Of a DNA stretch of 64,000 nucleotides, positions 1 through 64,000 are shown piece by piece. Source of the stretch: Gemmatimonadota bacterium (lineage in GTDB: Bacteria > Gemmatimonadota > Gemmatimonadetes > Palauibacterales > Palauibacteraceae); contig OY762926.1 of assembly GCA_963666735.1 (NCBI GenBank), positions 3,904,001 through 3,968,000 on the forward strand. The letters run 5' to 3'. How positions within the stretch are numbered: the stretch's first letter is position 1; each line of letters begins with the position of its first letter. Under the pieces are notes generated by a model, which was not told the origin of the DNA, searched no databases, and saw only the letters and a list, made by a program, of their open reading frames with translations. The position numbers and the translations under genes are program-made.

Positions 1-2106
1 ATCGAGTCCCGGTACACGACCCGCGTGGCGCGCGAGTGGGAACCCCACATCCTCTACAACCACCACCAGAGTTCGCCCTTCCCGACGCGGATCTGGATTC
101 CGCCCTTCGCCGAGCCGATCTCGCCGCACGTGCACCCGCTCATGTGGCGCATGGTGAACCTGATCGGGATGGCGATGTCGCAGGCGCTCGAGGAGCGGGG
201 GCAGCGGGGCGCGACGCACATGGGCACCGGGTTCGACAACTGGTATCCGGGGTTCATGGATCACGCGCACAACTTCCACAACGTCGTGTCGTTTCTCACC
301 GAGACGGCGCTCTACCGGTACGCGACGCCGGGCTTCTACACGATCGGCGACTTCCCGCCCTCGGACCGGGATCTGCGCCCGGAGTCGCTCTACTCCAGTC
401 CGTGGGAAGGCGGCTGGTGGCGGCTGAGGGACGCCGTCGACTACATGCTCACCGCGTCGATCTCGGTGCTCGATGTCGCGGCGAAGTACCGGACGGACCT
501 CCTCTACAACCGCTACCAGGCGGGCCGCGACATCATCGCCCAGTACGAGGAGGGTCCGCCGTACGCCTACTTCGTGCCGCAGGACCAGCGGGACCCCGTC
601 GCGGCCGTGGAGCTGCTGCGCCGGCTCGCCTTCAACGGAATCGAGATCGACCGCCTCGCGCGGGCGGCGAGCCACGAGGGACTGGACCATCCGGCGGGCA
701 CGTGGGTCATCCGCATGGACCAGGAGTTCGCCAACTTCGTGCGCCAGTTGTTCGTCCTCCAGGACTATCCCGATCTGCGGGAATACCCGGAGGGACCGCC
801 CGATCAGCCCTACGACGTCTCCGGGTGGACGCTGCCCCTGCAGATGGGGGTGCGGGTGATCGAGGCGACGTCCCCGATCGCGTCGGACGTCCGTGACGCG
901 CTGGAGCCGCTCTCGGGCGAGGCGCTCGCGTGGGATGCGGAGGTGGAGGATGCCTCGCCGTTCGATTCGCCCTTCGGCGTCGGGTTCGACTCGCACCCGG
1001 TGGCGACGGCGATCGTGCCGCCTCCCGGGCGGGTCACGGGCGGCGGATCGGAACTCGTCGTGGACCCGGCCCAGAACAACGCCTTCAAGGCGGTGAACCG
1101 GGCGTGGGCGGCGGGCGCGCGCGTCTCGTGGGCACCGGGGTCGCCGGGCGCGGATGGCGAACCGGGGACCGGCGGCCGGTACGCGATCTCGGGGTTGCCG
1201 GGCGAGACCCAACTCGTCCGCGACCTGGGGCTGCAGGCGACCCGCGGCGCGGGTAACGTGAACCTGCGCGCGCCGAGGATCGGCCTCTACCGCCCCTGGA
1301 ACGCCAGCATGGACGAGGGCTGGACGCGCTGGGCGCTGGAGCGGTACGGGTTCCGCTTCGCCAGCCTCCGCAACGCGGACGTGCTCGCCGGCGACCTGGC
1401 CGGCCGTTACGACGTGATCCTGCTTGCGGACATCTCGCGCGGCCAGATCCTGAACGGCTTCGCGAAGGGTTCCGTGCCGCCGCGCTACGAGGGCGGGCTC
1501 GGGCCGGAAGGCGTGCGCCGGCTCGACGCCTTCGTGAGGGCCGGCGGCACGCTCGTCACCCTGAACCGCAGTTCGCTGTTCGTGATCGAGGAACTACACC
1601 TGCCGGTGCGCAACGTCGTCGCGGGGCTCAGCCGCGCGGACTACTTCCAGAGCGGTTCGATCGTGGAGATGATCGTCGATCCCTCGCATCCGGTGATGGC
1701 GGGGATGCCGGAGCGGGCGGCGGTCGTCGTCGGGCAGAGCCCGGTGTTCACGACCGAGGAAGGGTTCGAGGGACGCGTGATGGCGAAGTACGCGGAGGAG
1801 GGGTCGCCGCTCCTGTCCGGATACCTGCTGGGAGCGGAACACCTCGCGGGTTACGCCGCGGCGGTCGAAGTGGCGCACGGAGAGGGACGGGTCGTGCTGC
1901 TGGGCATGCGGCCGCAGTGGCGCGGACAGCCGTTCGGGAACTTCCGCATCCTCTTCAACGCCGCGCTCTACGGCCGTGAACTCGCCGCCGCCGCACCGGA
2001 GTCGCCCGAGTTCTGGACGGCCCCTGACGAGGAGGACGACGGGAGCGATGGGAGCGATGGGAGCGGGGGCAGCGGCGGGAGCGGGCCCGGGGGCGACGGA
2101 TCATAG
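1..2106 (+). CDS. M14-family zinc carboxypeptidase-like protein with C-terminal glutamine-amidotransferase-like domain (5' partial)
   Basis: Frame is open from base 1. Motifs 'WEPHILYNHHQS', 'FDNWYPG', 'PYDVSGWTLPLQMGV' and 'SMDEGWTRW' are typical of the large bacterial M14 peptidases. Gly/Asp/Ser low-complexity tail. Confidence 0.75.
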   Translation: MESRYTTRVAREWEPHILYNHHQSSPFPTRIWIPPFAEPISPHVHPLMWRMVNLIGMAMSQALEERGQRGATHMGTGFDNWYPGFMDHAHNFHNVVSFLTETALYRYATPGFYTIGDFPPSDRDLRPESLYSSPWEGGWWRLRDAVDYMLTASISVLDVAAKYRTDLLYNRYQAGRDIIAQYEEGPPYAYFVPQDQRDPVAAVELLRRLAFNGIEIDRLARAASHEGLDHPAGTWVIRMDQEFANFVRQLFVLQDYPDLREYPEGPPDQPYDVSGWTLPLQMGVRVIEATSPIASDVRDALEPLSGEALAWDAEVEDASPFDSPFGVGFDSHPVATAIVPPPGRVTGGGSELVVDPAQNNAFKAVNRAWAAGARVSWAPGSPGADGEPGTGGRYAISGLPGETQLVRDLGLQATRGAGNVNLRAPRIGLYRPWNASMDEGWTRWALERYGFRFASLRNADVLAGDLAGRYDVILLADISRGQILNGFAKGSVPPRYEGGLGPEGVRRLDAFVRAGGTLVTLNRSSLFVIEELHLPVRNVVAGLSRADYFQSGSIVEMIVDPSHPVMAGMPERAAVVVGQSPVFTTEEGFEGRVMAKYAEEGSPLLSGYLLGAEHLAGYAAAVEVAHGEGRVVLLGMRPQWRGQPFGNFRILFNAALYGRELAAAAPESPEFWTAPDEEDDGSDGSDGSGGSGGSGPGGDGS

Positions 2107-2141
2107 CGCTGCGGCGATCGCGCCCCGGCTGGACGGGCTGG

Positions 2142-2981
2142 ATGCTCCTTCTTCTCCTCGCGACCGCGGCCCTGCTCGCCGCGTGGGCGTTCTGGTGGGA
2201 GCCCGGCCGACTGGTCCTCAACCGGACCGACCTTGAGGTGCCGGGGTGGCCCGAGGGGGAGGAAACCCGCATCGCGCTCATCGCGGACCTGCACGTGGGG
2301 TCGCCCCGGAACGGCCGGGACAACCTGCGCCGCGTCGTGCGGCGGGTGAACGAGACGCTGCCGGATCTCGTTTTCATCGCCGGCGATCTGACGATCGACA
2401 ACGTCATGGGCGGCCGATTCGTGCCGCCGGAGGAGATCGCCGAGGACCTCGCCGCTCTCGACGCTCGCCACGGCGTGTTCGCGGTGCTCGGCAACCACGA
2501 CCGCTGGCTGTCGGCCGAGCGCGTGGAGGAGGCGCTCTCCGGCGTCGGGATCACCGTCCTCGACAACCGGGGCCGGCGGGCGCGCGTGCGGGGCAACGAC
2601 GTCTGGATCGCGGGCGTGGCGGACTTCTGGACGGGCCATCCGTCGGTCGAGGATGCGCTCGATGGGGCCCGTTCCGGGGAGCCCGTGATCATCCTCACGC
2701 ACAACCCGGACATCTTTCCCGAGGTGCCGGCGCGGGCCTCGCTGACGCTGGCCGGGCACACGCACGGCGGACAGGTCGTCATCCCGTTCGTGGGGCCGGG
2801 GATCACCCCCTCCCGTTTCGGGGACCGATACGCGGCGGGTCACGTGGTGGAGGACGGACGACACCTCTTCGTGACGACCGGCGTGGGGACGAGCCGGCTC
2901 GGCGTGCGCTTCCTCGTGCCGCCCGAAATCGTCGCGCTCCGGCTTACGCGCTGCGAATCCTGCGAGTCGCCGCCGGAGTGA
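2142..2981 (+). CDS. Metallophosphoesterase (YkuE-like, calcineurin-like)
   Basis: N-terminal TM/signal segment; DLH, GD, GNHD, THNPD and GHTHGGQ motifs. Confidence 0.9.
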   Translation: MLLLLLATAALLAAWAFWWEPGRLVLNRTDLEVPGWPEGEETRIALIADLHVGSPRNGRDNLRRVVRRVNETLPDLVFIAGDLTIDNVMGGRFVPPEEIAEDLAALDARHGVFAVLGNHDRWLSAERVEEALSGVGITVLDNRGRRARVRGNDVWIAGVADFWTGHPSVEDALDGARSGEPVIILTHNPDIFPEVPARASLTLAGHTHGGQVVIPFVGPGITPSRFGDRYAAGHVVEDGRHLFVTTGVGTSRLGVRFLVPPEIVALRLTRCESCESPPE

Positions 2982-3073
2982 CTATCATCCCGCCCACGCG
3001 GGCCCTTGCGGCACGGGCTGCCGGCCCGCGGTTGGAACCTCGAACCGGATCCGAAATCGGAGCGACACCGAAC

Positions 3074-3748
3074 ATGCCGCATCATTCGACATCGCGCGGG
3101 CGCAGCGGGCGCGTCGCCGGCGCCGCGTGGCGTCTGGCCATCGCAATCCTGGTCCTGCTACCGCTCGCCGCCTCCGCCCAGGAAGACAAGCTGCCGCCGC
3201 CCGAGGGCTGGCTCGCCCGCACGGATCACGGAGGCGACGGAGTGGAGGCCCTTCAGGAAATGCCGCCCGGCTGGCACGTCACCACGGGGCCGGCCGGCAT
3301 CTTCTACGATCCCGAGGCCCGGGCGGACGGCGACTTTCGCGTCGAGTCCACGGTCTTCCTGTTCGACCCCGAAGGCCGGAACGAAGGGTTCGGCGTCTTC
3401 ATCGGCGGCGTCGATCTCGAGGGAGACGGCCAGGCCTACACCTACCTCCTCATCCGGGCGGACGGGAGCGTGATCGTGAAGCGCCGGGATGGTGACGCGA
3501 CCTCCACGCTGCTCGACTGGACGAAGCACGAGGCGGTCGTCACCTGGGCGGCGCGGGGCGAGGGTGCGGCGACGGCGAAGAACGTGCTCTTCGTGGAGGC
3601 CGGGGGCGAAGAGGTGATCTTCGGCGTGAACGAGCGGGAAGTGTTCCGGACGGCGAGAACCGGGCAGCACGTCGACGGCGTCGTCGGGTTGAGGGTCAAC
3701 CACGGCCTCAACCTGCACTTTTCCTCGCTGGAGGTGACCGATGGCTGA
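3074..3748 (+). CDS. Secreted hypothetical protein, probable ConA/LamG-like beta-sandwich (DUF1080-like)
   Basis: ATG at 3074 inside the 2246..3748 ORF; signal peptide ending 'ASA-QED'; beta-rich body ending 'GVVGLRVNHGLNLHFSSLEV'. Confidence 0.6.
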   Translation: MPHHSTSRGRSGRVAGAAWRLAIAILVLLPLAASAQEDKLPPPEGWLARTDHGGDGVEALQEMPPGWHVTTGPAGIFYDPEARADGDFRVESTVFLFDPEGRNEGFGVFIGGVDLEGDGQAYTYLLIRADGSVIVKRRDGDATSTLLDWTKHEAVVTWAARGEGAATAKNVLFVEAGGEEVIFGVNEREVFRTARTGQHVDGVVGLRVNHGLNLHFSSLEVTDG

Positions 3749-4211
3749 GTCCACCGCGGGGCCCGCCGGCTCCGGATCGGCGCGGCTCGAAGCGATCTGG
3801 CTCAAGTCGGCGCGGAAGGGCGCCATGGAGCCGGTACCGGGTGCCACCCTCGTCGCGGGGAAGGGTCTGGAGGGCAACGTCGACCGCGGCGGCTACCGGC
3901 AGGTGACTCTTCTCGACGCGGACGCGTGGGAGGCGGCGACGCGGGAGATCGGCGTCGATCTGGCTCCGGAGGCCCGCCGGGCCAACCTGCTCGTGCGGGG
4001 CGTCGACTTCTGCGAGACGGCGGACCGGGTGCTGCGGATCGCCGGCTGTCGCATCCGCATTCGCGGCGAGACGCTGCCCTGCGGGCGCATGGAGGACGCG
4101 GCGCCGGGGCTCAAGGCGGCGCTGGCGCCCGACTGGCGCGGCGGCGCGTACGGGATGGTGCTCGAGGGCGGCCCCCTCGCCCTCGGCGATGCGGTGGCCT
4201 GGGAATCCTGA
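3741..4211 (+). CDS. MOSC domain-containing protein
   Basis: 'GLEGN', 'RQVTL', 'RRANLLVRG', conserved 'PCGRM' cysteine and 'RGGAYGMVLEGG'. Confidence 0.85.
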   Translation: MAESTAGPAGSGSARLEAIWLKSARKGAMEPVPGATLVAGKGLEGNVDRGGYRQVTLLDADAWEAATREIGVDLAPEARRANLLVRGVDFCETADRVLRIAGCRIRIRGETLPCGRMEDAAPGLKAALAPDWRGGAYGMVLEGGPLALGDAVAWES

Positions 4212-4247
4212 CGCCCGGCCCGCGGGCGCCGGCGAGCGGGTGAACCC

Positions 4248-5219
4248 GTGACGAGCGGGCGGCCGGCGGCGGTCGTCTTCGGCCTCGTCGTCCTCGCGGC
4301 GACCGTGGCGGGGTGCGGCGCTCCGGGCTCCGAAGCGGGCCCGCCGACCCGAGCGGGTTCGCTCTCCGTCTTCGAGGCCGAACTCTTCTACCAGACGGTC
4401 GGGGTCGGAGAGCCCGTCGTCGTCGTGCACGGCGGGCCGGGCCTCGACCACTCGTACCTTCGTCCGTGGTTCGGACCGCTGGCGGAGACGCACCAGGTCA
4501 TCTTCTACGATCAGCGGGGCCTGGGGGGGTCGAGGGCCGTGGTGAACGCGGCGAGCCTCTCGATGGAGCGCTACCTCACGGATATCGACCGGATCCGCGA
4601 ACACGTCGCGCAACGCGAGAAGGTCACGCTGCTCGCGCACTCATGGGGAGCGATTCCCGCTCTCCTCTACGCGATGGAGCGTCCCGAGCGGCTGGCCGCG
4701 CTCATCCTCGTCGCGCCCGTCGAACCGGGCAGCCGCTTTCGCGAGCAGACCGACGAGAACCAGTTGGCCCGGCGGGACTCGGCCGACCTCGCGGCCATCG
4801 ACTCGATTCGGGGAACGCCGGAGTTCGCGGCGCGGGAGGCAGAGGCCATCAGCCAGGTTTTCTTCCACGTCTTCCGCGGTACGTTCGCGGACGCGGGCGT
4901 GGCGGACCGCCTGCTTCGTCTCTCCCTGCACGAGAGGACGGCGAGCCAGGGCCAGCTCGTCGCGACCCTGCTCATGACACCGCTCCAGGGGCTCGACTTC
5001 TGGGACCGTCTGGGCCAGATCGAGGTCCCGGTGCTCATCGTGCACGGCGCGGAGGATCCGATCCCCACCGAGATGGTGGAGGAGATGAACAGTGCCCTGC
5101 CGAACAGCCGCCTGATTCGGGTCGACGGATCGGGGCATTTTCCGTTCATCGAGAAGCCGGCGCCGTTCTGGGACGGCGTGCGGGAATTTCTTCAGCAGCG
5201 GTTGCGGGAAGGACCGTGA
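4248..5219 (+). CDS. Alpha/beta hydrolase (proline iminopeptidase-like), lipoprotein
   Basis: Lipobox-like 'VAGC', HGGPG oxyanion motif, 'YDQRGLG', nucleophile 'AHSWG', catalytic D (GAED) and H (SGHFP). Confidence 0.85.
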   Translation: MTSGRPAAVVFGLVVLAATVAGCGAPGSEAGPPTRAGSLSVFEAELFYQTVGVGEPVVVVHGGPGLDHSYLRPWFGPLAETHQVIFYDQRGLGGSRAVVNAASLSMERYLTDIDRIREHVAQREKVTLLAHSWGAIPALLYAMERPERLAALILVAPVEPGSRFREQTDENQLARRDSADLAAIDSIRGTPEFAAREAEAISQVFFHVFRGTFADAGVADRLLRLSLHERTASQGQLVATLLMTPLQGLDFWDRLGQIEVPVLIVHGAEDPIPTEMVEEMNSALPNSRLIRVDGSGHFPFIEKPAPFWDGVREFLQQRLREGP

Positions 5220-5953
5220 CCGCGGGCGGCCCGGCGCCGGGCCCGATCCGCGACCCGGCTCCCCTGCGAGGCGCCCTCTCCCGCCTCAATGAAGCGCGGC
5301 TCGCGCCCGAAGGCAGTTTCGCCCGCCTCGCCGCCCTGCTTTCGGGGTTCGAGGAGCTTGCCGCGGTGCTGCCGGGCGAGGACCGCCGGCCCGGGGCGGC
5401 GGGGGCGCTGGCGGAACTCGAAGCGCTTCTGGCCGAACCGGGCGCGGAAACCGGCGCCGCGGCGCTGCGCGGATACCTCGAACCCATCCTCGAACGGCTG
5501 ATCGAGGCTCTGCTCGACCATCCGGAGCGGCGCCTGGCCGCGTACGGGTCCCTCCTACCCGGCGAGAACAACCATCATCACATGGCGACGCTCGTCGGAC
5601 GCTGGGTGGACGGGACGGTGGAGGGCACGCTTCACGACCGAGGCTGGGCGGCGCGGCAGGGCTATCCCGGGTTCGTCCCCGGAACGTCATCCGGCCGCGT
5701 GGGAACTTCCGGCGAGCGCGTGGCGGTGAAGGTGTTCGAAAGTCTCGCGCTCCCCGAGGCGTGGGACCGGCTGGATGCGTTCGAGGGCGCGGCCTACCGG
5801 AGGATCCTCGCCCCCGTGGAGACGAGGGTGGGAACCGGGGCCGGAAGCGAGACCGCGTGGCGGGTCTGCAACATCTACCAACTCACGGACCTCGCGCCCC
5901 GGCCGGCCCGCGCGCCAGATCGCGCTTCGGATCGCGAGAGCGACCCCGCCTGA
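5216..5953 (+). CDS. Gamma-glutamylcyclotransferase (AIG2-like) family protein with helical N-terminal extension
   Basis: GTG overlapping the upstream stop; 'LAAYGSL', 'GYPG' and 'WDRLDAFEGAAYRR' GGCT motifs. Confidence 0.75.
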   Translation: MTAGGPAPGPIRDPAPLRGALSRLNEARLAPEGSFARLAALLSGFEELAAVLPGEDRRPGAAGALAELEALLAEPGAETGAAALRGYLEPILERLIEALLDHPERRLAAYGSLLPGENNHHHMATLVGRWVDGTVEGTLHDRGWAARQGYPGFVPGTSSGRVGTSGERVAVKVFESLALPEAWDRLDAFEGAAYRRILAPVETRVGTGAGSETAWRVCNIYQLTDLAPRPARAPDRASDRESDPA

Positions 5954-5974
5954 GCGGCGGCAGGCGGTCGGGTC

Positions 5975-6853
5975 CTACTCGTCGGCCTTCACTTCCTCCC
6001 ACACGGCGTCGAGCGTCGCGAGATCCGCGCCCTTCCACTCGAGGCCGCGGCTCTCCGCCAGTTCGACCATGCGCCGGCAGCGACGTTCGAACTTCTCGAC
6101 CGCGCCGAGAAGCGCGTTGGCCGGGTGGGCGCCGGCCCACCGCGAGGCGTTCACCACCGCGAAGAGCAGGTCCCCCACCTCCTCGACGACCTCCGGGCTC
6201 GCTTCTCCGATCCGGGGCGGCGCGGCCGATCCGGGAGAACCGGACGCGCCTGCCGCGTTTTCGGCGTCTTCGGCGTCTTCGGCGGCTGCCTGCTCGAGTT
6301 CCGCCGTCTCTTCGCGCACCTTCTCCATCGGCCCCGCGAGGTCGGCCCAGTCGAAGCCGAACCCCGCCATCCGCTCCTGCACGCGCGCCGCGCGGCTGAG
6401 CGGATCGAGCCCGGCCGAGACCCCGTCGAAGGGGTCGTCCGGAGACTCGCGTTCCGCCGCCTTGAGCGACTCCCAGTCGGGTGGGGCGTCGGCGTCGCCG
6501 TACACGTGGGGGTGACGGACCTCCATCTTCGCCTCGAGCGCTTCGACGACATCGGTGGCCGCGAAGGCGCCGCGCTCTTCGGCGAGCACGATCTGGAAGG
6601 CGACATTCAGGAGCAGGTCGCCCAGTTCTCCCGAGAGCTCTCGGTCGTCTCCGGCCCGGATCGCGTCCGCGACCTCGTGCGCCTCCTCGAGTAGGTACGG
6701 ACGGAGCGTCTGCGGCGTCTGCTTCGCGTCCCAGGGACAGCGGACGCGCAGGAAGCGGACCAGAGCGAGGGCGCGGGCGAGGGCATCGTCCCCTTCGCGC
6801 GCCTCGTCCGCGTGGAGACGCTCGAGGTCGGCGGCGGCGGTTGGCTCCGGCAT
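5975..6853 (-). CDS. mazG: Nucleoside triphosphate pyrophosphohydrolase MazG
   Basis: 'CPWDAKQT', 'EEAHEV', 'ELGDLL', 'RHPHVY', 'GFDW' and 'EEVGDLLF': two MazG domains. Start taken at ATG 6853. Confidence 0.9.
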   Translation of the reverse strand: MPEPTAAADLERLHADEAREGDDALARALALVRFLRVRCPWDAKQTPQTLRPYLLEEAHEVADAIRAGDDRELSGELGDLLLNVAFQIVLAEERGAFAATDVVEALEAKMEVRHPHVYGDADAPPDWESLKAAERESPDDPFDGVSAGLDPLSRAARVQERMAGFGFDWADLAGPMEKVREETAELEQAAAEDAEDAENAAGASGSPGSAAPPRIGEASPEVVEEVGDLLFAVVNASRWAGAHPANALLGAVEKFERRCRRMVELAESRGLEWKGADLATLDAVWEEVKADE

Positions 6854-6967
6854 GGTGGCGAAGGTATCACCCGGTGGCAGGACGCCGCTGCATTCGACAG
6901 GTTGCTCACCTCCGGGCCGGCCCCGCCGACGGGCCGACAGGACCTTCTCCCGAACCCCCGGCGACGC

Positions 6968-8140
6968 TTGACCCGCAGCCGCGAAGACCCCCCGCACCGA
7001 GCGTGGCTCGAGGTCGATCTGGCCGCGCTGTCGCGGAACGCCCGGCGCATGGCGAAACATGTGGCCCCCGCCCGCTTCGTCCCCATGGTCAAGGCGGACG
7101 CGTACGGCCTCGGCGCCATCGAGGTCGCCCGCGCCCTGGACCGGCTGGAGCCCTACGCCTTCGGGGTTGCGACGCCGCCGGAAGGGGCGGAACTCCGGCG
7201 GAGCGGGATCGAGCGCCGCATCGTCGTCTTCGCCCCCTCGGCCGCCGCCGAGATCTCCCAGCTTCTCGAGGCGCGGCTCGAGAGCGCGGCGCTGAGCCTG
7301 GCCTCGCTCGCAAAGCTCGAGGCCGGGGCGCGGGCGGCGTCCTCCCGGATGCCCGTCCATCTCGAGGTCGACACCGGCATGGGTCGCGCGGGCCTCCCGG
7401 AGGCCGAGGCCGCGGCGTGGACGCCCGAGGTGGCGGCGATCCTCTCGAGGGGCGGCGTGTCGCTGGCGAGCGTCTACACCCATTTCCATTCCGCCGGCAC
7501 GGATCCGGCCGCGACCTCCCTTCAGTTGACCCGCTTGCGGCGGGCCGCATCGATCCTGGAGGAGGCCGGCGTCGAGGTCCCCTTCCTGCATGCGGCGAAC
7601 AGCGATGCGGCGATGGGAGATGAGCAGTATCATCTGGGGCTCGTCAGACCGGGGATCTACCTGTACGGGGGACGGCGGGGGGCGGGCGCCGCGGGCGCGC
7701 CGGCGGACCCGGAGAGTGTGGCGCGGGTACGCGCGAGGGTCCTGGAAGTTCGTGACCTCGCGCCGGACTCGACCGTCAGCTACGGGGCCACCTACACGAC
7801 GAAGCGCGCCGAACGTCTCGCCACTCTCGGGATCGGGTACGCGGATGGGGTGCCGTGGCGCCTGTCGAACCGGGGACAGGCGCTCATCCGCGGAGTCCGG
7901 ACGCCGATCCGCGGCGGCGTCTGCATGGACGTGACGTCGGTAGACGTTTCCGGCGCGCCGGGTGTCGAAGCTGCGGATGTGGCCACGCTGCTGGGCCGTG
8001 ACGGAGGGGAAGAGATCGCGCTGGCGGACTTCGCGGAGACCGCCGGGACGATCGAATACGAAGTGCTGACGGCGATCGGACGGCGCCTGCCCCGACACTA
8101 CGTGGGCCGGCCGGTCGACGCCGCGGATGGGAGCCGATGA
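6968..8140 (+). CDS. alr: Alanine racemase
   Basis: 'VKADAYG' PLP lysine, 'VDTGMGR', 'HAANS', 'VRPGI', 'VSYG', 'GYADG', 'CMD'. Start (TTG 6968) is approximate. Confidence 0.93.
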   Translation: MTRSREDPPHRAWLEVDLAALSRNARRMAKHVAPARFVPMVKADAYGLGAIEVARALDRLEPYAFGVATPPEGAELRRSGIERRIVVFAPSAAAEISQLLEARLESAALSLASLAKLEAGARAASSRMPVHLEVDTGMGRAGLPEAEAAAWTPEVAAILSRGGVSLASVYTHFHSAGTDPAATSLQLTRLRRAASILEEAGVEVPFLHAANSDAAMGDEQYHLGLVRPGIYLYGGRRGAGAAGAPADPESVARVRARVLEVRDLAPDSTVSYGATYTTKRAERLATLGIGYADGVPWRLSNRGQALIRGVRTPIRGGVCMDVTSVDVSGAPGVEAADVATLLGRDGGEEIALADFAETAGTIEYEVLTAIGRRLPRHYVGRPVDAADGSR

Positions 8141-8583
8141 CGGAGACTCGAGTGACAGCCGGAGAGCCGCTCTCGTGGGAAGATCTCGCCGCCCGCGCGA
8201 GGGTCGCCCGCGAACGGGCGTACGCGCCGTATTCCCGTTTCCGCGTCGGCGCCGCGCTCGAGGCCGATGACGGCCGGGTCTTCGCCGGGTGCAATGTGGA
8301 GAACGCCTCCTACCCGGTGGGGACGTGCGCGGAACGCGTCGCGCTGGGGCACGCGGTCGTTTGGGGGGCGCGCGCCTTCTGCCGCATCGCCATCGCGACG
8401 AGCGGCGCCATCCCGGCCCCGCCGTGCGGCATGTGCCGCCAGGCGCTCGCCGAGTTCGGCCGGGAACTCGAGGTCATGAGCATCGGAACGAACGGGGAGT
8501 CGATCACCTGGCGGTTGCGGGACCTGCTGCCGGCGAACTTCTCGCTCGAGCGGATGGCCGCGCCGGCGGAGACGGGCCCGTGA
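8137..8583 (+). CDS. cdd: Cytidine deaminase
   Basis: 'AYAPYSRFRVGAA', 'NVENASY', 'CAER' and 'PCGMCRQ' zinc motifs. Confidence 0.95.
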   Translation: MTETRVTAGEPLSWEDLAARARVARERAYAPYSRFRVGAALEADDGRVFAGCNVENASYPVGTCAERVALGHAVVWGARAFCRIAIATSGAIPAPPCGMCRQALAEFGRELEVMSIGTNGESITWRLRDLLPANFSLERMAAPAETGP

Positions 8584-9812
8584 GCGGACGGGGACTCGCA
8601 GCGCTCGTCACGATGGTCGTCCTGGTCATGCCGGCCGCCTGTGCGGAGGACCCGCTCTCCCTGGGCTCCGAGAAGGTTCCCGGCGCCGGCGTGGAGACGC
8701 GCGACGTCACCATCTCGGCTTCCGAACTGTTGTCCTGGCGGGATACGACGCTGACCGGTTTCGCTCGGCCCTCCACCGCGCCGTTCGTGTATGTCTCCGC
8801 CGAGACGGACGTGTCGAGTCGCGGGCTCGCGCGCTTCGACGTCCCCGACACGGTTCGGACGTTCGTCGACACGCTGCCGGTCGCGAAGTTCGAGGAGGTG
8901 GAGTTCCTGCTTCGCTTCGACACGATCCGCTCCGAGTTCACGACCTTTCCGCTCACAGTCAAACTCGTCGAACTGGGGCAGCGTTTCGCGCCTCATGACG
9001 CGACGTGGGAGGAGGCCGCCGCCGGGGTCCCGTGGGCGGTGCCCGGGGGCGACCTCGGGGTCGAGATCGCGTCGGCGGTGCTGGAGGCGGTCTCGGATAC
9101 GCTCCTCATGACGCCGGCCGTGGCGGAGGATTCGTTGATGAAGGCGTGGCAGCGGACGGACGGGGGCAACGGCTTCGCCATCGTGCTGGACGGCCCGGAA
9201 ACGAAGCTCTGGGTGACGCAGATGGTCCTCCGATACGACCCGACCCTCGTCGGGCGAACCCTTCCGGTACCCCAGTCCCAGTTGTGGGAAGAACACGCGT
9301 TCATCCTGGATCCTCCCCAGCCGCCGACGGGTACGGAGCTTCGCGTCGGCGGTCTCCCCGCCTCGCGCATCTACTTCGAGTTCGTGCCGCCCGGAATTTT
9401 CGGGGAAGCAGCGCTTGAAGGGGCTACGGTCAGCCAGGCCGAAGTCATCCTCCATCCCCTGGCCGCGCCCGATCCGTATGCGGCGGAGCGCAGCATCCAG
9501 GCCCGAAAGATCAGTCTGCTCGCCGACCCGTTCGAGGCCGGTGAAAAGACCCCGATCGGGAGCGGGGATCTGATCGCGACAACGCTCGATCCCGCCAGAC
9601 TCCGCGAGGGTGAGCCGGTTCGCCTCGACATCACGCTCCTGATGGCGCGGGCTGTCCGGGATTCGCTGAGGCGCATCCGGATCGGCTTGCGGGCGGACCC
9701 GGATGCGCAGGCGCTGGGCTACTGGGAGTTCGGCTCCGCCGAGTCGCCGCCGGAATTCCAGCCGCGGGTCCGAATCGTATTCAGTTCGGCGCCCCGCTTC
9801 ACGGTGCCGTGA
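8580..9812 (+). CDS. Hypothetical lipoprotein
   Basis: GTG overlapping the cdd stop; hydrophobic signal ending 'PAAC'; high-GC codon pattern. Confidence 0.65.
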   Translation: MSGRGLAALVTMVVLVMPAACAEDPLSLGSEKVPGAGVETRDVTISASELLSWRDTTLTGFARPSTAPFVYVSAETDVSSRGLARFDVPDTVRTFVDTLPVAKFEEVEFLLRFDTIRSEFTTFPLTVKLVELGQRFAPHDATWEEAAAGVPWAVPGGDLGVEIASAVLEAVSDTLLMTPAVAEDSLMKAWQRTDGGNGFAIVLDGPETKLWVTQMVLRYDPTLVGRTLPVPQSQLWEEHAFILDPPQPPTGTELRVGGLPASRIYFEFVPPGIFGEAALEGATVSQAEVILHPLAAPDPYAAERSIQARKISLLADPFEAGEKTPIGSGDLIATTLDPARLREGEPVRLDITLLMARAVRDSLRRIRIGLRADPDAQALGYWEFGSAESPPEFQPRVRIVFSSAPRFTVP

Positions 9813-11029
9813 TGCGGACCGTCCGAAGGTTCCGGGGCAGGGTCCGGGGAACGTGCCCGGGATGGGGCCGGGCCGGGTTCGTGCTCGCCGCGCTGGCGGC
9901 CTCGCCCGTTGCCCTCTCCGCCCAGACGCCGCTCACGGCGGTCGGCCTCGGCTATCCCGTCGCGCCCGTGGATGGCCGGTCGGCGGCGCTCGGTGGATCG
10001 GGCTCCGGCCTGCTCGGCGGATCATACAGCCTCACGAATCCGGCCGACCTGCTCCTTCACTCCGAACCCGGCTTCTCGGTCTCGCTGGCCAGCGAGGGTG
10101 TGACGCTGGAGGGCGAGAGCGCGTCGCTCGACACGGGGCGCGGGCGTTTCACGACGATCCGGGCGCTCGTTCCCTACAACGACTGGGCCTTCAGCCTGGC
10201 CTTCGGCGGCGAGTTCGACCAGGACTGGTCCAACATCCTGCAGGACACGCTGCGGCTGAACGATGGTTCGGTTCCCTTCGAGGAGACGCGCGAGCACAAC
10301 GGCGGGATCAGCACGATCGATGCGTCGCTGGCGCGTCGCCTCGGGCCGCTGGGCATCGGGGTCTCGGCGCAGCGGCTGACCGGCTCGCTGCGGCAGTCGT
10401 TCTTCCGTCAGTTCGGCGATCCGATCGGAGGGGCGCCCACGCTCGGCGGCATCGCGGGGGCGAGGGAGCTGTCGTGGCGAGCCTGGCGCTTCAGGGCGGG
10501 TGGATCGATCCGGCTGGGGGACCGCATCGTGGCGGGCGCCGCTCTCGGGACGGGAGGGACGCTGTACGCGACCCCCGAAGGGGCGGACGAGCCCGAGGCG
10601 GAGTTCGACCTGCCGACCTCGATCCAGCTCGGCGGCAGCGTGCGTGTGACGGACCAGATCCTCTTCACCGCTGGCGGCGGCCGGGCCGGGTGGTCGGCCG
10701 TGGGGTCGCGCGACGCGGTGGCCGGCTCCGCGTTCCAATCCCACGACATCGCATGGCTGGGCGGAGGGATCGAATACGGCGCGCTCTCCCTGCTCGGCGG
10801 AAGGCTGCCGCTTCGGGCCGGCTGGCGGAGGACGGGACTCCCGTTCAGCCGGGGTGCGGAAGCGCTCGACGAGTCCGCCTTCACCGGCGGTTTCGGCTGG
10901 GAGTTCCAGGATGGACTGGCAGTATTCGACCTCGCCTTCGAGAGGGGATCGCGCGGCGACGTCGCGGCGGCCGGCTTCGCGGAGAGCTTCCGGCGCGTCA
11001 CGTTCTCCTTCTCCCTCCGCCAGCGCTGA
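9809..11029 (+). CDS. Outer-membrane beta-barrel protein (FadL/OmpP1-like, uncertain)
   Basis: Signal peptide, 'GRSAALGG...NPA' N-terminal motif of FadL/PorV-like barrels, alternating beta-strands, C-terminal 'VTFSFSL'. Confidence 0.6.
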   Translation: MMRTVRRFRGRVRGTCPGWGRAGFVLAALAASPVALSAQTPLTAVGLGYPVAPVDGRSAALGGSGSGLLGGSYSLTNPADLLLHSEPGFSVSLASEGVTLEGESASLDTGRGRFTTIRALVPYNDWAFSLAFGGEFDQDWSNILQDTLRLNDGSVPFEETREHNGGISTIDASLARRLGPLGIGVSAQRLTGSLRQSFFRQFGDPIGGAPTLGGIAGARELSWRAWRFRAGGSIRLGDRIVAGAALGTGGTLYATPEGADEPEAEFDLPTSIQLGGSVRVTDQILFTAGGGRAGWSAVGSRDAVAGSAFQSHDIAWLGGGIEYGALSLLGGRLPLRAGWRRTGLPFSRGAEALDESAFTGGFGWEFQDGLAVFDLAFERGSRGDVAAAGFAESFRRVTFSFSLRQR

Positions 11030-11036
11030 GCCACCC

Positions 11037-12416
11037 GTGGAGACGCCGAAGCTCGTCACCCTGAAGACGCCCGGCGCGGATCGCCCCCGCGGCCCCCGCC
11101 CGCTCGGGGGCCGGGTCTACATCGAGACCTACGGGTGTCAGATGAACATCAACGACACCGAGTTGATGGAGGGGCTGCTCGTCGACGAGGGCTTCGTGAG
11201 CGTGGATGCACCCGAGCGCGCCGATGTGATCCTCGTGAACACCTGCGCGATTCGCGAGCACGCGGAACGGCGCGTTCGGGGCCGGATCGGCGAGTTGCAG
11301 CGCCACCGCAAGCGGCATTCCGGACTCGTGCTCGGGGTGACGGGCTGCATGGCGCAGCGGCTGGGCCCGAGGCTCATCGAGGAGGCGGCGGGCGTGGATC
11401 TGGTGGCCGGACCGGATGCGTACCGCGCCCTCCCGGAACTCATCGGTTCGATTCGGGCGAACGCGATCGAGCGCGGACAGACGCTGCTTGGACTCGACGC
11501 GGAGGAGAACTACGAGGGCGTGGACAGCGTGAGGCGGGAAGGCGTAAGCGCCTGGATCACCGTCCAGCGCGGCTGCGACCACCGCTGCACCTTCTGCATC
11601 GTGCCCTACGTGAGGGGACCCGAGAAGAACCGGACGCCCGAGGCGGTCCTCGCCGAGACCCGGCGCGCCGTGGAGGAGGGGTTCACCGAAGTCGTTCTCC
11701 TCGGACAGACCGTGAATTCGTACGAGTCCGGAGACTGGAACTTCGCGACGCTGCTGCGGGCCGTGAGCCGCGCGGACGGCATCCGCCGCGTGCGTTTCAC
11801 CTCGCCCCATCCCAACGATGTGACGCCGGAACTGCTCGAGGTGATGGCGGGCGAGCCGACGGTCTGCCGCCAGCTCCACCTGCCGGTGCAGTCGGGCTCC
11901 GACCGCGTGCTCAAGCGCATGGTCCGGCGCTACACGAGCGGGGGGTTTCTCGACAAGGTCGAGGCCGTCCGCCGCGAGGTTCCCGGCATCGCGCTCTCCA
12001 CGGATGTGATCGTCGGCTTTCCGGGGGAGAGGGAGGCGGATTTCGAGGCCACGCTGGAGCTGATGCGGGACGTGCGCTTCGACGATGCCTATCTGTACAA
12101 GTACTCGCTGCGCGAAGGGACACCGGCTACGCGCTTCCCGGCTGCGGATTTCGTGCCGCACGAAGTGGGTTCGCAGCGGCTGGAACGCCTGATCGGCGAA
12201 CACCGCGCGATTCAGCGCGAGATCAACGAGTCCGAGGTGGGTTCGCGGCGCGAGGTCCTGATCGAGCGCTCGGCGCGCTCGCCGGGCGATGTGCTCGGCC
12301 GGACGGAGCAGAACAAGGTCGTCGCTTTCCCCGGAGACCCCTGCCGGATCGGCACGTACGCGCAGGTGCGCCTCACGGGGACGACGGGCGCGACCTTCAT
12401 GGGACGGCCCTTCTGA
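11037..12416 (+). CDS. miaB: tRNA-2-methylthio-N6-dimethylallyladenosine synthase MiaB
   Basis: 'TYGCQMN', 'NTCAIRE', radical-SAM 'CDHRCTFC', 'HLPVQSGS', 'IVGFPGE', C-terminal TRAM domain. Confidence 0.95.
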   Translation: METPKLVTLKTPGADRPRGPRPLGGRVYIETYGCQMNINDTELMEGLLVDEGFVSVDAPERADVILVNTCAIREHAERRVRGRIGELQRHRKRHSGLVLGVTGCMAQRLGPRLIEEAAGVDLVAGPDAYRALPELIGSIRANAIERGQTLLGLDAEENYEGVDSVRREGVSAWITVQRGCDHRCTFCIVPYVRGPEKNRTPEAVLAETRRAVEEGFTEVVLLGQTVNSYESGDWNFATLLRAVSRADGIRRVRFTSPHPNDVTPELLEVMAGEPTVCRQLHLPVQSGSDRVLKRMVRRYTSGGFLDKVEAVRREVPGIALSTDVIVGFPGEREADFEATLELMRDVRFDDAYLYKYSLREGTPATRFPAADFVPHEVGSQRLERLIGEHRAIQREINESEVGSRREVLIERSARSPGDVLGRTEQNKVVAFPGDPCRIGTYAQVRLTGTTGATFMGRPF

Positions 12417-12769
12417 TGCGCTTCGTGATGCGGCTGCTCGCCTTCGTTGTCGTCATCCTCGCCGCGTTCTGGTTTACCGCGAGGAACGCGGGCGAACTCG
12501 TGAACGTCGTGTTGCCTTTCCTTCGCATTCGCGCGTCGCTCCCGCTCGTCGTCTTCGCCTGCATCCTCGGGGGGATGGGCCTCTCGGGCCTGCTCGCCTG
12601 GCGGGCCGAGCGCCGGACCCGGCGCCTGGCGGACCGGGCCGCGTCGGCGCGTCTCGCGCATGAGGCGCCCGCCTCCATGGAGTTCGCGATGGCGGCGGAG
12701 CCCCCGACGGCGGAGCCCCCGGCCCCGCCCGAGCCCCCGGAACGGTCGGAGCCGAGTCCGCTCCTCTGA
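12416..12769 (+). CDS. LapA-family small membrane protein
   Basis: ATG overlapping the miaB stop; two TM helices with 'FTARN...V.V' pattern followed by a charged, Pro-rich tail. Confidence 0.65.
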   Translation: MRFVMRLLAFVVVILAAFWFTARNAGELVNVVLPFLRIRASLPLVVFACILGGMGLSGLLAWRAERRTRRLADRAASARLAHEAPASMEFAMAAEPPTAEPPAPPEPPERSEPSPLL

Positions 12770-12780
12770 CGCTCCGTTGG

Positions 12781-12813
12781 CGGACGGTTGACGGACGGTT
12801 GACGGACGGTTGA
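12781..12813. repeat. 11-bp tandem repeat (CGGACGGTTGA)x3
   Basis: Three exact copies in the lapA-comEC spacer. Confidence 0.9.
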
Positions 12814-12917
12814 TGGTCTCTCCGAGCGTAGAGGTGAACTCTGCGCCCGGAGGCTGATCGACGTCCCACTCCCTCTCGCCCCTGCTCCTGACGGCCCTGG
12901 CGCTCGCCGCCGGGGAT

Positions 12918-15290
12918 GTGGCCGGGCTCGCGCTCGCCCGAGCCGACGCCGTCGCTTTCCATGCTCCCGCGGCGCTCGCGGCGGGGCTCCTTTGCGTCAT
13001 CGTCGGCCGGGCCGTGCTGCGGGCCGCCCGCCGGGCCCGCCCCGGCCGAGCCGGCGGCATTTCACCGCACGCGACGGTGGGTTTCTCGGTCGTGCTTGCC
13101 GCCCTCGCCGGGTTGCTGGCGGGTCTGCCGAGCGGCACGGCGGCGCTGGGGGCCTGCGTCGCCACGTTGGAGGCGGGCGCGCCGGTCGCGGTGGTCGGCA
13201 CGCTCGCGGACGCGGCGCCGGAACGGCGGGCGGACCGGGATGCCGGCCCGGTCCGGGTGTCGATCCGCGACGTCCACATCGTCTCGGGCGGGCGGATCTG
13301 CCGCCTGGGCGCGGTGCGCGCCTTCCTGCGGCCCGGAGCGGCGCACGAGGCGGGCACGGCGGTGCTCGCCCGGGGCACATGGCGCACGGCGGGCGGGACG
13401 AACCCCGAAGCGGCCCGACCCCGGCTGCCCCGTCCGCCCGCGACGATGGGCTGGATCGGTGGCGCGACGCTGGAGCCGCTGGATGTGCCGGCGAACGCCG
13501 TGGGCCCGCGCGGTCTCCGCCGCTGGATCATCGAGTGGCGCGCCGGGCTGCTCGCCCGGCTCGACGCCCGGCTCGCCCCGGAGCACCGGGCGATCGGCAA
13601 GGCTCTGCTGCTCGCCGACCGCAGCACCCTCGACCCTGTGACGAGAGAGGCGTTCGTCGGGGCCGGGATCATCCACCTGCTCGCGATCTCCGGGCTCCAC
13701 GTCGGCCTGATCGGGGCTTCGCTCTCCTGGCTCATCGGCCTTCGCGTGCGCGGTCCGCGCCGGCTGCTCTACGCCGCCGCCTGTACGAGTGCGTACGTAT
13801 GCCTCATCGGCGCGCCTCCCTCGGCGGTGCGAGCGGCGCTGATGTTCTGGGGCTGGGCGCTCGCCTTCCGCCGGGCGCGCCCTGCGCGCATCAGCGATCT
13901 CGCGGCGCTCGCGGCGACGCTCGCCATTCTGGCCGACCCGCTCATCGTGACCGATCCGGGGTTCCAGCTCTCCTTCGCCGGTTTCACGGGCGTCGTGTTC
14001 GGGGGCCGCGTGCCGCTGCCGCGTTGGCTCTCCGCCCGGCGCCTGCGGGGCATCGGGCGGGCACTCGCCGTGAGTTGCGGCGCCTTCCTCGTCACGGCGC
14101 CCATCGCGGCCTTCCATTTCGACCGCATCGTCATCGCCTCGATCCCGGCCAGCGTGGTGGCGGGCGCGGTGGTGGGTCTCGCGCTTCCCGCCCTCGCGCT
14201 CACGCTGGTCCTGCCGTGGGGTCTCTGGGTGCTGTTCGCCGGCGCCGCGGACGTCGCGCTCGGCTGCCTCGCGGCGATCGCGTCCTTCTTCGCGGGGCTC
14301 CCGCTGAGCTGGGCGGGTCCCGGCCTCGGCCCCCGCGCGTGGGCGGTCGCGGCCGCGCTCGTCGCCCTCGCGCTCGACCGTACGCGCGCCCGGCGCGGCC
14401 TCGGCGTCCTCTCGGTCGGGGCCGTGCTGGCACTCACGGTCGCCTGGCCCCTCGTCAGGGCCGGCCTCGAGCGGGGCACGGCGCTCGTCTGCACCCTCGC
14501 CGTGGGGCAGGGGGACGCCGCCGTGGTGCGGACCGGCGCCGGCCGATGGCTCGTCTTCGACGCGGGCCCGGGCTCGGCCTTCCGGACGGCCGGCACGGCA
14601 TCCGGCCCGCCGATGGCCGACGCGGGAGGCCGCGTCGTCGTGCCCTTCCTGCGCCGCATGGGCGCCCGGACCGTGGAGCTGTTCGCCATCTCCCATCCTC
14701 ACCTCGACCACTACGGCGGCGCGGCCGCGGTGTTCGAGGCCCTGCGGGTCCGCCGTGTGCTCGATCCCGGCGTCCCGGAGCCCAGTTCCTCCTACCTCGC
14801 CTTCCTCGAACGGCTTCAGATGGAGGGCGCCACCTGGCATGCGCCCCGCGCGGGAGACCGTCTCCGCATCGACGATGTCGAACTCGAGATCCTCTGGCCG
14901 GAGGGCCCGGCGGGCTCGGATGCGAACGAAGGCTCCCTCTCCTTCCGTCTCACGGTCGGCGGCTTCCGCTACGTGAACACGGGCGACGCCGGCGTCGAGG
15001 TGGAGCGCGAGATCCTGGAGCACCTTGCGCCGCTCCGTCCGGAGACGGATCTCCTCAAGCTCGGCCACCACGGCAGCCGGACTTCGAGTTCCGTCGAATG
15101 GCTGAGAGCGACGCAACCGGAAATCGCTGTGATCTCGGCGGGGACACGGAACCGGTACGGGCACCCGCACGCCGTGACGCTGGCGCGGCTCGACTCCGCC
15201 CGGGTACCGCGCGTGTGGCGGACGGATCTCCAAGGCTCCCTGTGCGTAGAGGTCGACGCACGCGGATGGAGGATCGCGGACGCGCCTTGA
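12918..15290 (+). CDS. comEC: DNA internalization competence protein ComEC/Rec2
   Basis: 'HLLAISGLHVG', 'SAVRA', 'GFQLSF'; C-terminal metallo-beta-lactamase domain ('GQGDA', 'SHPHLDHYGG', 'GHHGS', 'NRYGHPH'). The true start may be at 12861. Confidence 0.92.
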   Translation: MAGLALARADAVAFHAPAALAAGLLCVIVGRAVLRAARRARPGRAGGISPHATVGFSVVLAALAGLLAGLPSGTAALGACVATLEAGAPVAVVGTLADAAPERRADRDAGPVRVSIRDVHIVSGGRICRLGAVRAFLRPGAAHEAGTAVLARGTWRTAGGTNPEAARPRLPRPPATMGWIGGATLEPLDVPANAVGPRGLRRWIIEWRAGLLARLDARLAPEHRAIGKALLLADRSTLDPVTREAFVGAGIIHLLAISGLHVGLIGASLSWLIGLRVRGPRRLLYAAACTSAYVCLIGAPPSAVRAALMFWGWALAFRRARPARISDLAALAATLAILADPLIVTDPGFQLSFAGFTGVVFGGRVPLPRWLSARRLRGIGRALAVSCGAFLVTAPIAAFHFDRIVIASIPASVVAGAVVGLALPALALTLVLPWGLWVLFAGAADVALGCLAAIASFFAGLPLSWAGPGLGPRAWAVAAALVALALDRTRARRGLGVLSVGAVLALTVAWPLVRAGLERGTALVCTLAVGQGDAAVVRTGAGRWLVFDAGPGSAFRTAGTASGPPMADAGGRVVVPFLRRMGARTVELFAISHPHLDHYGGAAAVFEALRVRRVLDPGVPEPSSSYLAFLERLQMEGATWHAPRAGDRLRIDDVELEILWPEGPAGSDANEGSLSFRLTVGGFRYVNTGDAGVEVEREILEHLAPLRPETDLLKLGHHGSRTSSSVEWLRATQPEIAVISAGTRNRYGHPHAVTLARLDSARVPRVWRTDLQGSLCVEVDARGWRIADAP

Positions 15291-15316
15291 CGCGAAAAAC
15301 CGCCCCTCCGTAACCT
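15287..15316 (+). promoter_or_regulatory. Putative sigma70 promoter of fbp
   Basis: TTGACG-N18-TAACCT about 35 nt upstream of the fbp start. Confidence 0.45.
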
Positions 15317-15351
15317 CTCAGCCCACCTTCCCCGAGCTCCGCGGAGCCACC

Positions 15352-16353
15352 TTGACCGGATCCATCGTCACCGTCGAGCACTTCATCGCCGAGCAGGAGC
15401 GCGAATATCCCCAGGCCACGGGCGCGCTGACAGACATCCTGCTCCAGATCAGCCTCGCCGCGAAGGTCATCTCCACGGCCGTGAACCGCGCGGGCCTCAT
15501 CGACATCCTCGGCGTGAGCGGGAGCACGAACGTGCATGGCGAGGAAGTGCAGAAGCTGGACGACTACGCGAACGATGTCCTCGTGAGCCTGCTGGCGCGC
15601 TGTGGCAGCCTCAGCGGCATGGTGTCCGAGGAAGAGGAGGGATTTGTCCGCGTCCCCGAATCACGCGACCCCGGACCGTACATCATCGCCTTCGACCCGC
15701 TCGACGGAAGTTCGAACATCGACGTGAACATCTCCGTGGGAACGATCTTCTCCGTCTACCGGAAGCGGAGCGAGGGGCGCAAGGTGCGGAGACGCGACCT
15801 GCTTCAGCCGGGATCCGAACAGGTCGCCGCAGGCTACGTCCTGTACGGCTCCTCCACCATGCTCGTGTTCACGACCGGGGCGGGAGTACACGGCTTCACG
15901 CTCCACCCGGAGATCGGGGAGTTCCTCCTCTCGTACCGGAACCTGCGCATTCCCTCGCCCGGCAAGAACATCTACAGCATCAACGAAGCCTACTTCGACA
16001 AGTGGACGCCGGGTCAGCAGCGGCTCGTGGAGCGGTTCCGCCAGCCTCCCCGCGACGCGCCGTCGTTTTCCGCGCGCTACGTCGGGTCCATGGTCGCGGA
16101 CTTCCACCGCACCCTCCTCCGCGGGGGGATCTTCATGTACCCGGGAACCGTCACCAAGCCGGAGGGGAAGCTGCGCCTGCTGTACGAGGTGGCTCCCATG
16201 GCCATGATCTGCGAGCACGCGGGCGGCCGGGCCACCGATGGTCGGCGGCGCATCCTCGACATCGAACCCGAGGGGCTTCATCACCGCGTGCCGACCTTCC
16301 TGGGCGCCCCCGGCCTCGTGGAGATGGCGGGGCGTTACTTGGCCGAGGACTGA
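15352..16353 (+). CDS. fbp: Class 1 fructose-1,6-bisphosphatase
   Basis: 'GEEVQKLD', 'SEEE', 'FDPLDGSSNID', 'RYVGSMVADFHR', 'GKLRLLYE'. Confidence 0.95.
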   Translation: MTGSIVTVEHFIAEQEREYPQATGALTDILLQISLAAKVISTAVNRAGLIDILGVSGSTNVHGEEVQKLDDYANDVLVSLLARCGSLSGMVSEEEEGFVRVPESRDPGPYIIAFDPLDGSSNIDVNISVGTIFSVYRKRSEGRKVRRRDLLQPGSEQVAAGYVLYGSSTMLVFTTGAGVHGFTLHPEIGEFLLSYRNLRIPSPGKNIYSINEAYFDKWTPGQQRLVERFRQPPRDAPSFSARYVGSMVADFHRTLLRGGIFMYPGTVTKPEGKLRLLYEVAPMAMICEHAGGRATDGRRRILDIEPEGLHHRVPTFLGAPGLVEMAGRYLAED

Positions 16354-16413
16354 CCCCGACGGGAACCCCGGCCCGCCAACCGACCGGGCCGGATGCAAGC
16401 GACGGAGCCGGAT

Positions 16414-16450
16414 GCACGAAAGGGGGCCCGAAGGCCCCCCTCTTTCGTGC
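16414..16450. terminator. Probable bidirectional intrinsic terminator
   Basis: GCACGAAAGGGGGCC-CGAA-GGCCCCCCTCTTTCGTGC hairpin between the convergent fbp and TonB receptor genes. Confidence 0.7.
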
Positions 16451-16502
16451 TCGCCGCGGGAGTCGCCGCTGCCGCAGCTTCCTGCCGCAGCTTCCTACCA
16501 CA

Positions 16503-19500
16503 TCAGAACGAGATCCGCGCCCCGAGCTGAAGCGCCCAGCGCGACAGAATGTTGTCGATCGAGTACACGTCCTCGATGTCGAGCACGCCGTTTTCGTCGA
16601 GGTCGCGCGGCGAGAAACGGACGACCGGCACACCCGTCTCCGAGTCGTAGCGCCGGAAGGACAGGATCGTGGAGGTTCCGAACTGCGTGTAACGCTGCCG
16701 GCCCCACTCGGAGTTCAGGAAGTTTCCGACGTTGATGAAGTCGAGCGTGACCTGGATGTTTCGGCTCCCCGGCCCGGGAAGCGGCACATCTTGCGCGATC
16801 CGCAGGTCGAGGCTGCGCACCCAGGGTTCGCGCGAAGAGTTCCGGCCCACGATCCCGCCGCGGTACTCGTCCAGCCCCGGGATGTCGCTTACGAACGCAT
16901 CCCACGCGGCGAAGTCCATGCAGCCGCGGCAGTCCGTCTCGAAGATCGCGTCATCGGCATCGCCCGGCACGAAGGCCAGGTCGTTGAAGCGCCGCCCGTC
17001 GTTGTTCGCGTCCCCGAAGTAGGTCCAGCTGAAGGGCCGGCCCGCGCGGGCCTCGTAGAACGCCGTGATCGTCGTTCCGACGTTCTCGCTCCACTCGATG
17101 CGCTGCGAGAGCGAAGCGATGATCCGGTGCTTGATCTCGAAGTCCGCCGTTCCCTCGCCGGGGTTGTTCGGGTCGACGCCGATCTCGTTGTACTGGAAGT
17201 TCGAGATCGCGCGGCTGGACTGGCCGCTGTTCACGTCCGTGGCGTCCGTCCACGTGTAGGCGAGACTTCCGAACATGTTCGGAAGGAAGTCGCCGCCGAA
17301 GCGCTTCTGCAACTGCGTCGTGAACTGGATCTGGCGCCCCTGGTTCGTGTTGTCGAGCAGGAAGACGCCGGGCGAGAACTCCCGGTCCACGGGGTCGTCG
17401 GCGAAGAGCACGCGACCATCGCTCGTCCTACCCTCCGGCCGGATGCTGAGATCCTGGTAGAGGATGTCGTTGACGTTCTTCGTGTAGATCCCCTCGACCG
17501 TGAACACGACGCCGTCGCGCAACTCGCGGTCGATCCCGATCGTGGTCCGCCAGGCCTGCGGGAACTTGAAGTCCGTGTCCGTGAGGTCGACTTCCGTCGT
17601 CGCGATCTCGGCGCCGGGTACCGGCACGGGGGTGGGGTCGCCCGTGAACGGCGGCGGGGTGCAGCCCCGCCATGTGGCGCAGTCGATGCGGATGAAGTCC
17701 ATCCCCGTGTTCGAGTACTGGTTCGAGAGCCACACGAAGGGGTTGCGGCCCGTGAAGATGCCGGTTCCGCCCCGGAGCTGCGTCCGTCGGTCCTCGTCCA
17801 GCGCGGCGTTGAACCCGAGCCGCGGCGACCACATGACGTTGCCGCTCGGCACGTCGCTCGTATGCCGTCCGAAGGCGGCGTAGAAGTTCGGGTTCTCGAG
17901 CGGCGCATCGGGCATCGCCATGATGTCCGCGCGCAGCCCCAGCGTGATGTTCAAGCGGTCGCTCAGGTCGATCTGGTCCTGGCCGTAGAGGCCGAACTGC
18001 ATCGCGGACCACGCCGCCCGCGGGAACGGATCCGAGAGCCGTGAGATGGACGCCCGGTACCGGGTCGCCATCCCGTTGCGGAAGTTATCGAGCGCGTTCT
18101 CGCCGTCGAACTCCCACTGCCCGAACGCGTCCTGGATGAAGAGGTTCGAGAACGAGTAGAACTCGTTGTGCGTCCCGAAGGTGAACGTGTGGTCGCCCCG
18201 GAAGAGCGTGAGGTCGTTGGTGATCTCGAACACGTCCTGGTCCAGCGCGTTCTGCTGCGAGAAGCGCTCGATCCCCATGGTCACGCTCTCGCTCTCGCCA
18301 TCGTAGGGCTCGATGTCGACCTCCGGGAAGATCGCAAAGTCGGGGGTCCGCGCGTCGCGCTGACGCTGGTACGAGAGGCGGAACATGTTGGCGGTGGAGG
18401 CGCCCAGCCGGCTGTCGAGCTGGATCACCGTGGAATTGGACACGGCGTCGAACGAATACCCCTGGCCGGGCAGTCCGATCTCGCCCGAGTGCCGGCTGAT
18501 CCCCCGCTGCGAATTGGCGTTCACATGGTTGTGCCGCACGATGAGGTGGTTGCTGTCCGAGAGGTTGAAGTCCAGGCGTGCGAAGAACTTGAGGTCGTCC
18601 GTCTCGCGCTGGAGACTCTCCTCGAAGCCTCCCGGGTTGTAGTTGTAGGCGGAGTTCGCGATATCGATGATGTCGTTGATCGTCCCCAGGTCGACATCGA
18701 TCGTGTTTGTCTGGCTGCTGCCGAGGAGCCCGAGCGCCAGCGGGCGGCTCGACTGCTTGATCTCGCCGCTCGTGAAGAAGTGGATCTTGTCGCGCTGGAT
18801 CGGCCCGCCCGCGCGGAATCCGGCCTGCAGTTCGCTGAAGTCGGTCAGCGGGTTGTCGTCAAGGTTGCCCGTGAAGCCCTGGTTCCGTCCGAAGGCGTAG
18901 CCCGAGGCGTCGAAGTCGTTCGTTCCCGAGCGCGTGACGACGTTGATCGAGCCGCCGGTGAAGCCGCCCTGCCGCACGTCGAAGGGCGCGATCGCGACCT
19001 GGAACTCCTGGACCGCGTCAAGCGAGATCGGCTGCGAGTTGGCCTGGCCGCCGGGGGTGCCGCTGGCCGGGAGGCCGAACACGTCGTTCAGGATCGCGCC
19101 ATCGACGGAGATGTTGTTGAAGCGGTTGTTCTTCCCGCCGATGCTGATCCCGCCGATGTTCTCGCTGCTCCCGATGTTCGTGCCCAGCGCCTGAGGCGTG
19201 AGCCGCGCGAAGTCCTGAATGCTGCGGGCAATCGTCGGAAGGTTCTCGATCTCGCGCGTGGTCACGGTCTGCTGCGGCCCCGTGCGTCCGCTGGAGAGGA
19301 TCGCGCCCCGTTCCGCCGTGACGGTGATTTCGCCCACTTCCACGGCCTCGACGCCGAGCACGAAGTCGATGCGCCGGTTCTCTCCCAGCGCGAGGACGAG
19401 GGCGTCGGCCGACTCGTCTCCGAAACCGATGAGCGAAACGGCGATCGCGTAGGGTCCGCCGACCCGCATGCCCGGGATGTTGAAGCGGCCGTCCACGCGG

Positions 19501-19706
19501 GTGAGCGTCGAATACGACGTCCCGCTGGGGCCGTGCACCGCGGTGACCACGGCGCTGGCGAGCGGCGCGAGATCCTGCCCGGTCACGCGCCCGTTGACGG
19601 CGGCGGTCGTGACGCCCTGGGCGAGCGCCCCGCACGGCGCGAAGAGGCCGCCGAGCGCCGCAAGGGCGGCGAACGCCGCGGCTCGTGGGGAGAGGTTGTA
19701 TTTCAT
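16503..19706 (-). CDS. TonB-dependent receptor (Oar-like, N-terminal carboxypeptidase-regulatory-like domain)
   Basis: AGGAG RBS, signal peptide, 'GRFNIPGMRVGGPY', plug 'PFDVRQGGFTGGSINVVTRSGTN', 'SPRLGFN', C-terminal 'QLGARISF'. Confidence 0.9.
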   Translation of the reverse strand: MKYNLSPRAAAFAALAALGGLFAPCGALAQGVTTAAVNGRVTGQDLAPLASAVVTAVHGPSGTSYSTLTRVDGRFNIPGMRVGGPYAIAVSLIGFGDESADALVLALGENRRIDFVLGVEAVEVGEITVTAERGAILSSGRTGPQQTVTTREIENLPTIARSIQDFARLTPQALGTNIGSSENIGGISIGGKNNRFNNISVDGAILNDVFGLPASGTPGGQANSQPISLDAVQEFQVAIAPFDVRQGGFTGGSINVVTRSGTNDFDASGYAFGRNQGFTGNLDDNPLTDFSELQAGFRAGGPIQRDKIHFFTSGEIKQSSRPLALGLLGSSQTNTIDVDLGTINDIIDIANSAYNYNPGGFEESLQRETDDLKFFARLDFNLSDSNHLIVRHNHVNANSQRGISRHSGEIGLPGQGYSFDAVSNSTVIQLDSRLGASTANMFRLSYQRQRDARTPDFAIFPEVDIEPYDGESESVTMGIERFSQQNALDQDVFEITNDLTLFRGDHTFTFGTHNEFYSFSNLFIQDAFGQWEFDGENALDNFRNGMATRYRASISRLSDPFPRAAWSAMQFGLYGQDQIDLSDRLNITLGLRADIMAMPDAPLENPNFYAAFGRHTSDVPSGNVMWSPRLGFNAALDEDRRTQLRGGTGIFTGRNPFVWLSNQYSNTGMDFIRIDCATWRGCTPPPFTGDPTPVPVPGAEIATTEVDLTDTDFKFPQAWRTTIGIDRELRDGVVFTVEGIYTKNVNDILYQDLSIRPEGRTSDGRVLFADDPVDREFSPGVFLLDNTNQGRQIQFTTQLQKRFGGDFLPNMFGSLAYTWTDATDVNSGQSSRAISNFQYNEIGVDPNNPGEGTADFEIKHRIIASLSQRIEWSENVGTTITAFYEARAGRPFSWTYFGDANNDGRRFNDLAFVPGDADDAIFETDCRGCMDFAAWDAFVSDIPGLDEYRGGIVGRNSSREPWVRSLDLRIAQDVPLPGPGSRNIQVTLDFINVGNFLNSEWGRQRYTQFGTSTILSFRRYDSETGVPVVRFSPRDLDENGVLDIEDVYSIDNILSRWALQLGARISF

Positions 19707-19847
19707 GGCATGCTCCTGCTTGAAAGAGGACGAATCCGGGCTCGGTGCGCCCGGGATCAAGCTACCTAAAACCACGCGCAACATCGCGTTCGAATGTAAC
19801 GACGGCCGGCGGTTTGCGTAACGGGTGCAGAGCGCCGAACGGGCACG

Positions 19848-21092
19848 CTATTCGTACCTCAGCGACTCCACCGGATCGAGCCGGGCCGCCTTGCGGGCCG
19901 GGAGGATCCCCGCCACCAGACCGATGGCCATGAGGATCCCCGCGCACACCGCCGCGATGGGGACGGAGAGCTTCGGGTTCACGATGTATTGCATGGCCGG
20001 ATCGTCGATCGGCATCGCATCGACGCCGGCCACGAGGAGCGCCGCGATGCCGAGCCCCGCGAGGCCCCCGCCGACGGCGATGAGGATCGCTTCGAAGAGG
20101 AACTGGCTCACGATGTGCCGTTTCCTCGCGCCGACGGCGAGCTTGACGCCGATCTCCCGCGTCCGCTCCCGCACCACGACGTACATGATGTTCGCGACTC
20201 CGACCCCGGCCACGATCAGCGTGAAGGCGCCCACCAGTCCAAGGAAAATCTGGATCCCGAGGCCGATCCGGCCCACGATCCTTTCGTCCTCGATGAAGTC
20301 CCAGATCGCAAGCGCCCGTTCGTCCGCCGCGGCGAAGCTGTACCGGCCGCCGAGCACCCGGTACAGCTCCTGCTTGGCGATGGCCGCGTCCTGCACGTCA
20401 CGCGGCCGCAGAAGCAGGTGGTTCACGAAATCCTGCCCGTAGATGCTCCGGAACGTGGAGGCCGGGATCACGGCCCGGTCCTCGTCCGGCCCGTTGTTGC
20501 TCGAGTCCTGGAACTTCGACTCCATCACGCCGATCACGCGGAACGGAAGTCCGTCCAGCGTCACCGTGCGCCCCGCGGGCGGCGCATCGCCGAACAGGCG
20601 CTGGGCGATGCCGTCTCCGAGGAACAGTACGCGCCGCTTCTCGTCGATGTCGCGCTGGTTGATGAACCGGCCGCCCGGAGCGGGGAACATGCGCCGCAAC
20701 TCGGAGAAGACAGGGTTCACGCCCTCCATGTAGGTCGTCGTCTGGTTCTCCCCCACCTTCAGGTACGTCCGGCCCCGGCCGTAGGAGGGACTGCCCATCT
20801 CGAACTCCGGCACCGCGCGCAGAAGCAGGTCGAGATCTTCCTCCCGCAGCCGGATTCGCCGTCCCTTCGACAGCCCTTCGTGCTCCACGCTCGTCTGGCC
20901 GCCGTAGACCATGAAGATGCGTTCGCCGGCGTTGAGCAGCCCCGCCGAGAACTGGTTCCGGAGCCCCTGTCCGAACGCGAGCAGGAGCACGATCGAGATC
21001 GTCCCCCACACCACGGCGAAGATCGTGAGGAAGGCGCGGGTCTTCTGGGCCCGCAGGTCGCCGAGGAACTCTTCGAGGAGGATCTTCCACAT
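19848..21092 (-). CDS. ABC transporter permease (MacB/FtsX-like)
   Basis: MacB periplasmic domain; 'GVANIMYVVVRERTREIGVKLAVGA' and 'PARKAARLDPVESLRYE'. Confidence 0.9.
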   Translation of the reverse strand: MWKILLEEFLGDLRAQKTRAFLTIFAVVWGTISIVLLLAFGQGLRNQFSAGLLNAGERIFMVYGGQTSVEHEGLSKGRRIRLREEDLDLLLRAVPEFEMGSPSYGRGRTYLKVGENQTTTYMEGVNPVFSELRRMFPAPGGRFINQRDIDEKRRVLFLGDGIAQRLFGDAPPAGRTVTLDGLPFRVIGVMESKFQDSSNNGPDEDRAVIPASTFRSIYGQDFVNHLLLRPRDVQDAAIAKQELYRVLGGRYSFAAADERALAIWDFIEDERIVGRIGLGIQIFLGLVGAFTLIVAGVGVANIMYVVVRERTREIGVKLAVGARKRHIVSQFLFEAILIAVGGGLAGLGIAALLVAGVDAMPIDDPAMQYIVNPKLSVPIAAVCAGILMAIGLVAGILPARKAARLDPVESLRYE

Positions 21093-21145
21093 GAGTCAGA
21101 CCGTTGGCGGAGGGAGGGCCGCCGACCGCCCGTCGGCGAACCCGG

Positions 21146-22378
21146 CTAGTCGCGCAGACATTCGACGGGGTCGAGCGCCGCGGCGCGGCGGGCGGGGAAG
21201 AACCCGGCCAGCATCGCGATGGACGCGAGCAGCGCCATGGTCACCGCGGCCACCTGCAGCGAGATCGCCGGCGTCCCGACGAACTCCTGCATCGGGACCA
21301 GCGACATGAGTTTCACGATTCCGAGGGAGACGACGACGCCGAGCGCCGCGCCCGCGACCACGATGAGCATGCTCTCGGTGAGGAACTGCCACATGATGGA
21401 GCGCCGGGTGGCGCCGAGCGAGCGCTTGATCCCGATCTCGTTCGTCCGCTCGCGCACCACGATGTACATGATGTTCGCGACCCCGATCCCGCCCACGCTG
21501 AGCGTGAAGCTGCCGACGATCGCGAAGAAGATCTTGAACCCGAGGAAGAGGAACCCGAACATCCGTTCCCACCCGGCCGTGTCCCACACGCCCAGCGCGT
21601 CGTCATCCCCGGGGTTGAAGCGGTATTTCGCTCCAAGGACCTCGTAGACCCGCGCCTCCACGGCCTCCGTCCGCGCCGCGTCCGCGGTCCGGTAGACGAG
21701 GTTGGAGACGAAGCGCGAGCCGAACAGGGCCGCGTGCGTGCCGGCCGGGATGAACACGCGGTCTTCGTCCCGCGAGTTGTACGACGAGTTCTGGATCTTT
21801 GGCTGGAGCACGCCGATCACGGTGAAGGGCGAATCGCCGATCCGAACCTGCTCGCCGACGGGGTCCGCGTCCCCGAACAGGACGCGGGCGACTTCGTCGC
21901 CGAGAAACACGACGCGTCGCCGCTCCCGCTGGTCCCGCTCGTTGATGAAGCGGCCGCCCGGGAGCGGAAAGATGTTCCGCATCTCGCCGTAGATGGGGTA
22001 GATGCCGGTGATGTTCGGGTTCACTCCGTTGCGGCCGTAGCGGACGGGCGCCGCCCGCGTGGAGTACTCCGGGCTGATCATCGTGATGTCGGGGATCCGC
22101 CGGGCGAGAGTCTCCGCGTCCGCCTCCCGCAGCCGGATCGACCGCCCCTCCCGGAACCCGGCGTGAGGCATCGTCGTGCGTCCGCCGAAGAGGATGACGA
22201 TCCGGTCGCCCAGCCCGTGAAACCGCTTGATCGTCTGCCGCTCGAGCCCGACGGAGAAGGCGAGCAGCACGACGACGGCCACGGTGCCCCAGGTGATGCC
22301 GAGCACCGTGAGCGTGGTCCTGACGCGCTGGGCCGACAGATCGGCCCACAACTGCCGTGCGGCGTCGAGCAATCTCAC
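21146..22378 (-). CDS. ABC transporter permease (MacB/FtsX-like), paralog
   Basis: 'GVANIMYIVVRERTNEIG', 'PARRAAALDPVECLR'. Confidence 0.9.
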   Translation of the reverse strand: MRLLDAARQLWADLSAQRVRTTLTVLGITWGTVAVVVLLAFSVGLERQTIKRFHGLGDRIVILFGGRTTMPHAGFREGRSIRLREADAETLARRIPDITMISPEYSTRAAPVRYGRNGVNPNITGIYPIYGEMRNIFPLPGGRFINERDQRERRRVVFLGDEVARVLFGDADPVGEQVRIGDSPFTVIGVLQPKIQNSSYNSRDEDRVFIPAGTHAALFGSRFVSNLVYRTADAARTEAVEARVYEVLGAKYRFNPGDDDALGVWDTAGWERMFGFLFLGFKIFFAIVGSFTLSVGGIGVANIMYIVVRERTNEIGIKRSLGATRRSIMWQFLTESMLIVVAGAALGVVVSLGIVKLMSLVPMQEFVGTPAISLQVAAVTMALLASIAMLAGFFPARRAAALDPVECLRD

Positions 22379-22411
22379 CGGTCGCCGGCCTCGCCCGCCG
22401 TCACTCGGCGG

Positions 22412-23506
22412 CTACGTGATCTCGCGTCGCGGGGGCTCCAGCACGCGCTCGCCCTCCGCCAGTCCGTCCAGCACCTCGACGCTGATGCCGTCGCTCAGTC
22501 CGGTGCGGATCTCGCGTTCCTCCGTCTCCTCGGGTCCCAGCCGAACCGTGACGAGCGTGCGCTCGTCCTCGAACCGGACCAGGCGCTCCGGGATGACCAG
22601 CACGTCCGAACGGCGCTCGATGATCACGTGCGCGTTGGCGGAATAACCCGCCCGCAGCGCCGCGCCGTCCACCGGAACCACCGCGATCTCGACCGGGAAG
22701 AGCGTCGCGTTCTCCTCGTCGCGGCCCTTGAGCGAGATCTTCGTCAGCCGGCCCTCGATGCGCGCGTCCGGGAGCGCGCCGATCGTGATCTCCACCGGCA
22801 TGCCCTCGGTCAGCCGCCCCACGTCGATCTCATCCACCGTGCCGCGGAAGAGCAGTTCGTCCATCTCCGCCATCGTCATGAGGGCGGTCCCTTCCTGGAA
22901 CGTCGTCAGCGGGACGACGGGATCGCCGATCTCGACCATCTTCTCGAGGATGAAGCCCTGGATCGGGGAGGTGATGACCGTCTCGACGGCTTCGTCGCCG
23001 ATGGTCACGCGGCCCTCGGAGAGGAGGGCCAGCCGTTCCGTCGCGATCTGGACCTGGAGCGAAGCTTCGTCGAACTGCCGGGCCACGGTCTCGTACTCCT
23101 CCTCGGACACGAAGCCGCGGCCGCGCAGCGCGGAGAGCCGGTCGCGCTGTCTCACGAGTTGCTGGAGTTCGATGTCCCGGAGTTCCACGTTGCGCCGGGC
23201 CTCGACGAGCTCGATCGGGGTGGGGTTGGGCTGGACCTCGACGAGGGGCTGGCCCCGCCGGACGTACTCGCCGGGCTCCTTGAACATCCGCCGCACGACG
23301 CCCGCGAGCTGCGACTTCACGCTCACTTCCACCAGCGGCTCGATGCGTCCCACGGCGAGCGCCCGGTCCACGATCTCGCCGCGCTCCACGGCCACGGTGC
23401 CGGTCTCGCCATCTTCGCTGCCCCCGGCGCTCGATACCGCGAACGCCGTCGCTCCGAGCCCGCCGATCACCACCGTGCAGGCCAGTATCTTCGTGCCTCG
23501 CTTCAT
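22412..23506 (-). CDS. Efflux periplasmic adaptor (MacA-like membrane fusion protein)
   Basis: N-terminal anchor, lipoyl-like 'VKSQLAGVV...GEYVRRGQPL', alpha-hairpin, 'VDEIDVG', 'TGLSDG'. Start is 23506 or 23518. Confidence 0.88.
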   Translation of the reverse strand: MKRGTKILACTVVIGGLGATAFAVSSAGGSEDGETGTVAVERGEIVDRALAVGRIEPLVEVSVKSQLAGVVRRMFKEPGEYVRRGQPLVEVQPNPTPIELVEARRNVELRDIELQQLVRQRDRLSALRGRGFVSEEEYETVARQFDEASLQVQIATERLALLSEGRVTIGDEAVETVITSPIQGFILEKMVEIGDPVVPLTTFQEGTALMTMAEMDELLFRGTVDEIDVGRLTEGMPVEITIGALPDARIEGRLTKISLKGRDEENATLFPVEIAVVPVDGAALRAGYSANAHVIIERRSDVLVIPERLVRFEDERTLVTVRLGPEETEEREIRTGLSDGISVEVLDGLAEGERVLEPPRREIT

Positions 23507-23591
23507 GCGAACCCGCACTCCTCCGCCGGGAATGAAACACGTCGGCCGTCCGCCCCGCCGGCCGCGGGGCGGACGGCCCTACGCGTGGGCC

Positions 23592-25235
23592 CTACGGAGA
23601 GCGACCGGCGTCGGGTTTCGCGGGAGACTCGATCCAGCGGGGGGCGCGGGGGATGGGGAAGGGTTGGGGCTGTGCCTCCAGATAGGCGACGAGCGCCTCC
23701 AGGTCGGCGACTTCCATGGGGTCGATGACTTCGGCTTCGGCGAATGTGGTGTAGCCGCCGCCCCCGGTCGCGATGAAGTCGTTGGCCGTGACCAGATAGC
23801 GGCCCTCGGGCCTGAGCGGCGATCCATCGCCCAGCGTCACGTCGAGAATCCGCTCGCCATCGGGCGCGGCCGGGTCGTAGCGGACGACGATGCCGCTCGC
23901 GTGCAGGTCCACCTCCCCGTCGCGCACGGAGTATTCGAGCGTCCGCAAGAGCTGCGCGCCGGTCATCGTGTGGCGGACCAGCATGTTGTTGAAGGGTTGG
24001 AGTTCGAAGAGGTCGGCGAAGGTGACCGGCCCCACCGGGAGGGACCGGCGGATGCCGCCGTTGTTCATGAGGGCGACATCGGACCCGCTCGCGTGCCGCT
24101 GCGCGTCGGCCACGATGCGGCCGAGCGGGAAGTCGCCGTCTCGCGGGGCGGGAAGCGCCTCGGGGAGGTCCACGATGACGCGGTCGACGAGGGCCGCGAT
24201 TTCCGCGCTGTAGGAGGCGACGAGCCGCTCGACGTCCGGATCCGGCGCGATCTCGTCCGCCCACACCTGTCGAATGCCGAGGCGGTGCGCGCTTACGGTC
24301 CCGTTCGCGCTCCGGTCGATGCGTCCGAGGCCGTACGCCGTCGTGTTCGCGTACGACTGGATGACGGGGACGCTCCGAACCTCCGTCTCCACGCGCGAGT
24401 GCGTATGTCCCGTGACCGCGTAGTCGAAGCGTTCCGTCGTCGCGGCCAGCGCGTCCAGGGCCGAGCCCTCGCACGCGGCGCCCGGAGCGTTCCCCGCCGC
24501 AGCGTTCCCCCCCGGAGCGTTCCCCGCACCGTCGTCGCAGAAGGCGCCTTCGTGCATCACCGCGACGACGAAGTCCGCGCCGGCCGTCCGCACCTCCGGG
24601 ATGTAGCGGTCGAGCGCGTCGGAGATCGGCCGGAAGTCGAAGTCCGCCACGAGCGAGGGCCGGGCGACGACCGGCGTGGACGGCGTCGTCAGGCCGATGA
24701 AGCCGACCCGGATGCCGTCCCTCTCGATGATCGTCCAGGGCCGGACCCACTCGGGGTGCCGGCCGGTGTCCCTGAGGTAGATGTTCGCGCCGAGCATGGC
24801 GAAGTCCGCATCGGCCACGCGCTCCACGAGGACGTCGACTCCCCAGTCGAACTCGTGGTTCCCGATCGCGGCGGCGTCGTAGCCGATCCCGTTCATCGCT
24901 TCGATCGTCGAGCGCCCGTCCGTGAAGTTCGAGATCGGCGTGCCCTGCATGATGTCACCGCCGGAGACGACGAAGAGGGGGCACTCGGGCGTCGCGGAGC
25001 GCTCCCGCGCCACGTAGGCGGCGAGCGCGGCGGATCCGCCGACGGGGCGTCCGTCCGACCAGCTCTGTTCCGCCGGCAGCAGCCGTCCGTGCGTGTCGTT
25101 CGTGGAGAAGATCAGCGCGCAGGCCTCCGGGTCCGCGGGAGCGCACGCCGCCGCCGCCGCGATGACGGCGCAGAGCAGAGCGGGGAGGTAAGCGGGGAGA
25201 GCCGACCGGCAACGGGTGGCGGAGTGACGCGGCAT
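23592..25235 (-). CDS. 5'-nucleotidase / UDP-sugar hydrolase family lipoprotein
   Basis: 'TNDTHG', 'SGGD', 'GNHEFDWG', 'GHTH', 'NNGGIR', 'PFNN'; lipobox 'AAAC'; ATG overlaps the purF stop. Confidence 0.9.
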   Translation of the reverse strand: MPRHSATRCRSALPAYLPALLCAVIAAAAACAPADPEACALIFSTNDTHGRLLPAEQSWSDGRPVGGSAALAAYVARERSATPECPLFVVSGGDIMQGTPISNFTDGRSTIEAMNGIGYDAAAIGNHEFDWGVDVLVERVADADFAMLGANIYLRDTGRHPEWVRPWTIIERDGIRVGFIGLTTPSTPVVARPSLVADFDFRPISDALDRYIPEVRTAGADFVVAVMHEGAFCDDGAGNAPGGNAAAGNAPGAACEGSALDALAATTERFDYAVTGHTHSRVETEVRSVPVIQSYANTTAYGLGRIDRSANGTVSAHRLGIRQVWADEIAPDPDVERLVASYSAEIAALVDRVIVDLPEALPAPRDGDFPLGRIVADAQRHASGSDVALMNNGGIRRSLPVGPVTFADLFELQPFNNMLVRHTMTGAQLLRTLEYSVRDGEVDLHASGIVVRYDPAAPDGERILDVTLGDGSPLRPEGRYLVTANDFIATGGGGYTTFAEAEVIDPMEVADLEALVAYLEAQPQPFPIPRAPRWIESPAKPDAGRSP

Positions 25236-26704
25236 CAGACCGTCTGCAACGACTTCAATCGGTCCATGTCCACGAGCGGCGCGGCGTAGTTGCCGGTCCA
25301 GCAGGCGTCGCAGAAGGGCCCGTGATCCGCGACCGCGTCGCGCATGCCCTCCATGCTGAGATAGCCGAGCGAGTCGACCTTCAGATGTTGCCGGATCTCC
25401 TCGACCGTATGGGTAGAGCCGATGAGTTCCTCTTTCGTGGGCATGTCGATGCCGTAGTAGCAGGGGGAACGCACGGGCGGGGAAGCGACCCGGAAATGGA
25501 CCTCCCGCGCCCCCGAGTCCCGCAGGAGCCGGACGAGGCCGCTGCTCGTCGTGCCCCGGACGAGCGAGTCGTCCACGACGATGATGCGCTTGCCGTCGAC
25601 GAGTTCGCGCACGGGGTTGTACTTCACCCGCACCTTGAAATCGCGCCCCGTCTGCGTCGGATGGATGAAGGTCCGGCCCACGTAGTGGTTGCGGATGAGC
25701 GCGAGTTCGAACGGGAGGCCGCTGACCTCCGAGTACCCGAGCGCCGCCGAGTTCGACGAGTCCGGCACCGCGAACACGCAATCGGCGTCGGCCGGGTGCT
25801 CGCGGGCGAGCTGGCGCCCGAACGCCCGCCGCGCCTCGTCCACGCTGCACCCCCACACGCGCGAATCGGGACGCGCGAAGTACACCAGTTCGAACAGACA
25901 GGCGCTGGGCTCGGCGGGGGGCAGCGGCCGGAGCGATTCCACGTGGCCATCGCGGACCTTCAGCACTTCGCCCGGCTCCACGTCGCGCACGTAGGCGGCC
26001 CCGATGATGTCGAGGGCGCACGTTTCGGATGCGAAGACGACGGCTTCGCCCCGCCTGCCCATGACCATGGGCCGGAAGCCGCGCGCATCGCGCGTGGCGT
26101 ACACCGTGTCGCCGATGCAGAGGAGGAGGGAGAAGGCGCCGACGAGCTGCGAGAGCGCGTCGTCGATCTTGCCGTCGAGGTCGCGGTGCCGGGAGCGGGC
26201 GATGAGGTGGACGACGACCTCCGAGTCCGCATCGGTCTGGAAGATCGATCCGTCGCGCGCGAGCGAGCGCTTGAGCTGGTGCGCGTTCGTGAGATTGCCG
26301 TTGTGCGCGAGCGCGAGCGGCTTGTCCTCGTACTGCACGAGCAGCGGCTGCGCGTTGCGGAGGCTGGATCCTCCCGCCGTCGAATAGCGGACGTGCCCGA
26401 TGGAGAGCGACCCCTCGAGGGCGCCGAGCACCTCGTCGTCGAAGACGTCCGCCACGAGGCCCATGCCCTTGTGGACCCTCGACCTGCCGGACCCGTCGAC
26501 CGTGACGATCCCGGCGGACTCCTGCCCCCGGTGCTGCAGCGCGTACATGGAGAGAAACGCGAGTTCGGCGGCGGCGCCCGAGCCGCTGACCGCCACGATG
26601 CCGCACTCCTCCCGCGGCTTGTCCAGCTCGAACGCTCCGTCCGCCGCTCCGTCCGCCGCTCCGTCCGCCGCGCCCGCGGCGCCATTCGCCGGGAGTTTCC
26701 TCAT
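25235..26704 (-). CDS. purF: Amidophosphoribosyltransferase
   Basis: 'EECGI' N-terminal nucleophile, 'QHRGQESAG', 'GHVRYST', PRPP loop '[10 protein letters not shown]', Fe-S cysteines 'PCYYGID' and 'CDAC'. Confidence 0.96.
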
Positions 26705-29007
26705 GACGTGATTCCCGCCTCCTCGCTCATGCGGCGCGGGATCGCCTCTTCGTAGATCCGCGCCAGTTCGGCGGCCGGCGGGGCGATCGCGTGGCCGGCG
26801 CCGGTCAGCCGGCACGGGCTGTCCGGCCCGTCCACGGCGCCCACGCGCGCCACGGGCACGCCGTGATGCCGCCCGTGCGCGACGATCCGCTCGCCCTCGC
26901 CGGGCCGGCACGTCAGCACGACGCGCGAGTGCGATTCGCCGAACCAGCGTCCCGCGGCCGACACGTTCGCCCCGGCGGGCGCCGCGTCGAGATCGACCGT
27001 GCAGCCGAGCGGCCCGCCCGCTGCCCGCACCGCGCACTCCGCAAGCGCGACGGCCAGCCCGCCGTCCGAGCCATCGTGCGCGGACGCGAACGCCCCGTCC
27101 GCCGCTCCCGCGACGAGAAGGTCGACGAGGGCCGCCGCCTCTTTCAGGTCCAGCGCGGGCGGCAGGCCCGCGACGACGCCGTGGCAGGCGGCGAGATACT
27201 CGGACCCTCCGATCTCATCGCGGGTGAGGCCCGCGACCCAGATCTCGTCCCCTTCGCGCTGGAACGCCGAGGGGACGCGCCGTTCGAGGTCCTCGATCAC
27301 GCCCAGCATGCCGATGACCGGCGTGGGATAGACCGGCTGGCCCCCGGTCTCGTTGTAAAGCGAGACGTTGCCGCCCGTGACCGGCGTGCGCAGCGCGCGG
27401 CACGCCTCTCCCATCCCCTCGACGGCCCCGGCGAGCTGGAAGTACACCTCCGGCCGCAGCGGGCTGCCGAAGTTCAGGCAGTTCGTCACGGCGAGCGGGC
27501 GCGCCCCGGAGCAGGCCACGTTGCGCGCCGCCTCGGCGACCGCCGCCCGGCCCCCGGTTTGCGGGTCGAGCCACGTGTGCCGCCCGTTCCCGTCCGTGGA
27601 GGCCGCGAGCGCGCGCCCCTCCGCGGGCAGCCGCAGCACGGCCGCGTCGGATCCCGGCCCCTCTAGCGTGTTCGTCTGCACCGTGGTGTCGTACTGCTCG
27701 TAGATCCAGCGCCGCGAGGCGATGGAAGGGGCGTCGAGCAGCGTCCGCAGCGCCGCGTCCACGTCCCGGTCCGCATCGAAGGAAGCGTATGCGGCGAGGT
27801 CCGCGGACCGGGCTTCGGCCACGGCCGGGCTCATGACGCCCTCGCGCACGTACGTCGGACAATCGTCCACCAGCGGCTTCACCGGGATCTCGACGCGAAC
27901 GACGCCGTCTTCGCGCACCCGGAACATCCCGTCGTCCGTCACCCGCCCGATCGTCGCCGCCTGCAGGTCCCAGCGCTCGAGCACCTCGCGCACGGCCTCC
28001 TCGTGTTCGGGCTTCGCGACGAGGAGCATCCGCTCCTGCGACTCCGAGAGCAGCATCTCGTACGGCGTCATCCCCTCCTCCCGGACGGGGAGGTACGCCA
28101 CGTCGATATCGATGCCGGAACCCGAGCGCGCCGCCATCTCCGTCCCGCTCGAGGTCAGGCCCGCCGCCCCCATGTCCTGGATGCCGACCAGGAGGTCCCG
28201 TTCGATGAGCTCGAGGCTCGCCTCGAGGAGGAGCTTCTCGGTGAACGGGTCGCCCACCTGCACCTGCGGGCGGCTGTCCAGCGCCTCTTCGTCGAGTTCC
28301 TCCGATGCGAAGGTCGCCCCGTGGATCCCGTCCCGCCCCGTGCGGGCGCCGACCGCCATCACCGGATTGCCGACGCCTTCCGCCTCCCCCCGGATAAGGC
28401 GCTCGAGCGGGAGGACCCCGATGCACATCACGTTGATGAGCGGGTTTCTCTCGTAGGCCGGGTCGAAGATCGCCTCGCCTCCCACCGTGGGTACGCCGAC
28501 GCAGTTCCCGTAGTCGCCCACGCCGCGCACGACCCCATCGAAGAGGTAGCGCGATTGCGGGGAGTCGAGCGATCCGAAGTGGAGGCTGTCGAAGATGGCG
28601 ATCGGCCGCGCTCCCATCGTGAACACGTCGCGCAGGATCCCGCCCGATCCCGTCGCCGCGCCCTGGTAGGGTTCGACGGCCGAGGGATGGTTGTGGGACT
28701 CGATCTTGAACGCGACGCCCCAGCCGCCGCCCACGTCGATGACGCCGGCGTTCTCCCCCGGACCCTGAACGACGGCGGCGCTGTCCGTGGGCAGTGTGCG
28801 GAGCAGGGGCCGCGAGTTCTTGTACCCGCAGTGCTCCGACCACATGGCGCTGAACACGCCGAGTTCCGTGAAGGTGGGTTCCCGCCCCATGAAACCGAGG
28901 ATCTGCTCCCACTCCTCCGGACTCAGCCCGTGCTCCGCCACGAGCGCGGCGCTCATGACGGGGTCGCCCGGCCGGGCCTCGACGCGTTCGAGCGAGGTCC
29001 GGGTCAT
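26701..29007 (-). CDS. purL: Phosphoribosylformylglycinamidine synthase subunit PurL
   Basis: 'MWSEHCGYK', 'KIESHNHPS', 'IQDMGAAGL', 'SESQERM', 'GGNVSLYN'. Confidence 0.96.
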
Positions 29008-29792
29008 GACGACACCCCCGCCCCCGCCACGGCTCCGGCGGCGAATGCCCGGGTCTCCGGCGGTGGTTGGTCGCTTCGACGCCCCCTCCCGCGGGAGACG
29101 GCCGCGAGCAGCGACCGGAACACGGCGAGTCCGTCCGTGTTGCCGAGGACCGACAGCGAATGTCGCTCCGGGTGCGGCATGAGCCCCAGGACGTTCCCCG
29201 CCGCGTTCATGATCCCCGCGATGTTGCGCGCCGAGCCGTTGGGATTCGCCGCGTCCGTCGCCTGTCCGCGCCGGTCGACATAGCGGAACACCACCCGGTT
29301 CTCCGCCTCGAGTTCGTCGAGCGTCGGGGCTTCCGCGACGAACTGGCCTTCGCCGTGCGCGATCGGGATGCGGAGCAGGTCGCCCTCGGCGTAGGCCGAT
29401 GTGAACGGCGTCCCGGCGTTCTCCACGCGGAGCCCGACGTCATGGCAGCGGAAGCGCAGGTTCCGGTTCCGGACGAGGGCCCCCGGCAGGAGGTGCGCCT
29501 CGCACAGCACCTGGAATCCGTTGCAGATCCCGAGCGTGAGCCCTCCGGCGCGCGCAAAGTCGATCACTTCGCCCATGATCGGGCTGAAGCGGGCGATCGC
29601 TCCCGCCCTCAGGTAGTCCCCGTAGGAGAACCCGCCCGGCAGCACGACGACATCCACGCCCTCGAGGTCCGTGGACTTGTGCCACAGGTAGGTGGCGCGC
29701 TCTCCCAGCCCCTCCGTCACGGCCCGGTACACGTCCGCGTCGCAGTTCGAGCCCGGGAACCGCACGATGCCTACGTTCATCCCCGCCTTCAT
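29004..29792 (-). CDS. purQ: FGAM synthase glutaminase subunit PurQ
   Basis: 'FPGSNCD', '[11 protein letters not shown]', 'GICNGFQ', 'MPHPER'. Confidence 0.96.
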
Positions 29793-29796
29793 CCGT

Positions 29797-30057
29797 TTAC
29801 CCCTCCCGCACGCGCACGACGTAGTCTTCGATGATCGGGTTCGCGATCAGTTGTTCGCACATCTTCTCCGTGGAGGCCCTGGCGGCCTCCGGCCCGTCGG
29901 CTTCGACCTCGAGACGGATCAGCCTCCCGGCGCGCACGGAGTGGACGCCCTCGTACCCGAGGTTGCCGAGCGCGCGGCGGATCGTCTCTCCCGCCGGATC
30001 GAGGATCCCCTCGCGCGGCGTGACCCGGACATCCACGGACCAGACCCGGCTCCTCAT
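29797..30057 (-). CDS. purS: FGAM synthase subunit PurS
   Basis: 'ILDPAGETI...LGY...VRAGR...[10 protein letters not shown]'; ATG at 30057 overlaps the purC stop. Confidence 0.92.
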
Positions 30058-31007
30058 GAGGGCGCCTCGTAGAGTTCGTGGCCCGCGATGCGGCGGAAGG
30101 CCTCGAGATAGCGCTCCGAGGTCGTGCGGATGACCTCCTCCGGGAGCGCCGGCGCCGGCGGCGTCTTGTCCCATTCCCCGCGCCCGACGATCTCCTGCAG
30201 GTGGTCGCGCACCGGCTGCTTGTCGAGCGAAGGCTGGCCGCCTCCGATCCGGTACGAATCGGCGGGCCAGAAGCGGGACGAGTCGGGGGTCATCGCCTCG
30301 TCGATGAGGATGATCCGCCCGTCGGCCCCGCGTCCGAACTCGTACTTCGTATCGGCCAGGATGATGCCGCGCTCGCGGAGCGTGTCCCGGCCCGCGGCGT
30401 AGAGCGCGAGGCTGATGTCGCGCAGTTCCGTGGCGAGTTCCGTCCCCACGATGTCGCACATCTGCGCGAAGGTGATGTTCTCGTCGTGGAGTCCCTCTTC
30501 CGCCTTCGTGGAGGGCGAGAAGATCGGCTCCGGGTACGCCTCCGACTCCCGCAGGCCCTCCGGGAGAGGTTCGCCCGCGAGCGTCCCGTGGCGGCTGTAC
30601 TCCTTCCACGCGGAGCCGGAGATGAAGCCGCGCACGATGCATTCGACGGGCAGGGGACGCGCCTTCTCGACCAGCATGGCGCGATGTCCCAGGCTGTCGG
30701 CGATGCCGGCGAGCTCAGGCGCCGCCTCGGCGATGGCGGCCGGGTCGCTCGCGACGCGGTGGTTGCCGACGATGTCCGTCGTCCGGTCGAACCAGAACGC
30801 GGAGAGTTGGGTGAGCACGGCCCCCTTGTGGGGGATCGGGTTCGGGATCACGCAGTCGAAGGCGCTGATGCGGTCGCTGGCGACCATCAGGATCCGGTCG
30901 CCGAGGTCGTACATCGAGCGCACCTTCCCCTTGCGGAGAAGCGGCAGCGGCAAGTCGATCTCATGGAGTGCGGCCGGCGGGTTCCCGCCGAGCGTGGTCT
31001 GGGTCAT
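30054..31007 (-). CDS. purC: SAICAR synthetase
   Basis: 'GKVR', 'SDRISAFD', 'ADTKYEFG', 'DEAMTPDSSRFW', 'DKQPVRD'. Confidence 0.96.
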   Translation of the reverse strand: MTQTTLGGNPPAALHEIDLPLPLLRKGKVRSMYDLGDRILMVASDRISAFDCVIPNPIPHKGAVLTQLSAFWFDRTTDIVGNHRVASDPAAIAEAAPELAGIADSLGHRAMLVEKARPLPVECIVRGFISGSAWKEYSRHGTLAGEPLPEGLRESEAYPEPIFSPSTKAEEGLHDENITFAQMCDIVGTELATELRDISLALYAAGRDTLRERGIILADTKYEFGRGADGRIILIDEAMTPDSSRFWPADSYRIGGGQPSLDKQPVRDHLQEIVGRGEWDKTPPAPALPEEVIRTTSERYLEAFRRIAGHELYEAPS

Positions 31008-31062
31008 GGCGTCCTTTCGAGTGTCGCTGGTGCGGGTCCGGGCGCGTTCCCGCGGGAACGCC

Positions 31063-32493
31063 TCATACGCGGACCTCCTCGGCGGGCCGCGGCGCGTCCG
31101 CGGCCTCGAACAGCGGGTCGATCCTTGTGGTCAGGAAGCGCTCCACCTGGCGGGCGGAGCGGCCGATGAGCCGGTGCGGGTCGGCCAGCGCGCGGAGATC
31201 CTCCATGCCGAGCCCGAAGGCGTCATCGGCGGCGATGCGCGCGAAAAAATCGTTGTCCTCCGCGCCCTCGTCGAGCCGTTCGCGCGCGGCGAGCGCGTGT
31301 CCCCGCACCCGTTCGTGCAGGTCCTGCCGGTCGCCGCCCCCCCGCACGCCCGCAATGAGGATCTCCTCGGTGACCATGAAGGGGAGGGCCCGGCCGAGCC
31401 GGCGCGCCACCACGGCCGGGTGAACGACGAGCCCCGCGCTCACGTTGCGGGCGAGGATGAGGAGCGCGTCCGCCGACAGGTAGCCCTCGGGGAGCGAGAT
31501 GCGGCGGTTCGCCGAGTCGTCTAGCGTGCGCTCGAACCACTGCACGGAGGCGGTCCACGAAGCGTCGAGTTCCAGCGTGCAGAGGTGCCGCGCCAGCGCG
31601 CAGATCCGCTCGCTCCGCATGGGGTTGCGCTTGTACGGCATCGCCGACGAACCGATCTGCTGCTTCCCGAACGGCTCCTCGATCTCGCCGAAGGCCTGCA
31701 GGATCCGGATGTCGTGCCCGAAGCGGGCCGTCGAGGCGCCGATGCCGGCGAGCGCCGCGAGCGCCCGGTGGTCGACCTTCCGCGGGTAGGTCTGACCGAT
31801 CACATCGTACGTGCCGGCGAAGCCGAAGCGCGCCGCGAGCCGCTCGTTGAGCCGGTCCACCTTCCCGCCGTCCCCGTCGAAGAGTTCGAGGAACGTCGCC
31901 TCCGTCCCCGTCGTTCCCCGGGCTCCCCGGAAGCGGAGTTCCGCCCGCACGGCCTCGATCTGCTCGAGGTCGAAGAGGAGATCCTGGAGCCAGAGGCAGG
32001 CGCGCTTCCCGATCGTCACGGGCTGGGCCGGCTGGAGGTGCGTGTAGCCGAGCGTGGGCTCGGCGGCCTGCTCGCGGGCGAAGGCCGCGAGGTCTTCGAT
32101 CGTGCCCAGCAGCCGGTCGCGCACGATGTCGAGACCCTGCCGGTGCTGGATGAGGCCGTGGTTGTCGCCCACGAAGGCGCTCGTCGCGCCGAGGTGGATG
32201 TACTTGCGGGCTTCCGGGGCGACCTCGCCGAAGTGATGCACGTGCGCCATGACGTCGTGGCGGAGGTCGCGCTCGATCACGGCGATCCGGTCGAGGTCGA
32301 TCTGCTCCCGCGCCGCGTGCATCGCCACGATGGCGTCGTTGGGAATCTCGACGCCGAGGGCGCGCTCCTCCTCGGCGAGCGCAATCCACAGGTCGCGCCA
32401 GACGAGCGCCTGCATGCGAGGGGAGAAGATCGCCGCCATCTCGCTCGAGGCGTAGCGGTCGATGAGAGGATGTGGGTAGTGACGTTCCGCCAT
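31063..32493 (-). CDS. purB: Adenylosuccinate lyase
   Basis: 'RHDVMAH', 'HLGATS', 'THLQPAQ' and fumarase-superfamily signature 'SSAMPYKRNP'. Confidence 0.95.
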   Translation of the reverse strand: MAERHYPHPLIDRYASSEMAAIFSPRMQALVWRDLWIALAEEERALGVEIPNDAIVAMHAAREQIDLDRIAVIERDLRHDVMAHVHHFGEVAPEARKYIHLGATSAFVGDNHGLIQHRQGLDIVRDRLLGTIEDLAAFAREQAAEPTLGYTHLQPAQPVTIGKRACLWLQDLLFDLEQIEAVRAELRFRGARGTTGTEATFLELFDGDGGKVDRLNERLAARFGFAGTYDVIGQTYPRKVDHRALAALAGIGASTARFGHDIRILQAFGEIEEPFGKQQIGSSAMPYKRNPMRSERICALARHLCTLELDASWTASVQWFERTLDDSANRRISLPEGYLSADALLILARNVSAGLVVHPAVVARRLGRALPFMVTEEILIAGVRGGGDRQDLHERVRGHALAARERLDEGAEDNDFFARIAADDAFGLGMEDLRALADPHRLIGRSARQVERFLTTRIDPLFEAADAPRPAEEVRV

Positions 32494-32601
32494 CAGGCGC
32501 GTAGTCCGGATCCAGCGGCCCACCCGGGGCGACCTCGGTCGCCGTAAGGTCGCAGTCTAGCCTCTCGGCGTCCCGCGCAAAAGTCCCGGAGGGGTCAGCG
32601 G

Positions 32602-34107
32602 TGTCAAACCGCAATAGAAATGTCCGGGGTTAGAGCGCAGTAGAAATGTCCTCCCCCGGCGGTTCGGTTCTGCCCCGCTCCGGGGCCGGTTCGGGGGAGC
32701 GGGGCGGTTCCTTCTCGTTGGATATCGCTTCTCGCTCGCGGCGGAGGTCTCGGCGCGCGACGGCCTGCTGGACGGAGGCTTGGAAGTGCTTGCGCCACGG
32801 GTGGTCCGGAGCTGGCTTCGGGGGCGCGGGCCTCGGCTTCGCCGGCTTGGCGGGCGCGGGAGGGGCCGGGGCCCGGCGCGCGGGTTCGAGCTCCAGATAG
32901 CGCTCGCCGAGGCGAAAGCGGGTCTGGCCGCCGAGGCGGCGCTCGACGATGATCTCGTCTCCGGGGGCGATGCCGGCGGCCTCGTTCTCCGGGATCTGCC
33001 AGTGGCGGTTCCGGAAGCGGATCGTGAAGTCGCGGGCCACGACGCGGGTCTCCGTCTCGGCGAAGAGCGCCTCGAGGTCCACGCCGTCCGGGAGCGGGCG
33101 GTGCGCGTCGCGGGGGTCGGCGGGCTCGACGGCGAAGCGTTCGTTCCAGAACGGAACCCAGTAGTCCTGCAGGAAGCGGTTGGCCCCCTCCAGCGTGGCG
33201 ATCCCCTCCACCCGCATCTCCCTGACCAGCCGATCCTGCGCGGTGCCGAAGCTCCGCTCGACCCGGCCCTTGGCCTGCGGGGAGCCCGCGAGGATCACCT
33301 CGACCCCCAACTCGCCCAACCCCCGGGCGATGATCGTGTCCGTGCGCTCCTCCTTCTTCGACAGCCACTGCCCGAAGTGTCCGGCGTGGTCGGTGTACAC
33401 CGCCACCGGGCGGCCGTGGCGGCGCAGGTAGCCGATGATCGCCCGCCGGTTCTCCGCCCCGTCGTCGCGCGCCGCGAAGCGGGCCCATCATCAGCCGGCT
33501 CGTCGCGTCGTCGTGGATCGAGATCAGCACCTGTCCTCCCGCCGCCCGCTCCTCCAGCCACGGATGCACCGAGCTGTCCCACTGCCCCAGCTCGCCCAGC
33601 GCCGCCCGCCTCGGACGCCGGCGGCGGTGCTTCGCGCGCTTGCGGCGACGCTCCCACAGCCCGGCCTCCAGCATCCAGCACCGCAGCGTCTCCGCGCTCA
33701 GACGCAGCCCGAAGCGTCTTTCCAGGTGTTCCGCAAGCAGCGTCGGCCCGAAGTCCCGGTACAGCGGATCCCTCGCAACCTCCAGCGCCCGCTCCCGATC
33801 TTCCGCGCGCAGCGCCCGGTTCGACCGCCGTCCCCGCAGGCCGTGTACCGCCGCCGCATCGCCCTCCGCCTCGAACCTCCGGCGCAACCGGCGAAAATGC
33901 CGCCGAGTCACGCCGATCCGCTCCGCTCCCGCAGCGACCGTCAGCACTCCCTCGCTCACCTGTCTCAGCACCGAGATGCGATCCCGCTCCCTCAGACTCA
34001 AGTCCATCCGCTCCTCTCCCGGATCCCGTTCCGCCGTTGACCGAACATGGACCGTAAGAGGACATTTCTACTTGGCTAAGGGGGGACATTTCTACTTTGG
34101 TACGACA
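32602..34107 (-). mobile_element. Insertion sequence, IS1202-family (ISNCY/IS481-related), 1506 bp
   Basis: Ends TGTC...GACA; imperfect terminal IRs, each with two TAGAAATGTCC boxes; flanked by an exact 17-bp direct repeat CCCGGAGGGGTCAGCGG (32585-32601 and 34108-34124). Confidence 0.92.
32630..34007 (-). pseudogene. DDE transposase with a +1 frameshift near 33484
   Basis: HTH and 'DFGPTL', 'QWDSS', 'DDATSR' lie in one frame; 'YTDH' and 'SPQAKGRVER' lie in another. Removing one base from ATGGGCCCGCTTC restores a continuous 'LMM(A/G)RFAARDD'. Confidence 0.85.
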
Positions 34108-34117
34108 CCCGGAGGGG

Positions 34118-35620
34118 TCAGCGGACACGGAAAGGCTGGAGGTATCCGATCTCCGTCCCGCGCGCGATGTAGAGTTGCACCGAGCCGTCGCGGGACCGCG
34201 CGTAGTAGTCGAAGAGTTCGCCCGCGTCCTCGGCGGAGCGCACCTCGTTGCGGTTGATGCTGAGGATGACGTCGCCCTCTCGGAGCCTCGTCCCGCGAGC
34301 TTCCTCCCCGACGGAGGCGATGAGCGCGCCGGCGTCGACCCGCAGGTTGAGTTCCTGCTGGATCTGCGGCGTGACCGTGATCAGCCGGAGTCCCGCGAGG
34401 ACTTCGATCCGCTCGGCCCGCCCCGTGGGTACCTCGTCCAGCCGGAATCGCGCCTGTAGTTCACGTCCCCCTCGGTGGAAGGTCACGTCCACCGTCGATC
34501 CCACTCCGGCGTCCACCAGTCCCACCTGCCAGTCGAGATCGTGATTGATGACGCGCCCGTTGAGCGTCACGATCTCGTCCCCCGCCCGCAGTCCGGCCGC
34601 GTCGGCCGGCGTTCCCTCAAGGACCTCGACGACGAGCGGCCGGCCGAAGACGGACTCGGGGTCGGGCCGGTCGGTGAGCACCTGAAGTCCCGCCCATGGC
34701 CGGCGCACGCGCCCGAACTGGAGGAGTTCCGAGGCGACGACGAGCGCCCGGTCGATGGGGATCGCGAAGCCCATCCCCTCCGATCCCCCGGAGCGCGAGA
34801 AGATCGAACTGTTCACGCCGATGACGTCGCCTTCCGCGTTTGCCAGCGGGCCGCCCGAATTTCCCGGGTTGATCGACGCGTCGGTCTGGATCATGTCGGC
34901 GTAGAGCACCTCCTGGCCGCCCGCCGCCTGGATGTCGCGCCCGACGCCGCTCACGACTCCCGAGGTGACGGTCGCTTCGGTGTTGCGGAGGGCGTAGCCC
35001 GACGGATTCCCCAGCGCCACCGCGGGCTCCCCGATAAGAAGATTCGAGGACGTGCCCAGCGGAGCCGCCGGCACCCGGTCGGGAGGAACCCTCACGACGG
35101 CGAGGTCGGTGAGTTCGTCGAAGCCGACCACTTCGGCCTCGAACCGCTGCCCGACGCGGTCCACGACCTCGATTCGGTCCGCCCCGCTCACGACGTGTGC
35201 GTTGGTGATGATGGTGCCCGCGTCATCGATGGCGAACCCGGAGCCCAGACCGGCCTCGACCCGGGAACGGCCGCGCCGGTTGAAGAAGCGGTCGAACATG
35301 TCCTGCGACTGGACGGTCCGCTCCGTCCGAAGGCTGACGACGGAGGGGAGCACGCGGACCGCGGCGATGACCGTGGGCGTCCGCCGGGCCCCGGAGATCT
35401 CGGCCACCGACTGGGGAGCGGTCCGGTCTGCGGGGTCCGCCAGGGACGTGCGGGCAAACGGGTTGTTCGCGGGCCGGCTCTCCTCCGGCTGCGGAGGCCC
35501 GTTCCCCAGTGTGGTGACGAGCGCCCCCACTCCGAGGCCGGCAAAGATCAGGACCGTGGCCGCGACGACTACGCGGGCGGCCGACACCAGCATTCTCCCG
35601 ACCCGATTTCCCTCGTTCAT
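34118..35620 (-). CDS. htrA: HtrA/DegP-family serine protease with two PDZ domains
   Basis: 'GSGF', 'TNAHVV', 'DLAVV', 'IQTDASINPGNSGGPL', two PDZ domains, N-terminal TM. Confidence 0.93.
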   Translation of the reverse strand: MNEGNRVGRMLVSAARVVVAATVLIFAGLGVGALVTTLGNGPPQPEESRPANNPFARTSLADPADRTAPQSVAEISGARRTPTVIAAVRVLPSVVSLRTERTVQSQDMFDRFFNRRGRSRVEAGLGSGFAIDDAGTIITNAHVVSGADRIEVVDRVGQRFEAEVVGFDELTDLAVVRVPPDRVPAAPLGTSSNLLIGEPAVALGNPSGYALRNTEATVTSGVVSGVGRDIQAAGGQEVLYADMIQTDASINPGNSGGPLANAEGDVIGVNSSIFSRSGGSEGMGFAIPIDRALVVASELLQFGRVRRPWAGLQVLTDRPDPESVFGRPLVVEVLEGTPADAAGLRAGDEIVTLNGRVINHDLDWQVGLVDAGVGSTVDVTFHRGGRELQARFRLDEVPTGRAERIEVLAGLRLITVTPQIQQELNLRVDAGALIASVGEEARGTRLREGDVILSINRNEVRSAEDAGELFDYYARSRDGSVQLYIARGTEIGYLQPFRVR

Positions 35621-35713
35621 CTTCCCTCGCTCATGGACCCCGCTACCCGGTATACGATAACTGTACGCCGAACCACCCCGCAGGGTTCACGTCCAAAACC
35701 CGGCGATGCCCGC

Positions 35714-36526
35714 TCAATGCCCGCGGGCGGGGAGCCACGGGATCCCGGGGCCGGAATTCCATTCGCCGCCGTAGCGCACCCCCGTCAGGTAGAGTCCGCC
35801 GGGCGGGGCGGGGAAGACGGCCCGAGTCCCGGCCTCTCCCGCCAACAGTCGCTCGAAGTCCTCGAACGGTCGGCGCCCCGCGGCGATCTCCACGGAAGTC
35901 CCCACCAGGTAGCGCACCATGTGGTGGAGGAAGCGGTCGGCGACGATCTCGAAGAAGAGGAAGGGAGGACGATCGAAGCACCAGGCGGCGCTCGCGACGC
36001 GGCATCGCGTCCCCCGCCCGGGCTGCCCGGCGCGGGCGAACCGGTCGAACGACCGTTCCCCGGGGATGGCCGCCGCCAGCCGGGCGAGCGCGTCGCGGTC
36101 GAGCGGCCGCCGCGGGATCCAGGCGCGGTCGCGCAGGAACGGCCGCCTCCGGCCGCCCTCCGCGATCACGTATCGGTAACGGCGCCCCTCGGCGTCGAAG
36201 CGCGGATGGAAATCGGCCGCCGCGGCCCTCACCTTCCGAACGGCGACGTCGTCGGGAAGGGTGGCCCCGAGCGCCCGGGCCAGTGCCTCCGGGCTCCAGG
36301 CGGGGGGCGGGCCGAACGCGATCTCCTGCGCCGTCGCGTGAACCCCCGCGTCGGTGCGGCCGGCGAGGTCGACTCGGACAGGCCCATCGAAGAGTTTTCC
36401 GAGCGCTTCCTCCACCTCGCGCTGGACGGTGCGCACTCCGGGCTGTAGTTGGGATCCGTGGAACGAGGTCCCATCGTACTCGGTCGTGGCCCGGAAACGG
36501 GCCGGCGGGGCCGTGGAATCCGACAT
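35714..36526 (-). CDS. truA: tRNA pseudouridine(38-40) synthase
   Basis: 'YDGTSFHG', 'GRTDAGVHA', 'FHPRFDA', 'FLHHMVR', 'APPGGLYL'. Confidence 0.95.
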   Translation of the reverse strand: MSDSTAPPARFRATTEYDGTSFHGSQLQPGVRTVQREVEEALGKLFDGPVRVDLAGRTDAGVHATAQEIAFGPPPAWSPEALARALGATLPDDVAVRKVRAAAADFHPRFDAEGRRYRYVIAEGGRRRPFLRDRAWIPRRPLDRDALARLAAAIPGERSFDRFARAGQPGRGTRCRVASAAWCFDRPPFLFFEIVADRFLHHMVRYLVGTSVEIAAGRRPFEDFERLLAGEAGTRAVFPAPPGGLYLTGVRYGGEWNSGPGIPWLPARGH

Positions 36527-36550
36527 GCGCGAAGATTAGCGACTTCCGGG

Positions 36551-36578
36551 CGGCGAGGGGAAACCGGCGAGGGGAAAC
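36551..36578. repeat. 14-bp exact tandem duplication (CGGCGAGGGGAAAC)x2
   Basis: In the short divergent truA/trpD spacer, just before the AGGAGG RBS of trpD. Confidence 0.85.
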
Positions 36579-36592
36579 CAGGAGGCATCGAG

Positions 36593-37606
36593 GTGACGAA
36601 CACGATCCGGCGCGTCCTCTCCGGGGAAACCCTGGATGCGGCGACCGCCGAAGCCACGTTCGACCGCTTCATGAGCGGCGACGCCACGCAGGCGGAGATG
36701 GCCGCGCTCCTTGCGGCGCTCAGGATGCGCGGCGCAACGCCGGCGGAGGTGGCCGGGGGGGTCCGCGCGCTGCGGAAGGCCATGATCCCGCTCGCCCTCG
36801 ACGACGATCGCATCATCGACACCTGCGGCACGGGCGGCGGCACGCTGACCACGTTCAACATCTCGACCGCCGCCGCCGTCGTCGCCGCGGCCGGCGGCGT
36901 CCGCATCGCGAAACACGGAAACCGTTCGTTCACCTCCAAGTGCGGCAGCGCCGACGTGCTCGAGATGCTCGGCATCCCCATCGAGCTTCCTCTGGAAGAT
37001 GAGAAGCGGATGTTCGAGGCGACCGGGTTCGTGTTCATGTTCGCGCCGGCCCACCACCCGGCCATGCGGCACGTGGGCCCGGTCCGCGCCGCGCTCGGCG
37101 TGACCACGATCATGAACCTGCTCGGACCGCTCGCGAACCCGGCGGGCGTGCGCCGGCAGATCGTCGGCGTCGCCCACCGGGATGTTCAGCGCCTCGTCGC
37201 CGACGCCCTCCTCGAACTCGGTCACGTGCGCGCGCTCGTCGTCCACGGCGAGCCCGGCATGGACGAACTGAGTCCGCTCGGCCCGACCCGGGTCTTCCGC
37301 GTCGAGAACGGGACGCTGTTCGAATTCGAGGTTGCGCCGTCCGACTTCGGCTGGCCGGAATACGCGCCCGCCGATCTGGCCGGAGGCGAGCCGGAGGAGA
37401 ACGCGGAGCGGGTCCGGCGCGTCATCGGCGGCGGCGAAGCCGGGGCCGGCCGCGCGGCCGTCGTGCTCAACGCGGCGGCCGCCTTCTGGGCCGCCGGCGC
37501 CGTGGACACCCTGGCCGCCGGCGTCGCCGCCGCCGAGCAATCCATCGATTCGGGTGCCGCAGAAGCGCAACTTCAATCCCTGCAATCGTTTCAACCGAAA
37601 ACGTGA
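36593..37606 (+). CDS. trpD: Anthranilate phosphoribosyltransferase
   Basis: AGGAGG RBS plus GTG; 'DTCGTGG', 'FNIST', 'KHGNRS', 'GSADVLE', 'NLLGPLANP', 'GMDE'. Confidence 0.95.
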   Translation: MTNTIRRVLSGETLDAATAEATFDRFMSGDATQAEMAALLAALRMRGATPAEVAGGVRALRKAMIPLALDDDRIIDTCGTGGGTLTTFNISTAAAVVAAAGGVRIAKHGNRSFTSKCGSADVLEMLGIPIELPLEDEKRMFEATGFVFMFAPAHHPAMRHVGPVRAALGVTTIMNLLGPLANPAGVRRQIVGVAHRDVQRLVADALLELGHVRALVVHGEPGMDELSPLGPTRVFRVENGTLFEFEVAPSDFGWPEYAPADLAGGEPEENAERVRRVIGGGEAGAGRAAVVLNAAAAFWAAGAVDTLAAGVAAAEQSIDSGAAEAQLQSLQSFQPKT

Positions 37607-37752
37607 CTCTTGTTGTGCCGGCGCGTGTGCCGGCGACGGGAACCTCCGCCCCGACGGTTTTTGTGGGAGGTGGGTGGCCGTCGGGACGGGAACTCTCGGG
37701 GAGTCGAGAGCGGTCCTCCGTCAGTTGCGGTGAGGTGTCTCGTTCCGGGCGT

Positions 37753-38361
37753 TCAGTAGCGCCGGATCACTCCGATCACCACGCCCTGGACCGTGACCTG
37801 CGATGGGTGCAGGTATAACGGCGTGAGCGCCGGATTCGCGGGCTGAAGCCGAACCTGCCCGTGCTCCAGGTAGATCTTCTTCATGGTGGCGTTCTCGCCG
37901 TCGACGAGCGCGATCACCATCTCGCCGTTGTGCGCCGTCTCCCGCGACTGGACGATGACGTAGTCTCCGTCGCGGATCTGTTCGTCGATCATCGAGTCGC
38001 CGCGGACCCGCAGCACGTAGTGTTCGCTCAGGGAACCGGAGATCATGTCTTCGGGAACGGAGACCGTCTCCTGCTCCTCGATGACCTCTATGGGCTGGCC
38101 GGCCGCCACGTTGCCGTACAGCCGCAGTTCGACCGCGGCGACCTGGAGTTTTCCTTCCACCAGTTCGACCGACCGGCTTTCATTGTAGTTTTTTCGTATA
38201 TACCCCTTCGCCTGCAGGTTCTCGAGATGTTCGTGGACCGTCGCGAGCGAGCGGTAGCCGAACTCCTCCGCGATCTCCTCGAAGCTCGGGGAATACCCGC
38301 GGAACCGTATGAAGCCCTCGAGGAAGTCCAGCATCTCGCGCTGTCGCTTCGTTAGCGCCAT
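37753..38361 (-). CDS. lexA: SOS transcriptional repressor LexA
   Basis: wHTH 'LTKRQ...PSFEEIA...TVHEHL...KGYI', cleavage site 'VAAG', catalytic 'GDSM' Ser and 'TMKK' Lys. Confidence 0.95.
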   Translation of the reverse strand: MALTKRQREMLDFLEGFIRFRGYSPSFEEIAEEFGYRSLATVHEHLENLQAKGYIRKNYNESRSVELVEGKLQVAAVELRLYGNVAAGQPIEVIEEQETVSVPEDMISGSLSEHYVLRVRGDSMIDEQIRDGDYVIVQSRETAHNGEMVIALVDGENATMKKIYLEHGQVRLQPANPALTPLYLHPSQVTVQGVVIGVIRRY

Positions 38362-38422
38362 CGTTTCTCCCTCCGCTCGTGCTTCCGCGCTTGCGCGGTC
38401 CGCCGCAGACCCTCGCCGCAGA

Positions 38423-38459
38423 CCGAATATTGTCCGAAGCTACCCGAATAAGGACCGAA
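38423..38459. promoter_or_regulatory. Candidate LexA operators: two CCGAA-N6-CCGAA direct repeats
   Basis: CCGAATATTGTCCGAA (38423-38438) and CCGAATAAGGACCGAA (38444-38459) in the AT-richer lexA/trpC divergent spacer. Confidence 0.6.
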
Positions 38460-38536
38460 TTGCAAGCTTCCGCACGAACCGTCGCGACGGCCGGGGGTTT
38501 TGCGGCGGAATACCGACGGTCGCAGCTTGGCGCCCC

Positions 38537-39358
38537 ATGACAGCTCACACGATTCTCGAAGAGATCCTCGCGGCGAAGCGGGAGGAGGTCGCGCGACTCC
38601 AGTTGTTCCGGAGCGCGATTCGCGGCCAGGCGGAGGAAGCCGCGCCCCCGCGCGGTTTCGAGGCGTCTCTGCGCCGGCCCGGGGAAGTCTCCGTGGTCGC
38701 GGAGTTCAAGCGCCGCTCTCCGTCCGCCGGCGACATCAACCCCTACGCCCAGGCGGCGGGCGTGGCGAGCGTGTACGCCTCCGCGGGGGCGGCCGCGATC
38801 TCGGTCCTCACGGATGAACGCCATTTCGGCGGCTCGCTGGACGATCTCAGGTCGGCGAAGGACGCGGTGGGGGTTCCCGTCCTCCGCAAGGATTTCACGC
38901 TGGATCCCGTCCAGTTGTACGAGGCGCGGGCCGCGGGCGCGGATGCGGTCCTGCTCATCGTGCGCGCGCTCGGCGACGCCCGGCTGCGGGAACTGCTGGA
39001 ACTCGCGGCCGACATCGGCCTCGCGGCGCTCGTGGAGGCGCACGACGAGGAAGAGATGGAGCGGGCGCTCGAAGCCGGGGCCCGAATCATCGGCGTGAAC
39101 GCGCGCGATCTCGCGTCCTTCAAGGTGGACCTCGAGCGCTCGCTGAGCCTGATCGCGGAGCTTCCGGCCGACGTCGTGGCCGTGGCGGAGAGCGGGATCC
39201 GGTCCGCGGAGGACGCGGCGGCGGCGGGCTCCGCGGGAGCCGACGCGGTTCTGGTCGGCGGCTGGCTGATGGCGGGCGATCCCTCGGCGGGGGTGGAGGC
39301 GCTCGTCGGCCATCCCAAGCGCCCCCGGAGCGCTCCGATGCCCCGGGGCACGCCGTGA
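38537..39358 (+). CDS. trpC: Indole-3-glycerol phosphate synthase
   Basis: 'AEFKRRSPSAG', 'SVLTDERHFGG', 'LRKDF', 'GADAVLLI', 'GVNARDL', 'AESGI'. Confidence 0.95.
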   Translation: MTAHTILEEILAAKREEVARLQLFRSAIRGQAEEAAPPRGFEASLRRPGEVSVVAEFKRRSPSAGDINPYAQAAGVASVYASAGAAAISVLTDERHFGGSLDDLRSAKDAVGVPVLRKDFTLDPVQLYEARAAGADAVLLIVRALGDARLRELLELAADIGLAALVEAHDEEEMERALEAGARIIGVNARDLASFKVDLERSLSLIAELPADVVAVAESGIRSAEDAAAAGSAGADAVLVGGWLMAGDPSAGVEALVGHPKRPRSAPMPRGTP

Positions 39359-39995
39359 ACGAGGTTCGGGTGAAGATCTGCGGCCTCAGGGACCCGCGGC
39401 ACGCCGCCGCGGCTTCCCGCGCGGGCGCCGACTACATCGGCGTGGTGTTCGCGGGCCGCGTGCGGGAGGTCACTGCCGAGGAGGCCGGCGCGGTCGTGGC
39501 CGCCTTCGAGGGCGGCACGCGGGCCGTGGGCGTGTTCCTTGACGCGAGCCCGGCGGAGATCCTCCGGACCCGGGACGCTGCGGGGCTCCACGTCGCCCAG
39601 CTCGCCGGCGCGGAGCCGCCCGAAGTCTGCGATCGCCTGCGGGACGAGGGGTTGGGCGTGTGGAAGGGCCTCCGGCCCACGTCGAGCGCCGCGCTGGTCC
39701 GCGCGTGGGACGAGTACCGCGAGGCGGCGGACGCGATCCTCGTGGAGGGGTTCTCGCCGCGCGGACCCGGAGGTACCGGGACCGCCTTCCCGTACGAGTG
39801 GCTGTCGGAACTCGCGCGGGATGGGTGTGCCCTCGCGCTCGCGGGCGGACTGGAGGCGGCCACCGTGGCGCGCGCGATCCGTGACGCGCGTCCCGACATC
39901 GTCGATGTCTCCTCGGGCGTCGAGCGGGCGCCCGGCGTGAAGTCTCTCGAGCGGGTCCTCGAGTTCCTGGCCGCGGTGCGTCGCGGTCTCCCGGC

Positions 39996-39999
<4 letters not shown>
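39355..39999 (+). CDS. trpF: Phosphoribosylanthranilate isomerase
   Basis: 'VKICG', 'GGTG', 'LAGGL', 'VDVSSGVE'. Confidence 0.93.
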
Positions 40000-41219
<1,220 letters not shown>

Positions 41220-41221
41220 CC

Positions 41222-41767
41222 ATGGCCTTCATCGACTATCCGGATCCGGCGGGAATCCCCGAGGCGGACCGCGTCCCGGACGACGACAACATCATCCGCA
41301 TTCACGGCGTCCACAGTCGCGTCATCCGGCTCCACTACGATCTCTACCGCGAACTCATGTACGGGCCCGGCCCCCTTTCCCGGATTCAGAGGGAGATGAT
41401 CGCGGTCACCGTGTCGGGACTCAACGCCTGCCGTTACTGAATTGTCCATCACGGAGAGGGTCTCCGTCGTCTGCTCGAAGTCGCCGGCGCCGGCCGTTCC
41501 AGCGAGGAGAACGAACGCCTGATCGCCGCCCTCGCGACGGACCATGAGGTGGCCGAGGTGGACGATGCCGACCGGGCGATGCTCGACTATGCCGCGCGAC
41601 TCACGCTCGCGCCCGGCGGCGTGAACGAAGCCGCCGTCGACAGCTTGAAGGCGCACGGTTTCGATGATCGCGCGATCCACGATATCTGCGCGGTCACGGC
41701 CTACTATGCGTTCGCGAACCGGATCGCCGACGGACTCGGCGTCGAACTCGAAGACGAGGGAGGCTGA
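41222..41767 (+). CDS. AhpD-like/CMD-family peroxidase-related enzyme, predicted selenoprotein (Sec73 at TGA 41438-41440)
   Basis: ORFs 41222..41440 and 41549..41767 are in the same frame, separated only by one TGA. Read-through gives 181 aa with 'REMIAVTVSGLNACRY-U-IVHH', the AhpD E..CxxC..H motif, and the family C-terminus 'YYAFANRIADGLGV'. Confidence 0.88.
41451..41467 (+). promoter_or_regulatory. Putative bacterial SECIS element
   Basis: Perfect hairpin ACGGAGA-GGG-TCTCCGT separated from the in-frame TGA by a 10-nt spacer; 17 nt lie between the UGA and the G-rich apical loop. Confidence 0.75.
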
Positions 41768-41778
41768 CGGAATTGGCC

Positions 41779-42462
41779 ATGCTTCCGCCGACACCGCCGC
41801 CGCGCGGACCGGGCGCGCCGGGCGCCTCGACCGTTCCGGCGAATCTCGACCATCTGCTGCTGGGGACCGCCGATCTGGAGGAAGGGGTCGCGTGGGTGGC
41901 CGGCCGGCTCGGCGCCGAAGCCGCGTTCGGCGGGCGTCACGAGAACCTCGGCACCGCGAACTACCTCCTCTCGCTCGGGGGCGACATCTATCTTGAGATC
42001 CTCGGTCCCGACCCTGAAGCGCCTCCCCGGGAAGCCCCGCTCCCGTTCGGGATCGAAGAACTCGACGAGCCCAGGCTCGTCACGTGGGCAGCCCGCGGAA
42101 CGGACCTCGAGGCGCTCGTCGCGCGGGCATCGGGCCGGGGCGTGCCGCTCGGGCCGGTGCGGCCCGGCTCCCGGCTGCGGCCGGACGGCACTGAACTGCG
42201 CTGGGATATCACGGCCTTCGCCGCGTTCCTCCACGACGGTCTCGTACCTTTTTTCATCGATTGGGGAACGACGCCGCACCCGGCCCGCGCCACGCCGGCG
42301 GGGGGGCGGCTGATCTCGTTCCGGGCCGAACACCCGGATCCCCCGGCGGTACGATCCACCCTCGAGGCGCTGGATTTGGCGCTCGAAGTGGACGAGGGGC
42401 CGGAGCCCGCCCTCGTGGCGCGGATTCGCACCCTGGGCGGTGACGAAGTGGCGCTGCGCTAA
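41779..42462 (+). CDS. VOC/glyoxalase-like family protein (Glyoxalase_3 type)
   Basis: 'LDHLL', 'GGRHENLGTAN', 'YLEI', 'GSRLRPDG', 'PFFIDW...HP'. Confidence 0.85.
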   Translation: MLPPTPPPRGPGAPGASTVPANLDHLLLGTADLEEGVAWVAGRLGAEAAFGGRHENLGTANYLLSLGGDIYLEILGPDPEAPPREAPLPFGIEELDEPRLVTWAARGTDLEALVARASGRGVPLGPVRPGSRLRPDGTELRWDITAFAAFLHDGLVPFFIDWGTTPHPARATPAGGRLISFRAEHPDPPAVRSTLEALDLALEVDEGPEPALVARIRTLGGDEVALR

Positions 42463-42521
42463 CAGACATGTCTTCAAGTTTCGAGGCGATATTCATGGGA
42501 TTCACGGGATTCATGCGATTC

Positions 42522-43823
42522 ATGAACGACACAGATTGGGCAGACCAGGCAGATCAGGCATTTCTGGCACATCGGACTCGGCGGGCGACCGGCTTCGCCG
42601 CAGGCCTCCTGACGCTGGCTCTGGTCGTGGCCGGCTGCGTGGACGACCCGACGGACCCCACCGGGCCGCCGCCGGAGGAGGGCGGATCGATCACGCTGGC
42701 GGCGGCCGTCGCCGAGAGTGGGCGGCACGGTCCGGAGGGGATCGAAGTCGCGCGCGGGTATCGTCTCGCCGTCGAGATCCTCAACGAGAACGGCGGGATT
42801 CGCGGCCGGCCGGTGCAACTGGAGATTCGTGACGACGGGAGCGACGCCCAGGCGAGCGCGCGCCTGTACGCCGAACTCATCGCGTCCGGCACCGTCGACG
42901 CCCTGTTGGGACCGTTCAGCAGCCCGATCACGGAAGCCGTCCTCGCCGTCACCGAGGCCGCGGGCGTGCCGATGGTGGCGCCCATGGCGGCGGCGCCCGC
43001 GATCTGGTCCGGGCGGCAGCGGCAATGGAGCGTGCAGTTGCTGACTCCGGGACCGACCTATCTGCGGGGCTCCGTGGAGGTGTCCGTGTTCGGCGGCGCG
43101 CGGACCGTAGCCATCGCGTACGAGGACACATCGTTTCCCGCATCGGTGATCGAGGGCGTGCGCGAAGCGGTCCGGCGTCATGGGCTGGAGGTCGTGCTGG
43201 ACCGATCCTATGATGTCGGAACGGCCGACCACGAGGCGATCGCCGCCGCGGCGCGGGACGCCGGCGCGGACCTCTTCATCGGCGGGGGCTACGTCGCCGA
43301 CGCCGTCGGCTTCGCCACCGCGGCGCCCGCCGTGGGCTACCGGCCGGTTCTCATGAGTCTGCTCGTCGGGCCCGGGCAGCCGCAGTTCGCGCAAGCGGTG
43401 GGTGCGGCCGCGCGGTGCGTCGCCGGCAACGCGCCGTGGCACCCGGCCGTCGGGACGTCCGGGTTCATCGCGGACAACGAGACCTTCGTCCGCCGTTACG
43501 AGGCGGCGCACGGAGAGACGCCGGGCTACCACGCGGCGGGAGGCTTCGCGGCGGTGGAACTCATGGCGGAAGGGTTCGATCAAACGACCCCCGGGGCGGG
43601 CGACCCCGATCGCGCCGCGCTGCGCGACTTCCTGTTCTCGGCCCGGACCGAGACCATCGCGGGTCCGTACGAGGTCGTTCCCATCGGCGACGCGGAGGCC
43701 GGAGCCCAGCGCGGGCTCAAGGGGCTGCAGGTCCAGTGGCAGGACGACGGCGACGGCGGCCTCGCCCTCCGGATCGTTCACCCCTGGGCCGACGCCGACG
43801 CGACCCCCTGCTACATGCGCTGA
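42522..43823 (+). CDS. ABC transporter substrate-binding lipoprotein, branched-chain amino acid (LivJ/K-type) family
   Basis: Lipobox 'VAGC', 'NENGGIRGRPV', 'DDGSD', 'LLGPFSS'. Start uncertain (42468-42522). Confidence 0.82.
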   Translation: MNDTDWADQADQAFLAHRTRRATGFAAGLLTLALVVAGCVDDPTDPTGPPPEEGGSITLAAAVAESGRHGPEGIEVARGYRLAVEILNENGGIRGRPVQLEIRDDGSDAQASARLYAELIASGTVDALLGPFSSPITEAVLAVTEAAGVPMVAPMAAAPAIWSGRQRQWSVQLLTPGPTYLRGSVEVSVFGGARTVAIAYEDTSFPASVIEGVREAVRRHGLEVVLDRSYDVGTADHEAIAAAARDAGADLFIGGGYVADAVGFATAAPAVGYRPVLMSLLVGPGQPQFAQAVGAAARCVAGNAPWHPAVGTSGFIADNETFVRRYEAAHGETPGYHAAGGFAAVELMAEGFDQTTPGAGDPDRAALRDFLFSARTETIAGPYEVVPIGDAEAGAQRGLKGLQVQWQDDGDGGLALRIVHPWADADATPCYMR

Positions 43824-43896
43824 CTACATGCGCTGATCGGGCCCGGTCGCGTCCGGTAGTACCTGGACGCGACCAAACCCGTCGCTTCTACGCCCG

Positions 43897-46800
43897 CTAC
43901 CTCCCGCGGATCCCGGCGGCGGCGCCGGCGGCGTTCTCCTCCGCCGGCCGCTCCCTCTCGAGCGGTCGCGCCTCGGGGTAGATCTCGTCGAGCGTCATCC
44001 CGTCATACAGCCGTCCGTCCTTCATCACATAGTGGATGTCGACGGTGCTGCGCAGTTCGTCGAGCGGGTTCGAGTTGAGGATGACGATGTCGGCGAATTT
44101 CCCCTCCTCGATGCTTCCGAGCTCATCCCCGAACCCGATCGCCTCGGCGCCGAGGATCGTCGCGGCCCTCAGCATGTCGAAGTTCGACGCGCCGCCGGCC
44201 GCCATCGCCCACAACTCCCAGTGGTAGCCGACGCCCTGGATCTGCCCGTGGCTCCCCACGGCCATGCGGGCGTCCGCCTCGAGCATCTTCTTCACGAACT
44301 CGCCGTGACGCGGGAAGACATACTCTTCCTCCAGGAACCAGCCGCCTTCTCCGGGACTCCCCCCGGCGCCGGGCCCGCGCCGCCGCGCCCGCGCGTCGAT
44401 GTTCGCCTTGGGCACGAACGTCGCGAGCTTCTCGTCCCCGAGCACGTCCTCGTGCGTGTAGAAGTAGTTCTCGCCGAACGGGCCGCCGTACGAGACGAGC
44501 AGGGTCGGGCTGTTCGTCGTCTCCGACGTCTTGAACAGTTCGACCACGTCCGAGTAGATGGGCGCGATCGGGAGGTTGTGCTCGATGCCGGGGTATCCGT
44601 CGATCGCATGCGTGATGTCGATCTTGTAGTCGAGCCCGCCCTCCGTCGTGGGCATGAGTTCGAGGTCGCGCGCCGCCTGGATGATCCACTGACGCTGCTG
44701 GCGGTTGCCCGTCATGTACATCTTGAGCGTCTTCGTGTCGAAGTACTCCGCGTAGCGCCGCAGGATGGTCTTCGCGTGGTCCGCGTCGCGGAGGTTCTCG
44801 CCCGCGAACACGCCGGGTCCCGTCGAATAGATGCGCGGCCCGGTCATGCCGCCGGTCCGCACCCGGTCCGTGTAGCTGAGGATGTCGGTCGTCGCGGTCT
44901 GCGGATCGCGCGTCGTGGTGACGCCGTAGGAGAGCGTCGCGAGGTACTGCCACACCTCCTCCGGATGAACCTCCGGCACGAGCCACTGCGCGTGATAGTG
45001 GGTGTCGATGAAGCCGGGGACGAGCGTCTTTCCGCTCACGTCGATGACGGTGGCGCTGTCCGGGACCTCGACCGAGTCGGCGGGGCCCACGGCGACGATG
45101 CGGTTGTCCGTCACGAGTACCACGCCGTCCTCGATGATGCGCGGTTTCATGGCGGGTTCCGGCGGCTCCGCGGGGGTGTCCTCCTCCTCCGCGGCTTCGG
45201 CCGCGCCCTCCGCGCCCTCCGCAGCTTCGGCCGGCGTCTCCGCCGGATCGTCCGGGGCCGCCCCCGCCGTGTCCGCCGGCGCCCCCGCCGTATCCGCCGG
45301 CGTGTCCTCCGGGACCTCGGTCATGGTGATGATCCGCCCGCCGGTGAGCGCCACCGTGCCGCGCGGGATGTCCCGGGGCAGCTGCGCCTCGATCCGGCGC
45401 TCGTGCGCCTCGTACGTCTCCGTCGTGTCGGCGAGGACCTCCTCGTCGCCCGCCCGCACCGCGGCCGATTTCGCGGCCACCTCCTCCGCCGCCTGTCGGA
45501 TCGAGTCGGCGCGGGCCAGCAACGAGTCCGCCTCGACTTGCACGGAGTCGGCCTGGAGTCGGGTGATCTCGTCCTCCAGCTCCTCCGGTACCTCCTCGTC
45601 GGCGTTCTCGAGGCTGTCCGCCTCGGCGCGCTTCTCCTTGAGGGTGTCGGTGACCGCCGCCGCCCTGACGCGCAGGAGGGCGCGCGCGTGGGCGGTGGCT
45701 TCCTCCTCCTCTTCCTCCGCCTCGACGCGGTCCAGGTCGTACGTGAACAGCACGTTCCCCAGGGCCCAGTGCAGGGCGCCGCCGTCGGGCGCCCACGAGG
45801 CGAACTCACCGCCCACGTCCGTGACCTTGCGCACCGGCACCGGGGCGTCGTCCACCCGGAACAGCGTGATCGTCGGCGGGGTGTCGCCGACTTCGGCCAG
45901 GTCCGCCACGAAGAGGTCCCGTCCGAACTGCACGAAGGCGCGGTCGCCCGCCGGCGACAGCACGATCAGGCCGGCCGGCTGCGGTCCGCCCGGCTCCGCC
46001 GGCGGGTCCGGGTCCGTGGGGTCGGGGCCCTGCCGCCAGGGGAAGACGCGTCGCGGCAGGAACTCCCACTCGTTCGGGTGCGGGTCGCCGATGCCGGCGA
46101 TGCCCTGCCGCCCGCGCACGATCAGATGGCGCTTCACGTCCGTCCCGTCCCAGCGGAAGGACACCAGCCCCTCGACCGGGCTGTACGCGTAGATCCGGTC
46201 CGGATCGTCCGCCGCGAAATGGGGCACGTCGCGGAGTCCCGTGGGTGAGATGACCTCCGCCTCCGCCGGCTCGGTTCCCGCCGTCGGCACCCACACGAAC
46301 TCGCCGCCGATGGGGCCGAAGAAGGCTCCGGCCGCTTCCTTGAGCTGCCGGGCGGCGCCTCGCGAGGCGACGATCCGCTCGCCGTCGGGGGACCAGGCGA
46401 CGTTGTAATAGAGGGCCGCCGTGGCCGAGAGCCGGATCGGTTCGCCGCCTTCCACCGCGACCTTCATGATGTGGCCGCCGTCCGAGTCGTCCCAGGTCGT
46501 GTAGGCGATCCAGCGGCCGTCCGGCGACCACTGGGGATGGAACTCGCCCGCGTCGCCCTCGGTGAGACGCCGCGGCTCGCCGTCGGGCAGATCGCGGATC
46601 CAGAGGCGGTCGAAGGCCGTGAACACCAACTGGCCGCCGCCCGGGCCGACGACCGGACTCCGGATCTGGCTCGCCGTGACCATTGCCGTGGTGTCGATCT
46701 GGTACTCGAACTTCACCTGCGGGCCGACGTCGAGTTCGACCTCCGCCTCGAACGGGATCTCCGTCGCCTCGCCCCCGTCCATGGGGACGTTCCAGATCTT

Positions 46801-47769
46801 GCCGCCATACGAGATCACGATCGCCGAACCATCCGGGAGGAAGGCGTAGCCCGGCATGACATCGAGAGGCGCCCGCGACTCCTGCTCGTCCCGCTGCACC
46901 GGATAGGCGAGCCAGCTCTCCTCTCCCGTCTCGAGGTCGCGCTTCCGGAGGCCCGTATCCGCGTTGTAGCGCGTGCCGTACACGAGCCAGCGGCCATCGG
47001 GCGAGATCGCCGGCCGGAACGCCGACCCGTAGCGGTTGGTCATGGTCGTCGTGGCGCCCGTCTCGCGGTCGTAGCGGTAGAGCTGGTAGAGGGGCAGCAC
47101 CGCGTTGTACGTCCAGTCCCCGAAGCCCCCGGCGTACCACACGTAGCGCCCGTCCGGGCTGAACGCCGCGCCGATCCGCTTGAGGAAAGACGATCCCGGC
47201 AGCGGCAGGGGAGACCCGCGCTCGGCGTGGTACATCGCGAGGGACGCGACGCCGCCCAGCCCGTTCGAGCGGCTGGCCACGATGTAGACGCCGTCCGGGC
47301 TCCATTCGGGCGACAGCATGAGGCTGGACCCGCCTCCGGCCACGCGGGTCGTGTCCGTGAGGTCGAGGCGCATCTTCCACAGCGCATCGCCCCCGCTGCG
47401 GTCGGAGATGAAGGCCACCGACTCGCCGTCCGGGCTGAAGCGGGGCTGCGTCTCGTAGGCCATCCCCGTGAGCAGGGGCGACGCCTTCCCGCCCTCGATG
47501 GGCATCGTGTACAGATCTCCGAGGAGGTCGAAGACGATCGTCGTCCCGTCGGGACTCACGTCGAGCGAAATCCAGGTGCCTTCCGTCGCCGTGAAGCTCG
47601 CCGTGCGGGCACTTCGCAACGGGAGCGGCTGCCGGCCTCCGGGCCCGCCGGGGCCGATCATCACCTGGGCCGCCGCCGGCGCGGCGGCCGCCGAAGCCAC
47701 GAGCGCGGCGAGCGCCGCCGCCCGCCCCATCCGTGCCAGCTTCTCGGTCCGCCTCCCGCGGGGGGTCAT
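43897..47769 (-). CDS. Secreted amidohydrolase-family protein with PD40/TolB-like beta-propeller
   Basis: Signal peptide; 'EGTWISLDVSPDG' and several 'WSPDG' repeats; 'PGFIDTHYH', 'GVTTTRDP', 'GSIEEGKFADIV'. Two acidic insertions relative to the neighbouring paralog. Confidence 0.88.
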   Translation of the reverse strand: MTPRGRRTEKLARMGRAAALAALVASAAAAPAAAQVMIGPGGPGGRQPLPLRSARTASFTATEGTWISLDVSPDGTTIVFDLLGDLYTMPIEGGKASPLLTGMAYETQPRFSPDGESVAFISDRSGGDALWKMRLDLTDTTRVAGGGSSLMLSPEWSPDGVYIVASRSNGLGGVASLAMYHAERGSPLPLPGSSFLKRIGAAFSPDGRYVWYAGGFGDWTYNAVLPLYQLYRYDRETGATTTMTNRYGSAFRPAISPDGRWLVYGTRYNADTGLRKRDLETGEESWLAYPVQRDEQESRAPLDVMPGYAFLPDGSAIVISYGGKIWNVPMDGGEATEIPFEAEVELDVGPQVKFEYQIDTTAMVTASQIRSPVVGPGGGQLVFTAFDRLWIRDLPDGEPRRLTEGDAGEFHPQWSPDGRWIAYTTWDDSDGGHIMKVAVEGGEPIRLSATAALYYNVAWSPDGERIVASRGAARQLKEAAGAFFGPIGGEFVWVPTAGTEPAEAEVISPTGLRDVPHFAADDPDRIYAYSPVEGLVSFRWDGTDVKRHLIVRGRQGIAGIGDPHPNEWEFLPRRVFPWRQGPDPTDPDPPAEPGGPQPAGLIVLSPAGDRAFVQFGRDLFVADLAEVGDTPPTITLFRVDDAPVPVRKVTDVGGEFASWAPDGGALHWALGNVLFTYDLDRVEAEEEEEEATAHARALLRVRAAAVTDTLKEKRAEADSLENADEEVPEELEDEITRLQADSVQVEADSLLARADSIRQAAEEVAAKSAAVRAGDEEVLADTTETYEAHERRIEAQLPRDIPRGTVALTGGRIITMTEVPEDTPADTAGAPADTAGAAPDDPAETPAEAAEGAEGAAEAAEEEDTPAEPPEPAMKPRIIEDGVVLVTDNRIVAVGPADSVEVPDSATVIDVSGKTLVPGFIDTHYHAQWLVPEVHPEEVWQYLATLSYGVTTTRDPQTATTDILSYTDRVRTGGMTGPRIYSTGPGVFAGENLRDADHAKTILRRYAEYFDTKTLKMYMTGNRQQRQWIIQAARDLELMPTTEGGLDYKIDITHAIDGYPGIEHNLPIAPIYSDVVELFKTSETTNSPTLLVSYGGPFGENYFYTHEDVLGDEKLATFVPKANIDARARRRGPGAGGSPGEGGWFLEEEYVFPRHGEFVKKMLEADARMAVGSHGQIQGVGYHWELWAMAAGGASNFDMLRAATILGAEAIGFGDELGSIEEGKFADIVILNSNPLDELRSTVDIHYVMKDGRLYDGMTLDEIYPEARPLERERPAEENAAGAAAGIRGR

Positions 47770-50700
47770 CGGTCACCTCCCGGGACTCCGGCGCCTACAG
47801 ATGTCGTTACGGCGGGCGCGGTATCCCTCCACGCTTCGTTCGGGGCCGGCCGTTGTCGGGGCCACAGCTCATCGAGCGTGTCGCCATCGTAGAGTCGCCC
47901 GTTCATCATCACCTTGTCGATCGTGTTCGTGTTGCGGATGTTCGCGAGCGGGTCCGCGTCGAGGATCACGAGATCCGCGAGCTTGCCCGGTTCGATGGAG
48001 CCCAGGTCGCCGCTGAGGCCGATCGCGTCGGCCCCCATGAGCGTCGCGGCGCGCAGCGCGTCGTGCTCGTCCATGCCGCCGCTCTGGAGCGCCCACAGCT
48101 CCCAGTGATAGCCGAGTCCCTGCAACTGGCCGTGGCTGCCGACGCCGGTGTTCCCGCCGCCCTCGACGAGGTCCGCGAGCCACGCCGCGTGCTTCGGGAA
48201 GGCGTACTCCTCCTCGGCGAACCAGCCGCCCGGCCCCGGTCCGGTGAACAGCCCCAGACGCCGGGCCTTGATGTCGAGTTCCCGCTTCGGCGTGAAGTGC
48301 GTCAGCTTCTCATCGCCGAAGATGTCCCAGCGCGTGTAGAAGTAGTTCTCCGCCCACGGTCCCCCGTAGGAGACGAGGAGGGTGGGGGAGTTCACCGTAC
48401 CCGACGTCGCGAACAGTTCCACGACGTCGTTGTACGCCGGAATGATCGGCATGGAGTGCTCGATCCCCGGATATCCGTCCATCGCGTGCGTCATGTTCAG
48501 GCGGTACTCGAGGCCGCCCTCGGTCGTGGGCATGAGCCCGAGTTCGCGCGCCGCCATGATGAGCCACTGCCGCTGCCGCCGGTTGCCCGACATGTACATC
48601 TTGAACGTCTTCGTGTCGTAGTACCGGCTGTACTTCCGCAGGACATCGAGCGCGTGCTCGTAGCTGCGGATGAAGTCGAACTGGAACACGCCGGGGCCCG
48701 TGTGGTAGACGCGCGGCCCCACCATCCGGCCCGCCCGCACCATGTCCTCGTAGGAGAGCACGTCGGTGGTCGCCGTCTGCGGGTCGCGGGTCGTCGTCAC
48801 CCCGTAGGCGAGGTTGGCCTGGTAGATCCAGGGCCGCGCCCAGTGGAAGTCCCACAGGTTCCACATGTGGGCGTGCGTGTCGACGAACCCGGGCACCACC
48901 GTCTTCCCGCTGATGTCGACGACCTGCGCGCCCTCGGGCACTTCGCCCGGCCCCGCCCGCACCGAAGCGATCCGGTTGTCTGTGATCACGATGTCGGCGT
49001 TGTCCAGGATCTCGTCGCCGTTCATGGTGATCGCGCGCGCTCCGCGCAGGACCACCGTGCCGCGCGGAATGTCGCGCTCGGCCGTCACTTCGATCTGCTG
49101 TTCCGCCGGCGCGTAGGCCGTGTCGGCGAGGGCCGCGTCCAGATCGTAGGTGAACAGGGCGTTGCCCAGCGACCAGTGGATCGTGCGCCCGTCCGCCCCC
49201 CACACGGGGAATTCGGCCCCGAGTTCGTTGAGCTTCCAGGCGGGCACGCCCGCCGAGTCCGGCTTCGCGACATCGATTCGCGGGAGCGTGGCGCCGAGGT
49301 CCGGCACCGTGACCGCGTACAGGTCATCGCCGATGTGCGCCAGCGCGAGGTCGCCCCGCGGCGCCATGACGACCGACCCGGCCCCCAGTCGGAGGATGAG
49401 CTCGCGCGGCTCGTCGTGGTCGAAGGTCGGCGGCATGGGCAGGTCCGACCGGGGAGAGCGGTCGTACCGCCCGGCCCGCGACGGGACGCCGCCCGCGCCG
49501 AGGTTCGCCCGCGACGTGACCGCCAGGTGCTGCCGCCGGTCCGTGTCGTCCCAGCGGGCGGACGAGAGCGCGGTCGTCGCGATGGGCGGGATGGGCGACC
49601 CGGGCACCGCGTCGGCTCGTGCCAGACCGTAGTAGTAGATGCGGTCCGGGTCCGAGGTGAAGTGCGGCTGCCGGCGTCCGCCCGTCGGCCCGATGCGGGT
49701 GAGTGCGCCGCCGTCCGCCGGGATCCAGACGAACTCCGAATCCAGCCCGAATCCGATGAAGGGGTCGACGGCCTCCTGCACGTTCCGCCGCGAGGAGCGA
49801 ATGGCCACGATGCGCCCGCCGTCGGGAGACCAGGCGGGTTGCTGATAGTAGGCCGGCTCCCGGGTGAGGCTCGTGCTCGCGCCGCCGTCCGCAGACACCC
49901 GGCGGATGTGTCCCTCGCCCGTGTCGTCATCCCACGTCACGTACGCGACGGACCCTCCGTCCGGCGACCATACCGGGTGATACTCTCCCACGTCGTCGCC
50001 GGTGAGGCGGCGCGGGGTCCCGTCCGCCACGTCCGCGACGTAGAGCCGGTCCAGCGCGGTGAACGCCACGCGCGTCCCGTCCGGCGACGGCCGGGTGTTG
50101 CGGATCTGCTTCACGACGAAGGTCGGGGTGTCCTCGATCGGATACTCGAAATCGACTTCCGGGCCGACCGCGATCTCCGCGTTGACCGTGAACGGGATCT
50201 CGGCCGGCTCGCTCCCGTCGACGGGCACGCGCCAGATCCCGCCCCCGTAAGAGACGACGATCGCCTCCGAGTCGGGCGTGAACGAGTAGCCCGGCAGCAC
50301 GTCCATGGTGGCCGTCGATTCCTGGTCGTCCCGCTGCACCGGGTAGGCGAGCCACCGTTCCTCGCCCGAGTCGAGTTCGCGCAGCCGGATCCCCGTCTCG
50401 GTGTCCTCGCGGGTGGCGTAGGCGAGCCATTCCCCGTCGGGCGAGAGGGCGGGGCGGAACGCGGAGCCGTACCGGCTCGTCATCGGCGTCCGGGTTCCCG
50501 TCCGGCGGTCGTAGACCCAGAGCTGGTACTGCGGGAAGATCGCGTTGTACTGCCAGGTGCCGAGGCGTTGCGCGTACCAGATGTAGCGCCCCTCGGCGTC
50601 CACCGCCGCGCCCAGCATGCGTTGCGCCCCGCTCCCGCCGACCATCTCGAGGCCGGTGCCGCCGTCCACGTGATAGAGCCAGAGCTTCTCGAGGCCGAAG

Positions 50701-51182
50701 AACGCCCGCGAGCGCGAGACGACGACGTACTTGCCGTCCGGCATCCACTCCGGCGAGAGGAAGACGCTCCCGATCCCCTTGCTGAGCTGCGTCGGCTCGC
50801 CCCCCTCCGCGTCCATGAGCCACACGTTCTCGTCGCCGCTGCGGTCCGAGACGAAGACGATCCGCGACCCGTCCGGACTGAAGCGCGGCTGCATGTCGTG
50901 CGGCAGGCCGCTCGTGAGCCGCGTCGCCTCGCCGCCCGCGATGGGCATCCGGTAGAGGTCGCCCAGGAGGTCGAAGACGAGCGTCTGGCCGTCCGGACTC
51001 ACATCGAGCGAGATCCAGGTCCCCTCGTTCGTCGTGAAGCGGGCCCAGCGTGCCGGTTCGAGGGGAAGACCCCGGTCGGGATCCTTCTTCTCCTCCTCCT
51101 GGGCCGCGACGGGCAGGGGTGCGAGCAGCGGTGCGAGCAGCAGCAGAGCGGCTGCCCAGCGGCGACAATGGAACGACAGCAT
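47766..51182 (-). CDS. Secreted amidohydrolase-family protein with PD40/TolB-like beta-propeller (paralog)
   Basis: Same architecture; 'PGFVDTHAH', 'GSIEPGKLADLV'; signal peptide from ATG 51182. Confidence 0.88.
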   Translation of the reverse strand: MLSFHCRRWAAALLLLAPLLAPLPVAAQEEEKKDPDRGLPLEPARWARFTTNEGTWISLDVSPDGQTLVFDLLGDLYRMPIAGGEATRLTSGLPHDMQPRFSPDGSRIVFVSDRSGDENVWLMDAEGGEPTQLSKGIGSVFLSPEWMPDGKYVVVSRSRAFFGLEKLWLYHVDGGTGLEMVGGSGAQRMLGAAVDAEGRYIWYAQRLGTWQYNAIFPQYQLWVYDRRTGTRTPMTSRYGSAFRPALSPDGEWLAYATREDTETGIRLRELDSGEERWLAYPVQRDDQESTATMDVLPGYSFTPDSEAIVVSYGGGIWRVPVDGSEPAEIPFTVNAEIAVGPEVDFEYPIEDTPTFVVKQIRNTRPSPDGTRVAFTALDRLYVADVADGTPRRLTGDDVGEYHPVWSPDGGSVAYVTWDDDTGEGHIRRVSADGGASTSLTREPAYYQQPAWSPDGGRIVAIRSSRRNVQEAVDPFIGFGLDSEFVWIPADGGALTRIGPTGGRRQPHFTSDPDRIYYYGLARADAVPGSPIPPIATTALSSARWDDTDRRQHLAVTSRANLGAGGVPSRAGRYDRSPRSDLPMPPTFDHDEPRELILRLGAGSVVMAPRGDLALAHIGDDLYAVTVPDLGATLPRIDVAKPDSAGVPAWKLNELGAEFPVWGADGRTIHWSLGNALFTYDLDAALADTAYAPAEQQIEVTAERDIPRGTVVLRGARAITMNGDEILDNADIVITDNRIASVRAGPGEVPEGAQVVDISGKTVVPGFVDTHAHMWNLWDFHWARPWIYQANLAYGVTTTRDPQTATTDVLSYEDMVRAGRMVGPRVYHTGPGVFQFDFIRSYEHALDVLRKYSRYYDTKTFKMYMSGNRRQRQWLIMAARELGLMPTTEGGLEYRLNMTHAMDGYPGIEHSMPIIPAYNDVVELFATSGTVNSPTLLVSYGGPWAENYFYTRWDIFGDEKLTHFTPKRELDIKARRLGLFTGPGPGGWFAEEEYAFPKHAAWLADLVEGGGNTGVGSHGQLQGLGYHWELWALQSGGMDEHDALRAATLMGADAIGLSGDLGSIEPGKLADLVILDADPLANIRNTNTIDKVMMNGRLYDGDTLDELWPRQRPAPNEAWRDTAPAVTTSVGAGVPGGDR

Positions 51183-51327
51183 GCATCGACTCCGTTCGAC
51201 GGGATTGCGGTTTGGACCCTTATGCTGTGAATGCTGTGGACCGGATGATCGTACGTACGAGCGGTATAGTAGTGTCGGCTCGTAATCGCCACCAACCGTA
51301 ATCGTCACCAACAAAAGGAAACGATTC

Positions 51328-52236
51328 TTGGGCAACCATCGGGACATCGCGCTGATCTCCGTCTCCATCGACCTCGGGGCCGGGCGCCGGGGCGTGGACA
51401 TGGGCCCCTCCGCCCTTCGCATCGCAGGAATCAGCCGGGAGATCGAAGCCGTCGGGCACCGGGTCACCGAACTCGGCACGCTGACCGCCGGCGGGCTGGA
51501 GACCAGCGAGGCCGGCGAGAGCGAGCTGCGTTTTCTGGATGAGGTCGCGGACGTCGCCGAGCGGACCCGGGCCCTGGTCCGCTCGGGTCTTGACCGGGGC
51601 TGCACGCCGCTCGTCCTGGGTGGCGACCACTCGCTCTCGATCGGCTCCGTGGCGGCGGTCGCCGACCACTACCGCCCGCAGGGGGCGTCCATCGGCCTCA
51701 TCTGGGTCGACGCCCACGCCGACATGAACCGTCCCCACACCACGCCCAGCGGCAACATCCACGGGATGTCGCTTGCCGTCCTGCTGGGACACGGGGAGCC
51801 GAGGCTGACGCTCGGCCGGGCAAGCGTCCGCCCGGAGAACGCGAGCGTCCTCGGCGCGCGGTCGCTGGATGCCGGCGAGAAGCGGCTCATCCGCGAGCTG
51901 GGCCTCCGCGTGTTCACGATGTCCGAGATCGACGAACGCGGCGTGGCGCCGTGCATGGACGAGGCGCTGGAGCGCGCCAATGCCGGGACTCGCGGCTACC
52001 ACCTCTCCTTCGACCTCGACGCGCTCGATCCGCGGATCGCTCCGGGCGTGGGGACCCCGGTTCGCGGGGGACTGACCTACAGGGAAGGGCACCTCGTGTG
52101 CGAGAAGGCGTCCCGCTCCGGCCGGCTCCTCAGCCTGGAGCTCGTCGAACTCAACCCGGTCCTCGACGACCGCAACCAGACGGCCGAGTTGGGCGTCGGC
52201 CTCGTCGCCTCCGCGCTCGGCGCCACCATCCTGTAG
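51328..52236 (+). CDS. rocF: Arginase
   Basis: 'GVDMGP', 'GGDHS', 'DAHADMN', 'SGNIHGM', 'SFDLDALDP', 'ELNP'; AAAGGA RBS before TTG. Confidence 0.93.
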   Translation: MGNHRDIALISVSIDLGAGRRGVDMGPSALRIAGISREIEAVGHRVTELGTLTAGGLETSEAGESELRFLDEVADVAERTRALVRSGLDRGCTPLVLGGDHSLSIGSVAAVADHYRPQGASIGLIWVDAHADMNRPHTTPSGNIHGMSLAVLLGHGEPRLTLGRASVRPENASVLGARSLDAGEKRLIRELGLRVFTMSEIDERGVAPCMDEALERANAGTRGYHLSFDLDALDPRIAPGVGTPVRGGLTYREGHLVCEKASRSGRLLSLELVELNPVLDDRNQTAELGVGLVASALGATIL

Positions 52237-52292
52237 CCTGCATACGTTGCCCTGGACGCGAGCCGCCATTACGATGACCGCATCGACAGTCG

Positions 52293-52314
52293 TTGACATT
52301 GAGTCAATGTACAT
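52293..52314 (+). promoter_or_regulatory. TTGACA box overlapped by palindrome ACATTGA-G-TCAATGT (putative antitoxin operator)
   Basis: Perfect 7-bp inverted repeat at 52296-52310 plus ATGTACAT palindrome, just upstream of the RHH antitoxin gene. Confidence 0.6.
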
Positions 52315-52336
52315 GCGATCCCGGAGGAACCCGGAC

Positions 52337-52558
52337 ATGGATCAGATCACTGCGCGCGTCCCCCCTGCGATGGTCGAGGCCCTGGACGCTGCGGCATCAA
52401 CGCTGAGGCGAAGCCGGGCGGATGTCGTTCGCCACGCCCTGGAGCGATACCTGGAAGATTTCGACGACCTGACGGTCGCCGTGGAGCGGCTGCGCGATCC
52501 CGGCGATCCCGTACTCGACTGGGATGAGGTCAGGGGTGGCCTACTCCGTTCGGATTAA
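52337..52558 (+). CDS. Ribbon-helix-helix (CopG/RelB-like) antitoxin
   Basis: GGAGGA RBS; 'ITARVP...LDAAA...RSRADVVRHAL', acidic C-terminus 'LEDFDD...LDWDEV'. Confidence 0.85.
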   Translation: MDQITARVPPAMVEALDAAASTLRRSRADVVRHALERYLEDFDDLTVAVERLRDPGDPVLDWDEVRGGLLRSD

Positions 52559-52796
52559 GCGGAGCGCGGTCAAGGCGCTTGACCGGATTCCGCAGCGCGA
52601 CCGCGTGCGCATCGTGGATGCCATCGACGGGCTGGGGGAGCATCCCCACGCGGGCAATCCCCTGAAGGGAGGTCTGCGCGGGCTTCGGCGCATCCGCGTT
52701 GGCGGTTACCGCGTAGTGTACGAGGTGCAGGATGCGGCGCTTGTCGTTCTCGTGGTACGGGTCGCACATCGCGGGACCGTCTACCGGCCCCTGTAA
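52536..52796 (+). CDS. relE: RelE/ParE-family type II toxin
   Basis: 'YSVRIKRSAVKAL...L..HP...LKG...RRIRVGGYRVVYEV...VLVVRVAHR'; overlaps the antitoxin gene. Confidence 0.88.
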   Translation: MAYSVRIKRSAVKALDRIPQRDRVRIVDAIDGLGEHPHAGNPLKGGLRGLRRIRVGGYRVVYEVQDAALVVLVVRVAHRGTVYRPL

Positions 52797-52918
52797 GCTC
52801 CGTAATCCGGGATCCGTCGCAACCCCTTTCCGGCTGGCCGCTCCTTCGCGTATCTCCGATACTGACAGGTACCGACAGGTTCGACCCCGGGCCGGTCACG
52901 AAGCCGAAGGAGCGAAGG

Positions 52919-54997
52919 ATGAAGACGACGTTCGGATGCGCCGCCCTGTTGACAGCCATCGCCGCCGGAGCGCTCGCCGCGGACGCGGCGGCCCAGACCC
53001 GCCGGCTGTCGCTCGACCACTACATGGACATGGAGTCGGTCTCCAACCCCCGGATCTCGCCGAACGGATCGAAGATCGTCTACACCCGCGGCTGGGTGGA
53101 CAAGGTCAACGACCGGCGCGAGTCGTCCCTTTACATGATGAACGCGGCCGGGAGCCGGAAGCGGGCGCTCGTCGACGGCGGCGGAGCGCGCTGGTCCCCC
53201 GACGGCACGCGCATCCTGTTCACGGCGGCGGGCGAGCCCTCCGGGAGCCAGATCTTCGTGCGCTGGATGGACGAAGAGGGCGCCACGACCCAGGTCACCC
53301 GCCTCGAGAACGGACCGTCCTCACCTCGCTGGTCGCCCGATGGAGAGTGGATCGCCTTCACGAGCCGGGTGAACGACCGCGCGGACTTCGCCGGCGTGGA
53401 CCTTCCCTCGCGGCCGGACGGAGCGACGTGGACCACCGGGCCGAAGATCGTCGAGCGCGCCGGCTACAAGCGCGACCGCCAGGGGTACGTCGACACCGGC
53501 TGGACGCATGTGTTCGTCGTCCCGGCGGACGGGGGCGCCGCCCGCCAGCTCACGACGGGGGACTGGAACCACGGCGGGATCGCCTGGAGCCCCGACGGGA
53601 GCGAGATCTACTTCTCCTCCTACCGGGCCGCCGACTGGGACCGGCCCGAACACTGGCAGGAGTCCGAGATCTACGCGGTCTCCGTGGCCTCCGGCGCGAT
53701 TCGCCAACTCACGGAACGGCGCGGCCCGGACGCGGGACCCGTGCCCTCGCCCGACGGCAGCCTCATCGCCTACAGCGCGGGGGACGAGCACCGCGACACC
53801 TACCGGAACAGCAGAATCCACGTCATGAACCGCGACGGGTCCGGCTCGCGGCTCATCTCCGGAGACTATGACCGGCAGTCCGGCGGCTTCCAGTGGGCGC
53901 CCGACGGGAGCGGCCTCTACTTCAACGTGAGCCGGGAAGGGTACCGGCAGCTCCACTTCGTCTCCGTCGATGGCGGCGTAACGCAGCTCACGGACGGGGC
54001 GCATCTCTTCTCCCTCTCCTCCTTCGCGGAGGACGGCACCGCGGTGGGCACGATCGCCGCGGACCACCAGCCCGGCGACCTCTATCGGTTCTCCCTCTCG
54101 ACCCCGGGCGAGGTCACCCGCCTGACGGAGGTCAACGCGGACGTGCTCCGCGGCCTGACCCTCGGCGAGGTGGAGGAGGTCTGGTACGAGTCGACCGACG
54201 GCTTCCGGATCCAGGGCTGGATCGTGAAGCCGCCCGACTTCGATCCGGATCGCAAGTATCCGCTCATGCTCGCCATCCACGGCGGACCGCACGGCATGTA
54301 CAACGGCGGGTTCAACTTCGCCTTCCAGGAGCACGCCTCGAACGACTACGTCGTCCTCTACACGAACCCGCGGGGAAGCACGGGATACGGGACGGAGTTC
54401 GCGAACGCGATCAACCACGACTATCCGGGCGCGGATTTTCCCGACCTCATGGGCGGCGTCGACGAGATGGTGCGCCGCGGCTACGTCGACGAGGACAACC
54501 TGTTCGTGTACGGGTGCTCGGGCGGCGGCATCCTCACCTCGTATATCGTGGGGAACACGGACCGCTTCCGGGCCGCCTCCGCGAACTGTCCGATCGTGAA
54601 CTGGATGTCCGCGATGGGGACGTCCGACGCCATCGGCTACCTGCGCACCTTCGAGAAGCCCTTCTGGGAAGATCCGGAGGAGTGGATGGACCGGTCGTCC
54701 ATCTTCTACGTGGGGAACGTGACGACGCCGACGATGCTGATGACGGGGGAGATGGACCTGCGGACGCCGATGGGCCAGACCGAGGAGTTCTACCAGGCGC
54801 TTCACTATGAGGGCGTGCCGACGGTCATGGTGCGCTTCGAGGGGGAGTGGCACGGGACGAGTTCGCGCCCGTCGAATTTCCTGCGCACGCAGCTCTACCT
54901 GAGGAAGTGGTTCGAGCAGTGGGGGACGCAGCGCGCGTCGGTGACGACGGAGGATGGGGACGACGGGGGGGACGACGGGGAGGGCGACGGCTCTTGA
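52919..54997 (+). CDS. S9-family peptidase (acylaminoacyl/dipeptidyl peptidase-like), secreted
   Basis: PD40 propeller, 'IHGGP', 'NPRGSTGYG', nucleophile 'GCSGGG', catalytic D (GEMDLRTP) and H (GEWHG). Confidence 0.92.
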   Translation: MKTTFGCAALLTAIAAGALAADAAAQTRRLSLDHYMDMESVSNPRISPNGSKIVYTRGWVDKVNDRRESSLYMMNAAGSRKRALVDGGGARWSPDGTRILFTAAGEPSGSQIFVRWMDEEGATTQVTRLENGPSSPRWSPDGEWIAFTSRVNDRADFAGVDLPSRPDGATWTTGPKIVERAGYKRDRQGYVDTGWTHVFVVPADGGAARQLTTGDWNHGGIAWSPDGSEIYFSSYRAADWDRPEHWQESEIYAVSVASGAIRQLTERRGPDAGPVPSPDGSLIAYSAGDEHRDTYRNSRIHVMNRDGSGSRLISGDYDRQSGGFQWAPDGSGLYFNVSREGYRQLHFVSVDGGVTQLTDGAHLFSLSSFAEDGTAVGTIAADHQPGDLYRFSLSTPGEVTRLTEVNADVLRGLTLGEVEEVWYESTDGFRIQGWIVKPPDFDPDRKYPLMLAIHGGPHGMYNGGFNFAFQEHASNDYVVLYTNPRGSTGYGTEFANAINHDYPGADFPDLMGGVDEMVRRGYVDEDNLFVYGCSGGGILTSYIVGNTDRFRAASANCPIVNWMSAMGTSDAIGYLRTFEKPFWEDPEEWMDRSSIFYVGNVTTPTMLMTGEMDLRTPMGQTEEFYQALHYEGVPTVMVRFEGEWHGTSSRPSNFLRTQLYLRKWFEQWGTQRASVTTEDGDDGGDDGEGDGS

Positions 54998-55839
54998 GCG
55001 TTCCCGGAGGCACGGCGCCCGCCGCGGCCCCCGTCGCGGGCGCCGGATCGCGGATCGGGGGCGCGTTCGAGGGTCGTGAAGGGGGGGCGGCGTTCATCCC
55101 CTTTCTGTCGAGCGGGTTTCCGAGACCGGCGGACACCCCGCGGCTGCTCGAGCGGCTGGCGGGGGATGGCGCCGACATCATCGAACTCGGGATCCCGTTC
55201 AGCGACCCGCTCGCGGACGGGCCGACGATCCAGGCCGCGAGCTGGCGCGCGCTGGAGCAGGGCGTGACGGTCGAATCCACCCTGGAGCAGTTGGCCGGGA
55301 TATCGGCCGACCTGCCGCCCGTCGTCGTCTTCTCCTACCTGAATCCGATCCTCCGCATGGGAGTGGAACGTTTCCTGGCGCGGGCGGAGGCCGCGGGGGC
55401 GGCGGGACTCCTCGTCACCGACCTTCCCGTGGGTTCGCATCCGGAGCTGGAGCGGCGGTTGGCCGCCGGTCCGCTCGACCTCATCCCCCTCGCGGCCCCC
55501 ACCACGCCGCGCGACCGCCTCGAGACCATCCTCGGCCACGCCTCGGGGTTCCTCTACTACATCTCCCGCCTCGGCGTGACGGGCGCGCGGAAGGCGCTGA
55601 ACGCCGCGCTCGACGACCAGGTGAAACGGCTGCGCAAGACGGTGCGCCTGCCGGTGGCCGTGGGGTTCGGGATCTCCACCCCGGAGCAGGCGGCGGCGGT
55701 CGCGGGCATGGCGGACGGCGTCGTCGTGGGGTCCGCGCTCATCGCGGCGCTGGGCCGCGGCGAGGCCGCGTTCGGAGAGCTGTCCGCCGCGCTCGCCGCG
55801 GCCGTCCACCGCGACATCTTGAACGGAGCAGCCCGATGA
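54994..55839 (+). CDS. trpA: Tryptophan synthase alpha chain
   Basis: 'IELGIPFSDPLADGPTIQ', 'YLNP', 'APTT', 'GVTG', 'VGFGI', 'ADGVVVGSA'. Start (TTG 54994, overlapping the upstream stop) is approximate. Confidence 0.95.
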   Translation: MSVPGGTAPAAAPVAGAGSRIGGAFEGREGGAAFIPFLSSGFPRPADTPRLLERLAGDGADIIELGIPFSDPLADGPTIQAASWRALEQGVTVESTLEQLAGISADLPPVVVFSYLNPILRMGVERFLARAEAAGAAGLLVTDLPVGSHPELERRLAAGPLDLIPLAAPTTPRDRLETILGHASGFLYYISRLGVTGARKALNAALDDQVKRLRKTVRLPVAVGFGISTPEQAAAVAGMADGVVVGSALIAALGRGEAAFGELSAALAAAVHRDILNGAAR

Positions 55840-58262
55840 CGCCCACGAAGCCTGCCGCGATGATGATGATGATGAGACGGACTTTCGGGGTCGTGTTCGG
55901 GGCCGTTGCCGCGTGCGCGCCGGTGGCGGCGCAGGACGGCTTCGGTGCGGCGGTATGGGCGCCGGCGGCGGACGAGATCCTCGTCCTCAAGCCGGGGTTC
56001 GGTCGCGGGCCCGCGTCGGTGCTCGTGTTCGGGAAGGGCGACTCCGGCTGGTCGCAGGTCCAGGAAGTGTGGTCGGCGGGTTCGCTGCTCGGCGAGTCGT
56101 TCGGCCGGACGATGGCGCCCGTGGAGGGCGGGTTCCTCGCCGCGAGCGGGGATCCGCAAGTGATGATCGGCGCGTACGGGTTCGCGCGCGGGGCGGACGG
56201 CGCCTGGGCGGAGTCGGGTGCCCTGCCGCTCCGCGCCGAGGCCGCCGCCGCGCCCGAAGAGATGAGCATGGGCCGCGTGATGGCGATCCTCCAGCCGCCC
56301 GCGCGCGTCGTCGCCGCGGACGGGGGCGTGGCGCTCGTCTCGGCGCCGGCCGGGCAGGGCGCCGGGACCGCGGTTCGGGTCTACGAGCGGGGGGCGGACG
56401 GCGCGTGGAGCGCGGCGGGCTTGCTGGAAGCCGAAGACCTCCGGGCCAACGCGCGCTACGGGGCGGCGATGGCGGTACGTGGCGGGTTCGCGGCGGTCGG
56501 GGCACCGGGGCAGGGAAGTTCGGGCACGGTGTACCTGTTCGCGCGCGGGGCGGACGGCGCGTGGAGCCGTGAGGTGGCGCTCGAGGCGCCCGCGCTCGGC
56601 CGGAGCACAGGGTTGGGCGCCAGCGTCCTCTTCACCGGCGATGGCGAACTCGCCTTGGGCGCGCCCTCCGCGGAGGGGTCGGCCGGCCGCGTGGTGCTCT
56701 TCGCCCGGGAGGCGGGGGGCGACTGGGCCGAGGCGGCAACGTTACTCCCGGAAGCTTCGGGACCGGGCCAGCGTTTCGGGACCGCGCTCGCCGCCGCCGG
56801 AGACGAACTGATCGTCGGGGCGCCCGGCGCGGCGGACGGCCGGGGCCGGGTCGACGCTTTCACCCGCGTGGACGCGGACGGTGAGTGGCGCGCCGGCCGT
56901 TCCTTCTCGCCCGAGGACGCCGCCCTCGTCGCGGGTTTCGGATCCGCCCTCGCCCTCCGCCCCGCCCTCGCCGTGGTCGGCAGCCCCGCGTCCGAAGGGA
57001 GCGGGGGGCTCGCCGCCGTGTACGAAGCGGCGGAGGACGGCTCCTGGTCGGAGCCGGTCTGGCTGCGGCCCGGGATTCCGCCCGCGGCGGTGACGTCGGC
57101 CGAGGTGCGCTGCGAGGGCGACCGCGCCGCGGGCTTCGACTGCGCGGATGTCGACCTCCAGGCATACCTCCCCCTCGCCTCCATCGGCGCCGAACCCGGG
57201 GAGCGGGTGAGCGACGCCTGGGGCTGGACCGACCCCGAGACGGGCCGCGAGTACGGCCTCGTGGGCCGCTCCGGCGGGGCTGCGGCCGTCGACGTCACCG
57301 ACGCCGTCAACCCCGTGTATCTCGGCGTCATCCCCGCGAACCGCAGCGGCGCCCGCGACCTCAAGGTCTACGCCGACCACCTCTTCTTCACCGGGGACGG
57401 GGCCGGCGCCCACGGCCTCGTCGTCTTCGATCTCACCCGCCTGCGCGACGTGGCGAATCCCCCCGTGGAATTCGCGCCCGACCTCCGCTGGGACGGGATC
57501 GGGAGCGCCCACAACCTGATCATCGACACCGGCGCGGGCACCGCCTTCACCGTCTCCACGAGCGGAGACGGGCATACCTGCGGCGGCGGTCTCGTGATGA
57601 TCGATATTCGCCAGCCGCTCGCGCCCGAGTTCGCCGGCTGCTACACGGACACCGAAGGGCTCATCTTCCAGGGGCGGACGCACGATGCGCAGTGCCTCGT
57701 GTACGACGGGCCCGACATGGACTACCGCGGCCGGGAACTGTGCTTCGCGTCGAACGAGACCGCGCTCCGGATCGTCGACGTCACGGACAAGTCGAACCCG
57801 CGCCCGATCTCGGCCGCCGCGTACCCCGGCGTCGCCTACATCCACCAGGGGTGGCTGAGCGATGACCGGCGCCACTTCTACCTGGACGACGAACTCGACG
57901 AACTCGTCGGCACGACGGACCGAACGAAGACGATCGTGTGGGACGTGACGGATCTCGATGACCCCGTCGTGATCGCGGACTACTACGGACCCAACAACGC
58001 GACGGACCACAATCTCTACGTGAAGGGCGACCGGATGTACCAGGCCAACTACCAGGCCGGCTTCCGCGTCATCGACATCAGCGACCCCGAGAACCTGCGG
58101 GAGGTCGGGCACTTCGACACGACACCGTACGGAGCCGATCCTCCCGGCTTCAACGGGGCGTGGACCGCGTTCCCCTACTTCGAGAGCGGGACCGTGCTCG
58201 TGACGAGCATGCTGGAGGGCGTCTTCCTTCTCAAGCCGAGGCGGACCGAACTCGTCCCCTGA
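55836..58262 (+). CDS. Choice-of-anchor B family protein with N-terminal FG-GAP-like repeats
   Basis: Repeated 'FG.A.A...VGAP' units; then 'SDAWGWTDPETGREY', 'AHN', 'THDAQC', 'YIHQGW', 'DDELDE', 'DHN', 'NYQAG', 'GAW'. Confidence 0.85.
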   Translation: MTPTKPAAMMMMMRRTFGVVFGAVAACAPVAAQDGFGAAVWAPAADEILVLKPGFGRGPASVLVFGKGDSGWSQVQEVWSAGSLLGESFGRTMAPVEGGFLAASGDPQVMIGAYGFARGADGAWAESGALPLRAEAAAAPEEMSMGRVMAILQPPARVVAADGGVALVSAPAGQGAGTAVRVYERGADGAWSAAGLLEAEDLRANARYGAAMAVRGGFAAVGAPGQGSSGTVYLFARGADGAWSREVALEAPALGRSTGLGASVLFTGDGELALGAPSAEGSAGRVVLFAREAGGDWAEAATLLPEASGPGQRFGTALAAAGDELIVGAPGAADGRGRVDAFTRVDADGEWRAGRSFSPEDAALVAGFGSALALRPALAVVGSPASEGSGGLAAVYEAAEDGSWSEPVWLRPGIPPAAVTSAEVRCEGDRAAGFDCADVDLQAYLPLASIGAEPGERVSDAWGWTDPETGREYGLVGRSGGAAAVDVTDAVNPVYLGVIPANRSGARDLKVYADHLFFTGDGAGAHGLVVFDLTRLRDVANPPVEFAPDLRWDGIGSAHNLIIDTGAGTAFTVSTSGDGHTCGGGLVMIDIRQPLAPEFAGCYTDTEGLIFQGRTHDAQCLVYDGPDMDYRGRELCFASNETALRIVDVTDKSNPRPISAAAYPGVAYIHQGWLSDDRRHFYLDDELDELVGTTDRTKTIVWDVTDLDDPVVIADYYGPNNATDHNLYVKGDRMYQANYQAGFRVIDISDPENLREVGHFDTTPYGADPPGFNGAWTAFPYFESGTVLVTSMLEGVFLLKPRRTELVP

Positions 58263-58263
58263 C

Positions 58264-58313
58264 GGCGGACCCACTGCCGATGGCGGACCCACTGCCGATG
58301 GCGGATCCACTGC
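58264..58313. repeat. 18-bp tandem repeat (GGCGGACCCACTGCCGAT) x~2.8
   Basis: Two exact copies and one partial copy in the intergenic spacer. Confidence 0.85.
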
Positions 58314-58320
58314 GAATCAA

Positions 58321-58800
58321 ATGGGAGATCAGATGACGGCAAGAGGATGCATCGTTCACTGCGGCGGGGACGGCCCGCTCCTCGTTCGAAGTCCGCTCCT
58401 CGTGCGCATGCCGGGTGAGGAAGACGGAATCGCGAAGCCGAAGGCCGCCCTGTGCCGGTGCGGGAAGTCCGCGAACAAGCCGTTCTGTGACGGGGCGCAC
58501 CGCGACATCGAATTCCGGGCCTCCGGACCGATCGACACGACCCGCGCGACGTCCGAGTCGGAGCCGACGTTCGGGGAGGAGGCCGGAGGAGCGGCAGGAG
58601 AACCGGCAGGGGAAGCCGTCGTCACGGCGCACGCAAACGGTCCGTTGCACTTCGATGGCGTCGTGGAAATGAGCGGCGAGGGGCACGAGGGATCCGCCCG
58701 CTTCCTGCAGCCGTGGCTGTGCCGCTGCGGCGCCTCGAAGAACAAGCCGTTCTGCGACGGGTCCCACAAGGAGATCGAGTTCGAGGCGGAGGGCCTCTAG
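58321..58800 (+). CDS. Tandem CDGSH iron-sulfur domain protein
   Basis: Two motifs: 'LCRCGKSANKPFCDGAH' and 'LCRCGASKNKPFCDGSH'. Confidence 0.92.
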   Translation: MGDQMTARGCIVHCGGDGPLLVRSPLLVRMPGEEDGIAKPKAALCRCGKSANKPFCDGAHRDIEFRASGPIDTTRATSESEPTFGEEAGGAAGEPAGEAVVTAHANGPLHFDGVVEMSGEGHEGSARFLQPWLCRCGASKNKPFCDGSHKEIEFEAEGL

Positions 58801-58803
58801 GGC

Positions 58804-61146
58804 GTGGCCGGTCCGGGCTCGACCATCGAGCGGGGATCGCTTGCCGAACCGGGGTCGCTCGCCTTTTTTCCGCTCCTCTACATCGCGTGGGCCGACGGGG
58901 AACTCGCGGTCGAAGAACTGAAACTGCTGCGCGGACACCTGCGCGAGGCCGGGGTGCGCGAGGGAGCCCTCGCCGAGTGGTTCGACCCCGAAGCGCCACC
59001 GTCGGCGGAGCGGCTCCTCCACCTCCTCGATGACGTGCGGCGGCGGGCGGCGGAGGTCTCGCCCGAGCGAAGGCGATCTCTCACGGAACTCGGCATCGCG
59101 ATTGCGGAGGCCGGCGGCAAACACCCGACGCCCGAAGAGCGTGCGGCCATCCTCCGCATCGAGGAGGCGCTGGGCCTGGGCGGTCCGGACGCGGTGGCGA
59201 CGCTGTTCGATCCGGCGCGGCCGATCGCGCCGCTTCCCGGCGTCCAGCCCCGGTTCGATCCGGCGGCGATGGCGCGTTTCCTCGGAGGTCCGGCTCCGGA
59301 GACCCGGAAACGCGTGTGTGCGCTCCTTGCGGACGACCGGTTCGAGACGGCGGCCGGTCTCTCGACGGCCGACTACCGCGCCCAGGTCTCGGCGTGGTGC
59401 CGGGCGCTGGCCGACGAGGGACTCGGGGCCCTCGGCTACCCCGCGGAGTTCGGGGGCGGGAACGATCCCGCGGCCTTCATCGCCACCTTCGAGACGCTCG
59501 CCTTCTTCGACCTCAGCCTGCTCACGAAGTTCGGCGTCCAGTTCGGGCTCTTCGGCGGCAGCATCCACCAGCTCGGGTCCCGGCGACACCACGAGAAATA
59601 CCTGAGAGATGCGGGGACGCTGGCGCTCCCGGGGTGTTTCGCGATGAGCGAGACGCTGCACGGGTCCAACGTCTACGACATTCAGACGACGGCGATCTAC
59701 GACTCCGGGACGCGGGAGCTCGAGGTCCATACCCCGGTTCCGGGGGCGCGCAAGGACTACATCGGGAACGCCGCGCGGGACGGCCGGCTCGCCACGGTGT
59801 TCGCGCAACTGGAGGTCGAAGGGGAAGGGCGCGGCGTGCACGCGATCCTCGTCCCCATCCGCGGCGAAGACGGGGAGACGCTGCCCGGGGTGACGATCGA
59901 GGACTGCGGCGAAAAGCTCGGCCTGAATGGCGTGGACAACGGACGCCTCTATTTCGATCGTGTGCGCGTGCCGCGCGACAACCTCCTCGACCGCTTCGGG
60001 TCGATCGACGACGAGGGGGTCTATCGGAGTCCGATCGCGAGCCCGGCCCGGCGCTTCTTCACCATGCTCGGCACCCTGGTGAGCGGCCGCGTGGCCGTGG
60101 GCAGCGCGGCGCTCGGCGCGACGAAGGTCGCCCTCGCGATCGCGGTCCGGTACGGGGCCCGACGTCGGCAGTTCGGGCCGCCCGGCGAGGCCGAGCGCAT
60201 TCTGCTCGACTATCCCGCCCATCAGCGGCGCCTCCTCCCGCGCCTTGCCACGACGTACGCGCTCAACTTCGCGCTCCACGACCTGCAGGCGGAGTACCTG
60301 GCCTCGGCCACCGCGGCAGCGGAAGCGGGGGGCTCCGGCGAGCCGGAGACTGCGGGCGCGGCGGACCGGCGTCGGCTCGAGGCGGCCGCGGCCGGACTCA
60401 AGGCCTGCGCCACGTGGCATGCGACGGACACCATCCAGGCGTGCCGCGAGTCGTGCGGGGGGCGCGGCTACCTCGCGAACAACCGCTTCGCGGCGCTCAA
60501 GGCGGACAGCGACGTGTTCACGACCTTCGAGGGGGACAACACCGTCCTCATGCAGCTTGTGGCGAAGGATCTCCTCACGGGCTTTCGCCAGCAGTTCGGG
60601 GATCTCGGCGCGCTCGGCCTCGCGCGCTTCGCCGCTGGCCGCGCCCGCCGCGCCATCGCCGAGCGCAACTGGCTCATCTCACGGAAGACGAGCGAGGCGC
60701 ACCTCCGTGACCCGGCGTTCCACGACGCGATTCTCGACGCCCGCCGCTCGGACCTCGTTCTGTCGCTTGCCCGGCGAGTCCGGCACCGGGTCGCGCGCGG
60801 GATGACGTCTTTCGATGCCCTCACCGATTGCCAGCATCACGCGCTCACGGCCGCCCGGGCCCACGTCGAGTGCGAAGTCCTGCGCTCGATGGTCGCGGCC
60901 GAGCGGCGGACGCCGAGTTCGGGCGTCGCCGAGTGGCTCGAGCGTCTGCGCTCCCTCTACGCGCTGGCCACGATCGAGCGCGAGGCGGCGTGGTTCCTGG
61001 AGCAGGGCTATCTGGATCCGCCCAAGAGCAAGGCCATCCGCCGCGCGGTGACCGCGCTCTGCGCCGAAATCCGTCCCCAGGCCATCCCCCTCGTCGACGC
61101 GTTCGACGTCCCCCGATCCTGTCTCGAGGGCTCGATCGGCCTCTGA
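58804..61146 (+). CDS. Acyl-CoA oxidase/dehydrogenase family protein with N-terminal TerB-like helical domain
   Basis: 'GCFAMSETLHGSNV', 'KDYIGNAA', 'KLGLNGVDNG', 'RRQFG', 'CRESCGGRGY', 'TFEGDNTVL', 'LVDAF'; N-terminal 'YIAWADGEL..EE'. Confidence 0.88.
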   Translation: MAGPGSTIERGSLAEPGSLAFFPLLYIAWADGELAVEELKLLRGHLREAGVREGALAEWFDPEAPPSAERLLHLLDDVRRRAAEVSPERRRSLTELGIAIAEAGGKHPTPEERAAILRIEEALGLGGPDAVATLFDPARPIAPLPGVQPRFDPAAMARFLGGPAPETRKRVCALLADDRFETAAGLSTADYRAQVSAWCRALADEGLGALGYPAEFGGGNDPAAFIATFETLAFFDLSLLTKFGVQFGLFGGSIHQLGSRRHHEKYLRDAGTLALPGCFAMSETLHGSNVYDIQTTAIYDSGTRELEVHTPVPGARKDYIGNAARDGRLATVFAQLEVEGEGRGVHAILVPIRGEDGETLPGVTIEDCGEKLGLNGVDNGRLYFDRVRVPRDNLLDRFGSIDDEGVYRSPIASPARRFFTMLGTLVSGRVAVGSAALGATKVALAIAVRYGARRRQFGPPGEAERILLDYPAHQRRLLPRLATTYALNFALHDLQAEYLASATAAAEAGGSGEPETAGAADRRRLEAAAAGLKACATWHATDTIQACRESCGGRGYLANNRFAALKADSDVFTTFEGDNTVLMQLVAKDLLTGFRQQFGDLGALGLARFAAGRARRAIAERNWLISRKTSEAHLRDPAFHDAILDARRSDLVLSLARRVRHRVARGMTSFDALTDCQHHALTAARAHVECEVLRSMVAAERRTPSSGVAEWLERLRSLYALATIEREAAWFLEQGYLDPPKSKAIRRAVTALCAEIRPQAIPLVDAFDVPRSCLEGSIGL

Positions 61147-61302
61147 CGGTGCTGCGTCCCGCACCCGCACTTCGTCCACACACGATGCATACTCAATTCG
61201 GGCGAACCGGCCGCTCGCATGGGCCGCACTCCCCGGTAGCCTCGATCTCCCGCTATCTTTCCAGCGCTTCCAGATTGAAGACACCAAGGCAGGAGGAATC
61301 TC

Positions 61303-62538
61303 TTGGGAAAAGGAAACGCATCCGTACCAAGGGCTATATTTGCCTTGTCGGTCCATTTGATGGCTGCGGGGTCCGTGCGCGGGCAGCAGGTCATCGAACT
61401 CCCCGCCCAAGACCTCTGGTTGGAGTCTGACTTCGAGGGAGTGTACCGAGTTGGCTCCTTCGACGGGCCAGAATGGCAGCAGTTCGGTATGGTCGCAGGT
61501 GTGGCATTCGATGCGGCCGGCACACTTCACATCCTCGATGGTCAGGCGGCACGTGCATTTGTCGTCGGCTTGGACGGCCAACTCATTCGCGAGTACGGCC
61601 AGGCGGGGGAGGGTCCGGGTGAATTCGAGGAAGCCGGCTGGATCGGTGTGGCCAGGGGCGGTCGCGCGATCATCTTCGATTTCCAACGCAACGGCTTCCA
61701 TGTCTTTGATTCCGATGGCCTGATTGAGCGCTTGGTTCGGTTGCCGGGAGACTACAGCTTCATGCCGGAGCAACTGGACGTGCACGACGGGGACGGAATC
61801 AGCCTGGTTCCAAACGGTGCGGTGGGATCGGTGTCGCTGGCGGCGGCTTTGGCGGGGAGCCGTCCCGCGACCGCGGAGGGTACGCGGCCAGTCGTCCGGC
61901 TCGTCCTGGACGGTGACGGAATCCGGACGGACACCCTCGCCCTGGCATGGATGCCGGGTCCGGAGCAACGGCGTTTTCGTGCTCCGGACGGAAGGTATCG
62001 GGATAGAAGGTTGACTCCACCGTTGCTCGTCGGGGCTCTTCCCGGCGGTGGCGTGGTGTTTTCGGATACGTCTGCCTATCGCATCAGTATTGCGGATCCC
62101 GAAGGGACGATTGAACGCGTGCTTACGCGCCCGTTTGCTCCGAAGCCGATGACGGCCCGGATGCGCGAGGTTGCGAAGCAACGCGATATCGAGGCCTTCG
62201 AACGGGAGCTCCCGCGGCTGCGGAACACGATCAACATTTCAGATGACTTGGTCGCTCGCATGCGCGAACGGGAAGAGTCCTTCGAGTTTTTCCACGAGTT
62301 GTCGGTGATCCGAGAGCTACAGACCAGCCCGGACGGAATGATCTGGATTCGGCGAAGTGGCGTCGATCCCATTGCCGTGGGACCGATCGATGTTCTTACC
62401 CCCGACGGTCGATATCTGGGCAGCTATCCGAGCGACCAGCCTATGCCGGCCGCTTTCGGTCCCGACGGACTGCTGGCTTTCATCGAGGCTGACGACCTGG
62501 GGGTGCAAACGGTGGTGGTGGCGCGATTGGACCTGTAG
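61303..62538 (+). CDS. Secreted 6-bladed beta-propeller (NHL/TolB-like) protein
   Basis: AGGAGG RBS plus TTG, signal peptide, '[11 protein letters not shown]', '[11 protein letters not shown]', '[10 protein letters not shown]'; visibly more A/T-ending codons than its neighbours. Confidence 0.8.
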
Positions 62539-62720
62539 ACGGCGACGGAGGGAAACCGCCTTGATTCGGGCGGTTGACACGGTCGAAATCGGGCTTCTCC
62601 GTGTACGATATGGAGACGCTGCCGACCCGAGATTCCCAGCGTTACAAGCCGTTGTTCCGGGCGGATGTGATTCCGGTAGAGATCGTCCCCACCAGCGGGA
62701 ATCATTCGCGGGAAGCTGGC

Positions 62721-62861
62721 TCACAATACCCGTGCGTTGGTGATCCGGCCATCCAGCGTCCTGTGGACGCGGAGGCTCAGCCCGCGCCCGTCGCCGTAGA
62801 CTCCGGGCCTGCTGACCGTTCGCACGAACGCGGCGGAGAGTGTTCTGGGCCGCTTCGTCAT
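62721..62861 (-). pseudogene. Truncated tyrosine-integrase N-terminal arm-binding domain (46 codons)
   Basis: AAGGAAGGA upstream of ATG; MTKRPRTLSAAFVRTVSRPGVYGDGRGLSLRV... resembles the 'L....V.....PG.Y.DG.GL.L.V' start of P4-type integrases. It stops after 46 aa with no catalytic domain. Not in the ORF track. Confidence 0.7.
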
Positions 62862-62887
62862 GGAGTTCCTTCCTTATGGCATATCAC

Positions 62888-63907
62888 TTACGACTCCTCG
62901 ATTCCGACGACTCGGGCTGACGGCGGGTCCGTGCCCCCGAGTTGAGCGGCGAGATCCAAGGCGTCGATCGGCCAATAGGAGCGCGGACGCGGGCGCCGGA
63001 CGCCGGGTCGGCCCGCTTCGGGGCGGCAACGGAGGATCGCCGCGGTCCAGCGCGCGGGCACCGCCTCCAGCCCGTGGACCGCGCCCAGGAGCGCCCCGCA
63101 GATCGCGGCGTTCGTGTCGGTATCGCCGCCCCTCATCACGCTGTCGATCACGCCCTCTTCGAGCGATGGGGCATGCCGCAGCTGCCACAGCGCGTTGCGG
63201 AGCGCGATCAGGACCCAGCCCATGTGCGTCATGTAGTCTTCCGGGGGCCCGGCCGCGGCCTCCTCGACACACGCCCGCACCGCCGGGCATACCTCCTCCC
63301 TATTCGCCCATGTCACGATCCGGTCGTACAACCCGCGCGGCGTAGGACCGCGGTCGATGGCGTGAGCGAGCGCCATCGCGAAGAGGGCGTTCGCGTCGAG
63401 GCAGACCCGATTCGGGTGCGTGAGGCGGGCGTCTTCCCGCGCCCAGCGCGCGACCGTGTGGAGGGGGTGGGAGGCGCTGAAGATGCCCAGCGGGCTGATT
63501 CGCATCAGCGCCCCGTTGGCCTGGCTCTCGACGCGCGGGTTTCCGAGCAGGCTGTCCCGGATCGTCAAGCCGCAGTCGAACGGGCTCGAATGGAGCCACT
63601 CCACGTATGCGCCGTTCGCCGCCTCCGGGTCGTACGGGCCGCGGGCGATCAGCGTGCGGGCAAGCGCCAGCGCCATCTCGGAGTCGTCCGTGGGCTGTCC
63701 CGCCAGCGTGTCGAACGTGCCCCCGTCCTCGAGGTTGCGGACTCCGTTCGGGTACAGGCGGCGGATGGCCTCGGGCGTCCGAAACTCGACGAGGCTGCCG
63801 AGCGAGTCGCCGGCGAGTTGCCCGATGAGGCAGCCGCGTGCGCGGTCGAGCTTCGGATTCCGGCCGCGGGACGTTCCCGCGGGAACGTCTGCCGACGGTC
63901 TGGTCAT
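62888..63907 (-). CDS. ADP-ribosylglycohydrolase (DraG/ARH family)
   Basis: 'GQLAGDSLG', 'GQPTDDSEM', 'NGALMRISP', 'THP', 'GGDTDTNAAICGALLGA'. Confidence 0.93.
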   Translation of the reverse strand: MTRPSADVPAGTSRGRNPKLDRARGCLIGQLAGDSLGSLVEFRTPEAIRRLYPNGVRNLEDGGTFDTLAGQPTDDSEMALALARTLIARGPYDPEAANGAYVEWLHSSPFDCGLTIRDSLLGNPRVESQANGALMRISPLGIFSASHPLHTVARWAREDARLTHPNRVCLDANALFAMALAHAIDRGPTPRGLYDRIVTWANREEVCPAVRACVEEAAAGPPEDYMTHMGWVLIALRNALWQLRHAPSLEEGVIDSVMRGGDTDTNAAICGALLGAVHGLEAVPARWTAAILRCRPEAGRPGVRRPRPRSYWPIDALDLAAQLGGTDPPSARVVGIEES

Positions 63908-64000
63908 TCCTCCTCCATGCGCCGGGCCATCGCCGTCACGAGATCGGAATCGGGTTCGACGAAGATCGTTTGAACGCGGCTCGGGGCCACCGTGCCCGGC
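63904..64000 (-). CDS. 3' end of an unidentified CDS running off the window
   Basis: Open frame '...PGTVAPSRVQTIFVEPDSDLVTAMARRMEEE*' whose TGA overlaps the ATG of the ADP-ribosylglycohydrolase (ATGA). Confidence 0.5.
   Translation of the reverse strand, partial: PGTVAPSRVQTIFVEPDSDLVTAMARRMEEE

Follow-up and report, generated by a model that had tools for sequence, protein, structure and literature searches.

The locus and its interrupted frame

The window, i.e. the whole 64,000-nucleotide stretch analysed, carries a plus-strand run in which trpC, trpF and trpB are followed at once by a small AhpD-like gene, a glyoxalase-like gene and a gene for a periplasmic binding protein (Table 1). Standard ORF calling splits the AhpD-like gene into two 72-aa pieces, 41222-41440 and 41549-41767. 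Translation of 41222-41767 with TGA read as U gives a single product of 181 aa, in which U73 is the sole internal stop and the terminal codon is again TGA, so that the two short ORFs were rightly taken by the first-pass annotation as one frame broken by a single TGA. The residue lies in the context NACRY-U-IVHHG and completes the motif E58-x11-C70-x2-U73-x3-H77. In fact, an alignment of homologs pairs Cys with U73, which agrees with the earlier placement of the TGA at the second Cys of E-x11-C-x2-C-x3-H.

Table 1. Features of the selenoprotein locus and its surroundings (window positions)
Feature	Position	Strand	Basis or remark
lexA, divergent from trpC, between trpD and trpC	37753..38361	-	conserved in genus
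Four CCGAA direct repeats, period 10-11, candidate LexA operator	38423..38459	+	lexA/trpC spacer
trpC	38545..39358	+	start inferred from alignment of relatives
trpF	39355..39999	+	profile match
trpB	39996..41219	+	ends 2 nt before selenoprotein ATG
AhpD-like (TIGR01926 / PF02627) selenoprotein CDS, 181 aa, Sec73	41222..41767	+	profile 117.2 bits vs cut-off 81.8
Codons of catalytic helix pair E58, C70, Y72, U73, H77	41393..41452	+	= Mtb AhpD E118, C130, H132, C133, H137
In-frame TGA, almost certainly read as selenocysteine, second position of CxxU	41438..41440	+	conservation; identical contigs X1, X14
Bacterial SECIS hairpin, 7-bp stem, 3-nt GGG loop (41458-41460), overlaps codons H77-R82	41451..41467	+	model fit, conservation, covariation
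Glyoxalase-like (VOC, PF13468) gene	41773..42462	+	5 nt downstream of selenoprotein gene
Periplasmic binding protein gene (PF13458)	42468..43823	+	last gene of tightly packed + strand run
trpA	55078..55839	+	Pfam match start to stop; 13.3 kb downstream; only trpA match in genome

In profile searches the read-through product passes the cut-offs of TIGR01926, TIGR00778 and PF02627, while the N-terminal 72-aa piece by itself stays under the Pfam cut-off and the C-terminal 72-aa piece gave no match. The closest named records, at 77-92% identity, are mostly from Candidatus Palauibacter, Gemmatimonadota, and sponge metagenomes are among the runs holding the sequence. Public records of relatives present only the 72-aa N-terminal piece under the name "hypothetical protein", which is the mis-calling that had been foreseen and which the read-through frame corrects. 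The TGA in the small redox-enzyme gene of this sponge-associated bacterium is almost certainly a selenocysteine codon, and the gene is hence cut short by gene callers.

Conservation of the TGA

A homolog match was found in 55 of 61 related genomes. An ortholog occurs in 35 of the 37 family genomes, and every one of the 35 keeps TGA at residue 73, as the proposed comparison with related genomes would have it; over the whole set of relatives TGA was found at 69 of 70 loci. Among 41 metagenome loci fetched, 37 have TGA, two have TGC and two end before the codon, so that 37 of the 39 reaching the codon carry TGA. The phylum was sampled with 201 genomes; a match was obtained in 82, and in 78 of them it contains a TGA, whose position was verified only at the fetched loci. 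Acidobacteriota, Calditrichota, Myxococcota, Chloroflexota and others likewise have homologs of the TGA form, with intact flanking frames around the same TGA across several phyla, and the Pseudomonadota homologs are of the Cys type.

Since an internal stop in one assembly is also what a pseudogene or a sequencing error would leave, the codon was compared in contigs from runs of two different studies, X1 (40682-44097) and X14 (41061-41780), which show 0 differences across the TGA and therefore speak against a sequencing error. Together with the 35 TGA-bearing orthologs and the same TGA between intact frames in several phyla, this refutes the pseudogene or error reading, whose probability is vanishingly small.

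Presence of the TGA follows the selenocysteine machinery. Among the 78 TGA-bearing genomes of the phylum sample, selA is present in 76, and tRNA-Sec and SelB were found in the remaining pair, G234 and the unpublished G231, giving machinery in 78/78, or 77/77 without G231. In G155 no selA, selB or tRNA-Sec match was found and the site is TGC; a further genome with a match, G148, is selA-negative, but its match stops short of the Sec site. Over the phylum sample selA was found in 162 of 201 genomes (a tally that includes the unpublished G208 and G112), and selenocysteine use is thus common in Gemmatimonadota. No report on selenocysteine in this phylum was found in the literature covered, to which most subscription journals do not belong, and the term "seleno" is absent, by term search, from the available part of the Palauibacterales description (PMC10469786).

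The same distribution bears on another reading, in which the TGA does terminate translation and the gene naturally yields two polypeptides. This would suit the 72-aa N-terminal piece of the public calls and the almost universal TGA of the subfamily. However, a restart is not conserved, since among 178 loci the TGA is followed by ATG in 5, by GTG in 16 and by another codon in 157. Moreover, the next in-frame start (41549) comes only after the invariant H77, which would be left untranslated; for these two reasons a split gene is unlikely. Furthermore, only genomes with Sec machinery have the TGA, with TGC where the machinery was not found, and a conserved SECIS would serve no purpose in a split gene. 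Its probability is accordingly set very low, and decoding as selenocysteine is preferred.

G141 likewise gave no match for selA, selB or tRNA-Sec and carries TGC (L127:1168-1212), yet the six outer hairpin pairs are intact. It groups with two Sec proteins (support 99) in a quick version of the tree, which gave long-branch warnings and was built without 35 of the 196 rows, these being near-identical Cys proteins. Because of this grouping and of the retained hairpin pairs, G141 is likely a recent Sec-to-Cys change with a relic SECIS, and so offers such a switch together with its remnant hairpin.

The SECIS hairpin

The hairpin begins 10 nt past the TGA, and its loop lies 17 nt past it. In the available text of PMC13188914, the bSECIS model has a loop of 3-9 nt with a G in its first two positions, a stem of 4-16 bp, a distance of 16-37 nt from the UGA and an MFE of at most -7.5 kcal/mol; the present hairpin, with its 3-nt GGG loop, 7 bp, 17 nt and -9.3 to -9.9 kcal/mol, falls within it. 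Compared with shuffles over four folding windows, the MFE was not significant (z 0.86, 0.13, 1.48 and -0.46) and is ordinary for DNA as GC-rich as this. Of the genome's 4826 in-frame Cys codons, 30 are followed by a hairpin satisfying a strict rule, as are 14 of its 1090 terminal TGAs; the rule was set after the present hairpin had been seen, and four of five TGA genes found by homology alone also satisfy it. No such hairpin follows the selenoprotein gene's own terminal TGA.

Constraint on the nucleotides themselves is seen at synonymous sites. The rare codons GGT80 and CGT82 (7% and 6% usage), as well as CTC81, are fixed in 35/35 orthologs, as against only 1 of 59 comparable sites elsewhere, and the G78 codon is only GGA or GGG across the 35, both being pair-preserving forms. 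In a 39-sequence alignment 98.5% of cells pair and two pairs are altered on both sides. The stem of 48 more diverse sequences pairs in 90.8% of cells, with 13 cells altered on both sides, compared with 35-52% in slid controls, so that the covariation looked for in related genomes was found in both alignments. The covariation score was reached by 0 of 500 shuffles in either alignment, counts that are not probabilities because the kin are not independent. The innermost pair is broken in 23 of the 48 diverse sequences, and the conserved core is therefore a stem of 5-6 bp with a 5-nt loop.

Comparison of Sec-type and Cys-type homologs points the same way. Of 92 distinct contexts with TGA, 73 keep all six outer stem pairs, versus one of 39 Cys contexts, the one being G141; the count leaves out L182, with neither Cys nor TGA at the site, and its Cys contexts are dominated by one proteobacterial group. 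A better control is given by the Cys homologs L259 and L262, which have the same HHGAGL peptide and pair at only 3 of the 6 positions. The hairpin is thus under selection beyond the protein sequence, and the decisive evidence is conservation and covariation, not folding energy. The first-pass annotation had called it a SECIS element from its position ten nt downstream of the TGA, and the fit to the bSECIS model, the frozen synonymous sites and the covarying stem all sustain that call.

In a subgroup of distant homologs the hairpin stands in another register. Two distant homologs, L085 and L086, have GAP-U in place of CxxU, without the first Cys, and a shifted hairpin. The Chloroflexota homolog L182, near 3989, retains the hairpin while the frame upstream of it is broken.

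Selenocysteine machinery in the genome

Profile and tRNA searches showed that the single-contig genome encodes selA, selB, selD and tRNA-Sec(UCA), in agreement with the earlier proposal that the organism uses selenocysteine. The tRNA-Sec scores 79.7 bits against Rfam and is the sole UCA-anticodon tRNA among the 51 found. The selD gene itself carries an in-frame TGA and a hairpin.

Reading of UGA as Cys or Trp through a general suppressor or a reassigned code, which the Cys at the homologous position might suggest, is opposed by the only tRNA with the UCA anticodon being called as tRNA-Sec. TGA also ends 1090 long ORFs in the genome, trpB and the selenoprotein gene included, and the hairpin follows the internal TGA while being absent after the terminal one. 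This reading is extremely improbable, still more so than a split gene, and selenocysteine decoding of the TGA at 41438-41440 is regarded as very close to certain.

The genome has at least nine in-frame-TGA candidates. A second TIGR01926 paralog (L070:4219; genome position 484818) carries its TGA at the corresponding site with an almost identical hairpin, lies downstream of a proline racemase-family gene and is widespread in the family. Others encode SelD, three AhpC/TSA-family proteins, FdhA and two OsmC-like proteins (genome positions 538007, 2342702, 2509707, 2845741, 2723743, 1222810 and 2753753), mostly with a stem of 7-9 bp and a 3-nt loop starting with G. The first genome-wide TGA screen was too strict, giving 7 hits of 89 and missing both selD and the TIGR01926 paralog, and its hits are circular as SECIS controls.

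Family, fold and proposed mechanism

The family is not new, as had been stated at the outset. A TIGR01926/CxxU "AhpD-like protein" selenoprotein family is listed in Table 1 of a 2026 review (PMC13188914), the GOS survey counted 299 Sec sequences of "AhpD-like 1", COG2128 (PMC2398784), the SECIS of the AhpD-like family is drawn in PMC1088965, and the family has its own BSepDB page and serves as the example of that database (PMC13326102), all according to the available parts of these sources. Since it is above the cut-off of the same HMM and has the same CxxU with one Sec, and no structural difference was found, the gene is a well-supported further member of this catalogued selenoprotein family. 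Gemmatimonadota is not named in the available texts of PMC13188914 and PMC13326102, whose supplements and BSepDB tables may hold such members.

The predicted structure is all-helical with a pLDDT of 87.8. Structure comparison of the model gave full-length matches of Z 21.7-22.7 to five TIGR01926-type structures (2PFX, 3C1L, 2PRR, 6K40 and 2OYO), followed by S. pneumoniae AhpD (Z 18.8), the debrominase Bmp8 (Z 17.5) and Mtb AhpD (Z 11.8). The five are Cys-type proteins with the fold over the full length (rmsd 1.9-2.0 A, 30-34% identity) and a Cys opposite U73. The Sec subfamily is set apart from them by an additional His76, which is invariant, and by a short helical insert behind residue 85. 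These closest solved relatives carry titles such as "uncharacterised" or "putative".

Residues E58, C70, Y72, U73 and H77 are invariant in alignment A3, and profile positions 52-91 align with residues 112-151 of Mtb AhpD (1gu9), a peroxiredoxin reductase. The proton relay of that enzyme is described as E118/C130/H132/C133/H137 (PMC3141380, available text), and its Cys133 forms the cross-link to AhpC. Its E118, C130, C133 and H137 correspond to E58, C70, U73 and H77 here, so that the E-x11-C-x2-C-x3-H pattern is kept with Sec replacing the second Cys. The two proteins differ in having 10% identity, in the Tyr here at the His132 position and in the absence of an ahpC neighbour. TIGR00777, AhpD proper, gives 14.2 bits, below its cut-off of 191.95, and the protein is not a member; by analogy it may work like AhpD without belonging to TIGR00777. 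CxxU and the CMD/AhpD fold are also shared with two other families, which are matched only weakly and at scores well under their cut-offs, the alkylhydroperoxidase-related (seleno)protein NF041238 (CFYUT; 46 versus 175), which is twice as long, and the YciW-related (seleno)protein NF053654 (18.2 versus 310).

In the proposed mechanism, SelB-GTP-Sec-tRNA(UCA) would bind the GGG-loop hairpin 17 nt downstream and decode the UGA, a step modelled on established bacterial selenocysteine biology, for which the parts and their conservation are in place. The E58/H77 relay would then activate Sec73, the counterpart of Mtb AhpD Cys133, which is exposed and attacks the substrate disulfide; the residues map onto the Mtb enzyme, and the relay chemistry is presumed by analogy. 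The Sec73 selenolate would reduce an oxidised partner, Cys70 would resolve the mixed bond as a selenenylsulfide, and a cellular dithiol would re-reduce the enzyme. The partner would most likely be either the disulfide form of a peroxiredoxin or some small oxidant or electrophile, and 12 AhpC/TSA-family matches in the genome are possible partners.

The earlier name "Sec73 peroxidase" therefore stands for its Sec73 read-through, while "peroxidase" goes beyond the evidence; a role as thiol/selenol disulfide reductase appears just as likely. H2O2 reduction by PA0269 is weak (PMC3141380, available text) and the first Cys of B. thailandensis AhpD is more important than the second (PMC6626918, available text). 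A general role in redox defence, with no function in tryptophan metabolism, is considered probable. In the texts covered the family is only predicted, and an activity assay of any member would be a real advance.

The trp neighbourhood

The gene was confirmed to start 2 nt after the trpB stop. In all 35 family genomes with the ortholog it lies after trpB on the same strand within 3 kb, and in 30 of them within 100 nt. It precedes trpA in 30/30 family genomes with both on one contig, at 0.07-49 kb, and in one genus the order trpB-gene-trpA is kept with gaps under 80 nt. From trpB through to the binding-protein gene, neighbouring genes are 2-5 nt apart, which speaks for co-transcription, and on this gene spacing the selenoprotein gene is likely co-transcribed with trpCFB. 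The sigma-70 promoter scan gave 0 sites, and terminator-like hits equalled the shuffle mean. The contigs of the RNA run X20 all come from related strains (0.07 of words). Thus, of the former view of a gene attached to trpCFB and the VOC gene, the adjacency holds and co-expression is likely, but the gene is not just attached, since it lies inside the trpB...trpA interval.

This linkage invites a reading in which the Sec enzyme is tied to tryptophan or to halogenated aromatics, for example as a Bmp8-like dehalogenase acting on sponge bromo-indoles or bromo-pyrroles and kept for that reason in the trp operon. Deiodinases are a precedent for Sec-based reductive dehalogenation. The constant position between trpB and trpA in the family agrees with such a role, as does the presence of sponge metagenomes among the runs with the sequence, and the link to trpB in 35/35 orthologs is compatible with selection on the linkage. 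Bmp8, described as dehalogenating (PMC7918430, available text), shares the fold and a profile match (E 1.8e-5). However, it is only 18-19% identical and ranks under five uncharacterised relatives, and no halogenase cluster lies near the selenoprotein gene.

The genomic distribution also counts against a tryptophan-linked dehalogenase. No trp neighbours accompany the close orthologs (55-70% identity) that occur in Acidobacteriota, Calditrichota, Myxococcota and further families of Gemmatimonadota. No trp genes were seen beside any homolog outside the family, many of the flanks covering only 1-1.5 kb, and the annotated neighbours in 22 loci have no common theme. In G019 and G025 trpB and trpA are kept and no ortholog was found. 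Other genes lie between trpB and trpA too, namely those for DinB, VOC, amidohydrolase, peptidase and arginase proteins in this family and, in part of the sister family, HEAT and HD-GYP-type genes. Because the interval collects unrelated insertions, a link to tryptophan is unsupported and co-expression is still likely. The trp-linked copies are compatible with one origin in the quick tree, and the simplest reading is a single old insertion behind trpB in the family ancestor, using the operon transcript.

The dehalogenase reading is consequently held to be quite unlikely. Less likely again is its fuller form, in which a sponge-symbiotic Palauibacter recruited the Sec73 enzyme into its trp operon, where, in the manner of a deiodinase or Bmp8, it would strip halogens from host bromo-indoles or similar aromatics and be co-transcribed from a spacer with an unreported direct-repeat LexA operator. 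The preferred reading, judged probable, is one 181-aa all-helical AhpD-like oxidoreductase with Sec73, whose gene shares the trpCFB transcript but which takes no part in tryptophan synthesis. A trp-operon link for such genes was not found reported in the literature covered, most subscription journals lying outside it.

In part of the sister family (L214-L216), HEAT-repeat-like and HD-GYP-type genes fill a 3.3-kb trpB-trpA gap. In the sister genus (L153, L158) trpB-gene-trpA is preceded by a protein of 851 aa that contains two stretches of tyrosine phenol-lyase/tryptophanase type. A chorismate-binding gene upstream of a Krumholzibacteriota homolog was considered as a second trp link and rejected, for it passes the pabB cut-off and not that of trpE.

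The lexA/trpC spacer and other observations

The spacer between the divergent lexA and trpC is 183 bp long, and its CCGAA repeats are kept throughout the 23 spacers aligned, save for a single variant copy in one spacer. They look like a candidate direct-repeat SOS box, or LexA operator, of this lineage; they may control lexA alone or trpC as well. No Gemmatimonadota LexA motif was found reported in the literature, the coverage of which excluded most subscription journals.

Plain CCGAA-N6-CCGAA, counted 20 times in the genome, shows no enrichment relative to the pair at other spacings (range 13-55), and only the AT-rich, intergenic subset is suggestive. CCGAA-N6-CCGAA with an AT-rich spacer precedes two DUF222-HNH, DUF5131, radical SAM, DinB and DprA genes (L268, L269, L271-L274), and a CCGAA pair with one mismatch precedes recA (L267:1358-1373).

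Elsewhere in the window, the minus-strand ORF at 32604-34007 has a transposase-like start and drifts into low-complexity sequence, and is presumably frameshifted.
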